Notes under the pieces: model-generated | The model's input: only the letters and a program-made list of their open reading frames with translations | Told to the model about the DNA's origin: nothing | Database searches by the model: none | In this document: one piece after another, positions 1 through 64,000 of the stretch | Layout: each line of letters begins with the position of its first letter | Numbering within the stretch: position 1 is the first letter of the stretch | IMG/VR virus record: IMGVR_UViG_3300044959_000303 | Coordinates: 32,001-96,000 of that record | Source: a virus | Strand: one strand, 5' to 3' | Length of the DNA: 64,000 nucleotides | Position numbers and translations under genes: made by a program

Positions 1-289
1 ATTCTACACTATTGGCACTTGTAAATGCGGCAGCATGTGTCAACTGGTGAATTTGTCTTTCCGAATTTCTTTCGTTGATATAAAAATCGGTTTCTTTTCG
101 ATGATAACTTGGTATGTCTCCTATGTATCCGACAACTTCTTCTGTATCTTGTGGTTGATATAACTGATTTATGGTAGCGTGAAAGAATGACTTCAAAACC
201 GGAGTTTGAAGCAGAGAAGGAAGAAATTCTACGAGATTTCTTTTTTTCTCGAAGTTTTTCTTGTCCGGATTTATCGGTGTTTCTGCCAT
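1..289 (-). CDS. N-terminal part of a large virion/baseplate protein (runs off the window start)
   Basis: Manually read open frame from ATG at 289 (MAETPINPDKKNFEKKRNLVEFLPSLLQTPVLKSFFHATINQLYQP...VGYIG), 15 nt downstream of the gp6-like gene; this N-terminus resembles the large baseplate protein that follows gp6 in jumbo myophages. Confidence 0.65.
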   Translation of the reverse strand, partial: MAETPINPDKKNFEKKRNLVEFLPSLLQTPVLKSFFHATINQLYQPQDTEEVVGYIGDIPSYHRKETDFYINERNSERQIHQLTHAAAFTSANSVE

Positions 290-304
290 CTTTTTTTTTC
301 TTTA

Positions 305-3300
305 TCAGCCTCTTATTCTCAGTGAACTTCTGCTGTTGGTCTCTATAATATCTATGTTTTTTCGAGTGACATGAGGCAAAAACAATTGATTTGGTTTCGA
401 TCTTATTTCGAAAAGATTACCGAAAACAGATTCCGCGTTTTTCGGAACAATGACAATCGAAGCAATTTCCGAAACAAGGTTTTGATGTATGAAAGCAGCA
501 AGTTCAGTGAAATAGAATGTTTCACCAAAATCCCAATTTTCGATATCGAAAAATCGATTGATCAAATCTATGATTCTCGTTTTTATTTCACCATCCGACA
601 AAGATGCGTTCGGGGTTTTGATTACTTTGAAAGTTGCCTGTAATTCTTCCAAAGCTTTGTCTCCGAACAGAATTACATATTCTACCGGATTCCATATGAT
701 TTCATCACTTATCATTTTCAATTTTTCCAATTCCGAATATGTTATTTTCATTTCTGCTTGTGTAGGTGGCAAAGGTTGTGGTTCGTCTGTTTCTTCCTGT
801 ATCCATTGTCGAACAAGATCATCATAATTTTTATCCAGAACAAATATATCTATTATATTCGAAATCGATGGATCTGAAACATTCGAGAAAGGTGTTACAT
901 GCTCCCATAGAAATGTCAGATTTTTTCTTCCTCTTCTGATAAGAAAATTGTTTTTGTCCAGAATTTTCTGTGCCGAAGGCACTTTTGCCAAACCTACATT
1001 CAAACCTCCCGGTATTATATCACCAGTCAGATATACATTGTCGATTTCGAAAAGAAAAAATTCATATTGTTTGTCAGATGTACCTTCACAATAAACTATT
1101 TCTTTGTCAACCCATAAAGTTCTGGTATCCGTGTTGATGTAATATTGATCCATTTTCGTTATGGCAGAAACAAGAGTGTTTTCTATGAAGATTTTTTGAA
1201 TTTCGATTGGTTCGAAATGTTCGAGTCCATCTATATCTACAAATTTTCTCCAGAAAAGTCTCGGCGGCGGTTGAGTCGAATTTTCGATCAGTATTCTGTC
1301 GAAAGTGTCCGGATCATCGATAAAAGTATCCAGATTCGAATCACAATATGTAACGATGACTTTTCTTGGTTCTTCATATCCGTCTGGATATCTGAAAGTA
1401 TCACTGATGCAAAATGTACTGTCTTTTTCCAAACCCGGACATATCGATAACCATTCCGTATTGTTGAAATAACTCGAAGTCGTGGCACTGACTACTGCTT
1501 TGTAAATTGTGTTGTCGAAAATTACCAGACTGTTCATTGTATATGAAATTCCGGAAACCCATGCTGTAGGATTTTCATTTACAACAGAAGGGCTTGTATT
1601 GCTTCTATTGACTGTTATTATATCCTGTTTCACATTTCCTTCATTGTCGACAATTGGAGTTTTCTGTGTAAAGAAAAATCTGACATCTTTTTTGCTTTCG
1701 AAAACATGACGTAAACCTCTGAAAGTAACTGTCATTGTGCTTGGACTGTTGAAAGTTACAAGCACCATCCATTTTCTGGCGTTGTTGTCATACGTAAAAT
1801 CCGAATTCAAGTCGAATCCGGTAATATTTGGTGGTTCGATAATTTTCCAAGCATCGGTTGTAAAATCGTAATACAAACCAAAGGTATTTCTTTCTGACAA
1901 TCTGGAGATTATCGATGATGTTTCGAAACTGTTCAGTTCAGTTCTTATTTTGGGAAGAATTTTTTCTACTATATCTCCTTCCTTTACACTTCTGCTCAAA
2001 AATATTTTTCCTGTGCCTGCATCCAGAAAACCTTCGGAGACTCCTTTTCCATTGTCTATTACATTGACAACTCCTGTCCATCCAGCTTCTTTGAATTTTA
2101 TCATCGATCCGCTTTTGACAAGATCCAAACTGTTTCCTGCCGGAAATGAAAGATTTACGGCAAGTGCATTGACTGTTTGTGGTATTGGAAGAGAAGAAAC
2201 CAAAGCCGAATCTACAAATCTGCCAGTTGAACTGACATTGTCACCAGAAATTCTGTCCCACATGATCTGACCAAGTACTCCAAAAGCCGGTGGAACTTCG
2301 AATAACGAGGAATACATTGGTAATTTTGCGGCATTGTTTTTCAAGGCATCAATGATGAAATCTCTTAGTTCAATATTGGAAAACAAAGGAAAGATATGAT
2401 TGAAAAATATTTCCTCATTTGTAAGATCAACGAAATTTTCGATTACAATTTCAGTATTTTCCTTCTCTTTGAAAAGTATGCCATCATTTCCAAGAACTTT
2501 GACAGAGTTGTGTGATCCAGTAGGATCTTTTATGTCTATGAATCTCGAATGTCCAGCATATGTTCGATTGATTGCTTTGAGTTTTCGAATGTTCTGGTGC
2601 GACAAAGGCAGAGAATTGTAATCCTCTGCATTTACCATTCGATTTTGTGAATAGTAAACCTGAGGAGCATTTTTTCTTATTTCTTCCACACTTTCAGCAG
2701 GAGCAGAATTGGTCACCGGTTCTTCCAGACTCAGATAAAGTGTCAATGTTTTGTTTTTTTCTGCTGAATTTACATAATTTATCGAAACACCGACATTTGA
2801 AATATCTCTTGGACGAATTACCAGTTTGTCACCATAGCTTGTTCTGTAATAAACTCTTATACGTCCAAAAGGAACCGCTCCAAATCTTCCATCGCCAAAT
2901 CTTATCGTAATTTGATCGTTGTCTCTTGTTTCTACGGAAAATATATTTCTTACGGTAATCGGAATATCGTTGAATATGATATTTTGAATCACACTGTCTG
3001 GAACTTTGGTCCAGACAGTGTTTATCGTACCATCTTCATCGAGAGTTTGAACAAAAACATCTTCATTGTTGATATTTTCCTTGTTTATATCGAGAGTTCT
3101 GTTTTCCAAAGGAATGGTAATGTTGAAATCCGAGAACAGCAAAGATCCTTGTTTGAAAAATGTGAAAAATCCAGTCGAACTGCTATTGTTACCTCGTCCA
3201 TCCTTTTTATAGAGAATATGAAATTTCGAAAAGAAATCCGGCGATCTTTCCTTGTATCCTTCCAGTTCGGAAAAACTTACATTCACATTTTCGAACTGTA

Positions 3301-3934
3301 AACTTTCACCATCGATATTGGCATTGAAAGAGTAAACTCCTGGATTTTCACCATCGACCGTATTCAGTTGATAAACTTCGACTCTGACATTGCTTGTATC
3401 TGTTCCTCTTTGAACTGGATGACCAAATTTCGATCCATTCGAAAAAGCATTGTTCAATACAAGTATGAATTGTTCGAACCAATCCGGGTTGTTCGGATCA
3501 TTCCAATCGATTCTTATACCATTCAGATTTGTTCCATTGCTATCGAATATATCATCGTTGGTTTGAACACCTACAATCTTCAGAAAACCTTTTGCTGCAA
3601 GATTTCTTTTTGGTTTGTAAGACAGAAATCTTGCCAATCTCAAAATCGACTGTCTTCTTTCCGCAGTGTCGAAGAAATTTTCCCTTACATTCAAATCGAC
3701 CCTGAAAGCCAAGGATTCTCCCAACCATGCCAGAAGATCTACTATGGCTATGAATTCTGACGATTCGATGTAATCATTGAAATCTTCCGGATAATTCAAA
3801 CGCAAATATTCTATCAGTGATCTTCTTATTGTTTCGAAATCATACGAAACAAAGTTCACGTTGGTGAAAGCCTTGTAAATTTTTCTCCAATCCTCGGCTG
3901 CGAAAAGATTGTTTTGTCTTATACTCTGTGACAT
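305..3934 (-). CDS. gp6: baseplate wedge subunit, T4 gp6-like (extended)
   Basis: 1209 aa; N-terminal YDFETIR..LIEYLR..YPEDFNDYIESSEF / ENFFDTAERRQSILRLA, IRFGDGRFG and ES.EEIRKNAPQVYYSQNRMVNAEDY motifs. Confidence 0.88.
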   Translation of the reverse strand: MSQSIRQNNLFAAEDWRKIYKAFTNVNFVSYDFETIRRSLIEYLRLNYPEDFNDYIESSEFIAIVDLLAWLGESLAFRVDLNVRENFFDTAERRQSILRLARFLSYKPKRNLAAKGFLKIVGVQTNDDIFDSNGTNLNGIRIDWNDPNNPDWFEQFILVLNNAFSNGSKFGHPVQRGTDTSNVRVEVYQLNTVDGENPGVYSFNANIDGESLQFENVNVSFSELEGYKERSPDFFSKFHILYKKDGRGNNSSSTGFFTFFKQGSLLFSDFNITIPLENRTLDINKENINNEDVFVQTLDEDGTINTVWTKVPDSVIQNIIFNDIPITVRNIFSVETRDNDQITIRFGDGRFGAVPFGRIRVYYRTSYGDKLVIRPRDISNVGVSINYVNSAEKNKTLTLYLSLEEPVTNSAPAESVEEIRKNAPQVYYSQNRMVNAEDYNSLPLSHQNIRKLKAINRTYAGHSRFIDIKDPTGSHNSVKVLGNDGILFKEKENTEIVIENFVDLTNEEIFFNHIFPLFSNIELRDFIIDALKNNAAKLPMYSSLFEVPPAFGVLGQIMWDRISGDNVSSTGRFVDSALVSSLPIPQTVNALAVNLSFPAGNSLDLVKSGSMIKFKEAGWTGVVNVIDNGKGVSEGFLDAGTGKIFLSRSVKEGDIVEKILPKIRTELNSFETSSIISRLSERNTFGLYYDFTTDAWKIIEPPNITGFDLNSDFTYDNNARKWMVLVTFNSPSTMTVTFRGLRHVFESKKDVRFFFTQKTPIVDNEGNVKQDIITVNRSNTSPSVVNENPTAWVSGISYTMNSLVIFDNTIYKAVVSATTSSYFNNTEWLSICPGLEKDSTFCISDTFRYPDGYEEPRKVIVTYCDSNLDTFIDDPDTFDRILIENSTQPPPRLFWRKFVDIDGLEHFEPIEIQKIFIENTLVSAITKMDQYYINTDTRTLWVDKEIVYCEGTSDKQYEFFLFEIDNVYLTGDIIPGGLNVGLAKVPSAQKILDKNNFLIRRGRKNLTFLWEHVTPFSNVSDPSISNIIDIFVLDKNYDDLVRQWIQEETDEPQPLPPTQAEMKITYSELEKLKMISDEIIWNPVEYVILFGDKALEELQATFKVIKTPNASLSDGEIKTRIIDLINRFFDIENWDFGETFYFTELAAFIHQNLVSEIASIVIVPKNAESVFGNLFEIRSKPNQLFLPHVTRKNIDIIETNSRSSLRIRG

Positions 3935-3961
3935 TTTTCACGCCTTGTACTCATGAATCGA

Positions 3962-4378
3962 TTATCTCGTATTATCTATTTTATTTTCAATATTTCGAAT
4001 AAATCGCGCAAACAATGAACCAACTTCGTTGAATGGCAGAAATTTCAGATTCAAATTCACCGTTATTCCATATTCTTCTTCGTTTACATCGATGCTGACA
4101 ATTTCGACGCGAGGATCGAACTCTGCAATGTTTTTTATATCATTTACAATTCGGTCTCGTACACTTTGTGTAAATGGTTCGAAAAGAAGATCGTGTATTA
4201 TGGAACCAAATTCGGGATTCATGATTCTTTCACCTTTTTTCGTGAAAAGGTGATTCAATATATCTCTTTTTACCAATTCGATATCGTACAAACGTGTTCG
4301 AGGAATATTTCGCTCGACTGTAGAAAAACCAACATAGATTTTTTCTTTTTTTATATTGAAATTCTTTTTTATGGTCAT
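3962..4378 (-). CDS. gp25: baseplate wedge subunit, gp25-like
   Basis: DILNHLFTKKGERIMNPEFGS..DLLFEP and FDPRV motifs typical of GPW/gp25. Confidence 0.92.
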   Translation of the reverse strand: MTIKKNFNIKKEKIYVGFSTVERNIPRTRLYDIELVKRDILNHLFTKKGERIMNPEFGSIIHDLLFEPFTQSVRDRIVNDIKNIAEFDPRVEIVSIDVNEEEYGITVNLNLKFLPFNEVGSLFARFIRNIENKIDNTR

Positions 4379-4503
4379 GAAACTGTTTCTGTTTCTGGAA
4401 AAATTTGTCGAAAATATTTATTTTGAAAAATAAAAATCATACTATTTGAAATTATTCGAAAAAATGAAATTGAACGAAAGAAATTGAAAAAAAAATTTTT
4501 TTT

Positions 4504-6675
4504 TCAGTTTTCTTTACAAGGAAGATTTCCACTCTGTTCCATTGAAAGTAAAACCAATGCTTTGTTCGGTTCTTTTATTGCTCTTTTTTTCAATCCCTTG
4601 TCCCAACCACGACGAACAAGTTCCGGTGATCGAAAATATTTCAATCCGGTGGGACTTGTCGGGTCCTTTGCAAATCTTTCATTGTATATTGCTTTGATGA
4701 TTTCTTCATCGGTAAGAGTATTCGGGTCTTTTCCACTCAACGCTCGATTTACTATGTTTCTGGCTCCGGTCGGACCATGTTGAACCGATGTACTGTAAAG
4801 CACACTTCTGAGAGTCAAACTTCTGGTATTCGGATCGAAATCATAATTTTTCCTGAGTTCGGAATAAACTGGATTCAAATGAGTATTTGCTATGAAAGAA
4901 TGTTGTTTCTGTCTGAATTCGCTCGGATTTCTTCTTGCTATTTCTTTCCATTTGTCCTGAAATTTTTTGTCTCCTGCAATGGCAGCAGAAGAACCACCAG
5001 CTTCTTCGAGCTCATCTGCTATTGGATCATTATTGATTTTCAACCATTTCAAAAACGAACTCATTGTTCCTACACCAGAAGCAATCTGATAGGAACCATA
5101 ACTCCATCCTCCGGGTCCGGGATCGTAAGCTATGGTAGAGGGATCGCCGCCTGCACTTTCGAACTCGGCACTTACAATATCTATACATGATGTAGAAATC
5201 AGATCTTGTGAATTTATTGTTTCACTTTTTTCAACTTGTGGTACATCTCCTTCGAAAGGAGTTTCGTTCAATATGACATTTCCGTTGGAACGTATTGAAT
5301 TGAGTATTGCATCATTTTCCGGTGGCGGTGGTCTTACTGCAATTATATGATTTGTATATGGTTCGTGTGTAACGAGAATATTGACTATCGATTCCGTATG
5401 AGTAATTCGAAGATCTTTTGTTACGTCTCTGTGTCGAATTTTCTTGAAAGTTTTCGCGTTTCTTGCTTCTGGAACATCGAAACTGTTGAGATGTATCTGA
5501 TCTCCTTGAGCGGCAATCATGTTCGATGCTTTCAGAAACATGCTTCTTCCTGCCGTTATCAATGTTTCTTTTCCGGATTTTACATTCAGATTTCTTTCCG
5601 ATTCAATGACGAGACTTGTGGAAAGAATATCGAAATTGTTTTCGGATCTCATCGAAATATTGTTTTCACTGTGCAATCCTATGTTACCTTTGGCATGTAT
5701 GTTCAGATTTCCATCCGTATGAATGTTCAATCCTCTCTGTGCTCTTATGGAAAATTCTCCGTAAGTGAATATATCTATTCCTTTGTCGGAAAGTTCGAGC
5801 CATGTGTTGCCTTCTTTCGTATTCATGTAAATATAACCGGTAGTATCATTCAATAATATCTGTGTTCCGGTTCGTGTTCGAATTCTTATGAATTCATTGG
5901 TGTCTTTCTTTCTTTTTATGGTATTGTGAAAAAATACCGGTTTTCCTTCATTGTCGAATTCAATTTCTCCATCGTCGATATAAATTGTATGTCCTCTTGG
6001 TGTCAAGATACCAAAAACCTGTGAGGGACTTTCTCTTCTTGCACTGCTGTTCGATGGACCACGAACAGGATCTGCATACAAACCTTGTTTGTAAAGAGAA
6101 TCATGCAAAGGATCGAATCTCGGTCTTGTCGGATTGTAATAATTCAAAGGGTTGTCTGTTCTTTTGTTGTATTCCGCTACCGGTGGATCGATTTCTTTTT
6201 CATCGACAAAAACACCACTTTTATCGAAACTTTTATTCGAAGCAATTCCGGGAACCATATGATTCATGAATTGTTGATACACACAACCGAACCATATTCC
6301 CTTCGAAGGATCTCCATTGATGAAACCAACAACAACAATATTTTCCAAATCTGGCGGAATTGCCCAGAAACCATAACTCAATTGTGTTTCTGTGTATTTT
6401 GTCGAATCTTTTTTGGAAAGAAGAAAACTTGTCGATCCGGCAAACGGACTGCAATAGGAAACCGTTATCCAGTTCGATTCATCGGAAGGATTTCCACCAA
6501 ATTCAGGAATGTATACTTTCAGTCTTCCCATTTTCTGAATATCACGATTATCTTTGACAATTCCAAAATACAATCTGTCAAGTTGTATGGAATTATCGCT
6601 TTCCGATTTGAAAGCCTTGATTGGTTTGGTATGACGATGTAAATCCTGTATTGTATTTTTGTTCTTGATATTCAT
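4504..6675 (-). CDS. gp5: baseplate hub/central spike (gp5/VgrG-like) with C-terminal lysozyme-like peptidoglycan hydrolase
   Basis: N-terminal OB fold (D..KMGRLKVYIPEFGG, WITVSYCSPF, GFW..PPD), SSARRESPS, beta-helix-like middle; C-terminal FES.GG...SYGSYQIAS..GTM..FL...STSVQHGP domain. Confidence 0.85.
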   Translation of the reverse strand: MNIKNKNTIQDLHRHTKPIKAFKSESDNSIQLDRLYFGIVKDNRDIQKMGRLKVYIPEFGGNPSDESNWITVSYCSPFAGSTSFLLSKKDSTKYTETQLSYGFWAIPPDLENIVVVGFINGDPSKGIWFGCVYQQFMNHMVPGIASNKSFDKSGVFVDEKEIDPPVAEYNKRTDNPLNYYNPTRPRFDPLHDSLYKQGLYADPVRGPSNSSARRESPSQVFGILTPRGHTIYIDDGEIEFDNEGKPVFFHNTIKRKKDTNEFIRIRTRTGTQILLNDTTGYIYMNTKEGNTWLELSDKGIDIFTYGEFSIRAQRGLNIHTDGNLNIHAKGNIGLHSENNISMRSENNFDILSTSLVIESERNLNVKSGKETLITAGRSMFLKASNMIAAQGDQIHLNSFDVPEARNAKTFKKIRHRDVTKDLRITHTESIVNILVTHEPYTNHIIAVRPPPPENDAILNSIRSNGNVILNETPFEGDVPQVEKSETINSQDLISTSCIDIVSAEFESAGGDPSTIAYDPGPGGWSYGSYQIASGVGTMSSFLKWLKINNDPIADELEEAGGSSAAIAGDKKFQDKWKEIARRNPSEFRQKQHSFIANTHLNPVYSELRKNYDFDPNTRSLTLRSVLYSTSVQHGPTGARNIVNRALSGKDPNTLTDEEIIKAIYNERFAKDPTSPTGLKYFRSPELVRRGWDKGLKKRAIKEPNKALVLLSMEQSGNLPCKEN

Positions 6676-6701
6676 CGCAGAAAAAACCTTTCTATATCAT
6701 A

Positions 6702-8870
6702 TCAAGCAAAATCTCTCTGTGGAAAAATATATTTTTTATCCAAAAGTCCCTGCATGTATTCTTCGTCTTCTTTTTTTGTTTCATCGATTTCTCCAAGCAA
6801 AAGATTTACATCTATGAATGGATTTCTTCTGCAGGAAAGAGTCTGGGTGAAATTTCCACCGGAAAAAGAATGTTTGACTTGAACAACAGCATATACTCCA
6901 TTGAAAACATTTTTGGATTTGAGAACGACATTTCCATTTTCATCGATTTCCGAGGGTACCTTGAATGTAATCAGCAAATTTTCAATTCCTGTCGAATATA
7001 TGGCAAGACTTTTGTTTTCTTCGGGATTCGTGTTCAACCATTCTTCGAACCCATTTATTGGTGGAATATCTCTCGGTGTTCCCAACCAATAAGGATCACC
7101 TCGAATCGTCAAATTGATTTCGATAAGATTCTGACCATATATCTGTTCGAGAAGTGCAACGGAAAAGGATTTGCCTCTCGGATTGATTGTTTCCACGAGT
7201 CTTTCGTTTTCTGTTGGATCGAATCTTTTGCTTGTATCTACATTTATTGGAATATCGGCGTCGAGACTTTCGATGTTGGCAAGCGAAATGTCTTCTATCG
7301 ATATTTTTTTCACCTTTCGAACTCTTCCTTCTTCCTGTTTTTGAAAATTTTGCATATCGACATTTGTTCTTCTTTCGGTTCTTCTTTCGAAATCTGTTGT
7401 ATTCAAACCGAAAATACTTCGATTGTTGGGATCTTTCATCAAAGAATCCAATTCTCTTTCAACTCTTCTTCCCAATTCCACGTTTCCGAACAATTTTCCC
7501 AATTCGGAGTTTGTCATGATATTGTCTTTTTGTTCGATGACAGTTGTTGTTGCAAGATTTGTCGTCTGATTGCCAGCATAGAGAGGAAGAGCAGCTTTGT
7601 AGAGAGCATCGAAGCGAAGATCGAAATCCAGAATTTCCGTATTCAATCCGGTGAAAATATAGTTGTATCTTTTTCTCAATCTTCCAGATTCGAGAACTTC
7701 CAGAAGATTTTCTATCATTTTGTCTTTCTGTTTCTTTATTACAGGTTCGAGTTGTTTCGTGGTTCCAATACCAAACTGATTGGTTTGTGGAACAACAATA
7801 TATTCGATTTCCCGATTGTAATCTCCTCTTTCGATATCATATGGATTGTCTTCTCTTATCGATACTTTTGTTTCCAACCAGAAATATGCAGTATCGAATT
7901 TGTTGTCCGAAGCCGTCGAACTGGAAGAAGAATTTCTCAGAAGAATTTTCTGTCCTTCTTCTGTATTGACAAACAATTCTTTCAAAAGAGTTTCCAATGT
8001 TTCTCCCTTGGGAACCGTTATGTTTTTCACCACTGTTTCTGTCGGTTCCTCTTTTCTTATCTGATCTTTGTAAGGATCACTCGTGATTTTCCATTTTCTT
8101 GGATTCAAATTTTCATTTCCTATTATATCACCGAATTTTTCGGGAAAACTCAAAACTTTTATACGATAGAGATTTCTTGGTTTGCCGTTTTGAATTTCCT
8201 GTTTTTCCAATTCTTTCACAAATTGATCCAGAATTTCTCCAATCGTACTTCCTTTCAAGGTGACACTATTGGACAAAGATTGATAATTGTCTGCAAAAGC
8301 CAATTCATTGTATGTAACTGCTGTTATTTCGTAAACAGAACCGCCTGCATCGAGTTTTACCTTGATATCTTGCAAAACCAGACGAAAAATCCAACGTGTA
8401 TGTGTCATGTTGTTTTCGATGATTCTCGAAGGATTTCCATTTTCATCATATCCTTTGAATTCTATTACCAGAAAATAAGGAATACGTATCCAGTTTCTCA
8501 ATCCCAGTTCTTTTGCTGCCAAAATAATTCTGTCGATAAGGGACAAACCTCCTTGTTCTTTTATGGTAAAACTGAAATTTGTCGCGGTACTGAAACCTGT
8601 AACCGGATTCGGAGAAACGAGACCGGTAATTTCCAGATTGTCGAGATTGAAAGCTGTTGTCGCTGTTTCGGCAATTGTAAAAATATTGGCATCATTACGA
8701 AGAAAAGCTTTGTAACCTTCTCGCAGATAATTTGCCTGAGTTGTCATGTCAGTCATGAAAAATTTTATGTAATAATTGTAATTGTTCATCATTGACAGAA
8801 CATTTTCCTGCCAGTTCGTTCTGCCTCTGAGTTTCGAAATTCTTCTCAGCTTGCTCTTTTCGTTGATCAT
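6702..8870 (-). CDS. putative baseplate hub / tail protein (gp27-like)
   Basis: 722 aa in the baseplate cluster; C-terminal LTIRGDPYWLG and FNGVYAVVQVKHSFSGGNFTQTL motifs typical of hub proteins. Confidence 0.7.
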   Translation of the reverse strand: MINEKSKLRRISKLRGRTNWQENVLSMMNNYNYYIKFFMTDMTTQANYLREGYKAFLRNDANIFTIAETATTAFNLDNLEITGLVSPNPVTGFSTATNFSFTIKEQGGLSLIDRIILAAKELGLRNWIRIPYFLVIEFKGYDENGNPSRIIENNMTHTRWIFRLVLQDIKVKLDAGGSVYEITAVTYNELAFADNYQSLSNSVTLKGSTIGEILDQFVKELEKQEIQNGKPRNLYRIKVLSFPEKFGDIIGNENLNPRKWKITSDPYKDQIRKEEPTETVVKNITVPKGETLETLLKELFVNTEEGQKILLRNSSSSSTASDNKFDTAYFWLETKVSIREDNPYDIERGDYNREIEYIVVPQTNQFGIGTTKQLEPVIKKQKDKMIENLLEVLESGRLRKRYNYIFTGLNTEILDFDLRFDALYKAALPLYAGNQTTNLATTTVIEQKDNIMTNSELGKLFGNVELGRRVERELDSLMKDPNNRSIFGLNTTDFERRTERRTNVDMQNFQKQEEGRVRKVKKISIEDISLANIESLDADIPINVDTSKRFDPTENERLVETINPRGKSFSVALLEQIYGQNLIEINLTIRGDPYWLGTPRDIPPINGFEEWLNTNPEENKSLAIYSTGIENLLITFKVPSEIDENGNVVLKSKNVFNGVYAVVQVKHSFSGGNFTQTLSCRRNPFIDVNLLLGEIDETKKEDEEYMQGLLDKKYIFPQRDFA

Positions 8871-8881
8871 AATTTTTCTTT

Positions 8882-9175
8882 TCAGATATTGGATAATGAA
8901 TTTTTGCTTGGAACAATAATTTCCGTTCCTGCGGTAAAATCGAAAATTGGATCTATCAGTATATCCTTGTTTCTCAATGCAAAAACATACCAGAGTTTTT
9001 CATTTCCGTAGAAATTGTACGCTGCCAGATCCGGTCGATGATGATATTTTCCTGTTATCGTCCAGACTTTGTCATCTGTAGAACTTGGAATCTCTTTTGG
9101 AACCCATATATCCAGATAAAATGTTCGAATTGGAGTTTCCGAATATATACTCGAATTGTCGTATCTTTTCGTCAT
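8882..9175 (-). CDS. baseplate wedge protein, gp53/LysM-like
   Basis: YHHRPDLAAYNFYGNEKLWYVFALRN...DPIFDF..G..I.VP motif. Confidence 0.8.
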   Translation of the reverse strand: MTKRYDNSSIYSETPIRTFYLDIWVPKEIPSSTDDKVWTITGKYHHRPDLAAYNFYGNEKLWYVFALRNKDILIDPIFDFTAGTEIIVPSKNSLSNI

Positions 9176-9229
9176 GAATTGATTCCTTTCTCGTAAATTG
9201 TTTTTTCGTAATGAATTTTCATATAACTT

Positions 9230-9970
9230 TTATGTGAAACCTTTCTTGGAACCGAGCAGTCTTCCTTCTATGAAATCCTGAAGATCGAATTCTCTTTTAA
9301 GTTTGACAAGCGACTGTTGAACGACAATATTTACCGAAATATCTGTGACAGAAGGAACATAGGCGACACCCTGTTTCGAATTCGTAATTATTTCTGGTAA
9401 ATTTGTCGAACTGATTTCTTTGCTAGGAGCGTTGGCAATTACTTCGACTGGAACTTTGACATAATCGACATCCGAAGGAAAATTCATGTTCCAGCTTTTT
9501 ATGATAACTGGAAGAGAATTGAACATGAAATCACCGTATGCATCGAAAAGTATGGTCGGTGGAGGTAATCCTCGAATTTCTTCCGGAGTTCTTTCACCAA
9601 ACTGAATTTTCGAATAACTTCGAAAGAAATGAAATACGGCATAGAGATAAGCGGCTTCGAATTTTGTTTGTGCCGTGAAAGTTCCGCTTATCGTAAGAGT
9701 CGGGCTGTTGTTTCCACCAAAATAATACCAGTCCTGTATCGAATGCGTCAAATTTTGATTTGCCCATATTCCGTCATGAGAAAAACTCAATGTTGGTGTA
9801 TAAGGAAATATTATACCGTTTGTAATATGCAATATCCACATGGGAGAACTGAAAGCTGCTCCTTTTTTTCCATACAAACGTTCTTCCTGTCCCGGTCTTG
9901 CCCTGAGACGAACTCTTTTGTCTACTTCTATATTGTTTTCACTTGAAAAATTTGCCGAATTTGTTGTCAT
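9230..9970 (-). CDS. baseplate tail-tube initiator-like protein (gp48/gp54-like)
   Basis: GIIFPYTP, GLPPP....AYG.FMFN.LPVII, DVDY motifs; position next to gp53-like gene. Confidence 0.65.
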   Translation of the reverse strand: MTTNSANFSSENNIEVDKRVRLRARPGQEERLYGKKGAAFSSPMWILHITNGIIFPYTPTLSFSHDGIWANQNLTHSIQDWYYFGGNNSPTLTISGTFTAQTKFEAAYLYAVFHFFRSYSKIQFGERTPEEIRGLPPPTILFDAYGDFMFNSLPVIIKSWNMNFPSDVDYVKVPVEVIANAPSKEISSTNLPEIITNSKQGVAYVPSVTDISVNIVVQQSLVKLKREFDLQDFIEGRLLGSKKGFT

Positions 9971-10597
9971 TTATTTTTTATTTTTTATTTTTTCTATTCT
10001 GCTCTTCATGAAATTATATATTTCTTTGTCGAAATGTCCGTATATTTTTTTCAATTCCTCGATTTTTTCCTTGTCACTTTTATTCGAATCGAAAAAAATT
10101 TCTCGAATTTTTGTCGAACTGATATTTTCGGAAAGAACCGGCAATATGATGTAATAAGTTTTTTCGGTATATGGTTCGGCTATTTTCCTGAATCTTTCGA
10201 CAGGCATTGGATTTCCGGTAAAATCTATCGGATAAGGTTCGAAGTTCTTGACATTTGCATAACGAACTGCATCTTTTGCAGATGTTACGGTAACATGAGC
10301 CGTTTTTTCCGAATCGTATTTCGATAATATTTCTTCTGGACGAAAAATGGGATTTTTCGAAAAAACGATTCTGTTCGAAGGAACATCGAACAATTTTGTC
10401 CATAAAAATTTCTTTTCTTCGAAATTGAATGGACTTGGTGTAGTTTTGTTTTTCAAGTCCACCTTGTCACTTGTAGAAATATAGACATTGTTTTCACCAA
10501 AAAATTGAACCAATTTTCTGTAAAGATTATAATGTCCGGGGTGTGGTGGTTGAAATCTTCCACCATAAACAACTATGACATTTTCTACTCTGGACAT
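9971..10597 (-). CDS. HIGH-family nucleotidyl/cytidylyltransferase-like protein
   Basis: GGRFQPPHPGH (HxGH) and ISSTKIR (SxTxxR) motifs. Confidence 0.8.
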   Translation of the reverse strand: MSRVENVIVVYGGRFQPPHPGHYNLYRKLVQFFGENNVYISTSDKVDLKNKTTPSPFNFEEKKFLWTKLFDVPSNRIVFSKNPIFRPEEILSKYDSEKTAHVTVTSAKDAVRYANVKNFEPYPIDFTGNPMPVERFRKIAEPYTEKTYYIILPVLSENISSTKIREIFFDSNKSDKEKIEELKKIYGHFDKEIYNFMKSRIEKIKNKK

Positions 10598-10685
10598 TTC
10601 AAAATTTTCCTTTTGTTTTTTTGCGAAATATTGATTTCAAATTAATCATTTATTATTATTTATTCGAAAACAACGGAGATTTTTC

Positions 10686-11132
10686 ATGAAAAAAATCGAT
10701 ATAATTGTAGAAAAACTCGAAAATGCAAAAGATATATATTTACCGGAATATCAAACTGAAGGTGCTTCGGGAGCAGATGTGAGAGCTGCAGAAGACACGA
10801 TATTGGAACCAAATGAAGTCAAAGCGATTTCAACCGGTCTTCGTCTGGAAATTCCATATGGTTATGAAATTCAGGTAAGACCAAGAAGTGGTCTGGCTTT
10901 GAAACACAAGGTTACGGTTTTGAATGCTCCCGGTACGATCGACAGTGATTATCGTGGAGAATTGAAAATACTTCTTGTCAATTTCGGAAAAGAAAACTTT
11001 TTCATCAAACGTGGCGAGAGAATTGCTCAACTGGTCGTATCTCCAGTAACAAAAGCAAATTTTATCGAAGGAAAAGTAAATTTCGATACAAAAAGAAATT
11101 CCGGTGGATTTGGTTCTACAGGAACTTCATGA
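10686..11132 (+). CDS. dut: dUTP diphosphatase (trimeric dUTPase)
   Basis: GASGAD, RPRSGLA, GTIDSDYRGE, RIAQLV, R..GGFGSTG motifs. Confidence 0.97.
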   Translation: MKKIDIIVEKLENAKDIYLPEYQTEGASGADVRAAEDTILEPNEVKAISTGLRLEIPYGYEIQVRPRSGLALKHKVTVLNAPGTIDSDYRGELKILLVNFGKENFFIKRGERIAQLVVSPVTKANFIEGKVNFDTKRNSGGFGSTGTS

Positions 11133-11194
11133 ATTTTTTTTTTCGATTATCGAAAAATTTTTTTTTTCAAAATAACGACAAAAAAGGTCGGAAA

Positions 11195-11965
11195 ATGGAT
11201 AGAAAAAATGACAATTTTCGAAACAGGAGAAAAAGAAAAACAAGAAATTATCTCAACAACAACGATCTGCTCGAAGAAATTTCCAAAAGCAAATACACTT
11301 TTTGTTCCGTGAAAAATGACAATGAAAATTACAAAAAATATGATATTGTTCTCGAAAAAAAGGAACAACTTTGTTCGGCAATTTTTTTCGAGGTTCTGGA
11401 AGAAAAAGAAAAACTTCATGGAAAAAAATTTCAAAGAAGTTCCATAGTCATAAGAGTCATGACCGATGAACATATTCCCGAAGAATATTCTTTCGAACAT
11501 CGAGGAAGAAAAAACAAAGAAAAAAAATTGAATTTCGATCCATTCAAACATTACATCCTGAATGATGAAGGAGAAATAGAAGAAGTATTGAGATCACATT
11601 GGAAGGGTACAATAGAAGATGGTGAATTCAGTATGACACATGGATACATTACGGAAAATCTCGGAAAAATGATAATTCTTCTCGTGGACAGATTTGCACA
11701 GAAATCCTCTTTTCGAGGATATTCTTGGGTAGAAGACATAAAAGGAAAAGCAACATTGCATCTTCTGGAATCTGTTTTGAAATTTCGGGAAGTGAAATCG
11801 GAAAATCCCTTTGCCTATTTTACTACAATAATAACAAATTCGTTTCGTCATACATTGAATCAGGAACATAGAAACATAGAAATCAAGACAAAGTTGTCAC
11901 AACAACAGAACCCGGCATTTCAAACATACGAACAACAAGCCAAGCAAGATGTCAGTGGAAATTGA
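11195..11965 (+). CDS. gp55: late-transcription sigma factor, T4 gp55-like
   Basis: NYLNNNDLL.EI..SK, FRGYSW.EDI, KF.E.KSENPFAYFTTII.NSF motifs; start placed at ATG 11195 (ORF track start 11129). Confidence 0.85.
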   Translation: MDRKNDNFRNRRKRKTRNYLNNNDLLEEISKSKYTFCSVKNDNENYKKYDIVLEKKEQLCSAIFFEVLEEKEKLHGKKFQRSSIVIRVMTDEHIPEEYSFEHRGRKNKEKKLNFDPFKHYILNDEGEIEEVLRSHWKGTIEDGEFSMTHGYITENLGKMIILLVDRFAQKSSFRGYSWVEDIKGKATLHLLESVLKFREVKSENPFAYFTTIITNSFRHTLNQEHRNIEIKTKLSQQQNPAFQTYEQQAKQDVSGN

Positions 11966-11968
11966 CAA

Positions 11969-13015
11969 ATGAAAAGATTATTCGATAGAGCAATTGTTTT
12001 CGGAGATATACACTTCGGTAACAAGAACAACAGTTCCATATTCAATGATGATTGTGAAGAATATATCGATTGGCTTCTGAAAGTAAAAGACAAGGTAAAA
12101 GCAGACACGTGCATATTTTTGGGAGATTGGTTTCACAACAGAAGATTCGTAAACGTACAGACGCTCGATTACAGTATGAGAAATCTCGAAAAATTGAATT
12201 CCGCTTTCGATCAGATTTTCATGTTGATGGGAAATCACGATCTGTATTACAAGGAAAGAAGAGATATAAGTTCTCTCAATCTTGCAAAAAATTATTCGAA
12301 TGTTGTATTGTTCGACGAAATTCGGGAAATTGGTGATTGTCTTTTTGTTCCTTGGCTGATAAACGACGAATGGAAGAAAATCAAGGAATATTCCAAAAAA
12401 TATGTTTTCGGACATTTCGAGATTCCAAGATTTCTGATGAATTCCTATGTCGAAATGCCAGATAAGAATGAACTCAACGAAGAGCATTTTTCCCGAAACG
12501 AATTCGTTTTTTCCGGACATTTTCACAAAAGGCAAAGAAGAGGAAACATTCTATACATCGGAAATTGTTTTCCGCACAATTATTCGGACATGGATGATAC
12601 GGAAAGAGGATTGGTAATTCTGGAGTGGAACAAGGAACCAAAATTCGTAAATTGGAAAAACATGCCATTTTATACCAAAATCAATCTGTCGGAAGCATTG
12701 AACAAAGAATTCGCAAATATTGTCAGAAAAAAGACTTATATGAAACTTCTGATAGATATCGATCTGTCTTTCGAAGAATCTCTGTATCTGAAAGAAAAAT
12801 TGATGGAAGATTACAAATGCAGAGAGGTTCAGTTGATACCAATGAATTTGAAAACAGATGAATTGAATTTCGAAAATTTCGAAGTGAAAACGGTAGATCA
12901 GGTTGTAATCGAAGGATTGAAAAATCTGAAAAACGTCGAATCGAATTACAATGTGGATTTTCTGATAGAAATATATGAAGAATTGAATATAGATGATGAA
13001 AGAAAAAATGTATAG
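11969..13015 (+). CDS. gp47: recombination nuclease, gp47/Mre11/SbcD-like
   Basis: GDIHFG, FLGDWFH, GNHD, FGHFE, SGHFH metallophosphoesterase motifs. Confidence 0.93.
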   Translation: MKRLFDRAIVFGDIHFGNKNNSSIFNDDCEEYIDWLLKVKDKVKADTCIFLGDWFHNRRFVNVQTLDYSMRNLEKLNSAFDQIFMLMGNHDLYYKERRDISSLNLAKNYSNVVLFDEIREIGDCLFVPWLINDEWKKIKEYSKKYVFGHFEIPRFLMNSYVEMPDKNELNEEHFSRNEFVFSGHFHKRQRRGNILYIGNCFPHNYSDMDDTERGLVILEWNKEPKFVNWKNMPFYTKINLSEALNKEFANIVRKKTYMKLLIDIDLSFEESLYLKEKLMEDYKCREVQLIPMNLKTDELNFENFEVKTVDQVVIEGLKNLKNVESNYNVDFLIEIYEELNIDDERKNV

Positions 13016-13060
13016 AATTCATCGAAGAACATATTCGAAAAAAATATGGATGAATAAATT

Positions 13061-14869
13061 ATGATAAAATTCAAGAAAATGACTCTGAAAAATTTTCTGA
13101 GTATAGGTAACAGAGAACAGGTCGTTTTTCTGGATAACAATTCCTTGACCTTGATTTTGGGAGAAAATGCCGATATTGGTTCGGGTATTGGATCAGGTGC
13201 TAGAAACGGAGTTGGAAAATCTGCAATAATTCAAGCATTGTGTTATGCAATATACGGAATTCCACTTACTCAGATAAAAAGAGACAATCTGATAAACAAG
13301 ATCAACAGAAAAAATATGGTGGTAACATTGGAATTCGAAAAAAATGGAGTCGAATATTTCATAGAAAGAGGAAGAAAACCGAACTTTCTGAATTTCTATA
13401 TCGACAAAAGAAAAATAAACAATGTACCTGAAACCGAAGATGATGAAAATTTCAATTCGAATTCTTCGGAAGAAACCGAAGGTGATTTTCGCTGGACTCA
13501 AAAAGAAATTCAGAAAGTTATCGGTATAAGTATCAATCTGTTTCGTCATTTGATTGCTCTCAATACTTTCACCACGCCTTTTCTATCCATGCCGGTATCT
13601 CAACAAAGACAGATTGTGGAAGAACTGTTCGGAATTACCCGATTGTCGGAAAAAGCAGAACTTCTGAAATTGAAAATCAAGGAAACAAAAGATCGAATAA
13701 GAGAAGAGGAAATAAAAATCGAGTCGATAAAGACAAGTAACGAAAGAATTCGAAAATCGATAATGGAATTGGAAAACAGATCGAGAATCTGGCAGAAAAA
13801 TCTGAGTGAAACGTTGAAAAATCTCGAAAAAGAAATTTCTCTGATGGAAAATTTGAATATAGAAGAAGAAATACGAATTCACGAAGAAAAGCAGAAGTAT
13901 TTGAAAAATCGGGAATTGTTGGAAAAAACAAAAAGCAATTTGAATCATGTCGAAAAAAATATTCTCGAAAATGAAAAAAGATTGAAAAAATCGGAAAATT
14001 ACAGAAACAGAATTTGTGAAGAAAAATGTCCCATGTGTGGTCAGAAACTTCACAACAAGGATACCTTGCTCGAAAATCTGGATAGGGAAATTTTCGAACT
14101 GAAGAAAAATCTCGAAGAAAATTACAGCAAAAAAAGAAAATATGAAAAAGAAATCGAGCAATTGTTCATGGATGAAAATATTCTCAATGAAAAAACATTC
14201 TACAAGGAAATTTCCGATGCATACAATCACAGAATAATATTGCAGAAATTGAAAGAAAGTATGAAAGAAAAAATGAATCAGAAAAATCCTTACGAAGAAC
14301 AGATAAAAAGTCTCGAAGAAACAGGAATACAGGAAATCGATTTCACGACTTTGAACAATTTGACATATCGAAAAAATCATCAGGAACTTCTGTTGAAACT
14401 TCTGATGAACAAAGATTCTTTCATAAGAAAGAAAATAATGGATCAAAGCCTGAATTATCTGAATTCGAGATTGAAATATTACACAGAATCACTTCAACTT
14501 CCGCATCAGGTCAAATTTCTCAATGATTTGAGTGTGGAAATCAACGAGCTTGGAGTAGACTTCGATTTCGACAATTTGAGTCGTGGTGAAAAAACCCGTT
14601 TGATACTTGCTTTGAGTTGGGCATTTCGTGATGTTTACGAAAGTATGAATGACAATATCAACATCATGTTTATCGACGAATTGATAGACAATGGTCTCGA
14701 TCAGTTGGGAGTCGAGTCTGCTGTTCTTCAACTCAAGAAAATATCGACAGAAAACAGAAAAAATATTTTTCTGATTTCGCATCGTGAAGATCTGACAAAT
14801 CAGGTCGAAAACATATTGTATGTGATCAAGGAAAATGGATTTACGAATATCTTGACGGAAGAAACATGA
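13061..14869 (+). CDS. gp46: recombination ATPase, gp46/Rad50/SbcC-like
   Basis: KNFLSIGN, Walker A NGVGKS, zinc hook CPMCG, signature LSRGE, Walker B FIDE, ISH. Confidence 0.95.
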   Translation: MIKFKKMTLKNFLSIGNREQVVFLDNNSLTLILGENADIGSGIGSGARNGVGKSAIIQALCYAIYGIPLTQIKRDNLINKINRKNMVVTLEFEKNGVEYFIERGRKPNFLNFYIDKRKINNVPETEDDENFNSNSSEETEGDFRWTQKEIQKVIGISINLFRHLIALNTFTTPFLSMPVSQQRQIVEELFGITRLSEKAELLKLKIKETKDRIREEEIKIESIKTSNERIRKSIMELENRSRIWQKNLSETLKNLEKEISLMENLNIEEEIRIHEEKQKYLKNRELLEKTKSNLNHVEKNILENEKRLKKSENYRNRICEEKCPMCGQKLHNKDTLLENLDREIFELKKNLEENYSKKRKYEKEIEQLFMDENILNEKTFYKEISDAYNHRIILQKLKESMKEKMNQKNPYEEQIKSLEETGIQEIDFTTLNNLTYRKNHQELLLKLLMNKDSFIRKKIMDQSLNYLNSRLKYYTESLQLPHQVKFLNDLSVEINELGVDFDFDNLSRGEKTRLILALSWAFRDVYESMNDNINIMFIDELIDNGLDQLGVESAVLQLKKISTENRKNIFLISHREDLTNQVENILYVIKENGFTNILTEET

Positions 14870-14930
14870 GTAGAGAAAATTTCAATCGAAAATCGAAAGG
14901 TAAAAAATACAGAAAAAGGAAAAACATGAA

Positions 14931-15224
14931 ATGACAGACATAACATTTCTGGAAATACAAAGAAACGAACCTTTTCACAAAATTTACAATTACAAGATTT
15001 ATACGAATGTAAAAGTATATTGGACTCCAGAATACGAAAACTGGCATAGCGAAGAAGACAGAAAATGGATGAAAAAAATCGAGTGTCATCTCAAGGCCAA
15101 ATTTGGAAACAATATCAAATTTCAAGGTGCAGTAATTTACTGTAAAGATCTTGACGAAGCTTTTCTCGCAAGACTTCTGTGTGGCGAAAAAATTGTCAAA
15201 GTGGAAAAGGCAATCATGATATAG
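14931..15224 (+). CDS. hypothetical protein
   Basis: 97 aa ORF following gp46 with plausible composition. Confidence 0.55.
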   Translation: MTDITFLEIQRNEPFHKIYNYKIYTNVKVYWTPEYENWHSEEDRKWMKKIECHLKAKFGNNIKFQGAVIYCKDLDEAFLARLLCGEKIVKVEKAIMI

Positions 15225-15738
15225 ATGAAAGTTTCTGTTCTATGATTTTTCTGTGTGTTTCGAGAAAAGAAGAGAGAGAAACAATGATGTATTTTTCCTG
15301 ATTGTATTTGTAAATCATGTAATTTCCAGAAAAAATTTCGAAAGAAAAAAATTTTTCCGGAACTATCGAAAACCAACCCCGATTTGTTATCTTGAAACAT
15401 ATGAACCAGACATTTTTTTCATGTACGATATCGAGACATTGTCGAATCCATGAATCGATCGTGGAATTGTTGCCATTGAAAATTTTGAGAAAATTGATGT
15501 TTTTGTAATTTTTGCATTCTATGAGAAGATTTTCGAATTTATCGGGAGGAATGATATCTCCCTTGAGAACAACTTTCTGTGAATCGTCGATTTTCTTTTC
15601 TCTTTTGATGTTTTTTCCACCGAGAAAAGATCCGCTGTTCGGAACTCGAAGAAAAGGTTTTTCGAAAAAATTCGTCAAAAGAGAACAAAGTTCTCTTTCT
15701 CCTCTTTTTCCTTTTTCTTTACTTTTTCTTCCAGTCAT
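15214..15738 (-). CDS. Holliday junction resolvase (Hjc-type PD-(D/E)XK)
   Basis: SKEKGKRGERE, RVPNSG, GDI, IECK motifs. Confidence 0.85.
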   Translation of the reverse strand: MTGRKSKEKGKRGERELCSLLTNFFEKPFLRVPNSGSFLGGKNIKREKKIDDSQKVVLKGDIIPPDKFENLLIECKNYKNINFLKIFNGNNSTIDSWIRQCLDIVHEKNVWFICFKITNRGWFSIVPEKFFSFEIFSGNYMIYKYNQEKYIIVSLSSFLETHRKIIEQKLSSIS

Positions 15739-15765
15739 TTTTCGATCTTCTGTCTTTTTTTTTTT

Positions 15766-16005
15766 TCATATGAGAGGCATTCCTGTTTTCTTTACCAATT
15801 CTATGTGTTCTTTTATGTGTTTTCTTATATTTTTCAATGTCGAGTATGATAAATTCAATGCTTCATTGTAAGAAATCGAACCTCTCATGAACCAGCATAT
15901 TTCTATAATCTGTTTTTCGATTTTATCAACTTCGTTTCTCATCGAATTGACAAGTTCGACAATGGTTTCGGAATTGGAATTCAGGATTTTGTGTCGAAAA
16001 AATTT
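15766..16005 (-). CDS. gp51-like hub/tail assembly module, probably expressed as a -1 frameshift extension of the gp26-like gene
   Basis: ICWFMRGSISYNEALNLS...IKEHIE..KK.G.P motif; frame overlaps the 3' end of 15981..17093 at slippery A AAT TTT TTC. Confidence 0.65.
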   Translation of the reverse strand, partial: KFFRHKILNSNSETIVELVNSMRNEVDKIEKQIIEICWFMRGSISYNEALNLSYSTLKNIRKHIKEHIELVKKTGMPLI

Positions 16006-17093
16006 GCGGGATCGTATTGCACCTCCACGTCGTATTTTTTGTCGCATTTGTTACATGTTGCTTCCCATTTCGTGGGAACACCAATTTGTAGAACATTTTC
16101 GAATTCTTTTTGCACCTTCCTGAATATCGATGTCGGACAATTCACGAGAAATTCATAAATGAAATCCTTGTCGAAAACTCTCTCTTTTTCCGGTGTAATT
16201 ATTTCCTTGATTCCTTGTGTCAGAAGATATATGTTCATATCGGCAATTTTTGTCACTGTTTCCTGTATGATTTTCTTTTTTTCTTCATCATTCATTTTTT
16301 CATTGTTCAATACCTGTAGAACTTTGGCTTCTTCGAACATGAGAAGTTCGAAATAAACCATATTTTCATAAGTGATGGGTTCGAATATCAATGTCAGAGA
16401 ATCGATTTGTGCACAAGGTATGTCTTCGAAAAATGTCATATTGCTCAAAATTATGTCCAGATCTATGACAAAATTGTTCATCGTTCCACAATGTGGACAT
16501 GTCGAGGTCATTTTCATTTGTGATCCATAGCTGCAATTTCTTATCGCTACAAGAATTGCATTTACATCGTTGATTACGATTTTTCTCAAATCTTTTATCG
16601 ACGGACAACAGCTTTTGAATACTTCTTCCAAAGCTTTTCCATTCAGTAATGCATCCGGATTTCTCAACCAGATTTCGTCTCTGGCAGTCAATGGAAAAAT
16701 CTGAACTTCTCCATTGATCGAAAAATCGACCATATCAGGCTCGTAGAAAATTCCCATTGTCGGAAGTTTTATGGAGATACCGGGTTTTCGAAAGTATTTT
16801 TGCAAAGGATTGGAATTTTTCTTTTCTTCGAAAGAATCGTTTCGAGGAAAAAATTTTGTCGGTGGCATTCGAAAATTTTCGATTTTCTTTTTCGGTTCTA
16901 TGAATGACAAATCTTCTGCGTGTGTATTTTCAGCATTTTCATCGAAATTTTCAGAATTTTCAATATCATCGAGAGAAATATCTTTTCTTTCGATTTGCCC
17001 GACTTTTTTATTCAATGAATTTTTTCCAATTCTTTCTGCCTGTTCTTGCAAAAATCTCTTCAGATTTTCCGCCGTTTCTCTTTCTCTGTCCAT
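15981..17093 (-). CDS. gp26: baseplate hub assembly protein, T4 gp26-like
   Basis: NPLQKYFRKP...IKLPT, PLTARDEI.L.NPDALLNG, D..AILVAIR..SYG, CPHC and CNKC zinc motifs, terminal DPANFF. Confidence 0.82.
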   Translation of the reverse strand: MDRERETAENLKRFLQEQAERIGKNSLNKKVGQIERKDISLDDIENSENFDENAENTHAEDLSFIEPKKKIENFRMPPTKFFPRNDSFEEKKNSNPLQKYFRKPGISIKLPTMGIFYEPDMVDFSINGEVQIFPLTARDEIWLRNPDALLNGKALEEVFKSCCPSIKDLRKIVINDVNAILVAIRNCSYGSQMKMTSTCPHCGTMNNFVIDLDIILSNMTFFEDIPCAQIDSLTLIFEPITYENMVYFELLMFEEAKVLQVLNNEKMNDEEKKKIIQETVTKIADMNIYLLTQGIKEIITPEKERVFDKDFIYEFLVNCPTSIFRKVQKEFENVLQIGVPTKWEATCNKCDKKYDVEVQYDPANFFDTKS

Positions 17094-17226
17094 ATTTGCT
17101 CCTTTATGTGATTTTTCACGAATCGTAAAATGATGAAATCATTTTTCATAAAATGATATTATTATGTTTCGGCATTAAATATATATTGAATTATTTGAAA
17201 AAAATTTACAAAAAAGAAAAAAACCA

Positions 17227-19341
17227 ATGTCGGATCAGAATCTGGACAGAATCATAGATATTCTGGAAAAATTGAAAGAAATTCCTCGTATCAAGGAAGA
17301 ACAGAAAAAATTGCTCGAAGATATAAAAAAATCTCTGGTTTCCGAAAGTCAGGACATTCATGAAAATTTCGAAAATGCAAATCGTTCCGTAGAGGAAACT
17401 CGAAAAAATCTGAACTCTTTGTTGAGAATCAGTTTTTCTTTTGTAAACGTGATTCGAAATGTCATTCGAAAATTCACCAATCTCAAAGAAAGTTTGGATC
17501 AATTTTCGAGATCGGTAGCAAGATATTCGGAAAAAACACAAAGTTTGGTAGAAAGTCCGTTCGAAAATTTCAAATCATTTACGGAAAGTTTGCCGATCAT
17601 AGGAGGATTTTCGATTGCATTTTTCAAAATTTACGAAATGTTCGACGATCTTGCGAACGCTTATTCGAATGCGGCAAAAAGCGGTGTGATTTTTTCCAAA
17701 ACCATTGAACAGATTTATGCCGATTCGAGAGATTTGGTAATGACTCTACCAGAATTTGCAAATTTTCTGGCGAAATATGCGAACATAGTCAATCGAGGTA
17801 ACAGAGAATTCATCAATTATCTCGATATTTCGATGAAAACATCGGACAGATTGTTGAGTTTTGGTTACGATCTGGAAACTCTGAGAGAAAGTGCAGCACA
17901 ATTTCTGGTCATTCAGAGAAATCTTGGATTTTTGAGAAGAATCAATGCCGAAGAACAATCGAAACTTTTTTCGACAACAATCGAAAATTTTTATTCTGCA
18001 TCGAAACGACTTGGCATAGCGGCTACTGAAATTCTGCAAAGTCTGGAAAAACTTTCAGAAGATCCGGAAGCAAGAGTTGCTTTGCGAAAATTGGGACAGA
18101 GAGGACAGGAAATATTGGCGGTACTGGAAAAAGAAGCTCCCAATTTGCAAAAACTTCTGACTCAAGCCATAGTGAGAGGTGGTTTGGAAAGAGCGGATGA
18201 TTATGCTCTTTTTGCCACTACAGAAATATCCCCCATGATAGCTGAAATATATTCGATGATATTGTCCAATCGAGGATCCTTGAATTCACTTCTGGACCTG
18301 ATAAGAAGCAATTCCGATGTTCTCAGTAGAAATATGCAATTGTTCGCATTGATGGGACAGGATCATATCGTGAACATTTTGAACGAACTCGATATTTTTT
18401 CGAAAAAGACTCTCGATACAATTGAATCTTCCGAAGAAAACATGGGCGAAGAATTTGCAAAACAGGTTGTTCTGGCAAGAAATCGTGTTCGGGCAACAAT
18501 CGCAGATGTAAGTTCCGAAATCATAAGAAGACTTTCGGAAATAGGAAATGTTTCCGAACTGATTTCGAATTATCTCATAAAAATTACAAAAATTACGACA
18601 GATATGGCGAAAAGTACTTTGTGGCTGGATTTGTTGGAAGGTTTTTCACAGGCTGCAACGAAACTCGTTTCTGCAATAGTGAATCTTTCAGATAAAATTG
18701 CCGGAATTTTCGGTTTGAACGGTACCATATATCAAGCCATAGTCGCGGGAATTCTTCTGTTTCTGCCAAAAGGACTGAACAGAATTTTTCAATCTCTTGG
18801 TGGTGCTTTTCTGGCAAATTATTCTTCTTCTTTCGGTTCTGCAATTTTGAGACCTATCATGAATTTAATGAATTATATTCTGTCGAGTACGAAAAGAACT
18901 TTTCTCGCTCTTGTCACTGGCATGTTTGCAGCATCGGGTTTGAGTAATCTTTTTGGCAATCTTTTTCCGGAAGAAAATTCGGAGCAAGCAACCGAAACGA
19001 AATCATTGTCACAAAACATTCCGTCAACTTCGACGGAACCGACCACAATTCCGAATATCTCGAATCCGTCTGTAGCCGGTTCTCCTGTCACTGGTGCCGA
19101 AATTGCAAAAACTCCATTGATCACACCATCTGTAACAAAAACTCTGGAATCCGAAAGCAGTGTAAATCCCGAGGCTTCTTTGGCAAAAAGCATGGAAGAG
19201 CTTTCGAACATAATGAAACAGATCAATTCGATGCACGAAAGAATCAAGGAAGCCAATGAAAGAAAGCTCCAGTTGTTGCAGAAAATGACAAAAACACAAG
19301 AATCTGTGAACGAAAGTATTTCCAATATGATTTCACCGTAG
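17227..19341 (+). CDS. tape-measure-like helical virion protein (paralog 1)
   Basis: 704 aa, mostly helical with hydrophobic segments; divergent from gp26, upstream of portal; paralogous to next gene. Confidence 0.55.
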   Translation: MSDQNLDRIIDILEKLKEIPRIKEEQKKLLEDIKKSLVSESQDIHENFENANRSVEETRKNLNSLLRISFSFVNVIRNVIRKFTNLKESLDQFSRSVARYSEKTQSLVESPFENFKSFTESLPIIGGFSIAFFKIYEMFDDLANAYSNAAKSGVIFSKTIEQIYADSRDLVMTLPEFANFLAKYANIVNRGNREFINYLDISMKTSDRLLSFGYDLETLRESAAQFLVIQRNLGFLRRINAEEQSKLFSTTIENFYSASKRLGIAATEILQSLEKLSEDPEARVALRKLGQRGQEILAVLEKEAPNLQKLLTQAIVRGGLERADDYALFATTEISPMIAEIYSMILSNRGSLNSLLDLIRSNSDVLSRNMQLFALMGQDHIVNILNELDIFSKKTLDTIESSEENMGEEFAKQVVLARNRVRATIADVSSEIIRRLSEIGNVSELISNYLIKITKITTDMAKSTLWLDLLEGFSQAATKLVSAIVNLSDKIAGIFGLNGTIYQAIVAGILLFLPKGLNRIFQSLGGAFLANYSSSFGSAILRPIMNLMNYILSSTKRTFLALVTGMFAASGLSNLFGNLFPEENSEQATETKSLSQNIPSTSTEPTTIPNISNPSVAGSPVTGAEIAKTPLITPSVTKTLESESSVNPEASLAKSMEELSNIMKQINSMHERIKEANERKLQLLQKMTKTQESVNESISNMISP

Positions 19342-19356
19342 AAATGTGAGTGGAAA

Positions 19357-21750
19357 ATGTTAAATCTTTCTCAACTGGACAGAATCAAAAAAGAATTGGA
19401 AAAATATCCAGAACTCGAAAAAGAATTTCTGGATATTCTCAAGGACTTGAGAAATTCGATTTCGAAAGATCGAAAAAATATGAGAAAAATTTCCGAAAAC
19501 ATGGAATTGTTCCTGAGAAATCAAGGCGAATTTTCTTCCGATATGAAAAAAACCATTGAAGATATAACATATCACATTCACAATGCTTTCATTTTTTCTC
19601 TGGATTATGCCGGTATGATAAACACCTACGAAAAATTGAGAAAAAACATTCTGCAACTTTCCGAAAGTATCAATGAAAATTACAAATTGTTCAGAAACAT
19701 CACGAAAGGTTTCGTTGGTGTAATTTCGAGAAATTCGAAATATTTCGCGGCTTTCATTGGTGCTGTCGATGGCATGGCAAAAGTCTATTCGAGATTTTTT
19801 CAGATCGGTTTCAGTTTTTCGAAATCTGTCGAAGATTTTGTTCTGTTGAGTTCCCGTTTGAGCATGACATTTTCTGAAATTATCGATGTTTTGCAGGAAA
19901 ATTTCACGGTTACCAAAGGAATTGGCATAAACGAACTGGCAAATTTCATTACGAATATTCGAAAATCACAAGACAATCTTGCAGTTTATGGTATCAATGC
20001 CGAAACTCTTTCCAGATTTGTCATAAGATATTTTCAAACATTGGAATTGTTGAATACCGAAAACATGAAAATTACAGATGTCAGTGAAAAAAGAATTGTC
20101 GAACTTGTTCGACAAATGTCGAAATTCAGTACAATGACAAACGTCGATATGGAAGATTTGTTGTATTCCATTCGAAAAAGAATCGAAGATCCATTTGTGA
20201 GAATCGCCTATCGCATGATTCCGGAAGAATCGGCGAGAAATCTCGATTTTCTGAGTACGAGATTTCCAGAGGTTGCAAATGCGATCATGGAATCTCTCTA
20301 TCGAGGAAATCTGGCTTTTTCTCAGGAATTCGATTTGTTGTTGAGAGCAAATCTTCTCGAAGTTGTACAGCAAGCGACAAATCAGGTCAGGGAAGGAACC
20401 TTCGAATCGACGAAATTCATTCGAATATTGAGTTCGAAAGTGAATGAAATCGAAAATATCTCCGAAGATTTGATAAAAAGAGGAGAAATCGATCTGGGCA
20501 AAAGATTGTCGGATCTGGCGCTTCGTTTGAGAACCGTAAATTCGACAGTAGGAAATGTCACACAAACCACGAAAGGTGTCATTCCCGAAATGATCAAGAT
20601 CATGGATTCTACGAAAGCTGAAATTATCGGAAATGCAGCCGAAACTTTCAAAAGCATGTTGGAACTTGTACAAAAAGAAGATTTGAATCGAAAAGCCGCG
20701 AACATTATCGAAAATTTCAATGAAATGACAAAAATCGTGACGAATTTTTCTCCTTCGGTAATCGAAAATGCTGCAAAAACTTCTTTTTTCATTGTAAGCG
20801 AAGCGGCTGAAACAATATATTCGATAATAAAGAAAATCGATGTTATCGATGCTCTGATTTCATCCGGTGTTGTTGCGGGGTCGATTTTTGCTATCAGAAA
20901 ATTTGGAATTTCGAGTTTTCTCGAAATTGGTGCAACTTTGTTGCGTAATATCGAAAACATTGCCATCAAATTCATGAGCAGCATAAAAGTTCCACAGAGA
21001 CTTATCGAATCTTCGGTAATGAACAATCTGTTTTCCGTTTTGAAAAGTACTTTTTCCATAATACAAACAATGACAAGATACGCAATTTCATCTTCATTGC
21101 TTTTATCGAAATATGTAATACCTTCGTTTATCGGAAAATCTGCAAGAATTGCAGGTGCGGGAATTCAATCCACGGCAAAAGCAGCAAAAGCAGCAGGAAG
21201 CACGGCTTTTTCAGCATCCAAAAGATTTCTGACAAAAACTCTTGGTGCACCTTTGGCAATTTTTCTCGAATCCATAGGAGCATCGGTAGAAATTTACGAC
21301 TTGTACAATCGTTATCAGAATGGAGAAATTTCAGAAGAAGAACTCAAAAAAAGAATTTCGATTGTCATAGGATCTTCCATTGGTGGAATTGGTGGTGCAA
21401 CGGCAGGAGCAACAGCCGGTTCTCTCGTGTTTCCGGGAATTGGAACATTGGCAGGTGCCGGCATGGGATATTTTGCCGGAAGCTCGATTGGAGAAATAAT
21501 TTCGGAAAAAATATATGAAAGTATTGCAACAGAAAGCATAAAGGAAGAAATTTCGAAACAGGCTTTACCTTCGAATGAAATGTCGGATCATGTTCAGAGT
21601 ATTCTGAAAGAAGCAGAGCAGATGAAAAAAATCGTTTCTTCTGAACTGGAAAACATGCAAAAGGAATTGAGTCAGACCGAAAGACTTCTGCTCGAAAAAT
21701 TGAAAACCATAAATTCTTCGGAAACTGCAAGATCCTTGATGCCGGATTGA
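19357..21750 (+). CDS. tape-measure-like helical virion protein (paralog 2) with glycine-zipper segment
   Basis: 797 aa; GGIGGATAGATAGSLVFPGIGTLAGAGMG motif typical of tape measure C-termini. Confidence 0.6.
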   Translation: MLNLSQLDRIKKELEKYPELEKEFLDILKDLRNSISKDRKNMRKISENMELFLRNQGEFSSDMKKTIEDITYHIHNAFIFSLDYAGMINTYEKLRKNILQLSESINENYKLFRNITKGFVGVISRNSKYFAAFIGAVDGMAKVYSRFFQIGFSFSKSVEDFVLLSSRLSMTFSEIIDVLQENFTVTKGIGINELANFITNIRKSQDNLAVYGINAETLSRFVIRYFQTLELLNTENMKITDVSEKRIVELVRQMSKFSTMTNVDMEDLLYSIRKRIEDPFVRIAYRMIPEESARNLDFLSTRFPEVANAIMESLYRGNLAFSQEFDLLLRANLLEVVQQATNQVREGTFESTKFIRILSSKVNEIENISEDLIKRGEIDLGKRLSDLALRLRTVNSTVGNVTQTTKGVIPEMIKIMDSTKAEIIGNAAETFKSMLELVQKEDLNRKAANIIENFNEMTKIVTNFSPSVIENAAKTSFFIVSEAAETIYSIIKKIDVIDALISSGVVAGSIFAIRKFGISSFLEIGATLLRNIENIAIKFMSSIKVPQRLIESSVMNNLFSVLKSTFSIIQTMTRYAISSSLLLSKYVIPSFIGKSARIAGAGIQSTAKAAKAAGSTAFSASKRFLTKTLGAPLAIFLESIGASVEIYDLYNRYQNGEISEEELKKRISIVIGSSIGGIGGATAGATAGSLVFPGIGTLAGAGMGYFAGSSIGEIISEKIYESIATESIKEEISKQALPSNEMSDHVQSILKEAEQMKKIVSSELENMQKELSQTERLLLEKLKTINSSETARSLMPD

Positions 21751-21851
21751 AATTGACAATTTTCGTGCAAATTCGAATTATTCGAAAAAAAAGTTCGAAA
21801 ACTGTCGAAAGTCGAAAATAAATATTTTTCGATAACAGGAAAAAAGGTTCC

Positions 21852-23543
21852 ATGGTAAAATACAGAAAAAAAATTCAAGGAAATTACATTCAACAGGCAA
21901 AAAATTTTTCACGGACAAATTTTTTGAATGCAAGCAATGATCTTGGTTTCAAATGGCAGAGTTATCTGCCTCTCATATATGCCGGACAACCTAAAAGAAG
22001 AGAAAGATACAATCAATACGATATAATGGATGCCGATCCGGAAATCAATGCTTCTCTCGATATCATTGCCGAATTCTGTACACAAACAGATCAACCGAAC
22101 AATTTGCCATTTCGTATAAACACTTTCGAGTCCATGTCGGACACCGAAATGGAAATTATCAGAAGAAATTTGATAAAATGGACCAGAATCAACGAATTCG
22201 AAAGAAGATTGTTCAATATTTTTCGAAATACCATAAAATATGGCGACCAGATATTCATAAAACATCCGAAAACCAAAAAATGGTTATGGATAGATCCGGC
22301 AAGAGTAGCATCGATAATTGTCAATTCGGCAAAAGGAAAAAAGCCCGAGTTTTATGTTGTCGAAGGGCTCGATGTAAATCTCGAAACTCTTGTAGCAACA
22401 ACTCCTCCGCCTGCATATCAGCAGACGACCGGCCTGGTGGCAAGATCTCCCGGTCCGGTAACTTACTCTTATCCCAGAATGGATTCGACATTGGGAAGAT
22501 ATACTGCACAAGCTACGCAACCAGCATTTATTGCAGCAGAAAACATCGTTCATATTTCATTGTCGGATGGCATGGACAACAATTGGCCTTTTGGCAATTC
22601 CATTCTCGAATCAGTGTACAAAGTTTTCAAACAGAAGGAACTTCTGGAAGACTCGATAATAATATATCGTGTACAAAGAGCACCGGAAAGAAGAGTTTTC
22701 TATATCGATGTCGGTGATATGTCACCGGCAATGGCAAATCAATATATCAATCGAATCAAAAATCAGATACATCAGAGAAGAATTCCTACCTTCAATGGTG
22801 GTGGTGAAAGTGTAATGTCAACGGCTTACAATCCATTGTCGATACTCGAAGATTACTTTTTCGCACAAAGTGCAGACGGTAGAGGATCCAAGGTCGAAGT
22901 TCTTCCGGGCGGAGATCAACTTGGACAAATCGACGATCTGATCTATTTCGACAGAAAATTGAGAAGAGGATTGAGAATTCCAAACGCCTATCTTCCCGGA
23001 TCGACAGAAGAAGGCGGATCTTATAGTGATGGCAAAGTCGGAACAGCATTCATACAGGAATTTCGTTTCAACAAATACTGTATGAGATTACAACAGGCAA
23101 TAATTCAAAAATTCGATGAGGAATTCAAAAACTATATGAAAAGTTCCGGTGTAGAATTGAATTTCGATTCTTTTGAAATTCAATTTCACGAACCACAGAA
23201 TTTCTCTCGTTATCGTCAAATTGAAATCGATAGTGCACAAGCTTCCGTGTTTACGTCACTTGCAGATATTCCGTATTTGAGCAAGAGATTTCTTATGAAA
23301 AGATTTCTGAATCTTTCCGATGAAGAAATTTTCGAAAACGAGAGACTTTGGGAAGAAGAAAATGAAATCAAGGATGAAGATGATATCGACGATTTGAATG
23401 TGAATTTGCCGGACGTAGGTATACATTCGACAGATATGAATTATTCTGACAATCTGGAAACAGAAGAACCGGAAGAAGACGTAGAAGAAGTTCCCGAAGA
23501 AGAAAAAGTCGAAGAAGAAATAAAAAGTTCTTTTGAAAAATGA
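21852..23543 (+). CDS. gp20: portal protein, T4 gp20-like
   Basis: RYNQYDIMD.DPEI, LLEDSIIIYRVQRAPERRVFYIDVG, EDYFF....GRGSKVEVLPGG motifs. Confidence 0.96.
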   Translation: MVKYRKKIQGNYIQQAKNFSRTNFLNASNDLGFKWQSYLPLIYAGQPKRRERYNQYDIMDADPEINASLDIIAEFCTQTDQPNNLPFRINTFESMSDTEMEIIRRNLIKWTRINEFERRLFNIFRNTIKYGDQIFIKHPKTKKWLWIDPARVASIIVNSAKGKKPEFYVVEGLDVNLETLVATTPPPAYQQTTGLVARSPGPVTYSYPRMDSTLGRYTAQATQPAFIAAENIVHISLSDGMDNNWPFGNSILESVYKVFKQKELLEDSIIIYRVQRAPERRVFYIDVGDMSPAMANQYINRIKNQIHQRRIPTFNGGGESVMSTAYNPLSILEDYFFAQSADGRGSKVEVLPGGDQLGQIDDLIYFDRKLRRGLRIPNAYLPGSTEEGGSYSDGKVGTAFIQEFRFNKYCMRLQQAIIQKFDEEFKNYMKSSGVELNFDSFEIQFHEPQNFSRYRQIEIDSAQASVFTSLADIPYLSKRFLMKRFLNLSDEEIFENERLWEEENEIKDEDDIDDLNVNLPDVGIHSTDMNYSDNLETEEPEEDVEEVPEEEKVEEEIKSSFEK

Positions 23544-23737
23544 ACATGACAAAAAAACATTTCAATTGAATTCGACGAGTTCATGATTCGATTCGAAAAA
23601 CAATAATTTTGTCATTTACGAAAATGTCTGTAATGTAATTTCTTTCGTAATTCGATCTGAAAAGTTTTCTCATGACAAATTCGGCAAAAAACAGAGACGA
23701 TAAATAATAATACAATGATTTCAAAGGATTTTTTTCA

Positions 23738-23935
23738 ATGAAAAACAAAAAGAATCTGAATGAATCTTTTTTCGATTTCAATATCGACATAAACTCGTCG
23801 AAATATTATTCGAATTTGACTTTGAGAAAAATAAACCGTTTGAGAAAAATTTCAATACTCAAAAAAGTCGAATTCAAGAAAAGAAGTAAACTTTTGAGAA
23901 AAATGTACGGCAAAGAGAGCGAAAATGCCTTATGA
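23738..23935 (+). CDS. small post-portal protein
   Basis: LTLRKINRLRK...KMYG motif; GATAAATA late-promoter motif at 23699. Confidence 0.65.
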   Translation: MKNKKNLNESFFDFNIDINSSKYYSNLTLRKINRLRKISILKKVEFKKRSKLLRKMYGKESENAL

Positions 23936-24791
23936 TACACTTGAAATTTCGAACAACAACATATCGATACTCAATTATGATCTGATTTACATATGTTCTG
24001 CTTTATGTCTTCTTTCGTACAAAGAAAAGAAGAACATGGAAGAAATAGAAGAAAAATTGAAAGAATTCGACGTGAAATTGTTGAAAATAATCGATAGAAA
24101 ATCTTCGGAAGCATTCATTTTCGAAAACAAAGATTATTATTTTCTGATTTTCACCGGAACAGAACTGAATGAAATCAATGACATATTGGCAGATTTGAAA
24201 TTCGATTTCGTGAAAACGAAAGAAGGAAGAATTCATCGAGGAATTTACAAATACTATTCTTTATTGTCTTTTTCGATTTTGAAATATATGTTGAAACTAC
24301 TGAAAGAAAACAGAAAACCGGTTGTGATTGGTGGTCATAGTCTGGGGGGAGCCATGGCAGTTCTTGCTGCCATCGAAATTTCGAAAATTGCAGATTGTTA
24401 TGTTGTCACTTTCGGGCAACCAAAACTTGGAGATTTGAGATTTGCCGAATATTATGAACAGAAATTGAATTATATCAGAATAGTAATAGATCGGGACATG
24501 ATTCCAAAATTGCCTCCTTCTCTTTTTGGTTATTGTCATTTCGGTTTCAAGATGATTCTCGACACGAGAGAAGATTTGATGAATAAACATTTTCACAACT
24601 GTGTTGTCAATCTGAAAAATGATTTTTTGAATTTGATGATGTTTTTTTTATTCAATCTGAAATATTTCATGAAAAATTTGTTTTTCGACAAATTTCTTTT
24701 TCTGAAAAATCACAAAATGTCTTCTTATCATTATTTCATCAAAAAGATGCAAAATCTTTTTCTGGTAATAAGAAAAAGTGATCTGGAGTAA
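23925..24791 (+). CDS. class 3 lipase (alpha/beta hydrolase)
   Basis: FTGT, IHRG, GHSLGGAMA nucleophile elbow, TFGQPKLG, D.IPKLPP, C-terminal H. Confidence 0.88.
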   Translation: MPYDTLEISNNNISILNYDLIYICSALCLLSYKEKKNMEEIEEKLKEFDVKLLKIIDRKSSEAFIFENKDYYFLIFTGTELNEINDILADLKFDFVKTKEGRIHRGIYKYYSLLSFSILKYMLKLLKENRKPVVIGGHSLGGAMAVLAAIEISKIADCYVVTFGQPKLGDLRFAEYYEQKLNYIRIVIDRDMIPKLPPSLFGYCHFGFKMILDTREDLMNKHFHNCVVNLKNDFLNLMMFFLFNLKYFMKNLFFDKFLFLKNHKMSSYHYFIKKMQNLFLVIRKSDLE

Positions 24792-24905
24792 AATAAAAGT
24801 ACAAGAACATTATTATTTTTGAAAAAATAAGTAAAAAATATACTTTTTTTGACGAAAAACATTAAATATAAATGTATAAAACCATATTCACTAGCGGAGT
24901 AAAAA

Positions 24906-25988
24906 ATGAGTAAAAGCAAATTAGAAACAATCATGAATCTTTTAGCTGAAGGCAGGGAAGACGAAGCATCCACCATACTACACGAGTGGATAGTTGAAAA
25001 AAGCAGGGAAATTCACAAAAAATTGATCGAAGAAGACGAATCGATGGAAGAACATGATTATGATGATATCGATGAAAAAATCGAAAATCTCAGAGCTGAG
25101 ATGCACGATGAAATAGAAAAATTGAAAGATGAGTTGGAAGATATTCTTGCAAAAGATCATGATGAAGAAATGAATTCCGAAGAAGGAGAAGAAGTTGAAG
25201 GCGAAGAAGTTGAAGGCGAAGAAGATTATTCTGATGTCGACGATATTGCAGACAAAATGACTTCCGATGATGAAGAAATGAATTCCGAAGAAGGCGAAGA
25301 AGGCGAAGAAGGCGAAGAAGTTGAAGACGAAGAAGATTATTCTGATGTCGACGATATTGCAGACAAAATGACTTCCGATGATGAAGGAATGGATTCCGAA
25401 GAAGATGAACGTGAAGAAGATGAACGTGAAGAAGATAAAGAAGATGAAAAACGTAATATGGTGGAACGTGTTCACAAACATGAAAAAGAAATGAAAAATA
25501 TCGAAGAAACAACAAAAAAACCTGAAGAAGACGAAATCGACGAACTTTTGAAAACGATAGAAAAAGAATTGAATGAAAAAGATGACGATGAAAGTGAAGT
25601 CGATACTTCATCTCTTACTCCGGAAGAAATGGAAAAATTCCTGAAAGAATTGAATATTTCCGAACTGGAGGAAGCTTATGAAATGTTGAATGTAAATTTT
25701 CATCCAACCGAGGGTGAAGTTGGAAGCGGAAAAAAGAATGCCGTTGGAAATACACAAAGTCCTCTTCCTCATATGAGTGCCGATGAAAGATTGAATGTAT
25801 CGAATCGTGGAATTCGGTACAAACAATCTTCTCACGTTGGTTTCAACAGAGAACCTGCACCAAAAGCAGAGATTTTCAGTCAGGCGAAGAAATCGAAAAG
25901 TGTAGTCAAAAGTGCCTCTGAATTTTACAGTCCGACAAAAGGCAATTCAGATGCCATTTTGACAAAAGATTATTCTGACGAAAAATAA
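24906..25988 (+). CDS. acidic prohead core protein with internal repeats
   Basis: A..ILHEWIVEKSREIH N-terminus, very E/D rich; between portal and protease; late-promoter-like TAAATA upstream. Confidence 0.7.
   Translation: MSKSKLETIMNLLAEGREDEASTILHEWIVEKSREIHKKLIEEDESMEEHDYDDIDEKIENLRAEMHDEIEKLKDELEDILAKDHDEEMNSEEGEEVEGEEVEGEEDYSDVDDIADKMTSDDEEMNSEEGEEGEEGEEVEDEEDYSDVDDIADKMTSDDEGMDSEEDEREEDEREEDKEDEKRNMVERVHKHEKEMKNIEETTKKPEEDEIDELLKTIEKELNEKDDDESEVDTSSLTPEEMEKFLKELNISELEEAYEMLNVNFHPTEGEVGSGKKNAVGNTQSPLPHMSADERLNVSNRGIRYKQSSHVGFNREPAPKAEIFSQAKKSKSVVKSASEFYSPTKGNSDAILTKDYSDEK
25160..25400 (+). repeat. 111-bp-period intragenic direct repeat
   Basis: Identical block gaagaagattattctgatgtcgacgatattgcagacaaaatgacttccgatgatgaag at 25218 and 25329 (EEDYSDVDDIADKMTSDDE twice). 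Confidence 0.9.
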
Positions 25989-26008
25989 TAAAGTAAAAAA
26001 TAACAAAA

Positions 26009-26036
26009 GAGTGTCGGGGAAATTTCCCCGACACTC
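26009..26036. other. perfect 28-bp GC-rich palindrome
   Basis: gagtgtcggggaaatttccccgacactc equals its reverse complement; U-rich tract only on the minus side. Confidence 0.85.
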
Positions 26037-26064
26037 GGCCCTGAAAAGGGAAAGGAGTTGAATT

Positions 26065-26715
26065 ATGAACAATATGATACTTACAGAAAGAATCAATTGG
26101 AACGATGCCAGAATACAAATTGAAAACACAGATGAAAATGGTAAGAAAAATCTTTTTCTGAAAGGAATTTGCATACAGGGAGATGTCAAAAATCACAATG
26201 GCAGAATATATCCTTCCGAAGAAATAAGAAAAGCAGTCAAACAGATCAACGATCTGGTTTCTCGTGGTGAATCGGTTTTCGGAGAAGCAGATCATCCTGA
26301 CACATTGAATATAAATCTCGACAGAATTTCACATATGGTTGTCGAAATGTGGATGGATGGTTCCAACGGTTGCGGAAAACTGAAAATTATCGATACACCT
26401 ATGGGAAATATAGTGAAAGCAATAATAAGTAGCGGTGGAAAACTTGGTGTTTCCTCACGAGGAAGTGGCAACGTCGATTCATATACCGGAAGAGTAAGCG
26501 ATTTCGAGATAGTCACGATAGATATCGTTGCCAGACCAAGTGCTCCAGATGCTTTTCCGACCCCTGTATATGAAAGAAGAATCATAGATTTGTTGAATTC
26601 CAGAAGAGGAAATATCATCGAAGATTTGTCTTTCAACTACGAGAAAGATAAAAGAGCCAAAGAATTATTGAAAAAAGAGATAAAAAATTGGTTATCGAAA
26701 ATTATCGATAAATAA
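26065..26715 (+). CDS. gp21: prohead protease, T4 gp21-like
   Basis: KNHNGRIYP, GEADHP, RISH, TPMG, LGVSSRGSG, DIVARPSAPDA. Confidence 0.95.
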   Translation: MNNMILTERINWNDARIQIENTDENGKKNLFLKGICIQGDVKNHNGRIYPSEEIRKAVKQINDLVSRGESVFGEADHPDTLNINLDRISHMVVEMWMDGSNGCGKLKIIDTPMGNIVKAIISSGGKLGVSSRGSGNVDSYTGRVSDFEIVTIDIVARPSAPDAFPTPVYERRIIDLLNSRRGNIIEDLSFNYEKDKRAKELLKKEIKNWLSKIIDK

Positions 26716-26757
26716 AGGTAAAGCAAAGGTAAAGCAAAGGTAATGCAAAGGCAAAGT
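26714..26757 (+). repeat. 4 x 11-bp tandem repeat (aaaggtaaagc)
   Basis: aaaggtaaagc aaaggtaaagc aaaggtaatgc aaaggcaaagt in the leader of the scaffold gene. Confidence 0.85.
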
Positions 26758-26795
26758 AAATGCGGTATCAAAAATGAATACAAGGAGATAATAAT

Positions 26796-28142
26796 ATGAG
26801 TGATTTGAAATCATTATTAGAAAATACCGCGCTGAAGGGTATAGACAAAAATCTTCAAGATGCCCTGTTAGAAGCGTGGGAAGAAACAAAAAGAGAAGCA
26901 GAAGAAAAAGTAAGAAAGGAACTTGTCGAAAGATACGAGCACGATAAAGCACAACTCATAGAAACAATGGACAAGTTCTTTTCACAAGCTCTTGAGAAAG
27001 AAGTAGCAACTTTCGAAAATACAAAGAAACAATTGAAAGAAGATTACAAGAATACAATTTTGGAACTTTCGAGAAAAGTCGACGAAGCAAAATCATTTGT
27101 TCGGGAAACTCTTCGAAAAGAGATCGACGAACTGAAAAAAGAAAAAGAAAATCTTGCCAAAGAGAGAGTTCTTCTGCAAAAGAAAATAATGAATGCAAAG
27201 AAAGAAGTAAGGGAACAGTTCGACAGAAATGTCGAAACATTGGAAAATTTTGTCAAAGAAAAACTTGCCAGGGAAATTGAAGAATTTGTCGAAGACAAGA
27301 AGAAATTGAAAGAACAATACGAAAACCTGAAAAGAAAAATGTATGAAAAAGAGAAGAAATTGAAAGAAGATCATTTCAGAAGAATTTCCACACTGGAGAA
27401 ATTTGTAGTTGAAAATCTCGAAAAAGAACTGAAAGAGTTTCAACGGGACAAAAAACTTCTCGAAAGAAGAAGAGTTGAACTCGAAGCTCATGCTGCCAGA
27501 AAACTTCATGAAACAAGAAAAATGTTCATTGCCAAGGCAGCATCGGCTGTCGATAGAGTTGTGTCGGAACATGTCGAAAATGAATTGAGACAATTGAAAG
27601 AAGATTTGAAAGTTGCAAGAGAAAACAATTTTGGTAGAAAAATCTTCGAAGCTTTCGCTCATGAGTATATGGCTTCCTATCTTTCGGAAGGAAGCAAAGT
27701 CAAAGAATTGACGAAAAATCTCGAAGAAATGAACCGAAAGCTCGCCGAGGCTTACAATTCATTGAAAGAAAAAGAAAAGAAATCGAACATTCTTGAACAT
27801 AAATTACAGAAACTTGAAGAATCTCTGAAAAGAGAGAAAACAATCAATCGATTGATTGCACCACTTTCTGTAAAACAGAAGAAAATCATGAGAAATCTTC
27901 TCGAAGAAGTCGAAACTTCGAGACTCGAAGAAGCTTTTTCGAGATATCTCGATACTGTTTTACAGGAAACTTCCGACAAAGATGAGAAAATTACCAGCAA
28001 AGCATTGTTCGAAAATTCTTTCGATGAAAGAAAGAATTTGATCACCGGTGACAAGGAAACATCTTTGTTGGAAGGAAACGAAACCAACGATTCGAATATA
28101 ATCGAGGTAATTACACTCAAAAAACTAGCAGGTATCAACTGA
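26796..28142 (+). CDS. prohead scaffolding protein, gp22-like
   Basis: Coiled coil; RYEHDK, ARENNFGRKIFEAFA.E, terminal LKKLAGI; between protease and MCP. Confidence 0.85.
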   Translation: MSDLKSLLENTALKGIDKNLQDALLEAWEETKREAEEKVRKELVERYEHDKAQLIETMDKFFSQALEKEVATFENTKKQLKEDYKNTILELSRKVDEAKSFVRETLRKEIDELKKEKENLAKERVLLQKKIMNAKKEVREQFDRNVETLENFVKEKLAREIEEFVEDKKKLKEQYENLKRKMYEKEKKLKEDHFRRISTLEKFVVENLEKELKEFQRDKKLLERRRVELEAHAARKLHETRKMFIAKAASAVDRVVSEHVENELRQLKEDLKVARENNFGRKIFEAFAHEYMASYLSEGSKVKELTKNLEEMNRKLAEAYNSLKEKEKKSNILEHKLQKLEESLKREKTINRLIAPLSVKQKKIMRNLLEEVETSRLEEAFSRYLDTVLQETSDKDEKITSKALFENSFDERKNLITGDKETSLLEGNETNDSNIIEVITLKKLAGIN

Positions 28143-28175
28143 TTTCAGTTGAAAAAAAAGAAGGAGAACAATTAA

Positions 28176-29396
28176 ATGCGAGAACTATTATCTGAATCGA
28201 AATGGAAAGCCACGAAAGAAGCACTTCTCGATGGCTTGACCGGAAACAGAAGAAAAGTTATGGACGTCTGCCTTGAAAATACAAGAAAAGATATGATTTC
28301 TCGGGCAGCTCTTTATGGTGCTGGTGTTCCTCTTATGGAAACAGCAACTGCTGGTGCAACAGCATCGGGCAATATCGCAACATTGAACAAGGTCATTCTA
28401 CCAGTCATTCGACGCGTCATGCCTACGGTCATTGCCAATGAAATCATTGGTGTTCAACCAATGACCGGACCTGTTGCCCAGATTCACACACTCAGAGTTC
28501 GTTATGCCGATACCGTTCCAGCAGCTGGTGGTGGTGTAACGGCAGGTACCGAAGCTCTTGGACCATTCGACATAGCACGTTACTACTCGGGTAACGAAAA
28601 TCCCGCAAGTCCAAAAGCTGCACCAACATCTACACTTGAAGGTACACCCGGCAATCGTCTGAGCATTCAGATTCTGAAAGAAACCGTCGAAGCCAGAAGC
28701 CGTCGTCTTTCTGCTCGTTGGACTTTCGAAGCAGCACAAGATGCCATGGCACAGCAGGGTATCGACATAGAGGCTGAGATCATGGCAGCCCTTGCTCAGG
28801 AAATTACGGCAGAAATCGATCAGGAAATTCTGACTTCGCTTCGTGCTCTTCCAACCACGGCATTGACCTATGATCAGGGTCTGGTCAGTGGTACAGCAAC
28901 ATTCGTTGGTGACGAACATGCTGCTTTAGCAGTTCTCATCAACAGACAGGCCAACCTGATTGCAGCCCGTACCCGTAGAGGTGCTGGTAACTGGGTAATT
29001 GTCAGCCCGACAGCTCTCACGATACTGCAGAGCGCAACAACTTCGACATTCGCACGTACAACCGAAGGTGTTTTCGAAGCACCAACAAACACCAAGTTCG
29101 TAGGTGTTTTGAACAGCAGCATGAGAGTCTATGTCGACCAATATGCTTCGGACAATACTCCAGTTCTGGTTGGTTATAAAGGTCCCGGTGAAGTAGATGC
29201 GGCTGCCTACTACTGCCCATACATTCCTCTGACAAGCAGCGGTATCGTACCAGATCCAAGAACCTTCGAGCTCGTTGTATCCTTCCTTACACGTTATGGA
29301 TACATCGAACTCAAAAACACTGCATCATCGCTCGGTAATGCAGCTGACTATCTTGGATTGATCAATATCAATACCGCAAATCTGAAGTTCTTGTAA
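28176..29396 (+). CDS. gp23: major capsid protein, T4 gp23-like
   Basis: LPVIRRVMPTVIANEIIGVQPMTGP, SRRLSARWTFEAAQD, EITAEIDQE, YYCPYIPL, TRYG. Confidence 0.97.
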   Translation: MRELLSESKWKATKEALLDGLTGNRRKVMDVCLENTRKDMISRAALYGAGVPLMETATAGATASGNIATLNKVILPVIRRVMPTVIANEIIGVQPMTGPVAQIHTLRVRYADTVPAAGGGVTAGTEALGPFDIARYYSGNENPASPKAAPTSTLEGTPGNRLSIQILKETVEARSRRLSARWTFEAAQDAMAQQGIDIEAEIMAALAQEITAEIDQEILTSLRALPTTALTYDQGLVSGTATFVGDEHAALAVLINRQANLIAARTRRGAGNWVIVSPTALTILQSATTSTFARTTEGVFEAPTNTKFVGVLNSSMRVYVDQYASDNTPVLVGYKGPGEVDAAAYYCPYIPLTSSGIVPDPRTFELVVSFLTRYGYIELKNTASSLGNAADYLGLININTANLKFL

Positions 29397-29424
29397 CAAA
29401 GTTCCAGAACTCTTCTTCACACAC

Positions 29425-29458
29425 AGAAAGCCCGGAAATTTTCCGGGCTTTCTTTTTT
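29425..29458 (+). terminator. intrinsic terminator after MCP
   Basis: agaaagcccggaa-att-ttccgggctttct followed by a T-run. Confidence 0.85.
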
Positions 29459-29479
29459 GCTTTTTCTGTTTGTATTTTT

Positions 29480-30757
29480 TCACTTTTTTACCCATAATTC
29501 GTATCCTGCATCGAAAATGACATCTTTGCAATTCCCGAACTTTCTTCTTTTTCTCGTTACATAATCCGTATACCATTTTTTCGGGGGAATTTCGGCAAGT
29601 TTCACAAAATCATTTTGCCGAAGAAATTCATCCCCGGGATGAAATCGGTTATCGATGAGAAGTTTTTCCGATTTCATGTTCAGGAAGAAAAAATTTCGAT
29701 CCAGAAATCCTCGAATTGTTTTTTTCATTCGTTTTTTCGAAAAATTCCATTCGTCTTCGAATATTTGCAGAAGAAGAATGTTTCGATTTTTTGCCTCGAT
29801 ATATTTTTTGTAATGGTACAATTCGTCTTTCTGATTACAGCAGGAATGCCAGTACAAACCATGAAATTCGATTCCGATACCATATTCCGGAATCAGTATG
29901 TCTATTTCGTGTTTTTCGAGAATGTTTCTTTTTCTCGATTCTGTTTTCAGATTTCTTTCGGAAAGAAATTTACGAATTTCCACTTCGTACGAAGAAAAAT
30001 ATTTTTTTCTGAGATTGTATTCGACGGCTCTTCTTTGAACGGAACATATGTTGACATTGAAATATTTCGAAATTTCTCTTTCATTTCCATGAAATTTTTC
30101 ATATATTTCCGGAAAGAAATTTTCCCAATCATCGAGGTTCGAAATGTGTTTTTTTGCCGTATTGTATACACCATATTTTTTCAGATTTGTCGATTTTATT
30201 CTGTTTTTTATTTTTTCACTTTTTGTCGGATTGTCCACTCCATATTTTTCCAGAATTTTTTTTCTTGCCCGATTTCTTATTTCCTCGCTTTTCATTGGAT
30301 TGTCGATACCATATCGTTTCAACCATGTTTTTTTCTTTTTGTCATGAACATTTCTGTTTTGTGATGGATTTTCGACACCATATTTCTTCATCAATGTTTC
30401 TTTTATTCTGCTTTTTACAATATCCGAAGAAAAAGGATTGGCAACTCCGTATTTTTTCAAATTCGTGTTCTTTATTTTTTCTTTTATGATCTGTTTGCAT
30501 TCTTCACAGTTGTTCACGTTTTCCGAATGGTAACCTTTCGGCAAACTCAGGAATTTTCTTTTGTAACCATGCGAACAGTAGGGATTTTCTTCGAAAAGAT
30601 AGTAGTGAATTTTTTCGACGAAATCGACGTGTTCTGGAAATTTCCAGAAATCTTGAATATCTTTTCTGTACTCTTCCATATTTTTCATTTTTGTCACAAA
30701 AACATTGACTCGATATTTCGAATAAAATTCATGTATTTCCCGATAATATTTTTTCAT
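29480..30757 (-). CDS. putative homing endonuclease (KYGVxNP repeats + Vsr/DUF559-like PD-(D/E)XK domain)
   Basis: Repeated T.LKKYGV.NP units; S.YE.EI, EIDILIPEYGIGIEFHGLYWHS, LLQIFEDEW. Confidence 0.8.
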   Translation of the reverse strand: MKKYYREIHEFYSKYRVNVFVTKMKNMEEYRKDIQDFWKFPEHVDFVEKIHYYLFEENPYCSHGYKRKFLSLPKGYHSENVNNCEECKQIIKEKIKNTNLKKYGVANPFSSDIVKSRIKETLMKKYGVENPSQNRNVHDKKKKTWLKRYGIDNPMKSEEIRNRARKKILEKYGVDNPTKSEKIKNRIKSTNLKKYGVYNTAKKHISNLDDWENFFPEIYEKFHGNEREISKYFNVNICSVQRRAVEYNLRKKYFSSYEVEIRKFLSERNLKTESRKRNILEKHEIDILIPEYGIGIEFHGLYWHSCCNQKDELYHYKKYIEAKNRNILLLQIFEDEWNFSKKRMKKTIRGFLDRNFFFLNMKSEKLLIDNRFHPGDEFLRQNDFVKLAEIPPKKWYTDYVTRKRRKFGNCKDVIFDAGYELWVKK

Positions 30758-31023
30758 GTTTCTTCGATTTTTTTTCGATTCATTGTAAAAACAATTCGAA
30801 AAAACAACAATTTTTTCGAATTGTTTTTTTTTTCAGAATTTTCGAATCCACAATTCGTATCCTGCATCGAAAATCACATCTTTGCAATTCCCGAACTTTC
30901 TTCTTTTTCTCGTTACATAATCCGTATACCATTTTTTCGGGGGAATTTCGGCAAGTTTCACAAAATCATTTTGCCGAAGAAATTCATCCCCGGGATGAAA
31001 TCGGTTATCGATGAGAAGTTTTT
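29496..31023. repeat. 172-bp direct repeat pair (29496-29667 and 30852-31023), 1 mismatch
   Basis: Direct read; only aaatga vs aaatca differs. Confidence 0.9.
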
Positions 31024-32197
31024 TCGAGGTTGTATCGATCGTATCGATGAAGAAGAAATTTCGATAGAGAAACGCTTTCAATATTTCCCGAATTTTTTCC
31101 CGAGAAAAATTCCATTCGTCTTCGAATATTTGCAGAAGAACAATATTTCGATTTTTTGCTTCCATATATTTCCTGTAATGATAGAATTTGTCTTTTTTGT
31201 TGTTGAAAGAATGCCAGTACAATCCGTGAAACTCGATTCCGATACCATATTCCGGAATCAGTATGTCTATTTCGCTTCCATTCAGAATATTCCGGTTTCG
31301 AAATTCGAAACTTATTTCGTTTTCAGCGAGAAATTCACCAATTTCTTTTTCATAGGAAGAAAACGAAACAAATTTTTCCCTGAGACCACATTTCAAAGCT
31401 CTTTTGCGAATCGTGGAAATATCGACAGAGAAATATTTCGAAATTTCTCTTTCGTTACCATGAAATTTCTCGTAAATTTCCGAAAAAGAATTTTCCCAAT
31501 CATCGAGATTCGAAATGTGTTTTTTCACGTGATTGTCAGTTCCGTATTTCTGCAACCATGTTTTTTTTCTTTTTTCGAGAATTTCGATACAAGAAAAAGG
31601 ATGTTCCGTTCCGTATTTTTTCAACCATGTTTCTTTTCTTTTCTTTCGAAAGAATTCGAAACACGAAGGATTTTCGACTCCATATCTTTCTTTTGTCGTT
31701 TTCGTTTTCCTGTTTTTCACAGTGTCCAGAAGAGAAGGATTTTCGACTCCATATTTTTTTTGTAATGTTTCTCTTATTCTTTTTTTCACGATTTCCGAAG
31801 AAAATGGATTTTTACAACCGTATTTTCGAATATTCGTTTTTTCTTTTCTGTTTTTCACTTCCTGTGAAGAAGCCGGATTTTTGCAACCATATTTTTTCAA
31901 ATTTGTCCTTTCTCTTTTTTCTTCGATGATTTTCTTGCATTTTTCACATTTTTTGACCTGTTCCGACAGATAACCTTTTTTCAAACCATGAAAGGTTCTT
32001 TTGAAACCATGAAGACAATATGGATTTTCTTCGAACAGATAATAATGAACTTTTTCGACAAATTCGACATTTTCCGGAAATTTCCAGAAATTCTCGATTT
32101 CTTTTCTGAATTTTTCGTTGTTTTTTACTTTTCTTACAAAAATTGCGGTTTTACAATTCGAATATATGTCATGTATTTCTTCATGATATTTTTTCAT
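30833..32197 (-). CDS. putative homing endonuclease, tandem paralog of 29480..30757
   Basis: Same architecture and near-identical C-terminus. Confidence 0.8.
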   Translation of the reverse strand: MKKYHEEIHDIYSNCKTAIFVRKVKNNEKFRKEIENFWKFPENVEFVEKVHYYLFEENPYCLHGFKRTFHGLKKGYLSEQVKKCEKCKKIIEEKRERTNLKKYGCKNPASSQEVKNRKEKTNIRKYGCKNPFSSEIVKKRIRETLQKKYGVENPSLLDTVKNRKTKTTKERYGVENPSCFEFFRKKRKETWLKKYGTEHPFSCIEILEKRKKTWLQKYGTDNHVKKHISNLDDWENSFSEIYEKFHGNEREISKYFSVDISTIRKRALKCGLREKFVSFSSYEKEIGEFLAENEISFEFRNRNILNGSEIDILIPEYGIGIEFHGLYWHSFNNKKDKFYHYRKYMEAKNRNIVLLQIFEDEWNFSREKIREILKAFLYRNFFFIDTIDTTSKKLLIDNRFHPGDEFLRQNDFVKLAEIPPKKWYTDYVTRKRRKFGNCKDVIFDAGYELWIRKF

Positions 32198-32320
32198 GAT
32201 GTTTTTCGAAAAATTTTTGAATGATTTTTTTCGGTGATTTCGAAGTTCCCGATCTTTCCGATATACATTGTAAACGAAAATGTAATTTTTCGAACAAAAA
32301 AATTCGAATTTCGATTTTCC

Positions 32321-32354
32321 AAAAGAAAAGGCGGTAAGAAATTACCGCCTTTTC
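32321..32354 (-). terminator. intrinsic terminator after tail tube gene
   Basis: gaaaaggcggtaa-gaaa-ttaccgccttttc; T-run on the minus strand. Confidence 0.85.
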
Positions 32355-32374
32355 CGTATAAACCATATTCACTA

Positions 32375-33007
32375 TCAGGCAATAGTCTTTCCTGTAGTTC
32401 CTGCAATATTGTTGAATGGAACGAGCGGGAAAACGCTTCGATCCACACCATCTTCTCCTGCATATTGAGCGTTTTGTGCTCGAATTGTAAGAGAAATCTG
32501 AATTGGATCACTTGCAGAGTAATCCAAAGAATCCCAATCTATATCGGTGAGAAAACATCCTTCGAGAAACCACTCTTCGAGAACTTTGACATTTCCACCA
32601 TCCAGTATTTCGATATACATGTCGAAGGTATAATTTACACCTGCAACAAATCCTGTTTGTTCGAAATGATTGAATTGTTTCTGTACCTGCTGACCTACCA
32701 ATCGCGTTGCCCTGTTGCTTATGTCATCTCTCAATACCAGATTTATGGTAGACCATTGATGTTTGCCAGCATAGTATCCTATGCTGTTATACGAATGAAA
32801 TTCCTGTGTATTGAAAGACAACTTCGGTTTACTGACACTGACAACCTGTCTCGTCAAATCTTCTACATTCTGATTGTCACCAAAATTTATGACGCGAACA
32901 CGAAAACGATATTTTGGTTTTGGTTGTAACAGACCAATTTTACCCGGATCCCCGCCCGTGGAAAATACGGGAACTCCGAACTTGGTAACGGTTTTCAATC
33001 CAGCCAT
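32375..33007 (-). CDS. tail tube protein, gp19-like
   Basis: LLQPKPKYRFRV, LTRQV, YNS..YYAGKHQW, QKQF, EILDGG, W.LEGCF, LDY..SD motifs. Confidence 0.88.
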   Translation of the reverse strand: MAGLKTVTKFGVPVFSTGGDPGKIGLLQPKPKYRFRVRVINFGDNQNVEDLTRQVVSVSKPKLSFNTQEFHSYNSIGYYAGKHQWSTINLVLRDDISNRATRLVGQQVQKQFNHFEQTGFVAGVNYTFDMYIEILDGGNVKVLEEWFLEGCFLTDIDWDSLDYSASDPIQISLTIRAQNAQYAGEDGVDRSVFPLVPFNNIAGTTGKTIA

Positions 33008-33035
33008 TTTTTCCGATTCCTTTCCTTTCTGAAAT

Positions 33036-33043
33036 TATTTATA
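33036..33043 (-). promoter_or_regulatory. T4-type late promoter TATAAATA (tail tube gene)
   Basis: Exact TATAAATA about 30 nt upstream of the start; NATAAATA variants precede many other structural genes. Confidence 0.75.
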
Positions 33044-33148
33044 TTATTTCGAAAAAAATATACTTTTGAAGAAAAATCGAAAAATGAAATTTATTCATAA
33101 ATATTCGTGTCGACAAATATTTATCGAAATCGTATCGAGGATTTTTTC

Positions 33149-34315
33149 ATGCCGAGAATCAGCTTGTGGAAAGACAAAAAGTCGCTGAATTACAAATTCT
33201 TCGACAATCATGCAAGACAAGCCATCAACATTGGCGGAACATTGGTGTATGTTCACAAGTATCTTGGACCAAAAGAAAAAAATGTAGTAAATCTGAATCT
33301 GGAAGAATCTCCATATGACAAAATTTCCGAAAATTTGAACGAAGAAGAACAGATTCCGGATGTTTTTCTGAATTCTTCGGAATCTTCGGAAATCACCGAA
33401 ATGGATATTCAGGATATTTTCTATCTCGAAAATCGTGATCGAAAATACGATCCGAATATTTACGAGATAAAAGCACATTACAATCCGACAGATGTCGAAT
33501 TCGATTTGAGACAATTTGGCTTGATGTTGGCAAACGATACATTGAATGTGACATTTCATTACAATGACATGGTGGAAAGAATCGGCAGAAGAATCATTCC
33601 CGGCGATGTTCTGGAATTTCCTCATTTGAGACAGGAACAACTGGATGAAAGAAAAATGGCAATTAACAAATATTATGTTGTCGAAGATGCTCACAGACCT
33701 TCCAATGGTTACGATGTGAATTGGTGGAATCATTTGTGGGCAGTAAGAGCTGTTCCCATTCACAATCAACAGGAATATTTCGATATTCTGGAAAAAGAAA
33801 TGGAGAATTTCTACGGCGAAGGAACCGGAGAAACTCTTGCAGATCAAATCTCGATTCTGGACAGGGAATTGGAAATTACCGACAACATATCGAAAGCGGC
33901 AAGAGAAGAAGTCGGAAGAAGAAAATTCATTCACAAACACATATATATAGTACCACGTATAGATGAACAGGGAAGAGAATATCCATTCGATCCCAGAATC
34001 GACGAATATCCGGTTCTGGCTTTTGGTGATGGTATTCCACCAAACGGAACAGAAGTGAAAAAAGGTACGGTTTTTCCAGAAAATCCAGTGGAAGGTGAAT
34101 ATTTTCTTCGAACGGATTACAATCCCGCAATTCTGTTTCAAAGAAAAGGAAATGTCTGGAAAAGAATCGAGGCGAACTGGAGAACACCTTGGGTTCCTGC
34201 TCATGATTCATTGAAGAGATTCATAAATCAGGAAGGAGAAATGAAACATGAAAACACTGGAAAAGTTTTGAAGAAAAGACAGTTTGTTTCTCGTGCTCTG
34301 AAGCCGGATCTTTGA
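33149..34315 (+). CDS. neck / head completion protein (gp14-like)
   Basis: MPRISLWK start, IQDIFYLENRDRKYD, FDLRQFG, FHYNDM, GDVLEFPHL, W..HLW; CATAAATA upstream. Confidence 0.75.
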   Translation: MPRISLWKDKKSLNYKFFDNHARQAINIGGTLVYVHKYLGPKEKNVVNLNLEESPYDKISENLNEEEQIPDVFLNSSESSEITEMDIQDIFYLENRDRKYDPNIYEIKAHYNPTDVEFDLRQFGLMLANDTLNVTFHYNDMVERIGRRIIPGDVLEFPHLRQEQLDERKMAINKYYVVEDAHRPSNGYDVNWWNHLWAVRAVPIHNQQEYFDILEKEMENFYGEGTGETLADQISILDRELEITDNISKAAREEVGRRKFIHKHIYIVPRIDEQGREYPFDPRIDEYPVLAFGDGIPPNGTEVKKGTVFPENPVEGEYFLRTDYNPAILFQRKGNVWKRIEANWRTPWVPAHDSLKRFINQEGEMKHENTGKVLKKRQFVSRALKPDL

Positions 34316-34329
34316 GAAAGGTGAAGTGA

Positions 34330-35709
34330 ATGTCGGACAACAGATTCGATCTTTCGTATTTCTACGACGGTCAGATAAGAAGAATGAACATTCAGTTCAC
34401 TCGAATTTTTACAAATTTTCATTATTCGATTGGAAAAAATCGAAACGGCGAGCCTTTGTTGAGAAGAGTTCCAGCGAGATATGCTTCGACAAATCGGCAG
34501 GTTGCTTATGTTCTGAGAAACAATTCGGAAAACGTGATGTTGTCCGTACCAATGTTCACCGTATATCTGACAGGTCTGACATATGACAGAAATCGAGTGC
34601 AGGATCCTCTCTTTTCGGAAAAAATTCGCTTCAACGAAAAAAAATTCGATTCGATTTCCGGTGAGTTCATTCAAGAACCGGGACAAAGATTCACTGTCGA
34701 AAGATACATGCCAGTTCCTTACACGATGAGATGGAACGTGGATTTGTGGGTGAGCAACGAAAGCCAGAAAGAACAGTTGGTGGAACAGATAATAGTTCTT
34801 TTCAATCCTTCCATACAATTGCAATTCACCGAAAATCCTCTGGATTGGACAAGCCTGACAGAATTGACTCTGGAAGAAATCAACTGGAGTAACAATTCGA
34901 TTCCGATAGGAACGGGTGGTGAAATAGAAATCATAACCTTTACGTTTTCCGCTCCGGTATGGATAAATCCGCCAGCAATAGTCGAAAGACAGAAAATAAT
35001 AAAAACAATCATTACAAATGTTCTGGAAGCAGAAAAATACGAAGATTACGAAACAGAAGCAAGTTACGGTGTACAGTTCGACAAAATCGATCTGTTGAGC
35101 AGAACGGTGACAACTTTCAATGATCATACAATCGTGATAAATCAGAATGTCGTAAAATTGACAGGTCCGGGAGGAATCGAAGTCAATGAGAATGGCAAAC
35201 CGTTTTCTTGGAAAACAATCTTTTCGAAATGCGGAGGTTTTCGTCCCGGAATTACACAACTTGTGATCAATCCGACCGACAATATCGAAGACGAAGAACA
35301 TTTGATTTCTGGTATACTCGATTATGGTTCGAGTGAAAATGAACTTTTGTGGTTTCCAAATCCATCTACACTTCCATTGAATACCATTCGGGAAATAAAT
35401 GCCATCATAGATCCTGTGAAAACTTTTCCCGAAAGAGGTCTTTCGATTCCAGTGATCGGAACCAGATATCTTTTATTGTCAGATATAGGAAATTCCATTG
35501 CCTGGGGAAACATTCAGGCAAAAAAACATGAAATAATAGAATGGGACGGATCGAAATGGGTTGTCGCATTCAATGTAGAACTGGAGAAAGAAAAAATTCA
35601 TTATGTCAAGAATCTCTATGACAACAATCAATTGATATGGAATGGAAAGGAATGGAAATATCTTGTGAATGGATTGTATGAACAAGGTTTCTGGAGAATT
35701 ATTCTGTAA
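34330..35709 (+). CDS. tail terminator / sheath stabilizer (gp15-like)
   Basis: YFYDGQIRR, VERYMPVPY, QKEQLVEQI.VLFNPS, DWTSL, PVWINPPA motifs. Confidence 0.8.
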   Translation: MSDNRFDLSYFYDGQIRRMNIQFTRIFTNFHYSIGKNRNGEPLLRRVPARYASTNRQVAYVLRNNSENVMLSVPMFTVYLTGLTYDRNRVQDPLFSEKIRFNEKKFDSISGEFIQEPGQRFTVERYMPVPYTMRWNVDLWVSNESQKEQLVEQIIVLFNPSIQLQFTENPLDWTSLTELTLEEINWSNNSIPIGTGGEIEIITFTFSAPVWINPPAIVERQKIIKTIITNVLEAEKYEDYETEASYGVQFDKIDLLSRTVTTFNDHTIVINQNVVKLTGPGGIEVNENGKPFSWKTIFSKCGGFRPGITQLVINPTDNIEDEEHLISGILDYGSSENELLWFPNPSTLPLNTIREINAIIDPVKTFPERGLSIPVIGTRYLLLSDIGNSIAWGNIQAKKHEIIEWDGSKWVVAFNVELEKEKIHYVKNLYDNNQLIWNGKEWKYLVNGLYEQGFWRIIL

Positions 35710-35743
35710 AAAAGAAAAAAGCTGCCCGATACCGGGCAGCTTT
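35707..35743 (-). terminator. intrinsic terminator closing the hfa-like operon (possibly bidirectional)
   Basis: aaagctgcccg-atac-cgggcagcttt with long T-tract on the minus strand. Confidence 0.85.
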
Positions 35744-35783
35744 GAAAAAAGTTGCAATTTTTTCGATCTGTTTTACGATCTTG

Positions 35784-36377
35784 TCATGGTCGCACAACAG
35801 TGTTGTTCAGATTGATGTTGTTGCCAACGGCAGTAGCATTGACTTCGATGTTGCCACGAACGACGTTGTTACGAACTTCGGCAACGGCAGTGACATTGCT
35901 TCCGACAACAGCCTGACCAAGATTTCCAAGACGATTGTTGGTTCCATTCAGATTGACATTGTTACCGACAGATGTTGCTTCCACAGTAAGTGGACCATTG
36001 AGATTGCTGTTGGTAACCAAAGAAAATGACTGAACGTTGCTGAACAACACCGCCTGATTTACCGCATCGTTATTCAGAACTCTGACATTTTCACCAGCAA
36101 GATTGTTTCCAACAGCAGTCGAACGAACTTCCGGGTCGGAAGTATTCGAAACATTGGCAATGACAGCTGTTGCGGTTACATTGCTGTTTTTGACCAACTG
36201 ACCATTGATATCGACATTCACATTCACTTCGATGTTGTCGATCTCGTTCAAATAACGACAATCGATACTGGTGCCCGGGTGTGTCAGATCACAACTCGTG
36301 GCATGTCCAGTACTTGCAAAAGTCAGAAGACCAATTGCAGTTGCGATGGAAGCAAGATAACGAATACTGACAGTCAT
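35784..36377 (-). CDS. exported N/V-rich repeat protein, HfaD/curlin-like putative amyloid subunit
   Basis: Sec signal peptide (..FASTGHA), three Q-x4-SNV...(A/S)T(A/S)VGNN repeats, strong AAGGAGG RBS, downstream of the CsgG/HfaB gene. Confidence 0.72.
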   Translation of the reverse strand: MTVSIRYLASIATAIGLLTFASTGHATSCDLTHPGTSIDCRYLNEIDNIEVNVNVDINGQLVKNSNVTATAVIANVSNTSDPEVRSTAVGNNLAGENVRVLNNDAVNQAVLFSNVQSFSLVTNSNLNGPLTVEATSVGNNVNLNGTNNRLGNLGQAVVGSNVTAVAEVRNNVVRGNIEVNATAVGNNINLNNTVVRP

Positions 36378-36526
36378 GTTTTCCTCCTTTGGTTGTCAGT
36401 TCTGATTCATATTGGTAAATTGCATCAATTTACCAATACTTCCGGAGAATCCGGCATGACTTCCCGATAACCAGAAATCGGTAGGCCCAGTTTTTGAATT
36501 GGATTGGCAGCCAATATTCGAAAAAC

Positions 36527-37414
36527 TCATTGCATACCAAAAATTCGTACGCGATCACTTTCAATGTTTCTGTCCACATACCTTTTGTATCCTCCCGGAT
36601 ACAATTCGGTATTTTCGTATCTGTTCAGATAAATGATATCATTGTTGTTGCAATTCAACTCTATTCCATAGATATCGGCCAGCAACAACGCCACCGAAGT
36701 TTCTATCACATCTCTCACACCAACATTCAGAGGTTCCTGAACCTTGAAACCACTGTTCACATCGATGAGTACATTTCCGAAAAAGGAGAAAATACCACTT
36801 TTCACCTCTTTTCCGGTAATTCTTTTTTTCAGGGAAATTGCCTTTACGATTTCAGTGGTTCGAGTGTTGACAACTCTGAAATCTGCTGCAATTTCCATTA
36901 TATATTCTCTTGTTCCACCACCGATTCCGTTGATATAGAATTCAGAGCCACCAGAAATCAGATAATTGATTTCTGTAATACCACCTGCAATATAATAATC
37001 CGAACCCAGAACCTGTCCGGGAAAAATTTTTCTATATCCCGGTTCGTCATCACCAAGAACCTTGTTGTTCGAGAGATTGAGTTCGACATCGAATACGGAA
37101 CGATCGATTCTTTCCACAACTCGAACAACATTTGTTTTTGCCAAAGCAGTCGTAACCATATGTGAAATACCGGAAGAAACCTTTTTTCCATCTACCAGAG
37201 AAATTTTACCGCTGTAATCATCTACATTTCCGACGGAAATTGTAATCACACCTTTGTTGTTTTTCAAGGAATTCAGTGCTTTCGACTCGAAACATTTCAG
37301 ATAATTCTGATATTCCGTGACGTTTTGTTCTACCGGATATCTGTTCAAGGTAGTAACAGAACATCCAGACAGTAAACTTGCCAGAAAAATCGCAGAAAAA
37401 AGTTTCTTTTTCAT
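36527..37414 (-). CDS. hfaB: CsgG/HfaB-family outer-membrane lipoprotein secretion channel
   Basis: Lipobox LLSGC; ISVGNVDDYSGK, MVTTALAK, VVER, YRKIFPGQVLGSDYYIAGGITEINY, DFRVVNTRT.EIV, QEPL..GVR..IE motifs. Confidence 0.87.
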   Translation of the reverse strand: MKKKLFSAIFLASLLSGCSVTTLNRYPVEQNVTEYQNYLKCFESKALNSLKNNKGVITISVGNVDDYSGKISLVDGKKVSSGISHMVTTALAKTNVVRVVERIDRSVFDVELNLSNNKVLGDDEPGYRKIFPGQVLGSDYYIAGGITEINYLISGGSEFYINGIGGGTREYIMEIAADFRVVNTRTTEIVKAISLKKRITGKEVKSGIFSFFGNVLIDVNSGFKVQEPLNVGVRDVIETSVALLLADIYGIELNCNNNDIIYLNRYENTELYPGGYKRYVDRNIESDRVRIFGMQ

Positions 37415-37427
37415 GATATGATTTCCG

Positions 37428-37802
37428 TCAATAATTGATGCTTCCGTTCAATTCTGTTTCAATATTACTGTCTTCTATTTCTTGTGTCAAGTTGAAATTT
37501 GGATTGTTCGAAATCGTTCCGTTTCTATTGTGAAGAGAAATATTACTGTTTGTTATGTTTCCCACAGTACCGCCGTAAATTGAAATTCCACCATGAGGAA
37601 TATTGCTACCATTCGAATTTTTTTCGAACATGTTTCCTTTTTTCATTTCAATTGCCGTGGCTTGATTGACAAGATCTTCGAGTTTTCTTTCCCGAAAATT
37701 CCAAATGTCATTCTGTCCAAATTCTGCATGTGCAGAATAGTTGAAAATAATGATCGAAAAACCTGAAAACAATGTAATCAGATGTTTTCTCATGATTTTC
37801 AT
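37428..37802 (-). CDS. small exported N/G-rich protein, HfaA-like
   Basis: Signal peptide (..YSAHA), GGTVGN and terminal ELNGSINY; directly upstream of hfaB-like gene as in hfaABD. Confidence 0.5.
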   Translation of the reverse strand: MKIMRKHLITLFSGFSIIIFNYSAHAEFGQNDIWNFRERKLEDLVNQATAIEMKKGNMFEKNSNGSNIPHGGISIYGGTVGNITNSNISLHNRNGTISNNPNFNLTQEIEDSNIETELNGSINY

Positions 37803-37816
37803 TCCTCCATTGTTTT

Positions 37817-38452
37817 TTATCTTGGTCCTACACTGCTCATATCTGGTCCGATACTGTCAGTATTTGCTCCGATACTGCCATTGTCCGGTCCAATTCCATC
37901 ATTCACACCATCTTTACCGTTTTTTCCATCCTTACCATTTTCATTGTCTTTTCCATTGTTGTCATTTCTGGAATTGTTGGAATTGTCATTATACTCGTCA
38001 GTGAAACAAAGAGTTATCTTTTTTTCTTCATCTTTTTCACAGATCTGTTGATTCATGACAATTTCTTTTTCTTTTCTTCGAATTTCGATAAACACGAATT
38101 CTTTTTCAGAACTTTTTTTGGCAATTTCGATTCTTTTTCCACTTTTGTCAAAAGAAGATATATTTTCAGAAAAATAAGTGTTTTCCAATTTCTGTCTTTC
38201 CCTTTCTTTGTTCAAAATATGACTTTTGATGAAATTCAAGGAATAGCATTCCTGATTTGGTTCGGGTTCATCATATTCTTTCGGCCAAAGATAACATTCA
38301 TCTTTCGAATTTTCGATTTTGTGTTCTGTTTCCGAAAACATGAAAATTTTTTGATTGTCTAAAAATCTTTTGGATTCGAAATTGACATGATATACATAAG
38401 AGCAAGAAGTCGAAAGAAAAGAAGCAAGAACGACAAAAGAAAATTTTTTCAT
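37817..38452 (-). CDS. putative exported (lipo)protein with N/D/G low-complexity tail
   Basis: MKKFSFVVLASFLSTSC signal (imperfect lipobox); C-x10-C-FTDEYND motif; GKD/IGPD repeats. Confidence 0.65.
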   Translation of the reverse strand: MKKFSFVVLASFLSTSCSYVYHVNFESKRFLDNQKIFMFSETEHKIENSKDECYLWPKEYDEPEPNQECYSLNFIKSHILNKERERQKLENTYFSENISSFDKSGKRIEIAKKSSEKEFVFIEIRRKEKEIVMNQQICEKDEEKKITLCFTDEYNDNSNNSRNDNNGKDNENGKDGKNGKDGVNDGIGPDNGSIGANTDSIGPDMSSVGPR

Positions 38453-38491
38453 AAATTGTCTCCATTTTTTCGAAATTTCAAGTCAAATGAT

Positions 38492-38519
38492 ATTTTACAT
38501 ACGAAATCGAAATTGTCAA
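38492..38519 (-). promoter_or_regulatory. sigma70-type promoter of the hfa-like operon
   Basis: TTGACA-16 nt-TAAAAT, about 40 nt upstream of ATG 38452. Confidence 0.65.
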
Positions 38520-38578
38520 TTTTTATTTTAATTTTTATTTACCAAAAAAGTTCATATCGATCATATGTAAACCGAAAT

Positions 38579-38618
38579 TAAAAAAAAAATAATCCGGTTG
38601 AACAGGTTCAACCGGATT
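38579..38618 (-). terminator. intrinsic terminator after the acidic repeat gene
   Basis: aatccggttgaa-cagg-ttcaaccggatt with long T-run on the minus strand. Confidence 0.8.
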
Positions 38619-38703
38619 GAATTTGTTCAAGTTACTTTTTCAATTTTTATCTTGTTCTTGTCATTTTTACTTTATCCAGATTTTGGTTTACATTACCAGA
38701 AAC

Positions 38704-39354
38704 TTAGCCATCCGAATCACCGACATCCGAATCACCGGCATCCGAATCACCGACATCCGAATCACCGACATCCGAATCACCGACATCCGAATCACCGACA
38801 TCCGAATCACCGACATCCGAATCACCGGCACCCGGTTCATCAGCAACCGGTTCATCAGCAACCGGTTCATCAGCAACCGGTTCATCAGCACCCGGTTTAT
38901 CAGCAACCGGTTCATCAGCACCCGGTTCATCAGCAACCGGTTCATCAGCACCCGGTTTATCAGCAACCGGTTCATCAGCACCCGGTTCATCAGCAACCGG
39001 TTCATCAGCACCCGGTTCATCAGCAACCGGTTCATCAGCACCCGGTTCATCAGCACCCGGTTCATCAGCAACCGGTTCATCAGCACCCGGTTCATCAGCA
39101 ACCGGTTCATCAGCACCCGGTTCATCAGCAACCGGATCGATTGGATCATCCACTCTCATGAAGTAGTTAGGTTGTTCACTATCATTATATTCATCGACAT
39201 AACAAATGGATTTTCCTCTGTCACTTTCATCATCGCAAACAAAAGTTTCCCGAACGCTGGAAACTCTTCTGTTTTCTGCGTTGACATCAGATGAATAAGA
39301 AAACACAGTCAAAAGAAGACCACTGACAATAAACATTGGTACTTTTTTCATCAC
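38704..39354 (-). CDS. exported highly acidic pentapeptide-repeat protein
   Basis: Signal peptide (..SSDVNA), C-x10-C-YVDEYND, then 20 x P(V/G)AD(E/K) and 8 x GDSD(V/A/G); GG-rich RBS upstream of GTG. Confidence 0.8.
38707..39135. repeat. two adjacent 15-bp tandem arrays (coding)
   Basis: catccgaatcaccga-type x8 and ccggttcatcagcaa/c-type x20. Confidence 0.95.
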
Positions 39355-39402
39355 CTTGCCCCTTTCCTTTGGTCTTGTTCGAATTCATTGCTGAATTCGA
39401 GA

Positions 39403-40440
39403 TCATATTAAATCCAAAAAACAGACTTTGTCAACAAAATTTTTCGACCTTTTTTTCGAATTTCTTCGTATATCTTCGTTTACCATCATTCGAACAAGTT
39501 CGTCGAAAGAAACTTTTGGCGACCAACCAAGTTTTTCTTTGGCTTTCTTCGGATTGCCTCTCAGATATGGTACTTCCGCGGGACGCATATGAAGAGGATT
39601 GATTTTGACATAGGAAACATAATCTTCCCGGCGTTTTGTCAAACCGGAAAACAAAAAGGCTTTTTCCAGAAATTCACGTAAACTGTGAGACTCTCCGGTC
39701 GCAATAACGTAATCTTCCGGTGTCGATTGCTGTAACATCAACCACATTGCTTCGACAAAATCCCCCGCATATCCCCAATCTCGATAAACATCGAGATTTC
39801 CAAGTTCGATGAATTTCTGTTCTCCAGAAATTATTCTTGCAATTCCGTTTGTGATTTTTCTCGTGACAAATTCTTTTCCTCGAAGTGGAGATTCATGATT
39901 CATGAGTATTCCGGAACAGGCGAAAATACCATAAGATTCCCTGTAGTTCACCGTTATCCAATGAGCTGCCAGCTTCGAAACTCCATATGGCGAACGGGGA
40001 TGAAAAGGAGTATTTTCGTCTTGAGTCTTGTTACTGTTCAGAGAAATACCGAACATTTCCGATGTGGATGCCTGATAGAATCTGCTTTTCGGACTATTGG
40101 AAATTATCGCTTCCAGAATGTTCAATGCTCCCATGAAATTCGTTTCCAAAGTATACTTTGGATTTTCCCACGATATTCCGACAAAGGATTGTGCAGCCAG
40201 ATTGTAAACTTCATTTGGTTTGATCTGTTTCATGATTTTCATGATGGAAATTTCGTCGGTAACATCACCAACAAGATATTCGATTTCGTTTGTTATACCG
40301 AAATAATCCAGATTTTCGAAATTCGGGTTACTTTTTCTTCTTACCAGACCGTAAATTCTGTAATCTTTTTCCAGAAGAAATTTCGAAAGATAAGCGCCAT
40401 CCTGACCAAGAATTCCGGTAATGAAAGCTGTTCTTTTCAC
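39403..40440 (-). CDS. gmd: GDP-mannose 4,6-dehydratase
   Basis: ITGILGQDGAYL, YNLAAQSFV, YQASTSEMFG, PRSPYGVSK, NHESPLRG.EFVTRKIT, LGNLD..RDWGYA. Confidence 0.95.
   Translation of the reverse strand: MKRTAFITGILGQDGAYLSKFLLEKDYRIYGLVRRKSNPNFENLDYFGITNEIEYLVGDVTDEISIMKIMKQIKPNEVYNLAAQSFVGISWENPKYTLETNFMGALNILEAIISNSPKSRFYQASTSEMFGISLNSNKTQDENTPFHPRSPYGVSKLAAHWITVNYRESYGIFACSGILMNHESPLRGKEFVTRKITNGIARIISGEQKFIELGNLDVYRDWGYAGDFVEAMWLMLQQSTPEDYVIATGESHSLREFLEKAFLFSGLTKRREDYVSYVKINPLHMRPAEVPYLRGNPKKAKEKLGWSPKVSFDELVRMMVNEDIRRNSKKRSKNFVDKVCFLDLI
39405..39434 (-). promoter_or_regulatory. possible sigma70-type promoter for 38704..39354
   Basis: TTGACA-18 nt-TAATAT within the end of gmd. Confidence 0.45.
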
Positions 40441-40509
40441 TTTTTTTCCCCCGAGATACCGAAAAACATTATAGTGAACGAAAATTGAAAATTCAATTTT
40501 CGCAAAAAA

Positions 40510-40908
40510 TCATCTTACAAGAAGAATCTTGTTTATGATTCCCAAAGAACTCCACTCTTCTCTGGGAGGAACGACGGACAGATTGCTTCTGTCGAATTTT
40601 GCCCGAAACCACAGAAAATTGCCTTCGATATTGAAAATGAACGTATCGGTAATTCCTTCGTTCAAGGGTGCATTGAAAATCAATTCGGGCCGATCGATGT
40701 TCAACCATATCGGAAACCAATCGTCTTCTTTCGGATTTCTTGCCAACGATGCTTCCAGAGTTATTGTTCCTATGTATTTCGAAATTGTTATCTGTACGGT
40801 ATGAATCGGGTTGAAAGCACCGAACCAGGCGTTTCCTTTTCTGGGTTCTCCGACTCCTTCCAGTTGTCCGGTAGTATTTGTCAAAAGTAATTCGATTCTC
40901 GATGTCAT
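40510..40908 (-). CDS. putative virion structural protein
   Basis: HTVQI....YIG.I.LEASL..P..DDWF and GNFLWFRA motifs; CATAAATA at 40937-40944. Confidence 0.65.
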   Translation of the reverse strand: MTSRIELLLTNTTGQLEGVGEPRKGNAWFGAFNPIHTVQITISKYIGTITLEASLARNPKEDDWFPIWLNIDRPELIFNAPLNEGITDTFIFNIEGNFLWFRAKFDRSNLSVVPPREEWSSLGIINKILLVR

Positions 40909-40972
40909 CTGTAATTTTCTTTTCTGAAATCGAAATTATTTATGATACGAAGAAAATTTTTCTGTCCGTTCG

Positions 40973-41005
40973 AAAAAGAAGGAGAGATTCGAAAATCTCT
41001 CCTTC
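40973..41005 (-). terminator. intrinsic terminator after sheath gene
   Basis: gaaggagagatt-cgaa-aatctctccttc with T-run on the minus strand. Confidence 0.8.
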
Positions 41006-41048
41006 CTGAAAAAATGAACTCACTTTCTGTTTTTCACTTTCCGTTTTT

Positions 41049-44000
41049 TCATGTCGATGGTAATGAAACGATGTTCTGCAGATTTTCTCCGGTATTTGTA
41101 ATTCTTATCGGTATGTAGATGAATTCTATGGCTTTTGCCGGTTGAATTGCCACATCGATCCAGAGTTCGTTTCGATCGATTCTTTCCGGAGTATTGTTCG
41201 ACTCGTCGACAACTACCAGAAAATCGAACAACGCTCTCAGACTTACGAGATTCGACAGAAATCTGTCGAAAGCCGATTTGACCTGATCTCTGGTGGTTTT
41301 GTCATTGAATTCGAAAAGAAATGGTTTTGCCAATATTTCGAAATTGTATCTCAGGAAGTTCACCAATCTTGCAACATTGACCCGACTCATTGCAGAATCT
41401 ACGGCATTCAATGTTTTCTGTCCGAATACAACTATGCCTCTTCCGGGAATGAAGGCAATCGGATTGATTCTGTTCTGATAGAGAACATCTCTTTGTCCCT
41501 GATTCAGTGTGACTGGCAGAAATTCGTTTTCATTCGTAATATAACCTACAGTAGATACGTTCGATACCAATCCCCGATTGTAACCTGCGGGAGCAAACCA
41601 AGGAAATGCTACGAGATCATTGTAAGCAATCGTTCGAAGAACAATTCCGCTCGGTGGTATGATGACTTCGTTACCATCGAGATTCGTGGTCAATCCCCAT
41701 GGATAGTACAAACCGATGTTCGGACTCGATATTGTCAGACCTTCTTCGCCTGTTCTGAAGGAATTGTTTGCATTTGTCGCCCATTCTCTTATCGAAGTTC
41801 CGTCCGGTTTCAATCTGCAGGGAGTATCACCGACAATGAAGGCAATTTCTTTTTTGTCAATATTCAGATTTACAAGTTCTTCGAGCACTTCGGGATATCC
41901 CGGACATGCAATCAGATTGAAGTAGACGCTTTCGCTTCTTATATCCTGATTGCTGCTTATCATGCTTTGCAGGCTGGTGACAATGACTTCACGCTGAGCT
42001 TTTCTTCCCATGAACGGTGAACCATCCGGTTTCGATCCCGAAATCGTGACCCATCTTCCCTGATTTCTTTTCGTGATTGTATTTGTCGGAAACGACACCG
42101 ATCCGACAGTGTACTGTACACCCGGGGAAACTTCCTTGTCGACAAATTCTGCAAAGTGATTCGGTCTCCATTCTTTTACATTGAATGTCGATGCACGGGT
42201 ATTGAACAGAAGAATTCCTGCCGGATAGACTCTTGGATCCGGTGCATCCGGATCGACAAAATCGCTGAGAACAAGATCTGCCGAATTCGTGCTTCCCTCT
42301 CTGGTTCCATCATTCGTGTATCTTGCATCTGCGAAAACTATACCAAGAGGAGTTGTCTGATCGGTATTGTCGATTGGTTCCCATGTTCGTGTCGCAGAAC
42401 GATATCTGTATATGCGAGGATAATTTTCGATATCGGAACTGTCTATCCACAAATCGTTTTCCACCAGAGGAGTTCCGTCGCTTTGTGTCAGTGGTTGTGA
42501 GCCTCTTATGATTACGCCATTCGGATCGGTTGTCGGGAAGTAATTTCTGTATCCCCACCATTTGCTTCCGTCGCTCACCATTATGTCGGCTTTCAGATCA
42601 TCGTTGAACCAAAGTCTTTTTTCTTCAGCTTCCGATCTTGGTTCGCTTTCACTGGCTATATAAGAAAGTTCTTCGAAGTTGCTGAATGTCTGACCATCGG
42701 TAAATCCGAGGCTCTGTAATGGATCGTCACTGTTTGTTGTCGAATAATCGATCAATGTTACGGGATCCGTATATGTGAACGTCAGAGTAAATCCTGCCGT
42801 GTTCACGACTCTCAGATAACCACCGGCAACATCCGCGACAACATTCGAAAAACCGGCATTGTTTATGGCAATTGCCAGATCTTCCAAAGATGTGCTCGGA
42901 ATCGTTATCACGTTCACTTCCTGATTTCCAAGTGTATTTCCGGCAACAATTACAAAATTGTCTCCGGGAACGAGTGCCGGAGTCGATACGCCGGGTTGTT
43001 CTGTCGACAATGCGACAACTTCGGTAAATCCATTGTATTTTCTGATCATATGTGATGCAATTGGTCGAGTCGAAGTACCATAGAGATTGTACTGTACATA
43101 CAGTGTTCCCGGTGCGATTCCCGTTCCGAGTTTGTGCAGAGCCTTGTCATCGTCCTCATGGAAAGGAGCATCTTTTATCAACCATGTATCATTCTCTCTG
43201 AATTTGACAACATAATTCGCTCCAGCATTCGGTTTGGTAATTTTTATCCATATGTCTCCGGACACGGAATTTGCAGGAATCTGATAATGTGGTGCATAGA
43301 ACAACCTGTTTCCTCTCGAACTCGAAATCTGCAATGAAGTCAATACGTTGCCCGTATTACCCGGACCATTGGTCAGAAACAGATCTTCGCCTTTGAAATT
43401 CGATATCACCAATCGATTCGTTGTCGTTACTTTTGCACCAAATGTATTCGACAAACCGGCAGAATTGATTGCGGTATTGATTTTGTTGACAACGGTTGTC
43501 AAGGTTGCAATATCTGCGGCCGCAAATGTGACATTCACGGTGTTCGTGCCGTCGCTTATGACCAGCGTATCGTTTGCTATAATTGGATTCAGAAGATAAT
43601 TCGTGGTCGTGACACCGAAAACAGCAGTCGGTGTTGCAGCTTTCCAGATTTCCGAACCGATCAGAAACCAGAAATCTGTCGCATCCGGATCGTATTCTCC
43701 GAATTCGTTCGTCGGTCTTATTTTTTCGAAATACAGATTGTCCGTGTTCGCTGCAACGACTCCCGTATCTCCGACAACGCCCTTGATCAGCGGCAACTGA
43801 GTAATTTGTGTGGTATTCGAAAAACCTAAAGAACCTGCCAAGGTTCCACCAACAACGATATCTTCGCTTGCGGTATTTCTCAGAACGAGCCAGCTTCTTC
43901 CTCGATATCGCAAAATCATGGCCTTTATGTTCGGTATCGATGCGGAATTGATCTTGTCTCTTATCTGTATCAGGGTATCCGTTACAGCTATATTCACGGT

Positions 44001-44600
44001 CGTTCCGTTGACAATCAATGTTCCGGCAAATCCGGGAACGGTTGTGTTCGAAGCAAATCCGACATTACCGACAATGACGGTTTCCGTTTCGGACAGTGAA
44101 GAAGCCACCAGAGGCTCGACTGCATTCCATGCCGTCACCAGATTCGAAGAACCGTTCGACCGAAAAATTCCCCATACCGTGCTCGATGTATCGAACCAAT
44201 AGGTTCCGTTCGGAACATCTCTTGTCGGTTCGAAACTGGAAGGAACCAACTGATCCAGAGGCACAGAAGCTCTCAATATCCAGCAATTGCTTGCGATTCC
44301 CAAGAACTGATAAGCAGCCAACAGGCCATATTCATTCAACTCGTTTGCCGGATCGGAATGAAAAATCGGAACACCGAAAGTATTGATCAGTTCATTCTGG
44401 CTTGTTACGAGCCAAAGATTGTCGATATTGTTCACGGTAGTTCCGGGAGCAATCAACGAAGCATTGGTCGAAGAATTGACCGGAGCATTTTTGTTCTGTG
44501 CAGTTGCTATTATTATCAAAGGTAAAGTGGTGGAACCGCCATTTGTGGCGAGGCTCTGATCTGTTACTGTTACTTGAATACCGGGAGAAACTAGTGCCAT
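41049..44600 (-). CDS. gp18: tail sheath protein, gp18-like, with large insertions
   Basis: MALVSPGIQVTVTD, ELNEYGL, FNLIACPGYPE, FPWFAPAG..RG, RINPI, GQKTL, RVNVARL, NNTPERIDRNELWIDVAIQP.KAIEFIYIP. Confidence 0.95.
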   Translation of the reverse strand: MALVSPGIQVTVTDQSLATNGGSTTLPLIIIATAQNKNAPVNSSTNASLIAPGTTVNNIDNLWLVTSQNELINTFGVPIFHSDPANELNEYGLLAAYQFLGIASNCWILRASVPLDQLVPSSFEPTRDVPNGTYWFDTSSTVWGIFRSNGSSNLVTAWNAVEPLVASSLSETETVIVGNVGFASNTTVPGFAGTLIVNGTTVNIAVTDTLIQIRDKINSASIPNIKAMILRYRGRSWLVLRNTASEDIVVGGTLAGSLGFSNTTQITQLPLIKGVVGDTGVVAANTDNLYFEKIRPTNEFGEYDPDATDFWFLIGSEIWKAATPTAVFGVTTTNYLLNPIIANDTLVISDGTNTVNVTFAAADIATLTTVVNKINTAINSAGLSNTFGAKVTTTNRLVISNFKGEDLFLTNGPGNTGNVLTSLQISSSRGNRLFYAPHYQIPANSVSGDIWIKITKPNAGANYVVKFRENDTWLIKDAPFHEDDDKALHKLGTGIAPGTLYVQYNLYGTSTRPIASHMIRKYNGFTEVVALSTEQPGVSTPALVPGDNFVIVAGNTLGNQEVNVITIPSTSLEDLAIAINNAGFSNVVADVAGGYLRVVNTAGFTLTFTYTDPVTLIDYSTTNSDDPLQSLGFTDGQTFSNFEELSYIASESEPRSEAEEKRLWFNDDLKADIMVSDGSKWWGYRNYFPTTDPNGVIIRGSQPLTQSDGTPLVENDLWIDSSDIENYPRIYRYRSATRTWEPIDNTDQTTPLGIVFADARYTNDGTREGSTNSADLVLSDFVDPDAPDPRVYPAGILLFNTRASTFNVKEWRPNHFAEFVDKEVSPGVQYTVGSVSFPTNTITKRNQGRWVTISGSKPDGSPFMGRKAQREVIVTSLQSMISSNQDIRSESVYFNLIACPGYPEVLEELVNLNIDKKEIAFIVGDTPCRLKPDGTSIREWATNANNSFRTGEEGLTISSPNIGLYYPWGLTTNLDGNEVIIPPSGIVLRTIAYNDLVAFPWFAPAGYNRGLVSNVSTVGYITNENEFLPVTLNQGQRDVLYQNRINPIAFIPGRGIVVFGQKTLNAVDSAMSRVNVARLVNFLRYNFEILAKPFLFEFNDKTTRDQVKSAFDRFLSNLVSLRALFDFLVVVDESNNTPERIDRNELWIDVAIQPAKAIEFIYIPIRITNTGENLQNIVSLPST

Positions 44601-44742
44601 TTTTCATAATTCCTCGTTCTGTTTCGATATTATTTATGGTAAACGAACAAGTTCGAACGTTTTGAATATTTATGATTCTATTTATTTCATACGTATTTTC
44701 AAGATTCGAATTTTTCGGAAATTTTTCGAAATCGCAAAAGAA

Positions 44743-45366
44743 CTACAGATTGAAGAATTTTTCGTGATTTCTGATTGTGTTTTCCAGTTCTTCGAGAGTC
44801 GAGGAAAAATGAATTTCGAGATCGTAATCGAAAGACAACCATTCGAACTCGGTTCGATGAATGTTTTTTTCTTTCATTTTTTCGAGACTTTCCCTGTCAC
44901 CGAAAGCGGCTTTTTTTGCAATATCGAACCACTCCGGTCTGTTTTTCTTCACCAGAATTATTCTGCCATGATTTCTTTTTATCCATTCGTATTCACTTCT
45001 CAGACGCAGATCCGAAATTACAACTTTTTCGAAATTGTTTTTGCGAATTCGATGTTCGATAATGTTGATCCAGAGATTTTCGGAAAATTTTTCCTTGAGT
45101 GTTTCACCAATTATTATCATCGTATCTCTCACCGACAAATCTTTTTCACATATTCGACTCAGAAATTCGTTTCTGTTTTCTTTTTTCTCTCTGTCGGACA
45201 GATGACTGCCGATCATGATGTTTCTGTCCAGATCGAAGATGGAAGACATGATATCCTTGATCGGATCGGAAAAACTCAGAATTTCGAAACCGTAATGTTT
45301 TCGAATGAAATGCGAAGTCCAGTTTTTTCCGCTGCCCTTGAAACCACACAATGCCACAAGTTTCAT
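44743..45366 (-). CDS. deoxynucleoside monophosphate kinase (T4 gp1-like)
   Basis: G.KGSGK, SFSDPIKD, VISDLR..SE, H.TE motifs. Confidence 0.88.
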   Translation of the reverse strand: MKLVALCGFKGSGKNWTSHFIRKHYGFEILSFSDPIKDIMSSIFDLDRNIMIGSHLSDREKKENRNEFLSRICEKDLSVRDTMIIIGETLKEKFSENLWINIIEHRIRKNNFEKVVISDLRLRSEYEWIKRNHGRIILVKKNRPEWFDIAKKAAFGDRESLEKMKEKNIHRTEFEWLSFDYDLEIHFSSTLEELENTIRNHEKFFNL

Positions 45367-45435
45367 TTTTTCTCTCTTTCTCTCTTTTCACGTCTGTTTT
45401 CGAATTTCAGCCGAATTTTTCCCGGAAAAATTCGA

Positions 45436-46239
45436 TCATCCAATGACAAAACCATAACCTTCGGACGGACCGTCCTTGTATCTCATCAACTCTTCTTCGA
45501 GCCTTTGCATTTCTGCAGTTGCTTCGTTTTTCAGACTTTCTCCGTTAAGTGTGACACTTCCTCCCGGAGATGGAATTCCACTGATATAGGATCGTGCTTC
45601 GCCCAACATGTATTTTGCCTGTGCTATTGCATAATCTCTTATCCAGATTCTCGATGAAGGATCCGAAAGAAGAACATTTTCGGGCTTCATCATGTAAACC
45701 CACAACAGAACCGTTTCCACAGTAACGAAATGACGATGAAATGTCAATTTTTTGGTTACCCTGTCGAAATGGAATATCAATTCACGACCAAAAAGTCTTC
45801 CGACAAGTTCCTGATATTGCCATGCAAAATCATAAGTGATCAGATCACCAGAAGTTCCCGAAGCATAAGGTATGGCATATATCGAATTTATGATACCGGC
45901 AGTGAAGGGATCGAAAAAGGTGCCGCCGGGAGTATTTCCGGTCGATCCTCTTCTGTAGACATTTTTCACGATCATGACTTCTTTCGGCAAAGCATATTCG
46001 TTCACATCCGGTTGCAGTTCCAGAAATATGAAAGCTTCCTGTAATGCGTTCGTCGATCTTGTTCTGTATCTGTCCAGTGCGCGATTGATGGCAAGATGAT
46101 AATGTTCCGGATCCAATTCGATATCTATCATTCCTCCACCGAGAGAAAGATATATTTCTTTTTGCAGATTTTCTCTCGCTTCTTTCGAAGAAGGAATATT
46201 CGCCGGTACGAGATAGTTTTCCATATTCGGTATGGACAT
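45436..46239 (-). CDS. neck protein, gp13-like
   Basis: LGGGMIDIELDPEHY, WIRDYAIA.AK.MLGEAR, P.G.VTLNG..LK.EA, terminal FVIG. Confidence 0.85.
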   Translation of the reverse strand: MSIPNMENYLVPANIPSSKEARENLQKEIYLSLGGGMIDIELDPEHYHLAINRALDRYRTRSTNALQEAFIFLELQPDVNEYALPKEVMIVKNVYRRGSTGNTPGGTFFDPFTAGIINSIYAIPYASGTSGDLITYDFAWQYQELVGRLFGRELIFHFDRVTKKLTFHRHFVTVETVLLWVYMMKPENVLLSDPSSRIWIRDYAIAQAKYMLGEARSYISGIPSPGGSVTLNGESLKNEATAEMQRLEEELMRYKDGPSEGYGFVIG

Positions 46240-46385
46240 TTCTTTTCTTCCAGAAAAGTGAATTTCGAAATATATTTATTTCTAACGATATTTCGTGGTA
46301 GAGAATTTTTTTCGGGATTTTTTTTTCGAATAAATAATCGTGAAACACGAAAAAAAAATTCTTTTTTTCACGAAGGCGAAAATAA

Positions 46386-47324
46386 ATGAAAATATTCGAA
46401 ATCGCGGGTCGACGATCTTCTTTTGGAAAAAAATACGAAGAATTCATCGAAGAAATGGCGAAAAACACGAATTCGGAAATTGTGAAATTTCTTTTCGAAA
46501 ATCCACTTTACAGAGCTTTGACACCGGATGAAAACAAATGGACGAAGAATTATGGAATTCTGAGTATAAGAAAAGATCGTAAACCATTGAGTTTCTCACC
46601 GGCCATACAGAAAATTATCGATAATTATCTGAAGAATATGGGTTTTCGGGCTTTGAGATCGAACAGCGTGTTCGTAACGAGACAGAAATCCATATCGGAG
46701 TTCTACAAATCGAATTCCAGAATTCTTGCAGTTGTTTTTCCTCCGAAAAAATTTTTTTTCACATGGAATCGAATTTCCGAAGATCTTTATGCAACTTTTT
46801 TCTACGAGGATTTCATCTTTTTCGATTTCGATGAATTGAGAAAATCGAAAAAAGAAACATTGAAAAAAATTCTGGAAATATTCACGAAAATCATTCCGGA
46901 TGAATTCTATTCGAAAGAAAAAGAAGACATTCTGAAACTGGTCGAAAATCGCAATTGGTCGAGAGCCTTGAATCTTTTCGAAAAAATCATGAAGAAAATT
47001 TTCGATGAAAAGAGAAAAAACAAGGAATTCATTCAAAAATTTTTTCATCTCGTGAACAATTACAAAGATTTCGATTTTGCTTCGGAAGAAGAAATGACGA
47101 GAATTTTCACCGTCGATACGAACAGTCGTCTGGCAAAAGAATTCAGAAACGAAAATTTTCAGGAAGCGGTTCGATCCCGAAAAGAAATCATGATTACAGA
47201 TGATGTATATTTCTACATCGAAGAAAGTTTCTTCGTCGAACACAAAAACAGATTGTGGAAAGATCTGCAAAAGAAATATTCGTCTCTTGAAGAAAAAGAA
47301 TCGAAAAAAACGAACGAAGAATGA
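46386..47324 (+). CDS. putative internal head protein, ADP-ribosyltransferase-like (paralog 1)
   Basis: MKIFE start, PLYRA / R.NSVFVT / KEIMIT motifs; AATAAATA upstream; function inferred. Confidence 0.5.
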   Translation: MKIFEIAGRRSSFGKKYEEFIEEMAKNTNSEIVKFLFENPLYRALTPDENKWTKNYGILSIRKDRKPLSFSPAIQKIIDNYLKNMGFRALRSNSVFVTRQKSISEFYKSNSRILAVVFPPKKFFFTWNRISEDLYATFFYEDFIFFDFDELRKSKKETLKKILEIFTKIIPDEFYSKEKEDILKLVENRNWSRALNLFEKIMKKIFDEKRKNKEFIQKFFHLVNNYKDFDFASEEEMTRIFTVDTNSRLAKEFRNENFQEAVRSRKEIMITDDVYFYIEESFFVEHKNRLWKDLQKKYSSLEEKESKKTNEE

Positions 47325-47336
47325 TTTCGAATCGTT

Positions 47337-48350
47337 TTACGAAATATTGTAGAATTCTTTCAATTTTTCGGTGATGAATTTTCTTTTCGAAAAAAAGAAC
47401 TGTTTGTCGAAATAATAGAAAATATCATTCGTGATCATGATTTCGTTACCGGATTTGACAGCTTCTTCGAAATTTCGATCGGTAAAGGCATTGGTAACTT
47501 CGTTGTTCGGAATTTTCAGAATTTTTTCCAATGAAGATTCCGTAAAATGTTCTTCCATGATTTTCAGAAAATCACCGTAAATTTCGTCCGATACGAGAGA
47601 ACTCGTGCTGAAAATCGTATCGTGAAGTTCTTTCATGATTTTTTCGAGAATTCGGGTTCTTTTTTTCGAATTTTTTTCGAGAAGAAATTTCGACAACAAA
47701 TCATGTATTTTTTCCTGTTCGTCTTCCTCGTTGTCGTGTTCGTCGTATTCGTCGTATTCGTCGTATTCATCTCCAGTCAGATTTTTCATATTGTACTTTT
47801 CGATGAAATCTTCCACGACTTTGTAAGTTTCCTTCGGATACTTTGTCATTTCTTCGTATGAAATGCTCAAAACCTTTTCGATGAGATCGGACATTACAAG
47901 TTTTGGAAAGTAGAAATCTTTTATGTAAGGATTCCACGAAAAGTAAAATTTTCTGGAAGGAAAAATCACCAGAGATTTTCTCTCTTTACCGGAAGTTTTA
48001 CTGAAAAATATGGTGATGAATTTTTCGTCACCGGTCGCGAAAATGCTGTTGAGTCTTCCTGCCCGAATTCCTTTGGAACTCAGAAATTCGTCGAGAATTT
48101 TCGAATAATACAATGGAGTATCGACAGGAGTGCGATTTTTTCTTATGGGTTTGATTCCGAAAAAATTTCCGAATTTGCCTTCACTGTAGGAATCTGCTCT
48201 GTACAAAGGATGTTCCAGAAGAAACATCGTAATTTTGGGATTTGTATTTTTTGCCATTTCTCGAAGAAAATTTTCGAACTCTTTTCGAAAATTCTCCGAA
48301 TTGTCAATGTTTTTCTCTTTTTTCGAAGAAACAATTTCATTGATTTTCAT
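47337..48350 (-). CDS. putative internal head protein, ADP-ribosyltransferase-like (paralog 2)
   Basis: MKINE start, HPLYRA / RLNSIFAT / GNEIMIT; GATAAATA at 48371-48378. Confidence 0.5.
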   Translation of the reverse strand: MKINEIVSSKKEKNIDNSENFRKEFENFLREMAKNTNPKITMFLLEHPLYRADSYSEGKFGNFFGIKPIRKNRTPVDTPLYYSKILDEFLSSKGIRAGRLNSIFATGDEKFITIFFSKTSGKERKSLVIFPSRKFYFSWNPYIKDFYFPKLVMSDLIEKVLSISYEEMTKYPKETYKVVEDFIEKYNMKNLTGDEYDEYDEYDEHDNEEDEQEKIHDLLSKFLLEKNSKKRTRILEKIMKELHDTIFSTSSLVSDEIYGDFLKIMEEHFTESSLEKILKIPNNEVTNAFTDRNFEEAVKSGNEIMITNDIFYYFDKQFFFSKRKFITEKLKEFYNIS

Positions 48351-48506
48351 GATAAAATCTCCTTTTTTTCTATTTATCTGTCGAAATTTTTTTTTTCGAA
48401 AAGCGTGACAAACATGCGATTGTTTTCGCTTCGTTTTCCGGTTTTCGATTTTTTCATGTTCGAAAAAAAATCATTCGATATTTTCGAATTTCGCAAAATA
48501 CGATCG

Positions 48507-48770
48507 TTTCGAATGTCCGCAATCGTAAATTTTCGAAAATCCGAGTTCGCCAGTTATCATTTTTTCCGACCAGCTTTCGATATTGTCGATCAGATGCCCG
48601 TATTTTCGTCGAATACGGAAGAACTCGTGCCGAAAATTTCATTGTGAATTTCTTTCATGATTTTTTTTTTCGAAAATTCGAGTTTTTTTCTTTTCGAATC
48701 TTTTTTCGAAAAAAAGTTCGGCGACAATTCATACGTTTTTTCATGTTCGTTCTTCTTTTCATCATATTCG
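48507..48770 (-). pseudogene. chimeric decayed fragments of the 50098..51198 and 47337..48350 genes
   Basis: 48507-48603 matches 50122-50218 (1 mismatch); about 48603-48770 is a diverged, frameshifted copy of about 47581-47750. Confidence 0.75.
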
Positions 48771-49194
48771 TTTCGAATCGAATTTTTTCAATTCATGATC
48801 TGAAAAATTCCGAAAAAATATGAAAATTTTTCGGAATTTTTTCGAATTGTCCATCCAGACAGACAATTCGAATTCGAAACGGAGATCATTTCTTGTGTGA
48901 TACTAGTATAATTATTGATGAATTTTCTTTCGACTGTCGAAACTTTTCAGAGTAATTTTTTCGAATCGAGAAAAATTGTTCCCAATTTTTTTCGAATTTT
49001 TTCGATTCGACACGAATATTCGAAAAACATCGAAAGAAAAATCTGTTTCGAATTTTTTCTGTCGAAAAAATTATCTTCGTTTTTTTTTTTCGGTATTCGA
49101 GGTGAAATATTTTCATGAAACGGACTTTCCACTGGACCATACACGATTACTGATTGTAAAACAGGCATAAATACGAACAAAAAGGAGAAATTCG

Positions 49195-49596
49195 ATGCCA
49201 ACGATATCATTTCAGATAAGAAAAGGTGAATATGTCATACCAGTTGCGGGTGTTTCGTCCGGCGATGAACTGAATGTATTCGATTTGAAAAATCTTGTGA
49301 AAAATGATGCCGTTGTACGTTCTTTTTCCGTGAGTTCTCAGGATTCAGCACCACGAGACATATTTTTCAAACCGGATGGTACGAAAATGTATGTGGTTGG
49401 ATCTACCAATGATAGAGTATATTCCTATACGTTGAGTACTCCATGGAACATCGGTACGGTAACCTATGACAATGTGAGCTTTTTTGTAGGTTCTCAGGAT
49501 GGTACTCCTACAGGTATATTCTTTCGACCGGACGGTACGAAAATGTACATGGTTGGAGCTGGCACTGATAGAGTATATTCGTATACTTTGATCTGA
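49195..49596 (+). CDS. short beta-propeller-repeat protein (possibly truncated)
   Basis: Two IFF(K/R)PDGTKMY.VG...DRVYSYTL repeats; AGGAG RBS, CATAAATA at 49166. Confidence 0.7.
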   Translation: MPTISFQIRKGEYVIPVAGVSSGDELNVFDLKNLVKNDAVVRSFSVSSQDSAPRDIFFKPDGTKMYVVGSTNDRVYSYTLSTPWNIGTVTYDNVSFFVGSQDGTPTGIFFRPDGTKMYMVGAGTDRVYSYTLI

Positions 49597-49763
49597 TTAC
49601 AGAAAATACGGTATTTTCTGTCAGAAAATTTTTTCTTATGGCAAGTATCATTTCGAAACAATCTGAACGGAAATTTCTTTCGAATTTCTTTTTCGACAGA
49701 ATTGTCCCGGATGTCTGACAGATATACGGGACATGATGTTTTCACAAGAGAAATGTCATATTC

Positions 49764-49853
49764 ACCATACATGATTGCAAAACAGGCACAATTACGGACA
49801 AAAAAATACTTCGATATCAATATCATTTCGAACAGGAACAGATGAACATGTCA
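49764..49853 (+). pseudogene. degenerate copy of the promoter/RBS/5' end of 49195..49596
   Basis: Aligns by eye to 49136-49237 with CATAAATA, AGGAG and ATG all lost. Confidence 0.65.
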
Positions 49854-50097
49854 CGGTCTGAAAAAATTCTGTAAAAATACGAAAATTTTTCTTTGCTTTT
49901 TCGAAAGCAATTTCGGGTTGAACCCGAAATTGCTTCATTTATTCGAATGTTGCGGACAGAATGTCCAGTACCGCTCGAATATGCTTTCATGATCATTTCA
50001 ATCGAGAATTTTCTTTTTTCGGCATGTCACGAGTTCGAAAATTCCAATTGCCAACAGATATACGATCTTTTCCATGAAAAAAATCAACCGTCATTTT

Positions 50098-51198
50098 TCA
50101 CGAATTCACGAAATACCACCATTTCGAATGTCCGCAATCGTAAATTTTCGAAAATCCGAGTTCGCCGGTTATCATTTTTTCCGACCAGCTTTCGATATTG
50201 TCGATCAGATGCCCGTATCTTCGAATCAAAAGATCCTTTCGAAAACTGAAACGATGTTTTCGGGTATAGAAATCTTTCGTATACCAGTAACCGGGACCAT
50301 AGTAATCGTATTCCTTGACAAAATTCGATCTTTCCAATGATTCGCCGGTGAACCATCGATTGTCGATGAACGTGTATATCGAATTCGGGAAATTCATTTT
50401 GATGAAATTTTTCAGAATTTTTTCGAATCCTCCGATGACACGAACATCACCCTTGATCGCATATCTTGTCAATTCCCATATATTGTTGTCTTTTGCCGGT
50501 TTCGAGCCGATTCCGAGACGTGATTTGCTGAAAGAAGCGATCGAAACGAGATCGTGAATGATCTCGTCTCCGTGATACAGACCAAGATGTACGATGGCCG
50601 GAGCAAAATCCTGCAAATGATGACGATTGTAGAATTTTCGGGCTTCGGAAGGCTCGACAATCGACACGAAGCATTTTCTTGCCGGTATCGGTTTGCTCGT
50701 AGGTTTCAGAACGTTCTTCAGAATTTTCTTGCATATGTCTTTTCTGAACAGCCATTCATCCGAAAAAATCTGTATCAATCGAACGTTCCTGCTTTTTGCA
50801 ATCAACCATTTGTTCAGAAGATAATGTGACGGATTGGAAATACCTCTTTTTCGCAGAGCATTTTCGGAAAAACATTCCAGACTGTGAAAATCGATGGCAA
50901 AACCGATGTCCGGAAAATACAGATCCACGATATCTTTCCTGTCGTAAAGTTCATTGTAATGACGAACAATTCTGCCATGATAGATTTCTTTCACGAATTG
51001 AAATATTTCTTCTTCTCCGGTATGTTCCAGATTCGAAATGTCGAATTTTATCGGAACTTCCACATATATCGACTGTTCCTCGGGAAAATTCAGAAAACTT
51101 TCGTATTTTTTCTCGATTTCGTTTTTCATTCTGTTTTTCCGGAATTTCATGAATCGAAATTTTTTTTTCATACTATGGTTTTTTTTCTCGAATTTCAA
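50098..51198 (-). CDS. Hef-like homing endonuclease (PD-(D/E)XK + ARKC-containing C-terminal domain)
   Basis: VDLYFPD..FAIDF, LIQIFSDEW, PARKC, HHLQ, WELTRY, GGFEK, IDNRW, IYDCG motifs; start uncertain. Confidence 0.75.
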   Translation of the reverse strand: MKFEKKNHSMKKKFRFMKFRKNRMKNEIEKKYESFLNFPEEQSIYVEVPIKFDISNLEHTGEEEIFQFVKEIYHGRIVRHYNELYDRKDIVDLYFPDIGFAIDFHSLECFSENALRKRGISNPSHYLLNKWLIAKSRNVRLIQIFSDEWLFRKDICKKILKNVLKPTSKPIPARKCFVSIVEPSEARKFYNRHHLQDFAPAIVHLGLYHGDEIIHDLVSIASFSKSRLGIGSKPAKDNNIWELTRYAIKGDVRVIGGFEKILKNFIKMNFPNSIYTFIDNRWFTGESLERSNFVKEYDYYGPGYWYTKDFYTRKHRFSFRKDLLIRRYGHLIDNIESWSEKMITGELGFSKIYDCGHSKWWYFVNS

Positions 51199-51376
51199 TA
51201 TTTTCGACGGAACGAGATTTCGAAATCATTATGTACCGAAAAGCAACAGATACGAACAAAAAAATCGAAAAAAAAGTGAAAAGAATTGTCGATTTCACGA
51301 TTCGAAAAAAATCGATCGAAAAATATTTCGCGACGTGTCGAAAATTTTCTTCGAAACAAATGAAAAAAATCAGAGT

Positions 51377-52315
51377 TCAACGTGAAGTTTTCAGATTGTA
51401 GAATTCTCTCAGTTTTTTCTCGACAAGTTCTTTGTTGTACGAAAAGAAATCTTCTTCGAAATAATAGAAAACATCGTCTGTGATCATGATTTCGTTACCG
51501 GATTTCACCGCTTCTTCGAAATATCTGTTCTCGAAGTCTTCGGTAATTTCATTTCGCGGAATTCGAAGAATTTTACGAATCTTCTGTTCTGGAAAAATTT
51601 TCAGAATCAGTTTCATCAAACTGAAATGGAAACTGCTTTTTGTCATTCCACTTTTCGAAATCAGTTCTTTCATGATTTTCTTCGCTGTTTCGGATCTTTT
51701 CTGCAAATTCTTTTCATAGAAAATATTTTCCATGATTTCCGAAATTTCATTCTTATCCAGTTTCACCCAGTTCATGTTCATCAACAGATTGTAGAAATCC
51801 AATGATTTTTTCACAATTTCTTCGTAGGAAAAATCGACCAGTTTGTCCATCATGTCGTCTTCGACAAATTTGTCCAGATGAAAATCCACGATATGTGAAT
51901 TCCATGTAAAGGAAAAATTTTTCGGAGGAAAAATTACGAACAGATTCCTTTTCGTGTCACTCGAAATATCGAGAAATTCGGAAGCAAGTTCCTTGCTTCC
52001 TGTCACGAATATGCTATTTTTTCTCAAAGCTTTCAAACCTCTGGTTCGAAGAAAATCGTCCAGTATTTCCGAATAGATTTTCGGTGTATCCAGAGGTTCA
52101 CGATTTTTTCGAATTTTCTTGATTCCGAAATATTTCGAATATTCCGGATTGTGTCGATCTGCCCTGTACAATGGATGTTTCATCAGAAACAGAGTGGTAT
52201 ACGAATCGGTGTTCGAAGCCATTTCCCGAAGAAAAATGTGCAGAATTCTGTCGAATTCATTCGACTCGACAATTCTTTTTTCTTTTTCCGGAGAAAAAAT
52301 TTCATTCATTTTCAT
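51377..52315 (-). CDS. putative internal head protein, ADP-ribosyltransferase-like (paralog 3)
   Basis: MKMNE start, HPLYRA / RKNSIFVTG / GNEIMIT; GATAAATA at 52338-52345. Confidence 0.5.
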   Translation of the reverse strand: MKMNEIFSPEKEKRIVESNEFDRILHIFLREMASNTDSYTTLFLMKHPLYRADRHNPEYSKYFGIKKIRKNREPLDTPKIYSEILDDFLRTRGLKALRKNSIFVTGSKELASEFLDISSDTKRNLFVIFPPKNFSFTWNSHIVDFHLDKFVEDDMMDKLVDFSYEEIVKKSLDFYNLLMNMNWVKLDKNEISEIMENIFYEKNLQKRSETAKKIMKELISKSGMTKSSFHFSLMKLILKIFPEQKIRKILRIPRNEITEDFENRYFEEAVKSGNEIMITDDVFYYFEEDFFSYNKELVEKKLREFYNLKTSR

Positions 52316-52581
52316 GAAAAAAAATCTCCTTTTTTCCTATTTATCGAAGTTTTCTGCAGATATGTCCGAAAAAACAGACAGTATTCCGTTTTCATGAACT
52401 TCGATCATTTTTTCGAAGAATTTCTTTTTTTACATGTTCTTGCTTTCTACGACGAATGTATTCTTTTTTCTGTTTTTTCCGAATTCGATTATCGGAACAA
52501 TATCGAATTTCACGACAAACCGAAATCGTTTTTTCGGAAAGTCGAAAAGAAATTTTCATGTCGTTTTTTTTTTTTTCGATT

Positions 52582-53199
52582 CTAGAAAATGAACCTGTTC
52601 GTCAGATTGTATTTCCCGATAATGTTTCTTATTCTTCTGTAATTTCCACCATGTGGATTCATTCCCAATTTTTTCATGGCCTTGTATATGCTGTCACATT
52701 CTTCGAGTGCTTTCAGAATTTCTTCTTCTTCGTATATCGTTTTTCCGGGTTTCGAAATGTTTCTGTTTTTGTAGTTGTTGGTTTGACTATGACAATTCGG
52801 ACATATCAGACGAAGATTTTCCCTTCTGTTGTCATTTCTGTTTCCATTCATGTGATCCAATTCGAATTTCAGTGGTTTGTTGTTCCATTCTTGTGAAATT
52901 CCACATGAAATGCACTTTCCATTCTGTTCCATCAAAATTCTTTCTCTTTTTTCCCGATTCGTAAGTTCCGACCAGTTTGCGTTCCGTATTTTTCTTTCTC
53001 TGTTTTCGAGATATTTTTCGTGTTTCGACAATGCTGCCTTTCTGGCTATTTCCTTTCTTCTTTGCGAATCTTCCATACGAAAGAGTTTTTTTCCTTCTTT
53101 TCTGCAATTTCGACAGACGAATCTGCCTGCATGAATCGATCTTTCTTCTTTTTCTTTACATATTTCACAGGCCAGTATTTTCGTCGATTCTTTTTTCAT
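52582..53199 (-). CDS. HNH endonuclease
   Basis: C..CG....W...P..FELDHMNGNRNDNRRENLRLICPNCHSQT. Confidence 0.9.
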   Translation of the reverse strand: MKKESTKILACEICKEKEERSIHAGRFVCRNCRKEGKKLFRMEDSQRRKEIARKAALSKHEKYLENRERKIRNANWSELTNREKRERILMEQNGKCISCGISQEWNNKPLKFELDHMNGNRNDNRRENLRLICPNCHSQTNNYKNRNISKPGKTIYEEEEILKALEECDSIYKAMKKLGMNPHGGNYRRIRNIIGKYNLTNRFIF

Positions 53200-53215
53200 T
53201 TTCTGTTTTTGTTCA

Positions 53216-53291
<76 letters not shown>

Positions 53292-53567
53292 ATGAAAATT
53301 TCGATCCGATTTCATCTTCATTCGGGTAAATACGAGTAACAGAAAAATTCGAGCATGTCAATCTTTTTTTTCGAAGAAGAGAATTTTCGTGAATTTTTTT
53401 CTTTTTTACAAAGTTTTTTTTTCGTCGATCGATTCGTATCGAAATTTTTTCGGAATTGACAAAAAAAGAAAGATATGACATATTTTCCGGTGAAAATATA
53501 TGATTGCTCGTTTTTTATTGCAAATTTTTTTTCGAAAGGTAAATAAACACAGGGAAGCATCGAAAAA

Positions 53568-54128
53568 ATGAAAAATTATCGTTGTGTTCTTCTACTGAAT
53601 TCGGATGTTCAACCACTCAGTCTGGTTCCATTGTCCATTGTATCGTGGCAATTTGCCATAAAAAACATTTTTCTCGGAAGATTGATCGTTCTCGAATCAT
53701 ACGACGAAGTTCTGAGAAGTCAGAGACATGAAATCAGAATACCATCCGTTGTAATGTTGAATTCTTATTCCTATCGGGAAAGAAAAGTAAAACTGACCAA
53801 ACACAATCTCTTTTTGAGAGACGAATATCGTTGTCAATATTGCAACAAGGAATTTTTCGGAAGCCAGAATCTGACTTTCGATCATGTAATACCGAAAAGC
53901 AAAGGCGGAAAAACTGTTTGGGAAAATATCGTGACTTCCTGTGAAATCTGTAATATGAAAAAAAAGGATACATATGTGGAACCATTGAAAAGACCACATG
54001 TTCCTTCTTATTACGAACTTGCCGAAAAACGTAGAAAATTTCCAATTACGATTTTTCACGAAACATGGAATCTGTATCTGTGTTGGGACGAAGACAAAAC
54101 AATTCACAAAAAAATTCGATTTCGATGA
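53568..54128 (+). CDS. HNH endonuclease (McrA-like)
   Basis: VLLLN...PL, PSVV.L, NLFLRD.YRCQYC, LTFDHVIPKSKGG...WENIVTSC..CN. Confidence 0.92.
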   Translation: MKNYRCVLLLNSDVQPLSLVPLSIVSWQFAIKNIFLGRLIVLESYDEVLRSQRHEIRIPSVVMLNSYSYRERKVKLTKHNLFLRDEYRCQYCNKEFFGSQNLTFDHVIPKSKGGKTVWENIVTSCEICNMKKKDTYVEPLKRPHVPSYYELAEKRRKFPITIFHETWNLYLCWDEDKTIHKKIRFR

Positions 54129-54240
54129 TTTTTTTTTTTCGAAATCGAAATTTTCGAATTCGAAAAAATTCGATGAAAAAATGATAAATTAATATTGAAT
54201 TATTTCGAAAGAAAAATTATTCTTATTACAAAATCAGAAA

Positions 54241-54576
54241 ATGAAGGAGAAAGTAATTATGGAAAACACATCGTCACTCAGCATCAAGGATCTGGTAGAT
54301 CTGTTGAATCTTGTCGAATATGCGGAGAAAAACGGAGCCTATTCGGAATTTACCTTTATCAGTGAAAAGGTTACCGAATTGAAAAAAAAGGTTGTAAATT
54401 TCGTAAACAGTGCATCGGCTAATGCAGCTTCGGCAAACAATACGAACAGACAGGAAAATACGAGTTCGGTAAATACCACCAATACAACAAATACAACAAA
54501 TATGGCAAATACAACCAATATTGAAAAAGTTCAGGAAAACGAAACGGGCAGGGAACGAAAAAACAGAAGAAAATAG
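54241..54576 (+). CDS. hypothetical protein
   Basis: LSIKDL...L.LV.YA...GAY motif, N/T-rich tail; start may be the second Met. Confidence 0.65.
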   Translation: MKEKVIMENTSSLSIKDLVDLLNLVEYAEKNGAYSEFTFISEKVTELKKKVVNFVNSASANAASANNTNRQENTSSVNTTNTTNTTNMANTTNIEKVQENETGRERKNRRK

Positions 54577-54659
54577 AAGAAAATAAAACATTTCGAAATT
54601 TCGAATGTTTTTTCCTGTAAATTTTTTGAAGAAAATTTTTCGAAAAAAGGAGATACATA

Positions 54660-55496
54660 ATGTTCAAACATGTTGGAGTCATAAAAAACACCGGAAAAAA
54701 GTGTGTCATTCTGTTTCTCGAAATTCCGGGAAGAGAAACTCACGCACTTGTTGTAGAACCTGACAGTTTACCCGACATGCTACATGATCATGTCATGAGT
54801 TTGCTCGAAAGTGCGGAAGGGCAAGCTGCAACGAATTTCGGAGAAGTGCTCGGCAGAAGATTTCTCGCAGACAAAAATACTACAGTTCTGGAGGAACTTC
54901 ACAATCGAAGATATCTTCAACCCGTGCCGCATACCAATATTGTCATGATGCCCGGGGGTAACAACAGAGTGGAAATGGCAGAAGTCATGAATGCCTTGAG
55001 AAAAATGAGACAAGGTCAGAACTTTGCAGAAACGAACTTTGCAAATGAACATATGTCGGGAAGATTCGGAACCGACGAATCATACATGAACGATTCATAT
55101 ACGAATCGAACCATGCCAAGTACCATGCCAAATGACATGTTTCAGGAAACATCGAATTTGCAACATGTTTCGCAAGAAAATTCGAATTTGGAAAATCTGT
55201 TCAGAGAACATATGGAAATGATAAAATTGTTGTACAATGACTTGTCGAATCGAGTTCGTCAACTGGAGGAAATTGCCAATGAAAATTCAAAATTGATGAG
55301 TATGGTCGAAAATATGAAAAAAGAACTTGGCATGAATTCGAATTCCGATTCGATTTCGGTTTTGTCTCGAAGCAATGAAAAAATCGATTCGAATCATTCG
55401 AACGAATCGAATCATTCGAATGAATATGAATCGAATGAATCGAATGAATCGAGAATGACAAATAAAAAAATGAAAAAAGTAAAAGAAAATCAATGA
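54660..55496 (+). CDS. hypothetical jumbo-phage protein
   Basis: MFKHVG start, AGGAG RBS, low-complexity SNE tail. Confidence 0.75.
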   Translation: MFKHVGVIKNTGKKCVILFLEIPGRETHALVVEPDSLPDMLHDHVMSLLESAEGQAATNFGEVLGRRFLADKNTTVLEELHNRRYLQPVPHTNIVMMPGGNNRVEMAEVMNALRKMRQGQNFAETNFANEHMSGRFGTDESYMNDSYTNRTMPSTMPNDMFQETSNLQHVSQENSNLENLFREHMEMIKLLYNDLSNRVRQLEEIANENSKLMSMVENMKKELGMNSNSDSISVLSRSNEKIDSNHSNESNHSNEYESNESNESRMTNKKMKKVKENQ

Positions 55497-55741
55497 ATCG
55501 AAAACGAAAAAGGGTGGAAAGAGACGATAATCGGAAAAAAAAATGAAATCGACTCGAATTCGACAAAATGAAAAAAATGATAAATAACATTAGATACTTG
55601 AAATTCGAATGATATGAAAAAATCGAATTCGTCGATCGTGAAAACATCATGATGAAATCGATTTTTTTCCGGAAAAAAAATTCAATTGGAAATTTTATTG
55701 TAATTCATTTCAAAATTCATTCTTAAAGAAAACAGGAATTC

Positions 55742-56425
55742 ATGAGCAAGATAAACATCAGTCAGATTAAAAATTTGCCTAAGGCTTCACCGAGATCTTT
55801 CATCATTTTCGACGGTTCCGACAATGTATGGAGCAATAGCGCAAATTCTTCTTTTGTTCTTCCGGCGGGTACAAGTGCAAACAGACCATCTTCTCCTGTC
55901 CGAGGAGAATTCCGTTACAATACCGGTTCCAATTTTCTCGAATTTTTCAACGGAAGTCAATGGACAGCCGTACCCGTATCAGCCGGCACGAATGTAAATC
56001 AAACATATATTCTGTTTTCGAACAACGGTGGTTATGCAGAAACCATAACCACAACGTGGACAAACATTGCCGTCTTTGCAACCGTTTCGATAATCGACAG
56101 TATCTACGAAATTCTGTCACCTTACATTCTTCAAATCAACAGCAGTGGTACTTATAGAATCAGATATCATGGAACTGCATTTCACAACGTAAATACACAG
56201 ACAACTTCCGAATGGTCTCTGGTCATTGGTGGAACTGCTTTTCAAACTTCCTATTCTTATGGTATTCACAGAGGTACTCCCAATTCACAAGACACGGCTT
56301 CGAAAGAAGTCATTGCACAGATAACAGGTGGGCAGCAGGTAAGTTTGCGAGCAAGAGTGTACAGTGGTGAAAATCTGATAGCCACGACATACGAATGTAC
56401 GATCATTGTGGAGAAAATCAGATAA
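55742..56425 (+). CDS. putative virion fibre/decoration protein
   Basis: LPAGTSANRP....GEFRYNT...LEFFNG.QW motif plus beta-rich C-terminal domain. Confidence 0.7.
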   Translation: MSKINISQIKNLPKASPRSFIIFDGSDNVWSNSANSSFVLPAGTSANRPSSPVRGEFRYNTGSNFLEFFNGSQWTAVPVSAGTNVNQTYILFSNNGGYAETITTTWTNIAVFATVSIIDSIYEILSPYILQINSSGTYRIRYHGTAFHNVNTQTTSEWSLVIGGTAFQTSYSYGIHRGTPNSQDTASKEVIAQITGGQQVSLRARVYSGENLIATTYECTIIVEKIR

Positions 56426-56508
56426 AAAAAAACTCGAATAAATAGAAGCAAAAAAATGTTTTTTTCAAAAAATTTTTCACGGAAACATCATATGAAGGAA
56501 TATGAAAA

Positions 56509-57174
56509 ATGGAATATGAATTTGTATTGAACAATCATGAAAATCCCTGTCACGATATACTGATTCAGTACATCAATACGAATTATTCCTGGGGTTCCAA
56601 GATTTTCAAGATAATTGTCGATTATTCGACACATCGAACAATAATATTGTCGAATGCTCCTTTGACGAATGATGAAAAAAATCAGATACAGAATCTCGTG
56701 AATGTCTGGAGTTGTGATCTGAATTTCACCGATCCGAATACAAATTCGACTCCACCAGTATTTGTCGATGAAGATTTTCTGAATAGTCTGAAAGGACCTT
56801 ATCTGTTTTCACACAATACTGTCAATGTGAAAAACAAATGGTTGTTGATCGATGACATGACAAGTGACAAAACATCTTACAATATTCCTTTCAAAGGAAA
56901 ACTCGCAGTAATAACATTCGACAACAACGAAACGAATCTGTATTTCAAACTCAACATATATCGAAACGATGACAAGGTTCTCACCAGAATCATTACTCAC
57001 AGAAAAATAACAATTTTCGACATTCCACCGAATATCGAATTCGAACCTAACGACGGTCTGAGTGTTTTTGTCGAAAAGATGAATGAACATCAGAATCCAA
57101 GTTATCCGAGTGTATGCATATATTTCGAAATGAATTCGAATTTCGAAAGAAAAAATTACTTTCAGAATACATAA
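56509..57174 (+). CDS. putative virion structural protein
   Basis: 221 aa, AATAAATA late motif at 56437. Confidence 0.6.
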   Translation: MEYEFVLNNHENPCHDILIQYINTNYSWGSKIFKIIVDYSTHRTIILSNAPLTNDEKNQIQNLVNVWSCDLNFTDPNTNSTPPVFVDEDFLNSLKGPYLFSHNTVNVKNKWLLIDDMTSDKTSYNIPFKGKLAVITFDNNETNLYFKLNIYRNDDKVLTRIITHRKITIFDIPPNIEFEPNDGLSVFVEKMNEHQNPSYPSVCIYFEMNSNFERKNYFQNT

Positions 57175-57251
57175 ATATATGAAGAATATGCAAAGAAAAG
57201 ATCGACAAACGGAAAATTCGTGAATCAACGAAAAATACAGGAACAGAAGTC

Positions 57252-58208
57252 ATGCCGATTTACAGAGTCAAAAATACCGGAGTTTCAGGCATAACTGTTG
57301 TCGGACAGTATATATCGGCAATGAAATACCATGAAATTCAAAGTATCGAATTGAACAGATGGGCCAATGATCCGGAAGTCATGAATCTCATATCGAATGG
57401 TATTCTTGTTGTCAACAAAGGTCAGGATGATGTCGATGATATAACGAATCCGGTGGAAGGATGGAAATATCTTCAGGGAGACATAAAACCACCGACAGAT
57501 ACATTGGGAAGATGGACCATTGTCATCGGTAATCCGTCGGAAGATCCTGCAAAAAGGCCGTTTCTTCTTACAGCGAGTGTATTTCTGGACAGTTTTTCCG
57601 AATACAGGGAAAACATTTTTTTCGATGACGAAGAAGAAAAATCCATATATATCGAGCAGATCATAGCAACAAGTCCGGAAGTGAATTACAGAGTGAGTCT
57701 GGAAAAAATTCGAACGCTTTCTTCTGGCAAGGAAATTGTTTTCAATGATTTCATGAACATGAAAAATACATGGCAAATGAAAGTGGATGAAAATTTCGTA
57801 AGTGCGAACAGAACTTCTTTTGTCGTAAGTGCTGCCAGAGGACTCAAATTCGAATATTTTCCTTCGAGTGCTTACTATATTTTCGAGGGTGACACAATCG
57901 GTCGGCAGTTGTCCGGAAAAACCATATATGTAGAAAAAATCATCGATATCGATAGTTCTTCGAAAATCGTCACATTGGAAAATCCCCTGACCGTAAATCT
58001 GGATCGTGAAGTAAAAATCATCTTTGCAGAAAGACCTATAGTGACATTGACCGGAGACAAAAATACTTCGGTTGTCAAAACAGACTATCCTTTCAAGGTG
58101 AATTCCAGAAATATCGAAAATTCATATCTGTCGTTGAAGATCGAAAATCTCGATGATCAGCAGGCAGGATTGATTTCCGTGACAGTTTATGGTTATCAGG
58201 ATTCGTGA
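57252..58208 (+). CDS. putative virion structural protein
   Basis: 318 aa beta-rich, CATAAATA at 57170. Confidence 0.6.
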   Translation: MPIYRVKNTGVSGITVVGQYISAMKYHEIQSIELNRWANDPEVMNLISNGILVVNKGQDDVDDITNPVEGWKYLQGDIKPPTDTLGRWTIVIGNPSEDPAKRPFLLTASVFLDSFSEYRENIFFDDEEEKSIYIEQIIATSPEVNYRVSLEKIRTLSSGKEIVFNDFMNMKNTWQMKVDENFVSANRTSFVVSAARGLKFEYFPSSAYYIFEGDTIGRQLSGKTIYVEKIIDIDSSSKIVTLENPLTVNLDREVKIIFAERPIVTLTGDKNTSVVKTDYPFKVNSRNIENSYLSLKIENLDDQQAGLISVTVYGYQDS

Positions 58209-58235
58209 TAAATTTTTTTCGGGAAGATATGGCGA

Positions 58236-58272
58236 ATATCTGGCAGATATCTGGTAAATATCTGGTAAATAT
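58236..58272 (+). repeat. 3 x 11-bp tandem repeat (atatctggtaa)
   Basis: Direct read; generates two GGTAAATA late-promoter-like motifs. Confidence 0.8.
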
Positions 58273-58363
58273 ATGAAAAAAGATGCGAAAAAAATTGTAA
58301 AAATGTTTTTTTCGGAAAAAAAGAGATTATAGAGTTTTCGGAAAAGAGGAATCGGGGAAAAAA

Positions 58364-59344
58364 ATGCAGAATGTAACACTGGGACTGGTGAAAAAATCAG
58401 ATTGGGAAACCATAAAAAACATACATCTGACAAAAAATGCGCCTTTGGATTATATCGAATTCAAGAAATATTACAACGTTTTCGTTGTCTGGAACACGAC
58501 GAAATTCGTCACGAATCTTTTCAAACCCGAATATTCGAAAGAAGTTATCGGCAAAAAATCGACGAACAACGATGATTATTGGGATTTTGTTCATCATTTC
58601 AAATCGAAAATCGATTCAAATCCTCCCGATACCAATCCTGTCAATATTTCGGGTGTGATGAAAACCGGAGCAAAACTGCAGATACACGAAAGCAGCAGAC
58701 CGGACAGAACCGACAAGAAATATGTTTCTTGTTGGTCGGGCGTCGGTGACGATGTAGAAAATCACGTAATATGGGGCGGCCCGAAATTGGTAATACAGAA
58801 CGAGCCGGGAATTGCCACGAAAACCGTGGATTTCAGTTTCGATCCTCTGTTCGGTGAAGTCTGGATTCACGAAGGTTATGCAATGTGGGAGGGTGCAGGT
58901 TTCGGTGATGCCATAAGTGTTCATGTCATGGCTCCCGGTGTTCAGTTGCAGACACTTTCGAATCTCGATCTCGTTCTGTCTGCAAATACGGTGAAATACA
59001 GTTCTTCCGGTCCGGGAACAGGAACGCATGGTTTTGCTTCGATACCTGCTCCCGTACCGGTGTACGATTCCACCGGTGACTGGAATATCGACGAAAACAA
59101 CAATCTGATTCCCGACTTTTCCGGAAATGGAAAGTACAAAATATATACCGAAGAAAAAACGGTATTTCGATTTTTGGAAAAAATTCCCATCGGTGGAACA
59201 ACATATTCGTACACGATGTTACAATCGGCAGATTCGTCCCAGTTGATTCATCCATATTTCGTGAGACTGATATCTCACAATACCTCGAATTCTTCATGGA
59301 AAATATGGTTCTTTGTCACTCTCTATCGTGAAAGAACAACATGA
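58364..59344 (+). CDS. putative virion structural protein
   Basis: 326 aa beta-rich ORF in a late cluster. Confidence 0.6.
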   Translation: MQNVTLGLVKKSDWETIKNIHLTKNAPLDYIEFKKYYNVFVVWNTTKFVTNLFKPEYSKEVIGKKSTNNDDYWDFVHHFKSKIDSNPPDTNPVNISGVMKTGAKLQIHESSRPDRTDKKYVSCWSGVGDDVENHVIWGGPKLVIQNEPGIATKTVDFSFDPLFGEVWIHEGYAMWEGAGFGDAISVHVMAPGVQLQTLSNLDLVLSANTVKYSSSGPGTGTHGFASIPAPVPVYDSTGDWNIDENNNLIPDFSGNGKYKIYTEEKTVFRFLEKIPIGGTTYSYTMLQSADSSQLIHPYFVRLISHNTSNSSWKIWFFVTLYRERTT

Positions 59345-59390
59345 TTTTTCGATTCGAAAAAAAAAAATTGAGTTTTTTTTCTTTTTGTCT

Positions 59391-59418
59391 AATATTGCAA
59401 TATGAATATTGCAATATG
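59391..59418. repeat. 2 x 14-bp tandem repeat containing palindrome ATATTGCAATAT
   Basis: aatattgcaatatg twice. Confidence 0.8.
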
Positions 59419-59494
59419 AAGTAACAACGAAAACTGGAAAAAATTTTCTTCGATTGTAAAAAAATTCGAATATGAAACAGATTCAAGGCATGAA

Positions 59495-60124
59495 ATGAAA
59501 AAATTTCTCAAAAAAATCATACCTTTCTGGGCTGTTCCCGCTCATTGGGGGCTGGAAGGAGATTTGCTCGAAAGAGCAAAAATTCATTGGAACGAAAATG
59601 ACGAATATGAAAAAAACAGGAAACTGCTCGAACTCGAATTGAAAAATTTTCCCGACAAATTGAAACTGAAATTGCTCGAACTGGATTACAATTTCGGTAA
59701 AATCGATTCGGAAACATATGAAATACAGACGATAGAAATGAATTCTTCCTTGACGAAAGAAGAAAAAAGTCGAAAACTTCTCGAATTGAATTACAGACAT
59801 GGAAAAATGAGCAAAGACGAATATGAAAAAGAAATTGCAAATATCGAAAAAAGGCCTTGGGTGAAAGTCATCGGAGAAAATCTGAATTCGAACGATTCGA
59901 ATGTTTCGTTGGAAATGGAACTCGACTGGAATTCGTATTTCATAGAAGAATTGAAGAAAAGAGGCTATCGTGGAAGAAACGATACCGAAATTGTCGATCA
60001 ATGGTTGCACGATCTTTTCAAGACGACTCTGCTGGAGGCAGGATATTTCGAATTCGATGAAAATTACGATGGTTCTCTGGTACATCGCAGAGTTCTCGAA
60101 AATGATATCGAAGAATACGAGTAA
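59495..60124 (+). CDS. hypothetical jumbo-phage protein
   Basis: PWVKV, ELDWN.YFI..L...GY.G..D.EIVDQW motif. Confidence 0.75.
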   Translation: MKKFLKKIIPFWAVPAHWGLEGDLLERAKIHWNENDEYEKNRKLLELELKNFPDKLKLKLLELDYNFGKIDSETYEIQTIEMNSSLTKEEKSRKLLELNYRHGKMSKDEYEKEIANIEKRPWVKVIGENLNSNDSNVSLEMELDWNSYFIEELKKRGYRGRNDTEIVDQWLHDLFKTTLLEAGYFEFDENYDGSLVHRRVLENDIEEYE

Positions 60125-60172
60125 GAATACGAACAGGAATACGAACAGGAATACGAACAAGAATACGAGTAA
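60113..60172 (+). repeat. 5 x 12-bp tandem repeat (gaatacgaacag) spanning the stop codon
   Basis: Direct read. Confidence 0.85.
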
Positions 60173-60231
60173 AAGAATTTTTTCGAAAAAATTCTTCGAA
60201 AATTCTTTCGTTCCGTAGCAGGTTTTTTTCG

Positions 60232-61236
60232 ATGAACAAATATGATACTCTTGTTTTCGATCTGAATTCGATTTTCTACAGAAGTCGTCATGTCACGAAA
60301 GGTTCATTGGAAATGAAAACTTCCCTTGCTTTGCATGTAACCTTCAGAATCATCGAAAGACTGATTTCCGAATTTTCCTCTTCGAATACGAAAATGATTT
60401 TTGCTCTGGATGGAAAATCGTGGAGATACGAAATTTACAAGAATTACAAACTCGACAGAAGAATTGCAAAAGCAAAGAAAAGTCACGAAGAAAGAAAAGA
60501 AGATCGAAAATTCGAAGAAGTTTTTTTCGATTTTGTGAATTTTCTCGAAAAATTCACGAATTCGATCGTTCTTCGGCACGAATTTCTGGAAGCCGACGAT
60601 CTGATATCGGTTCTGTGCAGAAAATTCGATGTTCGAAAAACGCTCATAATTACAAACGACAATGATTTCGTACAATTGATAAATGAAAACGTGAATCTCT
60701 ATCTTGCACACAAAGATGTGATTCTGACAAAAAATTTCGCATTCACATTCGACGGCAAACCGGTTCACGTTTCGATCACGAACAAGGGAAAAATAAAAAT
60801 CGACAGAAACAGGGAACCGAACATTCTGAATGAAGACTGGACGGATTGGGCTCTGTTTCTGAAAATCTGCAGAGGTGATGCTTCCGATGGAATTTTTCCG
60901 ATCTGTCCGGGAACGAGAACAAATTCTCTGGAAAAAGTTTTTTTCGACAGGAAAAACAAGGGTTTTCACTGGAACAATTTCATGCTTTCCACATGGACGA
61001 ATTCTCGTGGAGACACTTTTCGTGTTCTCGATCGATATCGTGAAAATCAATTGTTGATAAATCTTCGGGAATTACCGAAAGAAATAGAAGAAGAAGCGAA
61101 AAAATGCATTTCGAATCGATTGAACAAGCCGAAAATAAATAATATCGGCATTCATTTTCTGAAATTTTGTGGAAAATACAATCTGATCGAAATTTCCCGA
61201 AGAGAAAATTTCTGGGCAAGAGTTTTTTCGAAATGA
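60232..61236 (+). CDS. rnh: RNase H / 5'-3' exonuclease (T4 rnh-like)
   Basis: D.NS.FYR, DGKSWR, YK..R, EADDLI, NDNDFVQL, GDASDGI motifs. Confidence 0.9.
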   Translation: MNKYDTLVFDLNSIFYRSRHVTKGSLEMKTSLALHVTFRIIERLISEFSSSNTKMIFALDGKSWRYEIYKNYKLDRRIAKAKKSHEERKEDRKFEEVFFDFVNFLEKFTNSIVLRHEFLEADDLISVLCRKFDVRKTLIITNDNDFVQLINENVNLYLAHKDVILTKNFAFTFDGKPVHVSITNKGKIKIDRNREPNILNEDWTDWALFLKICRGDASDGIFPICPGTRTNSLEKVFFDRKNKGFHWNNFMLSTWTNSRGDTFRVLDRYRENQLLINLRELPKEIEEEAKKCISNRLNKPKINNIGIHFLKFCGKYNLIEISRRENFWARVFSK

Positions 61237-61294
61237 TTTTTTTTCGACAATAGAATTTTTCAGTGAAATTTTTTTCGATTTCACGAGTACGAAA

Positions 61295-61519
61295 ATGAGC
61301 ATAGAAAGCCTGATTCGAAAACACAGAGAAGCTCTGAGAAAGAAACAGAAAAATATTCTTCTTTCGATGGAAGAAGCCGATATTCTGTTGAACGAACTGA
61401 TTTCCCTGATGAAAAAAGTTCACGAGAAAAATTTCGACAACCCGGACAATCGGGAGAGCGAAGTCATAAGTATCGATTTCGATTCCGGATTCTTTCCGTC
61501 TTCCGAAAAGAAAAAATGA
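61295..61519 (+). CDS. hypothetical protein
   Basis: 74 aa after rnh; LSMEEA..L and I.FDSG.F motifs. Confidence 0.6.
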   Translation: MSIESLIRKHREALRKKQKNILLSMEEADILLNELISLMKKVHEKNFDNPDNRESEVISIDFDSGFFPSSEKKK

Positions 61520-61575
61520 TATTTTTTTCCTGAAAAACAAGAAAAAAAAAGCAAAAACATGAAAATGGAGGAAAA

Positions 61576-61872
61576 ATGATTCGGCTCTTTTTGAAAAAGA
61601 ACTGTGTTCACAATGTTGTTCTCATAAATATTTTCGATAATCATGAAATCGACTATGCCATAGTATACAGTGAAAATGAAAAATGCCCATATGTTTCGAT
61701 TCGAACAGATCGTGAAAATGTGGAAATATCCGGTTTCGATGTCATTGTCAAGAGAATCGAATACATAAAGAATATTCTGGAAAAGGGTGCGGAAACAGAT
61801 GAAGAAAAAACCGAAAATTCTACTATCGAAAACAGATTCGAACTATTTCGTGAAAGAAATCATTCAGTCTGA
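61576..61872 (+). CDS. hypothetical protein
   Basis: GGAGG RBS; 3' end overlaps next gene. Confidence 0.45.
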   Translation: MIRLFLKKNCVHNVVLINIFDNHEIDYAIVYSENEKCPYVSIRTDRENVEISGFDVIVKRIEYIKNILEKGAETDEEKTENSTIENRFELFRERNHSV

Positions 61873-62062
61873 CAGAATCTATGTTGTTCTCTACGACAAC
61901 AAACCGTTCAACTACAAGATATCGAACAAGCTTCTGGACAATCATGTTCCGAAATACAGGAAAACGGTATTTCCCAATCCCGGATTTGCAAAAAATCTGG
62001 CGAAAAAATTGAACAGAATGTTCCACACGGACAAATTCACCGTAAAGGAAATTCAATTCTGA
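61799..62062 (+). CDS. hypothetical jumbo-phage protein
   Basis: KPKILL, Y.V.YD.KPFN, PKY.KT.FPNPG.A.NLAKKLN..F.TDKF.V motif; start placed at ATG 61799. Confidence 0.75.
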   Translation: MKKKPKILLSKTDSNYFVKEIIQSDRIYVVLYDNKPFNYKISNKLLDNHVPKYRKTVFPNPGFAKNLAKKLNRMFHTDKFTVKEIQF

Positions 62063-62078
62063 GAAAGTTTTTTCGAAA

Positions 62079-63914
62079 ATGTTTCGATATTCCGGAACTC
62101 TGAAATTTCGAAACAGAAAATACGAAATTGTCAGTTTCGATTCGAACGAATCGAACAATATTCTGAATTTTCTCGAACTTCGAAAAAATCTGCAGATTCC
62201 GATTTTCGATGCGTTGAAAAATCTTCGACCGGATCTGTTGAAAGTTTCTTTCGGGGAAAAAAAATATCTTCTGTCGATAATTCCCTCGTCGGGTGTCTGT
62301 TGTGATATTCATGTTTTTCTTTCTCTGGAAGAATACGAATCTGGTTTTTCGACGAATTTCACAAATGAAAACAGTATTCTGAAACAGATTCTGGATCTGA
62401 ACGACTACGGCATCGTGATCATACGAAATCAGAAAGTGATTTTCATCAACAGAACAATGGAAAAAATCGGTGGTTACAGTCTGGAAGAAGTTGTCGGAAA
62501 AAATTTCATCGATTTTTTCGATGAAAAGGAAAAAAGAAAAATTCTCGAAATACACCGCAAAAGAGCATCCATGGAGAACGAAGAACCGGAAAGAACATGG
62601 AAATCGGTTCTGGTGAAGAAAAATGGCGAAAAAATGTATGTCGAATGTAATGTTGCAAGAACGATTTTCGACAATGAAGATGCAGTGATCGCAATCGTGA
62701 AAGACATGACTCATTATCGAAAATTGTTGAATGTGCATCATGAAAGATATTATTACGACGACATGACGAAGACGATGAACCGGAACAGGCTCGTTGCCGA
62801 TTTTCCGAAAATTCACAGAAAATATGTCGGCATATGTGATCTGATTCGTTTCAAGTTCGTCAACGACAAATTCGGTTACATGTACGGAGACAATCTCATA
62901 AGAAAATTCGCAAATTTTCTGAAAGAACAGAAAATTGTCGAAAAAGTCTATCGATTGGGAGGAGACGAATTTTTTCTCGTTTTTTCGAAGAACGACATTT
63001 GCGAAATTCGAAAATTTTTCGAGTTTGCAAACGAAATTTCGAAAGAAATTCGTTTTCGTCTGGTGATTGCAGAAAAAAGAAAAAGTTTTCGAACCACGAT
63101 GGAAATTCTGGATTTCTGTCTGACGGAATCGAAAGAAAAATTCGTGAATTTCGTTTTTTTCGACAAGGAAAAAGAGACGATCTTCCGAAATCGTAAAAAA
63201 CTGTTTTCTGCGAAAAACGAAGAAATTCTCGATGACATTCACATTTTCTTCCAGAAGATTTTCGACAGGAATTCCAATTCGAAAGGTTTCGAAATTCTTT
63301 CCGGTTTTCGAAGTTTCTTCCTGAACAAGGAAGATGTGTTCCGGGAAATATACAAAAACGGACTGTCGATCGAATTCATGAATCGAATTCTGGAAAAGAT
63401 TTCGTTGTTCGTTTCCGGAAAAAATTTGCAGAACGAAAGAATTCACATCAATATCGACCATTCTCTTCTGGGAAATCAGTTCGAAGATTTTTTTCTCCTG
63501 TTGAAAAATTACGAAAGAATTCTGAATTCGAGTCGATTGATTCTGGAAATTACGGAAGAATACAATATTCTGACAGAAAAGGAATATGTTTCCAATCTTC
63601 TGAAGCTTCGTGAAAATTCCTTTCGTCTCGCTCTGGATGACATGGGCAGAAAATACAGTTCACTCGAATATGTTCTGAATATTCCTTTCGACATGATCAA
63701 ATTCGATCGAAAATTTTCCTTCGAACTGGAAAAAGAAAATTCGAAAGTCGAAAATCTCTTTTCGAAACTGGTATCGGTTCTGAAAGACGATCATATTCTC
63801 GTACTCGAAGGAATCGAAAATGAAAAGTCGTATGAAAAAGCACTGAAATACGATATCGACGAATTGCAGGGTTTCTTTCTACACAGACCGGAAAATTGCG
63901 ATTTTTCCCGATAG
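62079..63914 (+). CDS. PAS-GGDEF-EAL c-di-GMP metabolising enzyme
   Basis: PAS (N....KIGGYSLEEVVGKNF, KKNGE); GGDEF (D.MT..MNR, D...FKFVNDKFG..YGD, YRLGGDEF); EAL (FEIL, INI, LEITE, LDDMG..YSSL, IKFDR, LEGIE, LQGFF..P). Confidence 0.92.
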   Translation: MFRYSGTLKFRNRKYEIVSFDSNESNNILNFLELRKNLQIPIFDALKNLRPDLLKVSFGEKKYLLSIIPSSGVCCDIHVFLSLEEYESGFSTNFTNENSILKQILDLNDYGIVIIRNQKVIFINRTMEKIGGYSLEEVVGKNFIDFFDEKEKRKILEIHRKRASMENEEPERTWKSVLVKKNGEKMYVECNVARTIFDNEDAVIAIVKDMTHYRKLLNVHHERYYYDDMTKTMNRNRLVADFPKIHRKYVGICDLIRFKFVNDKFGYMYGDNLIRKFANFLKEQKIVEKVYRLGGDEFFLVFSKNDICEIRKFFEFANEISKEIRFRLVIAEKRKSFRTTMEILDFCLTESKEKFVNFVFFDKEKETIFRNRKKLFSAKNEEILDDIHIFFQKIFDRNSNSKGFEILSGFRSFFLNKEDVFREIYKNGLSIEFMNRILEKISLFVSGKNLQNERIHINIDHSLLGNQFEDFFLLLKNYERILNSSRLILEITEEYNILTEKEYVSNLLKLRENSFRLALDDMGRKYSSLEYVLNIPFDMIKFDRKFSFELEKENSKVENLFSKLVSVLKDDHILVLEGIENEKSYEKALKYDIDELQGFFLHRPENCDFSR

Positions 63915-63930
63915 TTTCATGTTCGGAATT

Positions 63931-64000
63931 TCATTCGGAAAGCAATTCAGGCTCCACGGTATAGACACCACATTCCCACAAACCGTCGCTTATCTTGTAA
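63931..64000 (-). CDS. possible C-terminal end of a gene entering from beyond the window
   Basis: Open frame YKISDGLWECGVYTVEPELLSE-TGA. Confidence 0.35.
   Translation of the reverse strand, partial: YKISDGLWECGVYTVEPELLSE

Follow-up and report, generated by a model that had tools for sequence, protein, structure and literature searches.

Caulobacter HfaB is needed for the surface placement of HfaA and HfaD, which form heat- and SDS-resistant multimers (PMC6707917; bioRxiv 10.1101/2022.07.20.500906). Discussion of type VIII secretion in bacteriophages has so far been confined to the curli-type modules of ocean phages, the purpose of which is debated (superinfection defence, 'sibling capture', uptake or lysis timing); complete curli modules with the fibre genes CsgA/B have been published for pelagiphages (PMC9599517). 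Here we analyse a phage cassette that would represent the holdfast-anchor branch of this machinery, with its own cargo and in a different kind of phage. We consider, with a probability of roughly 0.6, that it is an Hfa-type version of phage type VIII secretion, exporting a beta-repeat cargo.

The cassette consists of four co-oriented ORFs on the minus strand, bounded by a sigma70-like promoter and a strong terminator (Table 1), and sits within the structural-gene block of a low-GC (36%) T4-like jumbo myophage. The preliminary description of the window (the whole 64-kb stretch of DNA that was analysed) had listed these four genes, the promoter and the terminator, and all are present. The first three genes are separated by 13-14 nt, and the last is preceded by a 149-nt spacer with a predicted RNA fold of -43.3 kcal/mol (z -3.45; 0 of 200 shuffles as good). 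The promoter is called by consensus match only, and promoter-like sites occur in the region at chance frequency (12 found, 11.7 expected); matches at 11 of 12 positions are found only twice in the window, at 38519 and 39434, one at the head of each of the two transcription units that make up the island with the cassette. A second terminator, at 38618-38591, ends the upstream unit. The T4-type late promoter TATAAATA was searched for, and none was found near the island. The strand that encodes the cassette also carries, 1 kb upstream of it, an intact GDP-mannose 4,6-dehydratase gene (gmd), which is a separate unit set off by its own terminator and another gene; the 107-kb fragment yielded no glycosyltransferase and no further sugar-nucleotide enzyme.

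Table 1. Features of the cassette, in window coordinates and in the order of transcription
Feature	Position	Strand	Basis and remarks
Sigma70-like promoter, TTGACA-16-TAAAAT	38492..38519	-	11/12 positions matched; ~40 nt upstream of first gene
211-aa putative lipoprotein gene	37817..38452	-	ORF; D/G/N/K-rich tail
124-aa secreted N/G-rich ORFan gene, hfaA position	37428..37802	-	ORF; candidate small partner or cargo
295-aa HfaB-like CsgG-fold outer-membrane lipoprotein gene	36527..37414	-	HMM, PDB, model; putative channel
Structured spacer, 149 nt, ahead of cargo gene	36378..36526	-	Ends in strong AAGGAGG ribosome-binding site
197-aa secreted HfaD-family protein gene	35784..36377	-	Cluster Pfam, hhalign; candidate exported fibre or anchor subunit
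Intrinsic terminator of cassette	35708..35743	-	Stem 35743-35718: 11 pairs (7 G-C), then T-run

The cassette is genuine phage DNA. On one contig, the island has phage structural genes (major head, gp15-like and tail sheath) to either side, its GC and GC3 agree with those of the phage's own genes (GC3 0.29-0.42), and all its ORFs are intact. The preliminary description had itself raised the possibility of an assembly chimera with host DNA, which the flanking structural genes, GC and GC3 lead us to reject. A wider form of this explanation, in which the cassette is a passenger (either such a chimera or recently captured, role-less host DNA), could appeal to the uncultured and only 28% complete source contig, and to the outcome of searches in which the pore and cargo, each as a single protein and as an alignment, were run against viral and metagenome contigs: no closely related locus was obtained, only CcrColossus, CcrPW and one further contig. 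However, relatives of the pore and cargo with 45-95% identity are carried by other large phage-sized contigs, and the tree of the pore contains no bacterial donor clade. The passenger explanation is very improbable and already largely refuted; we regard the cassette as an accessory ('moron') unit of the low-GC jumbo myophage.

The third gene had been claimed to encode a CsgG-family lipoprotein, and the 295-aa product indeed scores 68.2 bits against Pfam CsgG (PF03783; cutoff 20.8) over residues 50-248 and carries a classic lipobox, L-S-G-C, at residues 15-18, with Cys18 nearly invariant in a 22-sequence alignment; the motif GQVLGSDYYIAGGITEINY is likewise there. Judged by its sequence, this CsgG-fold lipoprotein is HfaB-like rather than curli CsgG-like, with 206.7 bits for NCBIfam HfaB versus 48.9 bits for CsgG. 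The former score lies below the HfaB equivalog cutoff (NF037935; 300 bits), and by the same model Caulobacter HfaB reaches 338.7 bits and phage and other proteobacterial homologues 207-239 bits. The protein also matches phrog_20175 (152 bits) and, by phmmer, CsgG in the PDB (E 6e-11, residues 44-247). The choice between the HfaB and CsgG clades, which the preliminary description had left to a tree, falls on HfaB, in line with the far higher HfaB score: the pore falls within an 11-row set (SH-aLRT 98) that also holds Caulobacteraceae HfaB and the HfaBs of other phages, on a long branch that is nested in no bacterial clade. An AF2 model (pLDDT 65) shows two long beta-hairpins (strands 140-161/164-183 and 188-208/217-224); its top 25 Foldseek matches, at E <= 0.001, are led by CsgG, with CsgG chains at every listed match to rank 10 (probability 1.0) and a TM of only 0.25-0.39. 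In the PDB alignment the constriction-loop region is unlike that of CsgG, and the 45-aa C-terminal tail is common only to a 66%-identical relative. By analogy with CsgG and HfaB, the protein is a putative outer-membrane channel, which would act as an oligomer.

The last gene encodes a 197-aa protein built of three ~47-aa repeats, Q-x-V-x2-SNV...[AS]T[AS]VGNN. It had been described as an ATAVGNN-repeat protein, and S/ATAVGNN occurs in it three times. An hfaA-hfaB-hfaD-like operon had been proposed, and profile comparisons support an HfaD-family identity for this protein. Pfam PF27277 HfaD is found on its 90% cluster representative (95% identical) and on three further relatives, the assignment of the 197-aa protein being indirect, as it was precomputed on the representative; a local Pfam scan of the protein gave no PF27277 match, that copy of the database probably being without the model. 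The five-member family aligns by hhalign with 15 Caulobacteraceae HfaD proteins at 87.8% (E 3.3e-6), and two more registers give 74% and 60%. Both sides contain [ST]A[VI]GN[NS] as a repeated motif, and it aligns between them. Against NCBIfam HfaD (NF037936) the protein scores 13.3 bits (E 0.04) and does not reach the equivalog cutoff of 100 bits; its length is about half that of canonical HfaD (~415-450 aa; open frames 412-489 aa). On these profiles, it is a short member of the HfaD family. Its AF2 model is all-beta, with low confidence (pLDDT 56). A likeness of this model to the FapC amyloid (Foldseek E 4e-4) was dropped because of a TM of 0.15-0.19 and the low pLDDT; for FapC and CsgA fibrils taken together, TM is 0.07-0.19 and the similarity is not a structural one. 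The protein is a candidate fibre or anchor subunit, probably exported through the channel.

Export signals had been claimed for all four products, and each does begin with a basic and then hydrophobic stretch, as read from the sequence; in the 124- and 197-aa proteins this stretch has a cleavage-type end (AHA/GHA). The 124-aa protein, small and predicted to be secreted, is encoded directly upstream of the pore, with its stop codon 13 nt before the start of the pore gene. Searches of 5.8 billion and 1.84 billion proteins revealed no relatives beyond a spurious low-complexity insect protein; in the latter set, a full HMMER search of representatives, it otherwise matched only itself. With the HfaA models (NCBIfam NF037934; Pfam PF27294), there was no NCBIfam match at E <= 1 (Caulobacter HfaA scores 50.6 bits), hhalign to Caulobacter-type HfaA gave a probability of 0.1%, and an atlas feature score of 0.82 was within the noise range. 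Of the hfaA-hfaB-hfaD set originally proposed, the HfaB-like pore and the HfaD-family repeat protein stand, and HfaA is not supported.

A family of small partners, the genes of which precede those for HfaB-like proteins in Proteobacteria and in phages of Caulobacter, gave a weak hhalign match (34%, E 4e-4) to the 124-aa protein, the mature part of which scores 19 (shuffles 10.7 +/- 2.1, 1 in 100 as high). The mature N-terminal motif of the family, G-E-N-x2-W-Q-F-x-T ... IE-x-KK-G-x-Y, can be seen by eye in the 124-aa protein, and a HMMER search of the phage's own ORFs with the motif did not pick this protein out. We describe it as an ORFan that appears only weakly like the small partners. The 211-aa product of the first gene, previously described as a putative lipoprotein, has a looser lipobox (L-S-T-S-C); Pfam, NCBIfam and PHROGs place it in no family, and it has no relatives among the fetched loci. 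When the neighbouring proteins were compared by BLASTP with every ORF from 62 loci, there was no match.

According to the preliminary description, an operon of the hfaABD type that includes candidate fibre subunits was not known from any phage. This is wrong in substance, because CcrColossus (gp241-243), CcrPW and five Brevundimonas jumbo phages (Kabachok, Marchewka, Domovoi, Papperlapapp and Bambus) carry partner-HfaB-HfaD-like triads, and because pelagiphages have published curli modules with CsgA/B (PMC9599517). Of the synteny that it proposed to look for in other jumbo phages, the triad is found in these seven. The same order of partner, HfaB and HfaD-like genes occurs on a related 229-kb viral contig, and relatives of the pore (66% identical) and of the cargo (62% identical) both lie on 52,823-bp contigs, most likely one contig. 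The 95%-identical cluster representative of the cargo comes from an 8-kb contig, and another of its HfaD-bearing relatives from one of 128 kb. Hfa-type phage modules are therefore not new: published phages of Caulobacter and of Brevundimonas already carry similar ones, which have gone unremarked; a literature search found no papers on phage hfa genes. In bacteria, HfaB-like channels with small-partner genes extend far beyond Caulobacterales, and within this wider group fusion of the channel to an OmpA-like domain is frequent.

It has been suggested for the CsgG pores of Melnitz and of pelagimyophages with CsgGF that the pore itself is the point (PMC9004378). Here, this would mean that the HfaB-like pore alters outer-membrane permeability, for lysis timing or uptake, and that its neighbours are not cargo; the 124- and 211-aa proteins, for which no link to the pore can be demonstrated, would agree with that. 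However, an HfaD-family gene accompanies the pore in every phage lineage examined, the lysis genes are not adjacent to the pore gene, and the pelagiphage modules were later shown to hold fibre genes too (PMC9599517), which makes an effect of the pore by itself improbable.

Another possibility is that the cassette supplements or hijacks a polysaccharide adhesin of the host, in that the HfaB- and HfaD-like proteins, as a true anchor of the holdfast type, tether host (or gmd-modified) polysaccharide and the infected cell stays glued to a surface or particle until lysis. The Hfa family anchors polysaccharide in Caulobacter, the cultured triad phages infect holdfast-making Caulobacter and Brevundimonas, and gmd is intact and close by on the same strand. 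However, gmd belongs to a separate unit, the further sugar enzymes are not found on the fragment, and HfaB-like systems are widespread outside Caulobacterales, where a holdfast is not known. We consider the tethering of polysaccharide unlikely.

Export of a phage-encoded beta-repeat cargo, the reading that we prefer, would proceed as follows. Host RNA polymerase would transcribe the cassette from the sigma70-like promoter, and all four products would, to judge from their N-termini, pass the inner membrane via Sec. The 295-aa lipoprotein, for which fold and family are established, would then serve as the channel, by analogy with CsgG and HfaB, and would export the 197-aa HfaD-family repeat protein and probably the 124-aa protein too. 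As in the case of Caulobacter HfaB, HfaA and HfaD, the exported proteins may form a stable beta-rich polymer or anchor, and it is likely that infected cells carry a fibre encoded by the phage on their surface. The ribosome-binding site is weak for the pore gene and strong for the cargo gene, which fits few channels serving many subunits. As for what the phage gains, we would guess first at a coat against superinfection, or at a fibre by which infected cells stay attached or aggregated in the vicinity of new hosts; the roles guessed at in print for the pelagiphage and Melnitz modules are the same (PMC9599517, PMC9004378, PMC7029224).

A broader proposal, which we put forward tentatively and with some doubt, is that Hfa-type cassettes (channel, HfaD-like cargo and small partner) are a recurrent accessory module, acquired separately by several unrelated jumbo-phage lineages, among them low-GC T4-like myophages and Dolichocephalovirinae siphophages, and making a phage-specified surface fibre. 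The N-terminal motif of the small partners would then be a signal that targets them to the HfaB channel, faintly kept by the 124-aa ORFan. A parallel is known from curli, where the N-terminal 22 residues of CsgA target it to CsgG. The triad is unannotated in cultured Caulobacter and Brevundimonas phages, the hosts of which are genetically tractable, and its purpose is therefore directly testable there.

In comparison with E. coli curli, the phage pore has the fold and lipoprotein nature of CsgG, with ~20-24% identity and constriction loop residues that are not conserved, and the cargo, like CsgA, is a short-repeat N/G/Q-rich beta protein; the cassette is without CsgE, CsgF and CsgC. What it has in common with the T8SS modules of pelagiphages and Methylophage Melnitz, which comprise CsgG, CsgF, CsgA/B, FecR, an adenylate cyclase and a histidine kinase, is a channel of the CsgG family that the phage encodes together with a repeat protein as cargo, for a new structure on the surface of the infected cell. 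However, its pore belongs to the HfaB branch, and not to CsgG, and gave no tblastn match to pelagiphages or Melnitz at E 1e-5; its cargo is HfaD-type, not curlin-type, and the five island proteins have no Pfam or NCBIfam match to CsgF, CsgE, CsgA/B, FecR, cyclase or kinase families. Common to the cassette and Caulobacter crescentus HfaA-HfaB-HfaD (with HfaE) are a small secreted protein encoded directly upstream of the pore, an HfaB-type CsgG-fold lipoprotein and, after it, a secreted protein with HfaD motifs. In contrast to the Caulobacter system, the phage pore falls below the equivalog cutoff and has the unique tail, the HfaD-like protein is much shorter, no HMM identifies the small protein as HfaA, and an additional lipoprotein comes first; moreover, the cassette belongs to a phage of 36% GC, and genes for holdfast synthesis were not seen. 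The triads of CcrColossus, CcrPW and the five Brevundimonas phages, all of them Dolichocephalovirinae, belong to an unrelated lineage, siphophages of 62-65% GC as against a T4-like myophage of 36% GC. Their pores, labelled 'CsgG-like' or 'transcription activator hfaB' in GenBank (the partners are 'hypothetical'), score 207-235 bits with the HfaB model and are only 37-45% identical to the 295-aa pore; their small partner clearly belongs to the bacterial upstream family (98% by hhalign), to which the 124-aa protein is only weakly alike; and their cargo, encoded downstream and matched by the model for HfaD with E 1e-5 to 1e-7, has 310-355 aa rather than 197 aa. The likeness to the present cassette lies in gene order, in the three roles and in carriage by jumbo phages.

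The four minus-strand genes that the preliminary description had read as a self-contained export unit were all found where it had placed them, and the promoter and terminator assigned to them both proved to be genuine consensus matches. Although shuffled sequence contains promoter-like sites at least as often, 11/12 promoter matches occur only twice in the whole 64-kb window, each preceding one of the island's two units, and a second terminator stands between the cassette and the upstream acidic-repeat gene. The first three genes are separated by gaps of 13-14 nt, and a 149-nt spacer lies ahead of the last. Export signals can be read from the cassette's sequence, namely the lipoboxes L-S-G-C and L-S-T-S-C and cleavage-type sites AHA/GHA. 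For the leading 211-aa lipoprotein, we could find neither relatives nor a family.

Features of the cassette and its surroundings in the window
Feature	Position	Strand	Basis
Putative lipoprotein, 211 aa	37817-38452	-	ORF
N/G-rich protein, 124 aa	37428-37802	-	ORF
Lipoprotein (pore), 295 aa	36527-37414	-	ORF
Pore C-terminal tail, residues 251-295	36527-36661	-	
Spacer between pore and cargo genes	36378-36526	-	
Repeat protein (cargo), 197 aa	35784-36377	-	ORF
Promoter-like site TTGACA-16-TAAAAT	38519-38492	-	consensus match
Terminator of cassette	35743-35718	-	consensus match
Second terminator	38618-38591		
Acidic-repeat protein, 216 aa	38704-39354	-	
Promoter of acidic-repeat gene	39434		
GDP-mannose 4,6-dehydratase	39403-40440	-	
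gp15-type tail-sheath stabiliser	34330-35709		
Homing/HNH endonuclease paralogues	29480-30757, 30833-32197	-	
tRNA-Lys (CTT)	53216-53291	-	

The 295-aa protein carries a Pfam CsgG domain (68 bits; cutoff 20.8), and on the NCBIfam models it scores 206.7 bits for HfaB versus 48.9 for CsgG; the HfaB score falls short of that model's equivalog cutoff (300), whereas a Caulobacter HfaB reaches 338.7. Residues 44-247 match solved CsgG chains (E 6e-11), and the AlphaFold model (22-sequence input, pLDDT 65) has two long beta-hairpins and gave 25 significant Foldseek matches, the best-ranked being CsgG chains. A PHROGs family for it already exists (phrog_20175, 152 bits). With E. coli CsgG as the root of the tree, the protein and its sole close relative (66% identical) form a long branch within an unresolved group of other phage HfaBs and Caulobacteraceae HfaB, which a branch with 98% SH-aLRT support parts from 48 proteobacterial homologues, the majority apparently fused to an OmpA-like domain; no donor clade could be identified in this tree. 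The pore thus sides with HfaB rather than CsgG. Its 45-aa C-terminal tail (YPGG-x-KRY ... RVRIFG), modelled with low confidence, is kept only in the 66%-identical relative, is missing from all other HfaB-like proteins and sits where bacterial homologues have an OmpA-like domain.

The 197-aa cargo is built from a signal peptide, a head with the pattern Cys-x10-Cys, and three repeats of ~47 aa that all close with [AS]T[AS]VGNN. On the NCBIfam HfaD model it scores a negligible 13 bits. The representative of its 90% cluster (95% identical) carries Pfam PF27277, 'HfaD', as do three more relatives at 45-62% identity. A profile of five relatives matches the genes that follow hfaB in CcrColossus, CcrPW and a related 229-kb viral contig (E 1e-5 to 1e-7), an iterated profile search arrives at genuine HfaD, and hhalign against 15 Caulobacteraceae HfaD sequences gave a probability of 87.8% (E 3e-6), with alternative registers of the repeats. 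Of the 31 genomes tallied for this comparison, one (G032) is unpublished and contributed no sequence. Judged from these sequence matches, the cargo is a short HfaD-family protein, bearing out the HfaD part of the earlier comparison. The predicted structure is all-beta and weak (pLDDT 56); a Foldseek likeness to FapC/CsgA fibrils was discarded as evidence (TM <0.2).

The proposed HfaA counterpart fared less well. The 124-aa protein is an ORFan whose one other match is an insect low-complexity protein; it does occupy the hfaA position, but it had no match to the HfaA HMM and no similarity to Caulobacter-type HfaA in profile comparison (0.1%). It weakly resembles small secreted proteins whose genes directly precede HfaB-like genes, both in many Proteobacteria and in the Caulobacter phages, through a motif lying just behind the signal peptide, G-x-N-x2-W-x-F ... 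IE-x-KK-G-x-[FY] (hhalign 34% probability, E 4e-4; 1/100 shuffles scored as high). A plain HMMER motif search did not pick the 124-aa protein out. In profile comparisons the Caulobacter-phage proteins fall firmly within this upstream family (98.4%), whereas the family itself is only loosely tied to canonical HfaA (33%). Any homology behind the 124-aa protein's hfaA position is therefore only putative.

Outside Caulobacterales, HfaB-like genes are common among Alpha-, Beta- and Gammaproteobacteria (loci L007-L062). The proteins are mostly 440-480 aa, with a C-terminal OmpA/Pal-like domain demonstrated in at least one (L012); a conserved ~180-250-aa secreted protein is always encoded before them, and a protein of 400 aa or >1200 aa frequently follows. 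These loci look like an uncharacterised Hfa-like system and conflict with the statement restricting HfaA-type partners to Caulobacterales. An HfaD-like paralogue of 200-234 aa (NCBIfam HfaD E 2.5e-5) is also present in Caulobacter MAGs (L034:3707-4411, L066:1351-1956); in L034 its gene sits immediately upstream of hfaA, with full-length hfaD on another contig.

The preliminary description had raised the possibility that the island is an assembly chimera with host DNA. This is very unlikely, because the cassette is flanked by phage structural genes (the gp15-type stabiliser on one side and an 1183-aa tail sheath, together with gmd, on the other; the major head protein gene is 7 kb away), because its GC (0.32-0.45) and GC3 (0.29-0.42) agree with the phage's own genes, and because the 107-kb IMG/VR record, of which the window covers bases 32001-96000, is estimated 28% complete and so indicates a jumbo-sized phage. 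The gp15 homologue is closest to those of Sinorhizobium phage Phosso, Agrobacterium phage Atu_ph07 and the PA5oct group (36-37% identity).

Among the neighbours, the secreted, very acidic 216-aa protein is made of two 15-bp tandem arrays lying end to end (20.5 copies with 92% matches; 7.9 copies with 98%), has its own 11/12 sigma70-like promoter and terminator, and carries a C-x10-C-[YF]-x-DEYND stretch that the 211-aa lipoprotein has as well. The intact GDP-mannose 4,6-dehydratase gene adjoining the island is the sole member of the Epimerase family on the 107-kb record, where no GT2/GT4 glycosyltransferase was found. The two endonuclease paralogues, a short distance downstream of the gene for the major head protein, match phrog_3339 (E 4e-44 and 3e-48), and the tRNA is the only one in the window.

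In Caulobacter, HfaA and HfaD, which make SDS-resistant multimers, depend on HfaB for arriving at the surface (PMC6707917; bioRxiv 10.1101/2022.07.20.500906). By analogy, the phage channel would export the HfaD-like repeat protein, and perhaps the 124-aa protein too, and these would polymerise on the infected cell; we infer this export and polymerisation, together with their timing and benefit. The cassette's strongest ribosome-binding site belongs to the cargo gene and its weakest to the pore gene, which fits the export model, as does the significantly structured spacer (-43.3 kcal/mol, z -3.45; 0/200 shuffles fold as well). In its outer helix the 5' end is base-paired to part of the Shine-Dalgarno region of the cargo gene, so the spacer may control translation or processing.

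Contrary to the initial view that no hfaABD-type operon with candidate fibre subunits was known in a phage, tblastn with the pore matched CcrColossus, CcrPW and five Brevundimonas jumbo phages, the homologue being annotated 'CsgG-like' in CcrColossus and 'transcription activator hfaB' in CcrPW. In CcrColossus and Kabachok, the two records examined in detail, a ~165-aa secreted protein precedes the pore gene and a 310-355-aa protein matching the HfaD model follows it. CcrPW has the same ORF layout, its flanking ORFs being tied to the partner and HfaD families by profiles built here, and the triad recurs at another genomic place in the 229-kb contig, which encodes a major capsid protein sharing 43-49% identity with that of the window. 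We found no discussion of phage hfa genes in the literature within reach of our search. The cassette is not the first of its kind, and its main value is in directing attention to cultured phages of Caulobacter and Brevundimonas, in which function is testable. CsgGF is present in pelagimyophages and Melnitz (PMC7029224, PMC9004378), and complete CsgG-CsgF-CsgA/B modules, with expression evidence, in pelagiphages (PMC9599517). Whereas these published ocean-phage modules are curli-type, the cassette described here is a real, tidy Hfa-type variant of phage type VIII secretion.

Follow-up and report, generated by a model that had tools for sequence, protein, structure and literature searches.

In Caulobacter, HfaA and HfaD of the holdfast anchor depend for their presence on the cell surface on HfaB, a CsgG-like outer-membrane protein, and at the surface both form multimers that resist SDS and heat (PMC6707917; bioRxiv 10.1101/2022.07.20.500906). 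HfaD is needed for the multimerisation of HfaA, and it is HfaA, not HfaD, that has been likened to CsgA (bioRxiv 10.1101/2022.07.20.500906; PMC6707917). HfaD itself was first compared with S-layer proteins and adhesins (PMC6707917). Related machinery of the curli type is known from phages: CsgG and CsgF occur in pelagimyophages (PMC7029224), a complete curli set that includes the CsgA/B fibre genes occurs in podoviruses and myoviruses among the pelagiphages (PMC9599517), and the pore of the Methylophilales phage Melnitz has been proposed to time lysis (PMC9004378). Such phage systems are abundant in the oceans and their purpose is debated, with sibling capture, superinfection defence, an import pore and lysis timing all under discussion (PMC7029224, PMC9599517, PMC9004378). 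The literature searched contained no paper on hfaB or hfaD in phages and none on paralogous anchor-like systems, and it reported no function for short HfaD paralogues.

The locus described here lies in a window of 64 kb (the whole stretch of DNA that was analysed), which is part of a 107-kb IMG/VR virus contig with a CheckV completeness estimate of 28%. Six minus-strand genes stand between a gene for a T4 gp15-like tail sheath stabiliser (Pfam E 1.6e-23) and the gene for a 1183-aa tail sheath, with a tail tube gene also among the flanking genes. The nearest relatives of this sheath are found in Sinorhizobium phage Phosso and Agrobacterium phage Atu_ph07, at 45-46% identity, and we therefore take the contig to be a fragment of an Atu_ph07-like jumbo myovirus; Atu_ph07 is itself a low-GC jumbo phage with a high-GC alphaproteobacterial host. 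The protein under study is absent from both of these related phages. Elsewhere in the window there is a single tRNA gene, for tRNA-Lys (CTT), at 53216-53291 (minus). By its sequence signals, the gene for the HfaD-like protein is the last of a four-gene operon that encodes, in order, a 211-aa lipoprotein, a 124-aa secreted protein, an HfaB/CsgG channel and the HfaD-like protein; the four are read as one operon because a promoter element precedes the 211-aa gene and a terminator-like hairpin follows the HfaD-like gene. The features of the locus are as follows.

35718-35743, minus strand: intrinsic terminator-like hairpin (11 bp, 7 GC) with a T-run, ending the operon
35784-36377, minus strand: HfaD-like gene, 197 aa (ORF, homologues P0001-P0004 with PF27277, hhalign)
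35787-35915, minus strand: repeat 3, aa 155-197 (repeat alignment)
35916-36056, minus strand: repeat 2, aa 108-154 (repeat alignment)
36057-36200, minus strand: repeat 1, aa 60-107 (repeat alignment)
36237-36293, minus strand: two-Cys module C-x10-C-R-Y-L-N-E-I-D, aa 29-47 (Cys29 and Cys40)
36297-36377, minus strand: Sec-type signal peptide, aa 1-27 (by eye: basic N-terminus, hydrophobic core, site between GHA and T)
36378-36526, minus strand: structured spacer of 149 nt between the channel gene and the HfaD-like gene (RNA fold)
36383-36389, minus strand: AAGGAGG ribosome-binding site, 5 nt upstream of the ATG
36527-37414, minus strand: HfaB/CsgG-family outer-membrane channel lipoprotein, 295 aa, lipobox LSGC (NF037935, Pfam CsgG, model)
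37428-37802, minus strand: 124-aa secreted Asn/Gly-rich protein in the hfaA position, an orphan (no family match)
37817-38452, minus strand: 211-aa putative lipoprotein, first gene of the operon (ORF, C-x10-C-F-x-DEYND motif)
38492-38519, minus strand: sigma70-like promoter TTGACA-16-TAAAAT before the 211-aa gene (consensus match, 11 of 12)
38704-39354, minus strand: 216-aa exported acidic repeat protein with a Cys motif, a separate transcription unit upstream (ORF, motif, terminator 38591-38618)
36237-36293, 37988-38041 and 39184-39237, minus strand: sites of the motif C-x10-C-(x)-[YF]-x-(D/N)E(Y/I)(N/D) in the HfaD-like, 211-aa and 216-aa proteins

An earlier note, made from the letters of the sequence, had described a signal peptide, a two-Cys segment and three aligned repeats in the 197-aa protein, and this architecture is borne out. 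The signal peptide was again judged by eye from the sequence (STGHA before the cleavage site, TS after it). Each of the three repeats is 43-48 aa long and follows the pattern Q-x4-SNV ... (A/S)T(A/S)VGNN, with the opening glutamine at Q60, Q108 and Q155, SNV at 65, 113 and 160, VGNN at 89, 137 and 184, and the endings (S/A)T(A/S)VGNN at aa 86-92, 134-140 and 181-187. Pairwise local scores among the three were 58, 72 and 95, and their sum of 225 compares with 89 +/- 10 for 1000 composition-preserving shuffles, the highest of which reached 133 (z = 13.4). The mature protein is rich in Asn (21%) and Val (17%) and poor in aromatic residues (F 1.2%, Y 0.6%, no Trp), in keeping with the same note's description of the repeats as N/V/T-rich with few aromatics. 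Both cysteines and the Q/N positions in all three repeats are retained in four homologues (95, 62, 58 and 45% identity), which indicates that the gene is real and under constraint. C29, C40, E45 and D47 are invariant across the phage subfamily, and the most conserved residues of the family (Q60, Q108, N91, N139 and N186) fall at the same position of each repeat. A stacked Q/N ladder would require just this, a conserved Gln at the start of each repeat and a conserved Asn in every GNN.

The kinship to HfaD that had been suspected is confirmed by profile comparison, whereas the claim that the subunit is new does not stand, since the protein sits in the Pfam family PF27277 and short HfaD paralogues already exist in Caulobacterales and other Alphaproteobacteria. 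Membership of PF27277, which Pfam 38.1 names HfaD (Atlas output), is indirect: it is read from the precomputed labels on P0001, a 95% identical protein that represents the 90% cluster of the window protein itself, and on P0002-P0004 and most of the distant relatives. In a large protein collection, four close and about 27 distant relatives were found, of 193-297 aa, nearly all of them with this label. The NCBIfam HfaD equivalog model NF037936 gave the window protein 13.3 bits (E 0.04) against a cut-off of 100 bits, and canonical Caulobacterales HfaD proteins score 124-385 bits, so the window protein is not an equivalog of canonical HfaD. With hhalign, an alignment of the phage subfamily (A1, phage sequences only) matched bacterial short HfaD at 98.7% (E 3.7e-16), bacterial short HfaD matched 14 canonical HfaD at 98.0% (E 2.7e-13), and the family alignment A3 matched the same number of canonical HfaD at 97.9% (E 3.8e-13). 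A1 aligned directly with canonical HfaD gave only 63% (E 7e-5), and reversed or column-shuffled controls gave 0.1-0.2%. Because this chain of profiles closes, from phage through bacterial short to canonical HfaD, the protein is, by sequence comparison, a short three-repeat member of the HfaD family, and neither a canonical HfaD equivalog nor a new family. Gene order and size can be added to this: the gene lies directly downstream of the HfaB-like gene, 149 nt away on the same strand, and with 197 aa and 3 repeats the protein is, as previously noted, about half the length of canonical HfaD, which has ~400 aa and about 8 repeats (6-10 A-x-GN motifs).

Other searches with the protein yielded little. 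A Pfam scan at E <= 0.1 did not match Curlin_rpt, and no PHROG was matched; a Pfam hit to FAD_oxidored (E 0.002, below cut-off) was dismissed as compositional. Nothing was found by tblastn of the HfaD-like protein in 50,697 phage records (E <= 0.01), by megablast of 12 kb against phages, by searching viral contigs with the HfaD-like protein, by searching metagenome contigs with A1, or by a PDB sequence search with the family profile.

Bacterial genomes hold closely comparable genes. A genome scan showed in an Asticcacaulis MAG a locus with hfaB (359 bits), a 214-aa HfaD-like protein and hfaA (70 bits), and BLASTP of the window protein with that 214-aa protein gave 1e-7; the canonical hfaA-hfaB-hfaD locus of the same MAG, with an HfaD of 327 bits, lies elsewhere. 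Several Caulobacterales genomes likewise have second, sub-cut-off hfaA'-hfaB'-hfaD' loci apart from the canonical one, and Asticcacaulis has a third hfaB paralogue. An hfaB paralogue beside short HfaD-like and HfaA-like genes is found at 1350-7041 of L002 (Asticcacaulis MAG, contig 9), and similar paralogue loci are seen at G010:C5, G015:C1:366 kb, G020:C7, G028:C49, G030:C16 and G035:C79.

In cultured phages, tblastn detected HfaB-like genes in CcrColossus, CcrPW and five Brevundimonas phages, where they are annotated as CsgG-like or hfaB, and the products are 37-45% identical to the HfaB-like protein of the window. The gene downstream of hfaB in CcrColossus and in Brevundimonas phage Kabachok is annotated as hypothetical, but its product matches the HfaD model NF037936 (E 1e-5 to 1e-7) and the window protein (BLASTP 3e-4). 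These genes are gp241-243 of CcrColossus (L004 4299-6663) and 01660-01640 of Kabachok (L003 4372-6977), and the small secreted protein encoded upstream of hfaB is 40% identical between the two phages.

The note had expected a stacked beta-solenoid from structure prediction, and the model agrees with this to the extent that it is all-beta and that its best, weak matches in the PDB are the FapC and CsgA fibrils. AlphaFold2, with a 28-sequence alignment as input, gave a mean pLDDT of 66.8; the N-terminal 59 residues are below 50, and aa 60-197 are all-beta with pLDDT 64-91. In a Foldseek search of the PDB, only the FapC amyloid fibril (9u4u) was matched significantly, at E 2.6e-4. VIA-align over 48,161 PDB representatives ranked FapC first (rmsd 4.0 A, 108 residues aligned) with a weak Z of 5.1, in a range that the structure-comparison tool itself calls common, and the CsgA fibril 8enq second, again weakly (Z 4.4); among the remaining matches, at Z 2-3.6, are many beta-helices. 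At such low Z the model supports the beta-solenoid class and a likeness to functional amyloids, and not more.

Immediately upstream, the 295-aa protein is matched by the NCBIfam HfaB model NF037935 (E 3.6e-61; 207 bits, below the 300-bit cut-off) and by Pfam CsgG (E 8e-19), and its AlphaFold2 model, which has two long beta-hairpins, matches CsgG 6l7a (Foldseek E 1.3e-15). It ends in a 45-aa extension (aa 251-295; 36527-36661, minus; modelled at pLDDT 25-37) seen in none of the bacterial or phiCbK-type HfaB proteins. In a tree the phage HfaB sits on a branch of 3.07 substitutions per site and joins phiCbK-like phages weakly (SH-aLRT 55); this grouping may be long-branch attraction, hence we claim no donor. 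A search of viral contigs with the HfaB-like protein alone found nothing, and an HfaB alignment found only CcrColossus and CcrPW. The 124-aa protein, which occupies the position of hfaA, had itself as sole match in a database search. On sequence grounds it was rejected as HfaA, with no NF037934 match in hmmscan at E <= 10 and 1.8% in hhalign against 12 HfaA proteins, and has only short motifs in common with them (G-x-x-VGN and a C-terminal LNGSIN). Against the small gene upstream of hfaB in CcrColossus and Kabachok it gave a weak hhalign score of 23.6, with shuffles at <= 16.4.

The 216-aa acidic protein further upstream contains at 38709-39135 two abutting 15-bp tandem arrays of 7.9 and 20.5 copies (98% and 92% matches), which encode its GDSD(V/A) and P(V/G)AD(E/K) repeats and are likely to vary in length. 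The island is headed by an intact GDP-mannose 4,6-dehydratase-like gene at 39403-40440 (minus; Epimerase family, E 2e-67). On the 107-kb fragment we found no glycosyltransferase family 2, no Wza-type exporter and no recognisable HfaA, HfaE, CsgF or holdfast (hfs) polysaccharide genes; CsgF (PF10614) was unmatched at E <= 1 on this contig, which represents ~28% of the genome, and FecR and adenylate cyclase were likewise not found.

The signals for expression set this cassette apart from its neighbours. The sigma70-like promoter before the 211-aa gene belongs to a class of consensus matches that occur at about the chance rate (15 found, 13 expected), and a second sigma70-like element in the secretion cassette lies at 40468-40496. 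The T4-type late-promoter word ATAAATA does not occur within 35700-40600 and is present before the tube, p132 and sheath genes (33042, 40943 and 44637-44685, minus). These consensus matches, and only these, suggest that the cassette is read by the host polymerase, apart from the virion genes. The AAGGAGG ribosome-binding site that had been pointed out is in place, and the long leader ascribed to the HfaD-like gene corresponds to the 149-nt spacer downstream of the channel gene. This spacer is predicted to fold into a series of hairpins (-48.3 kcal/mol, z -3.2, none of 200 shuffles as stable) that includes a perfect 14-bp stem and whose last hairpin encloses the ribosome-binding site and the start codon; Rfam gave only sub-threshold noise and no match on the cassette, spacer included. 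Such a structure may regulate, through translation or processing, how the cargo is expressed relative to the pore.

A further trait may link the HfaD-like protein to its neighbours. In a six-frame translation of the window the Cys-motif pattern has exactly three matches, all of them in exported proteins of the cassette or next to it, a count to be read as a lead only, given that the pattern was written after the sequences were known. The motif is present in the phage-type homologues P0001-P0004 and absent from 27 bacterial-type (short HfaD) proteins, and is possibly a common docking or targeting hairpin. One may extend this to a display of several cargoes, in which the Cys hairpin, disulfide-bonded, would act in all three exported proteins as a docking or secretion tag for one HfaB platform. 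The cargoes would be the HfaD-like solenoid, the acidic PVADE/GDSD repeat protein and the NGKD-tailed lipoprotein, which are otherwise unrelated. We regard this extension as unlikely; if it were true, the phage would re-coat the infected cell with a self-assembled polyanionic fibre layer.

Since a shortened copy of HfaD adjoins the gene of its outer-membrane export channel, infected cells probably display a phage-made curli-like fibre or adhesin. The reading that we favour as a whole, with a probability of roughly 0.7, is that the short HfaD is exported via the co-encoded channel and forms a phage-made surface fibre or adhesin on the infected cell. Host RNA polymerase would transcribe the operon from the sigma70-like promoter, apart from the surrounding late tail genes. 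The HfaD-like protein, to judge from its signal peptide, would then cross the inner membrane via Sec and, as homology and gene linkage suggest, pass unfolded through the oligomeric HfaB/CsgG channel in the outer membrane. On the cell surface its three repeats are predicted to stack as beta-solenoid rungs, stabilised by the conserved Gln/Asn ladder, with open ends that would allow head-to-tail polymerisation or the docking of a partner, for which the 124-aa protein is a possibility. The infected cell would in this way come to display a fibre or adhesin made by the phage. Three benefits are candidates: host cells could aggregate around the burst ('sibling capture'), receptors could be closed to superinfecting phages, or a surface polysaccharide could be retained. 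The role of abundant major subunit that the note gave the protein is a candidate only; in Caulobacter the likeness to CsgA belongs to HfaA.

The same export route could also deliver a monomeric or capped beta-helix that acts at the surface as an adhesin or coat, masks receptors or binds a glycan and forms no amyloid-like polymers. It would remain one solenoid of three rungs, fixed to the outer membrane or to the other proteins of the cassette. Below the two leading fibrils, the structural hits are indeed ordinary non-amyloid beta-helices at similar Z (adhesins, tailspikes and ice-binding proteins), the original comparison of HfaD was with S-layer proteins and adhesins (PMC6707917), and the conserved N-terminal Cys module could cap or dock. 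Against this, the C-terminus follows right after repeat 3 with no capping element, and it is the FapC and CsgA fibrils that rank top in the exhaustive search; we consider a non-polymerising protein rather unlikely. The channel might instead be the functional part, for lysis timing or for small-molecule import or export, with the HfaD-like protein as an accessory plug, gate or regulator. A pore function of this sort has been proposed for phage CsgG pores that lack a cargo, such as the CsgGF of Melnitz (PMC9004378), and the position of the HfaD-like ribosome-binding site inside the spacer hairpin could uncouple its translation from that of the channel gene. However, a conserved repeat cargo, of the family exported by HfaB in bacteria, is present both here and in phiCbK-like phages, and no lysis genes adjoin the cassette, which makes this explanation very improbable.

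Least credible of all is that the protein belongs to the virion, as a tail fibre or decoration protein, even though the gene lies between those for the gp15-like tail sheath stabiliser and the tail sheath and tailspikes are commonly beta-helices. Virions are assembled in the cytoplasm, whereas this protein has a Sec signal peptide and its operon also encodes two lipoproteins; moreover, the promoter is sigma70-like and not of the late type, no PHROG is matched, and the protein is absent from Atu_ph07 and Phosso.

The locus reveals in phages a second branch of curli-type machinery, that of the HfaB/HfaD holdfast anchor, with a recognisable cargo. The unannotated HfaB/HfaD-like pair also occurs in cultured jumbo phages of Caulobacter and Brevundimonas; as these hosts are amenable to genetics, what phage-made surface fibres do is directly testable there. 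The three-repeat protein is in addition a minimal HfaD, and may suit a first structural and biophysical study of a family so far regarded as amyloid by inference only.

Among known systems, the HfaA-HfaB-HfaD anchor of Caulobacterales (with HfaE) resembles the phage locus in its channel family (HfaB), its repeat family (HfaD, Q...A-x-GN), the order small secreted protein, hfaB, hfaD, which the paralogous bacterial loci also have, and the export signals on all products. The phage differs in its N-terminal C-x10-C module, not seen in bacterial HfaD, in a small upstream protein that is not detectably HfaA, in having no HfaE or hfs genes on the fragment, in a GC content of 36% against 60-68% in the bacteria, and in the very long branch of its HfaB. 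Closest of all outside phage-like contigs are the short HfaD paralogues (about 215-230 aa, PF27277) of Caulobacterales, Micropepsaceae and other Alphaproteobacteria, which agree in the (A/S)T(A/S)VGNN ending of the repeats, in size and in an adjoining HfaB paralogue, but have 4 repeats (3 by motif count in P0013) and no Cys module. The Dolichocephalovirinae (CcrColossus, CcrPW and the Brevundimonas phages) have the same succession of a small secreted protein, HfaB and an HfaD-like protein; unlike the present phage, they are siphoviruses of high GC with hosts known to make holdfasts, and their HfaD-like proteins have 309-355 aa and lack the Cys module.

FapC and CsgA are alike in their few imperfect Q/N-rich repeats, and both fibrils are the best matches of the predicted solenoid, yet identity in the structural alignments is only 18% and 9%, at low Z, and the phage protein has no sequence similarity to curlin repeats. 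The exporter of FapC in Pseudomonas is FapF, which differs from the HfaB/CsgG type. Finally, the type VIII modules of phages, those of pelagiphages and Melnitz, combine like this locus a phage-encoded CsgG-family pore with a repeat fibre cargo, and would equally give infected cells a surface-fibre function (PMC7029224, PMC9599517, PMC9004378). They comprise CsgG, CsgF, CsgA/B, FecR and adenylate cyclase, whereas here CsgF, FecR and the cyclase were not found, the pore belongs to the HfaB branch and the cargo is of the HfaD type and not a curlin. Curli secretion by phages has already been published, and to this the present locus adds a variant from a jumbo myovirus, in which the type VIII-like secretion is of the Hfa branch and the cargo, with its three repeats, is minimal.
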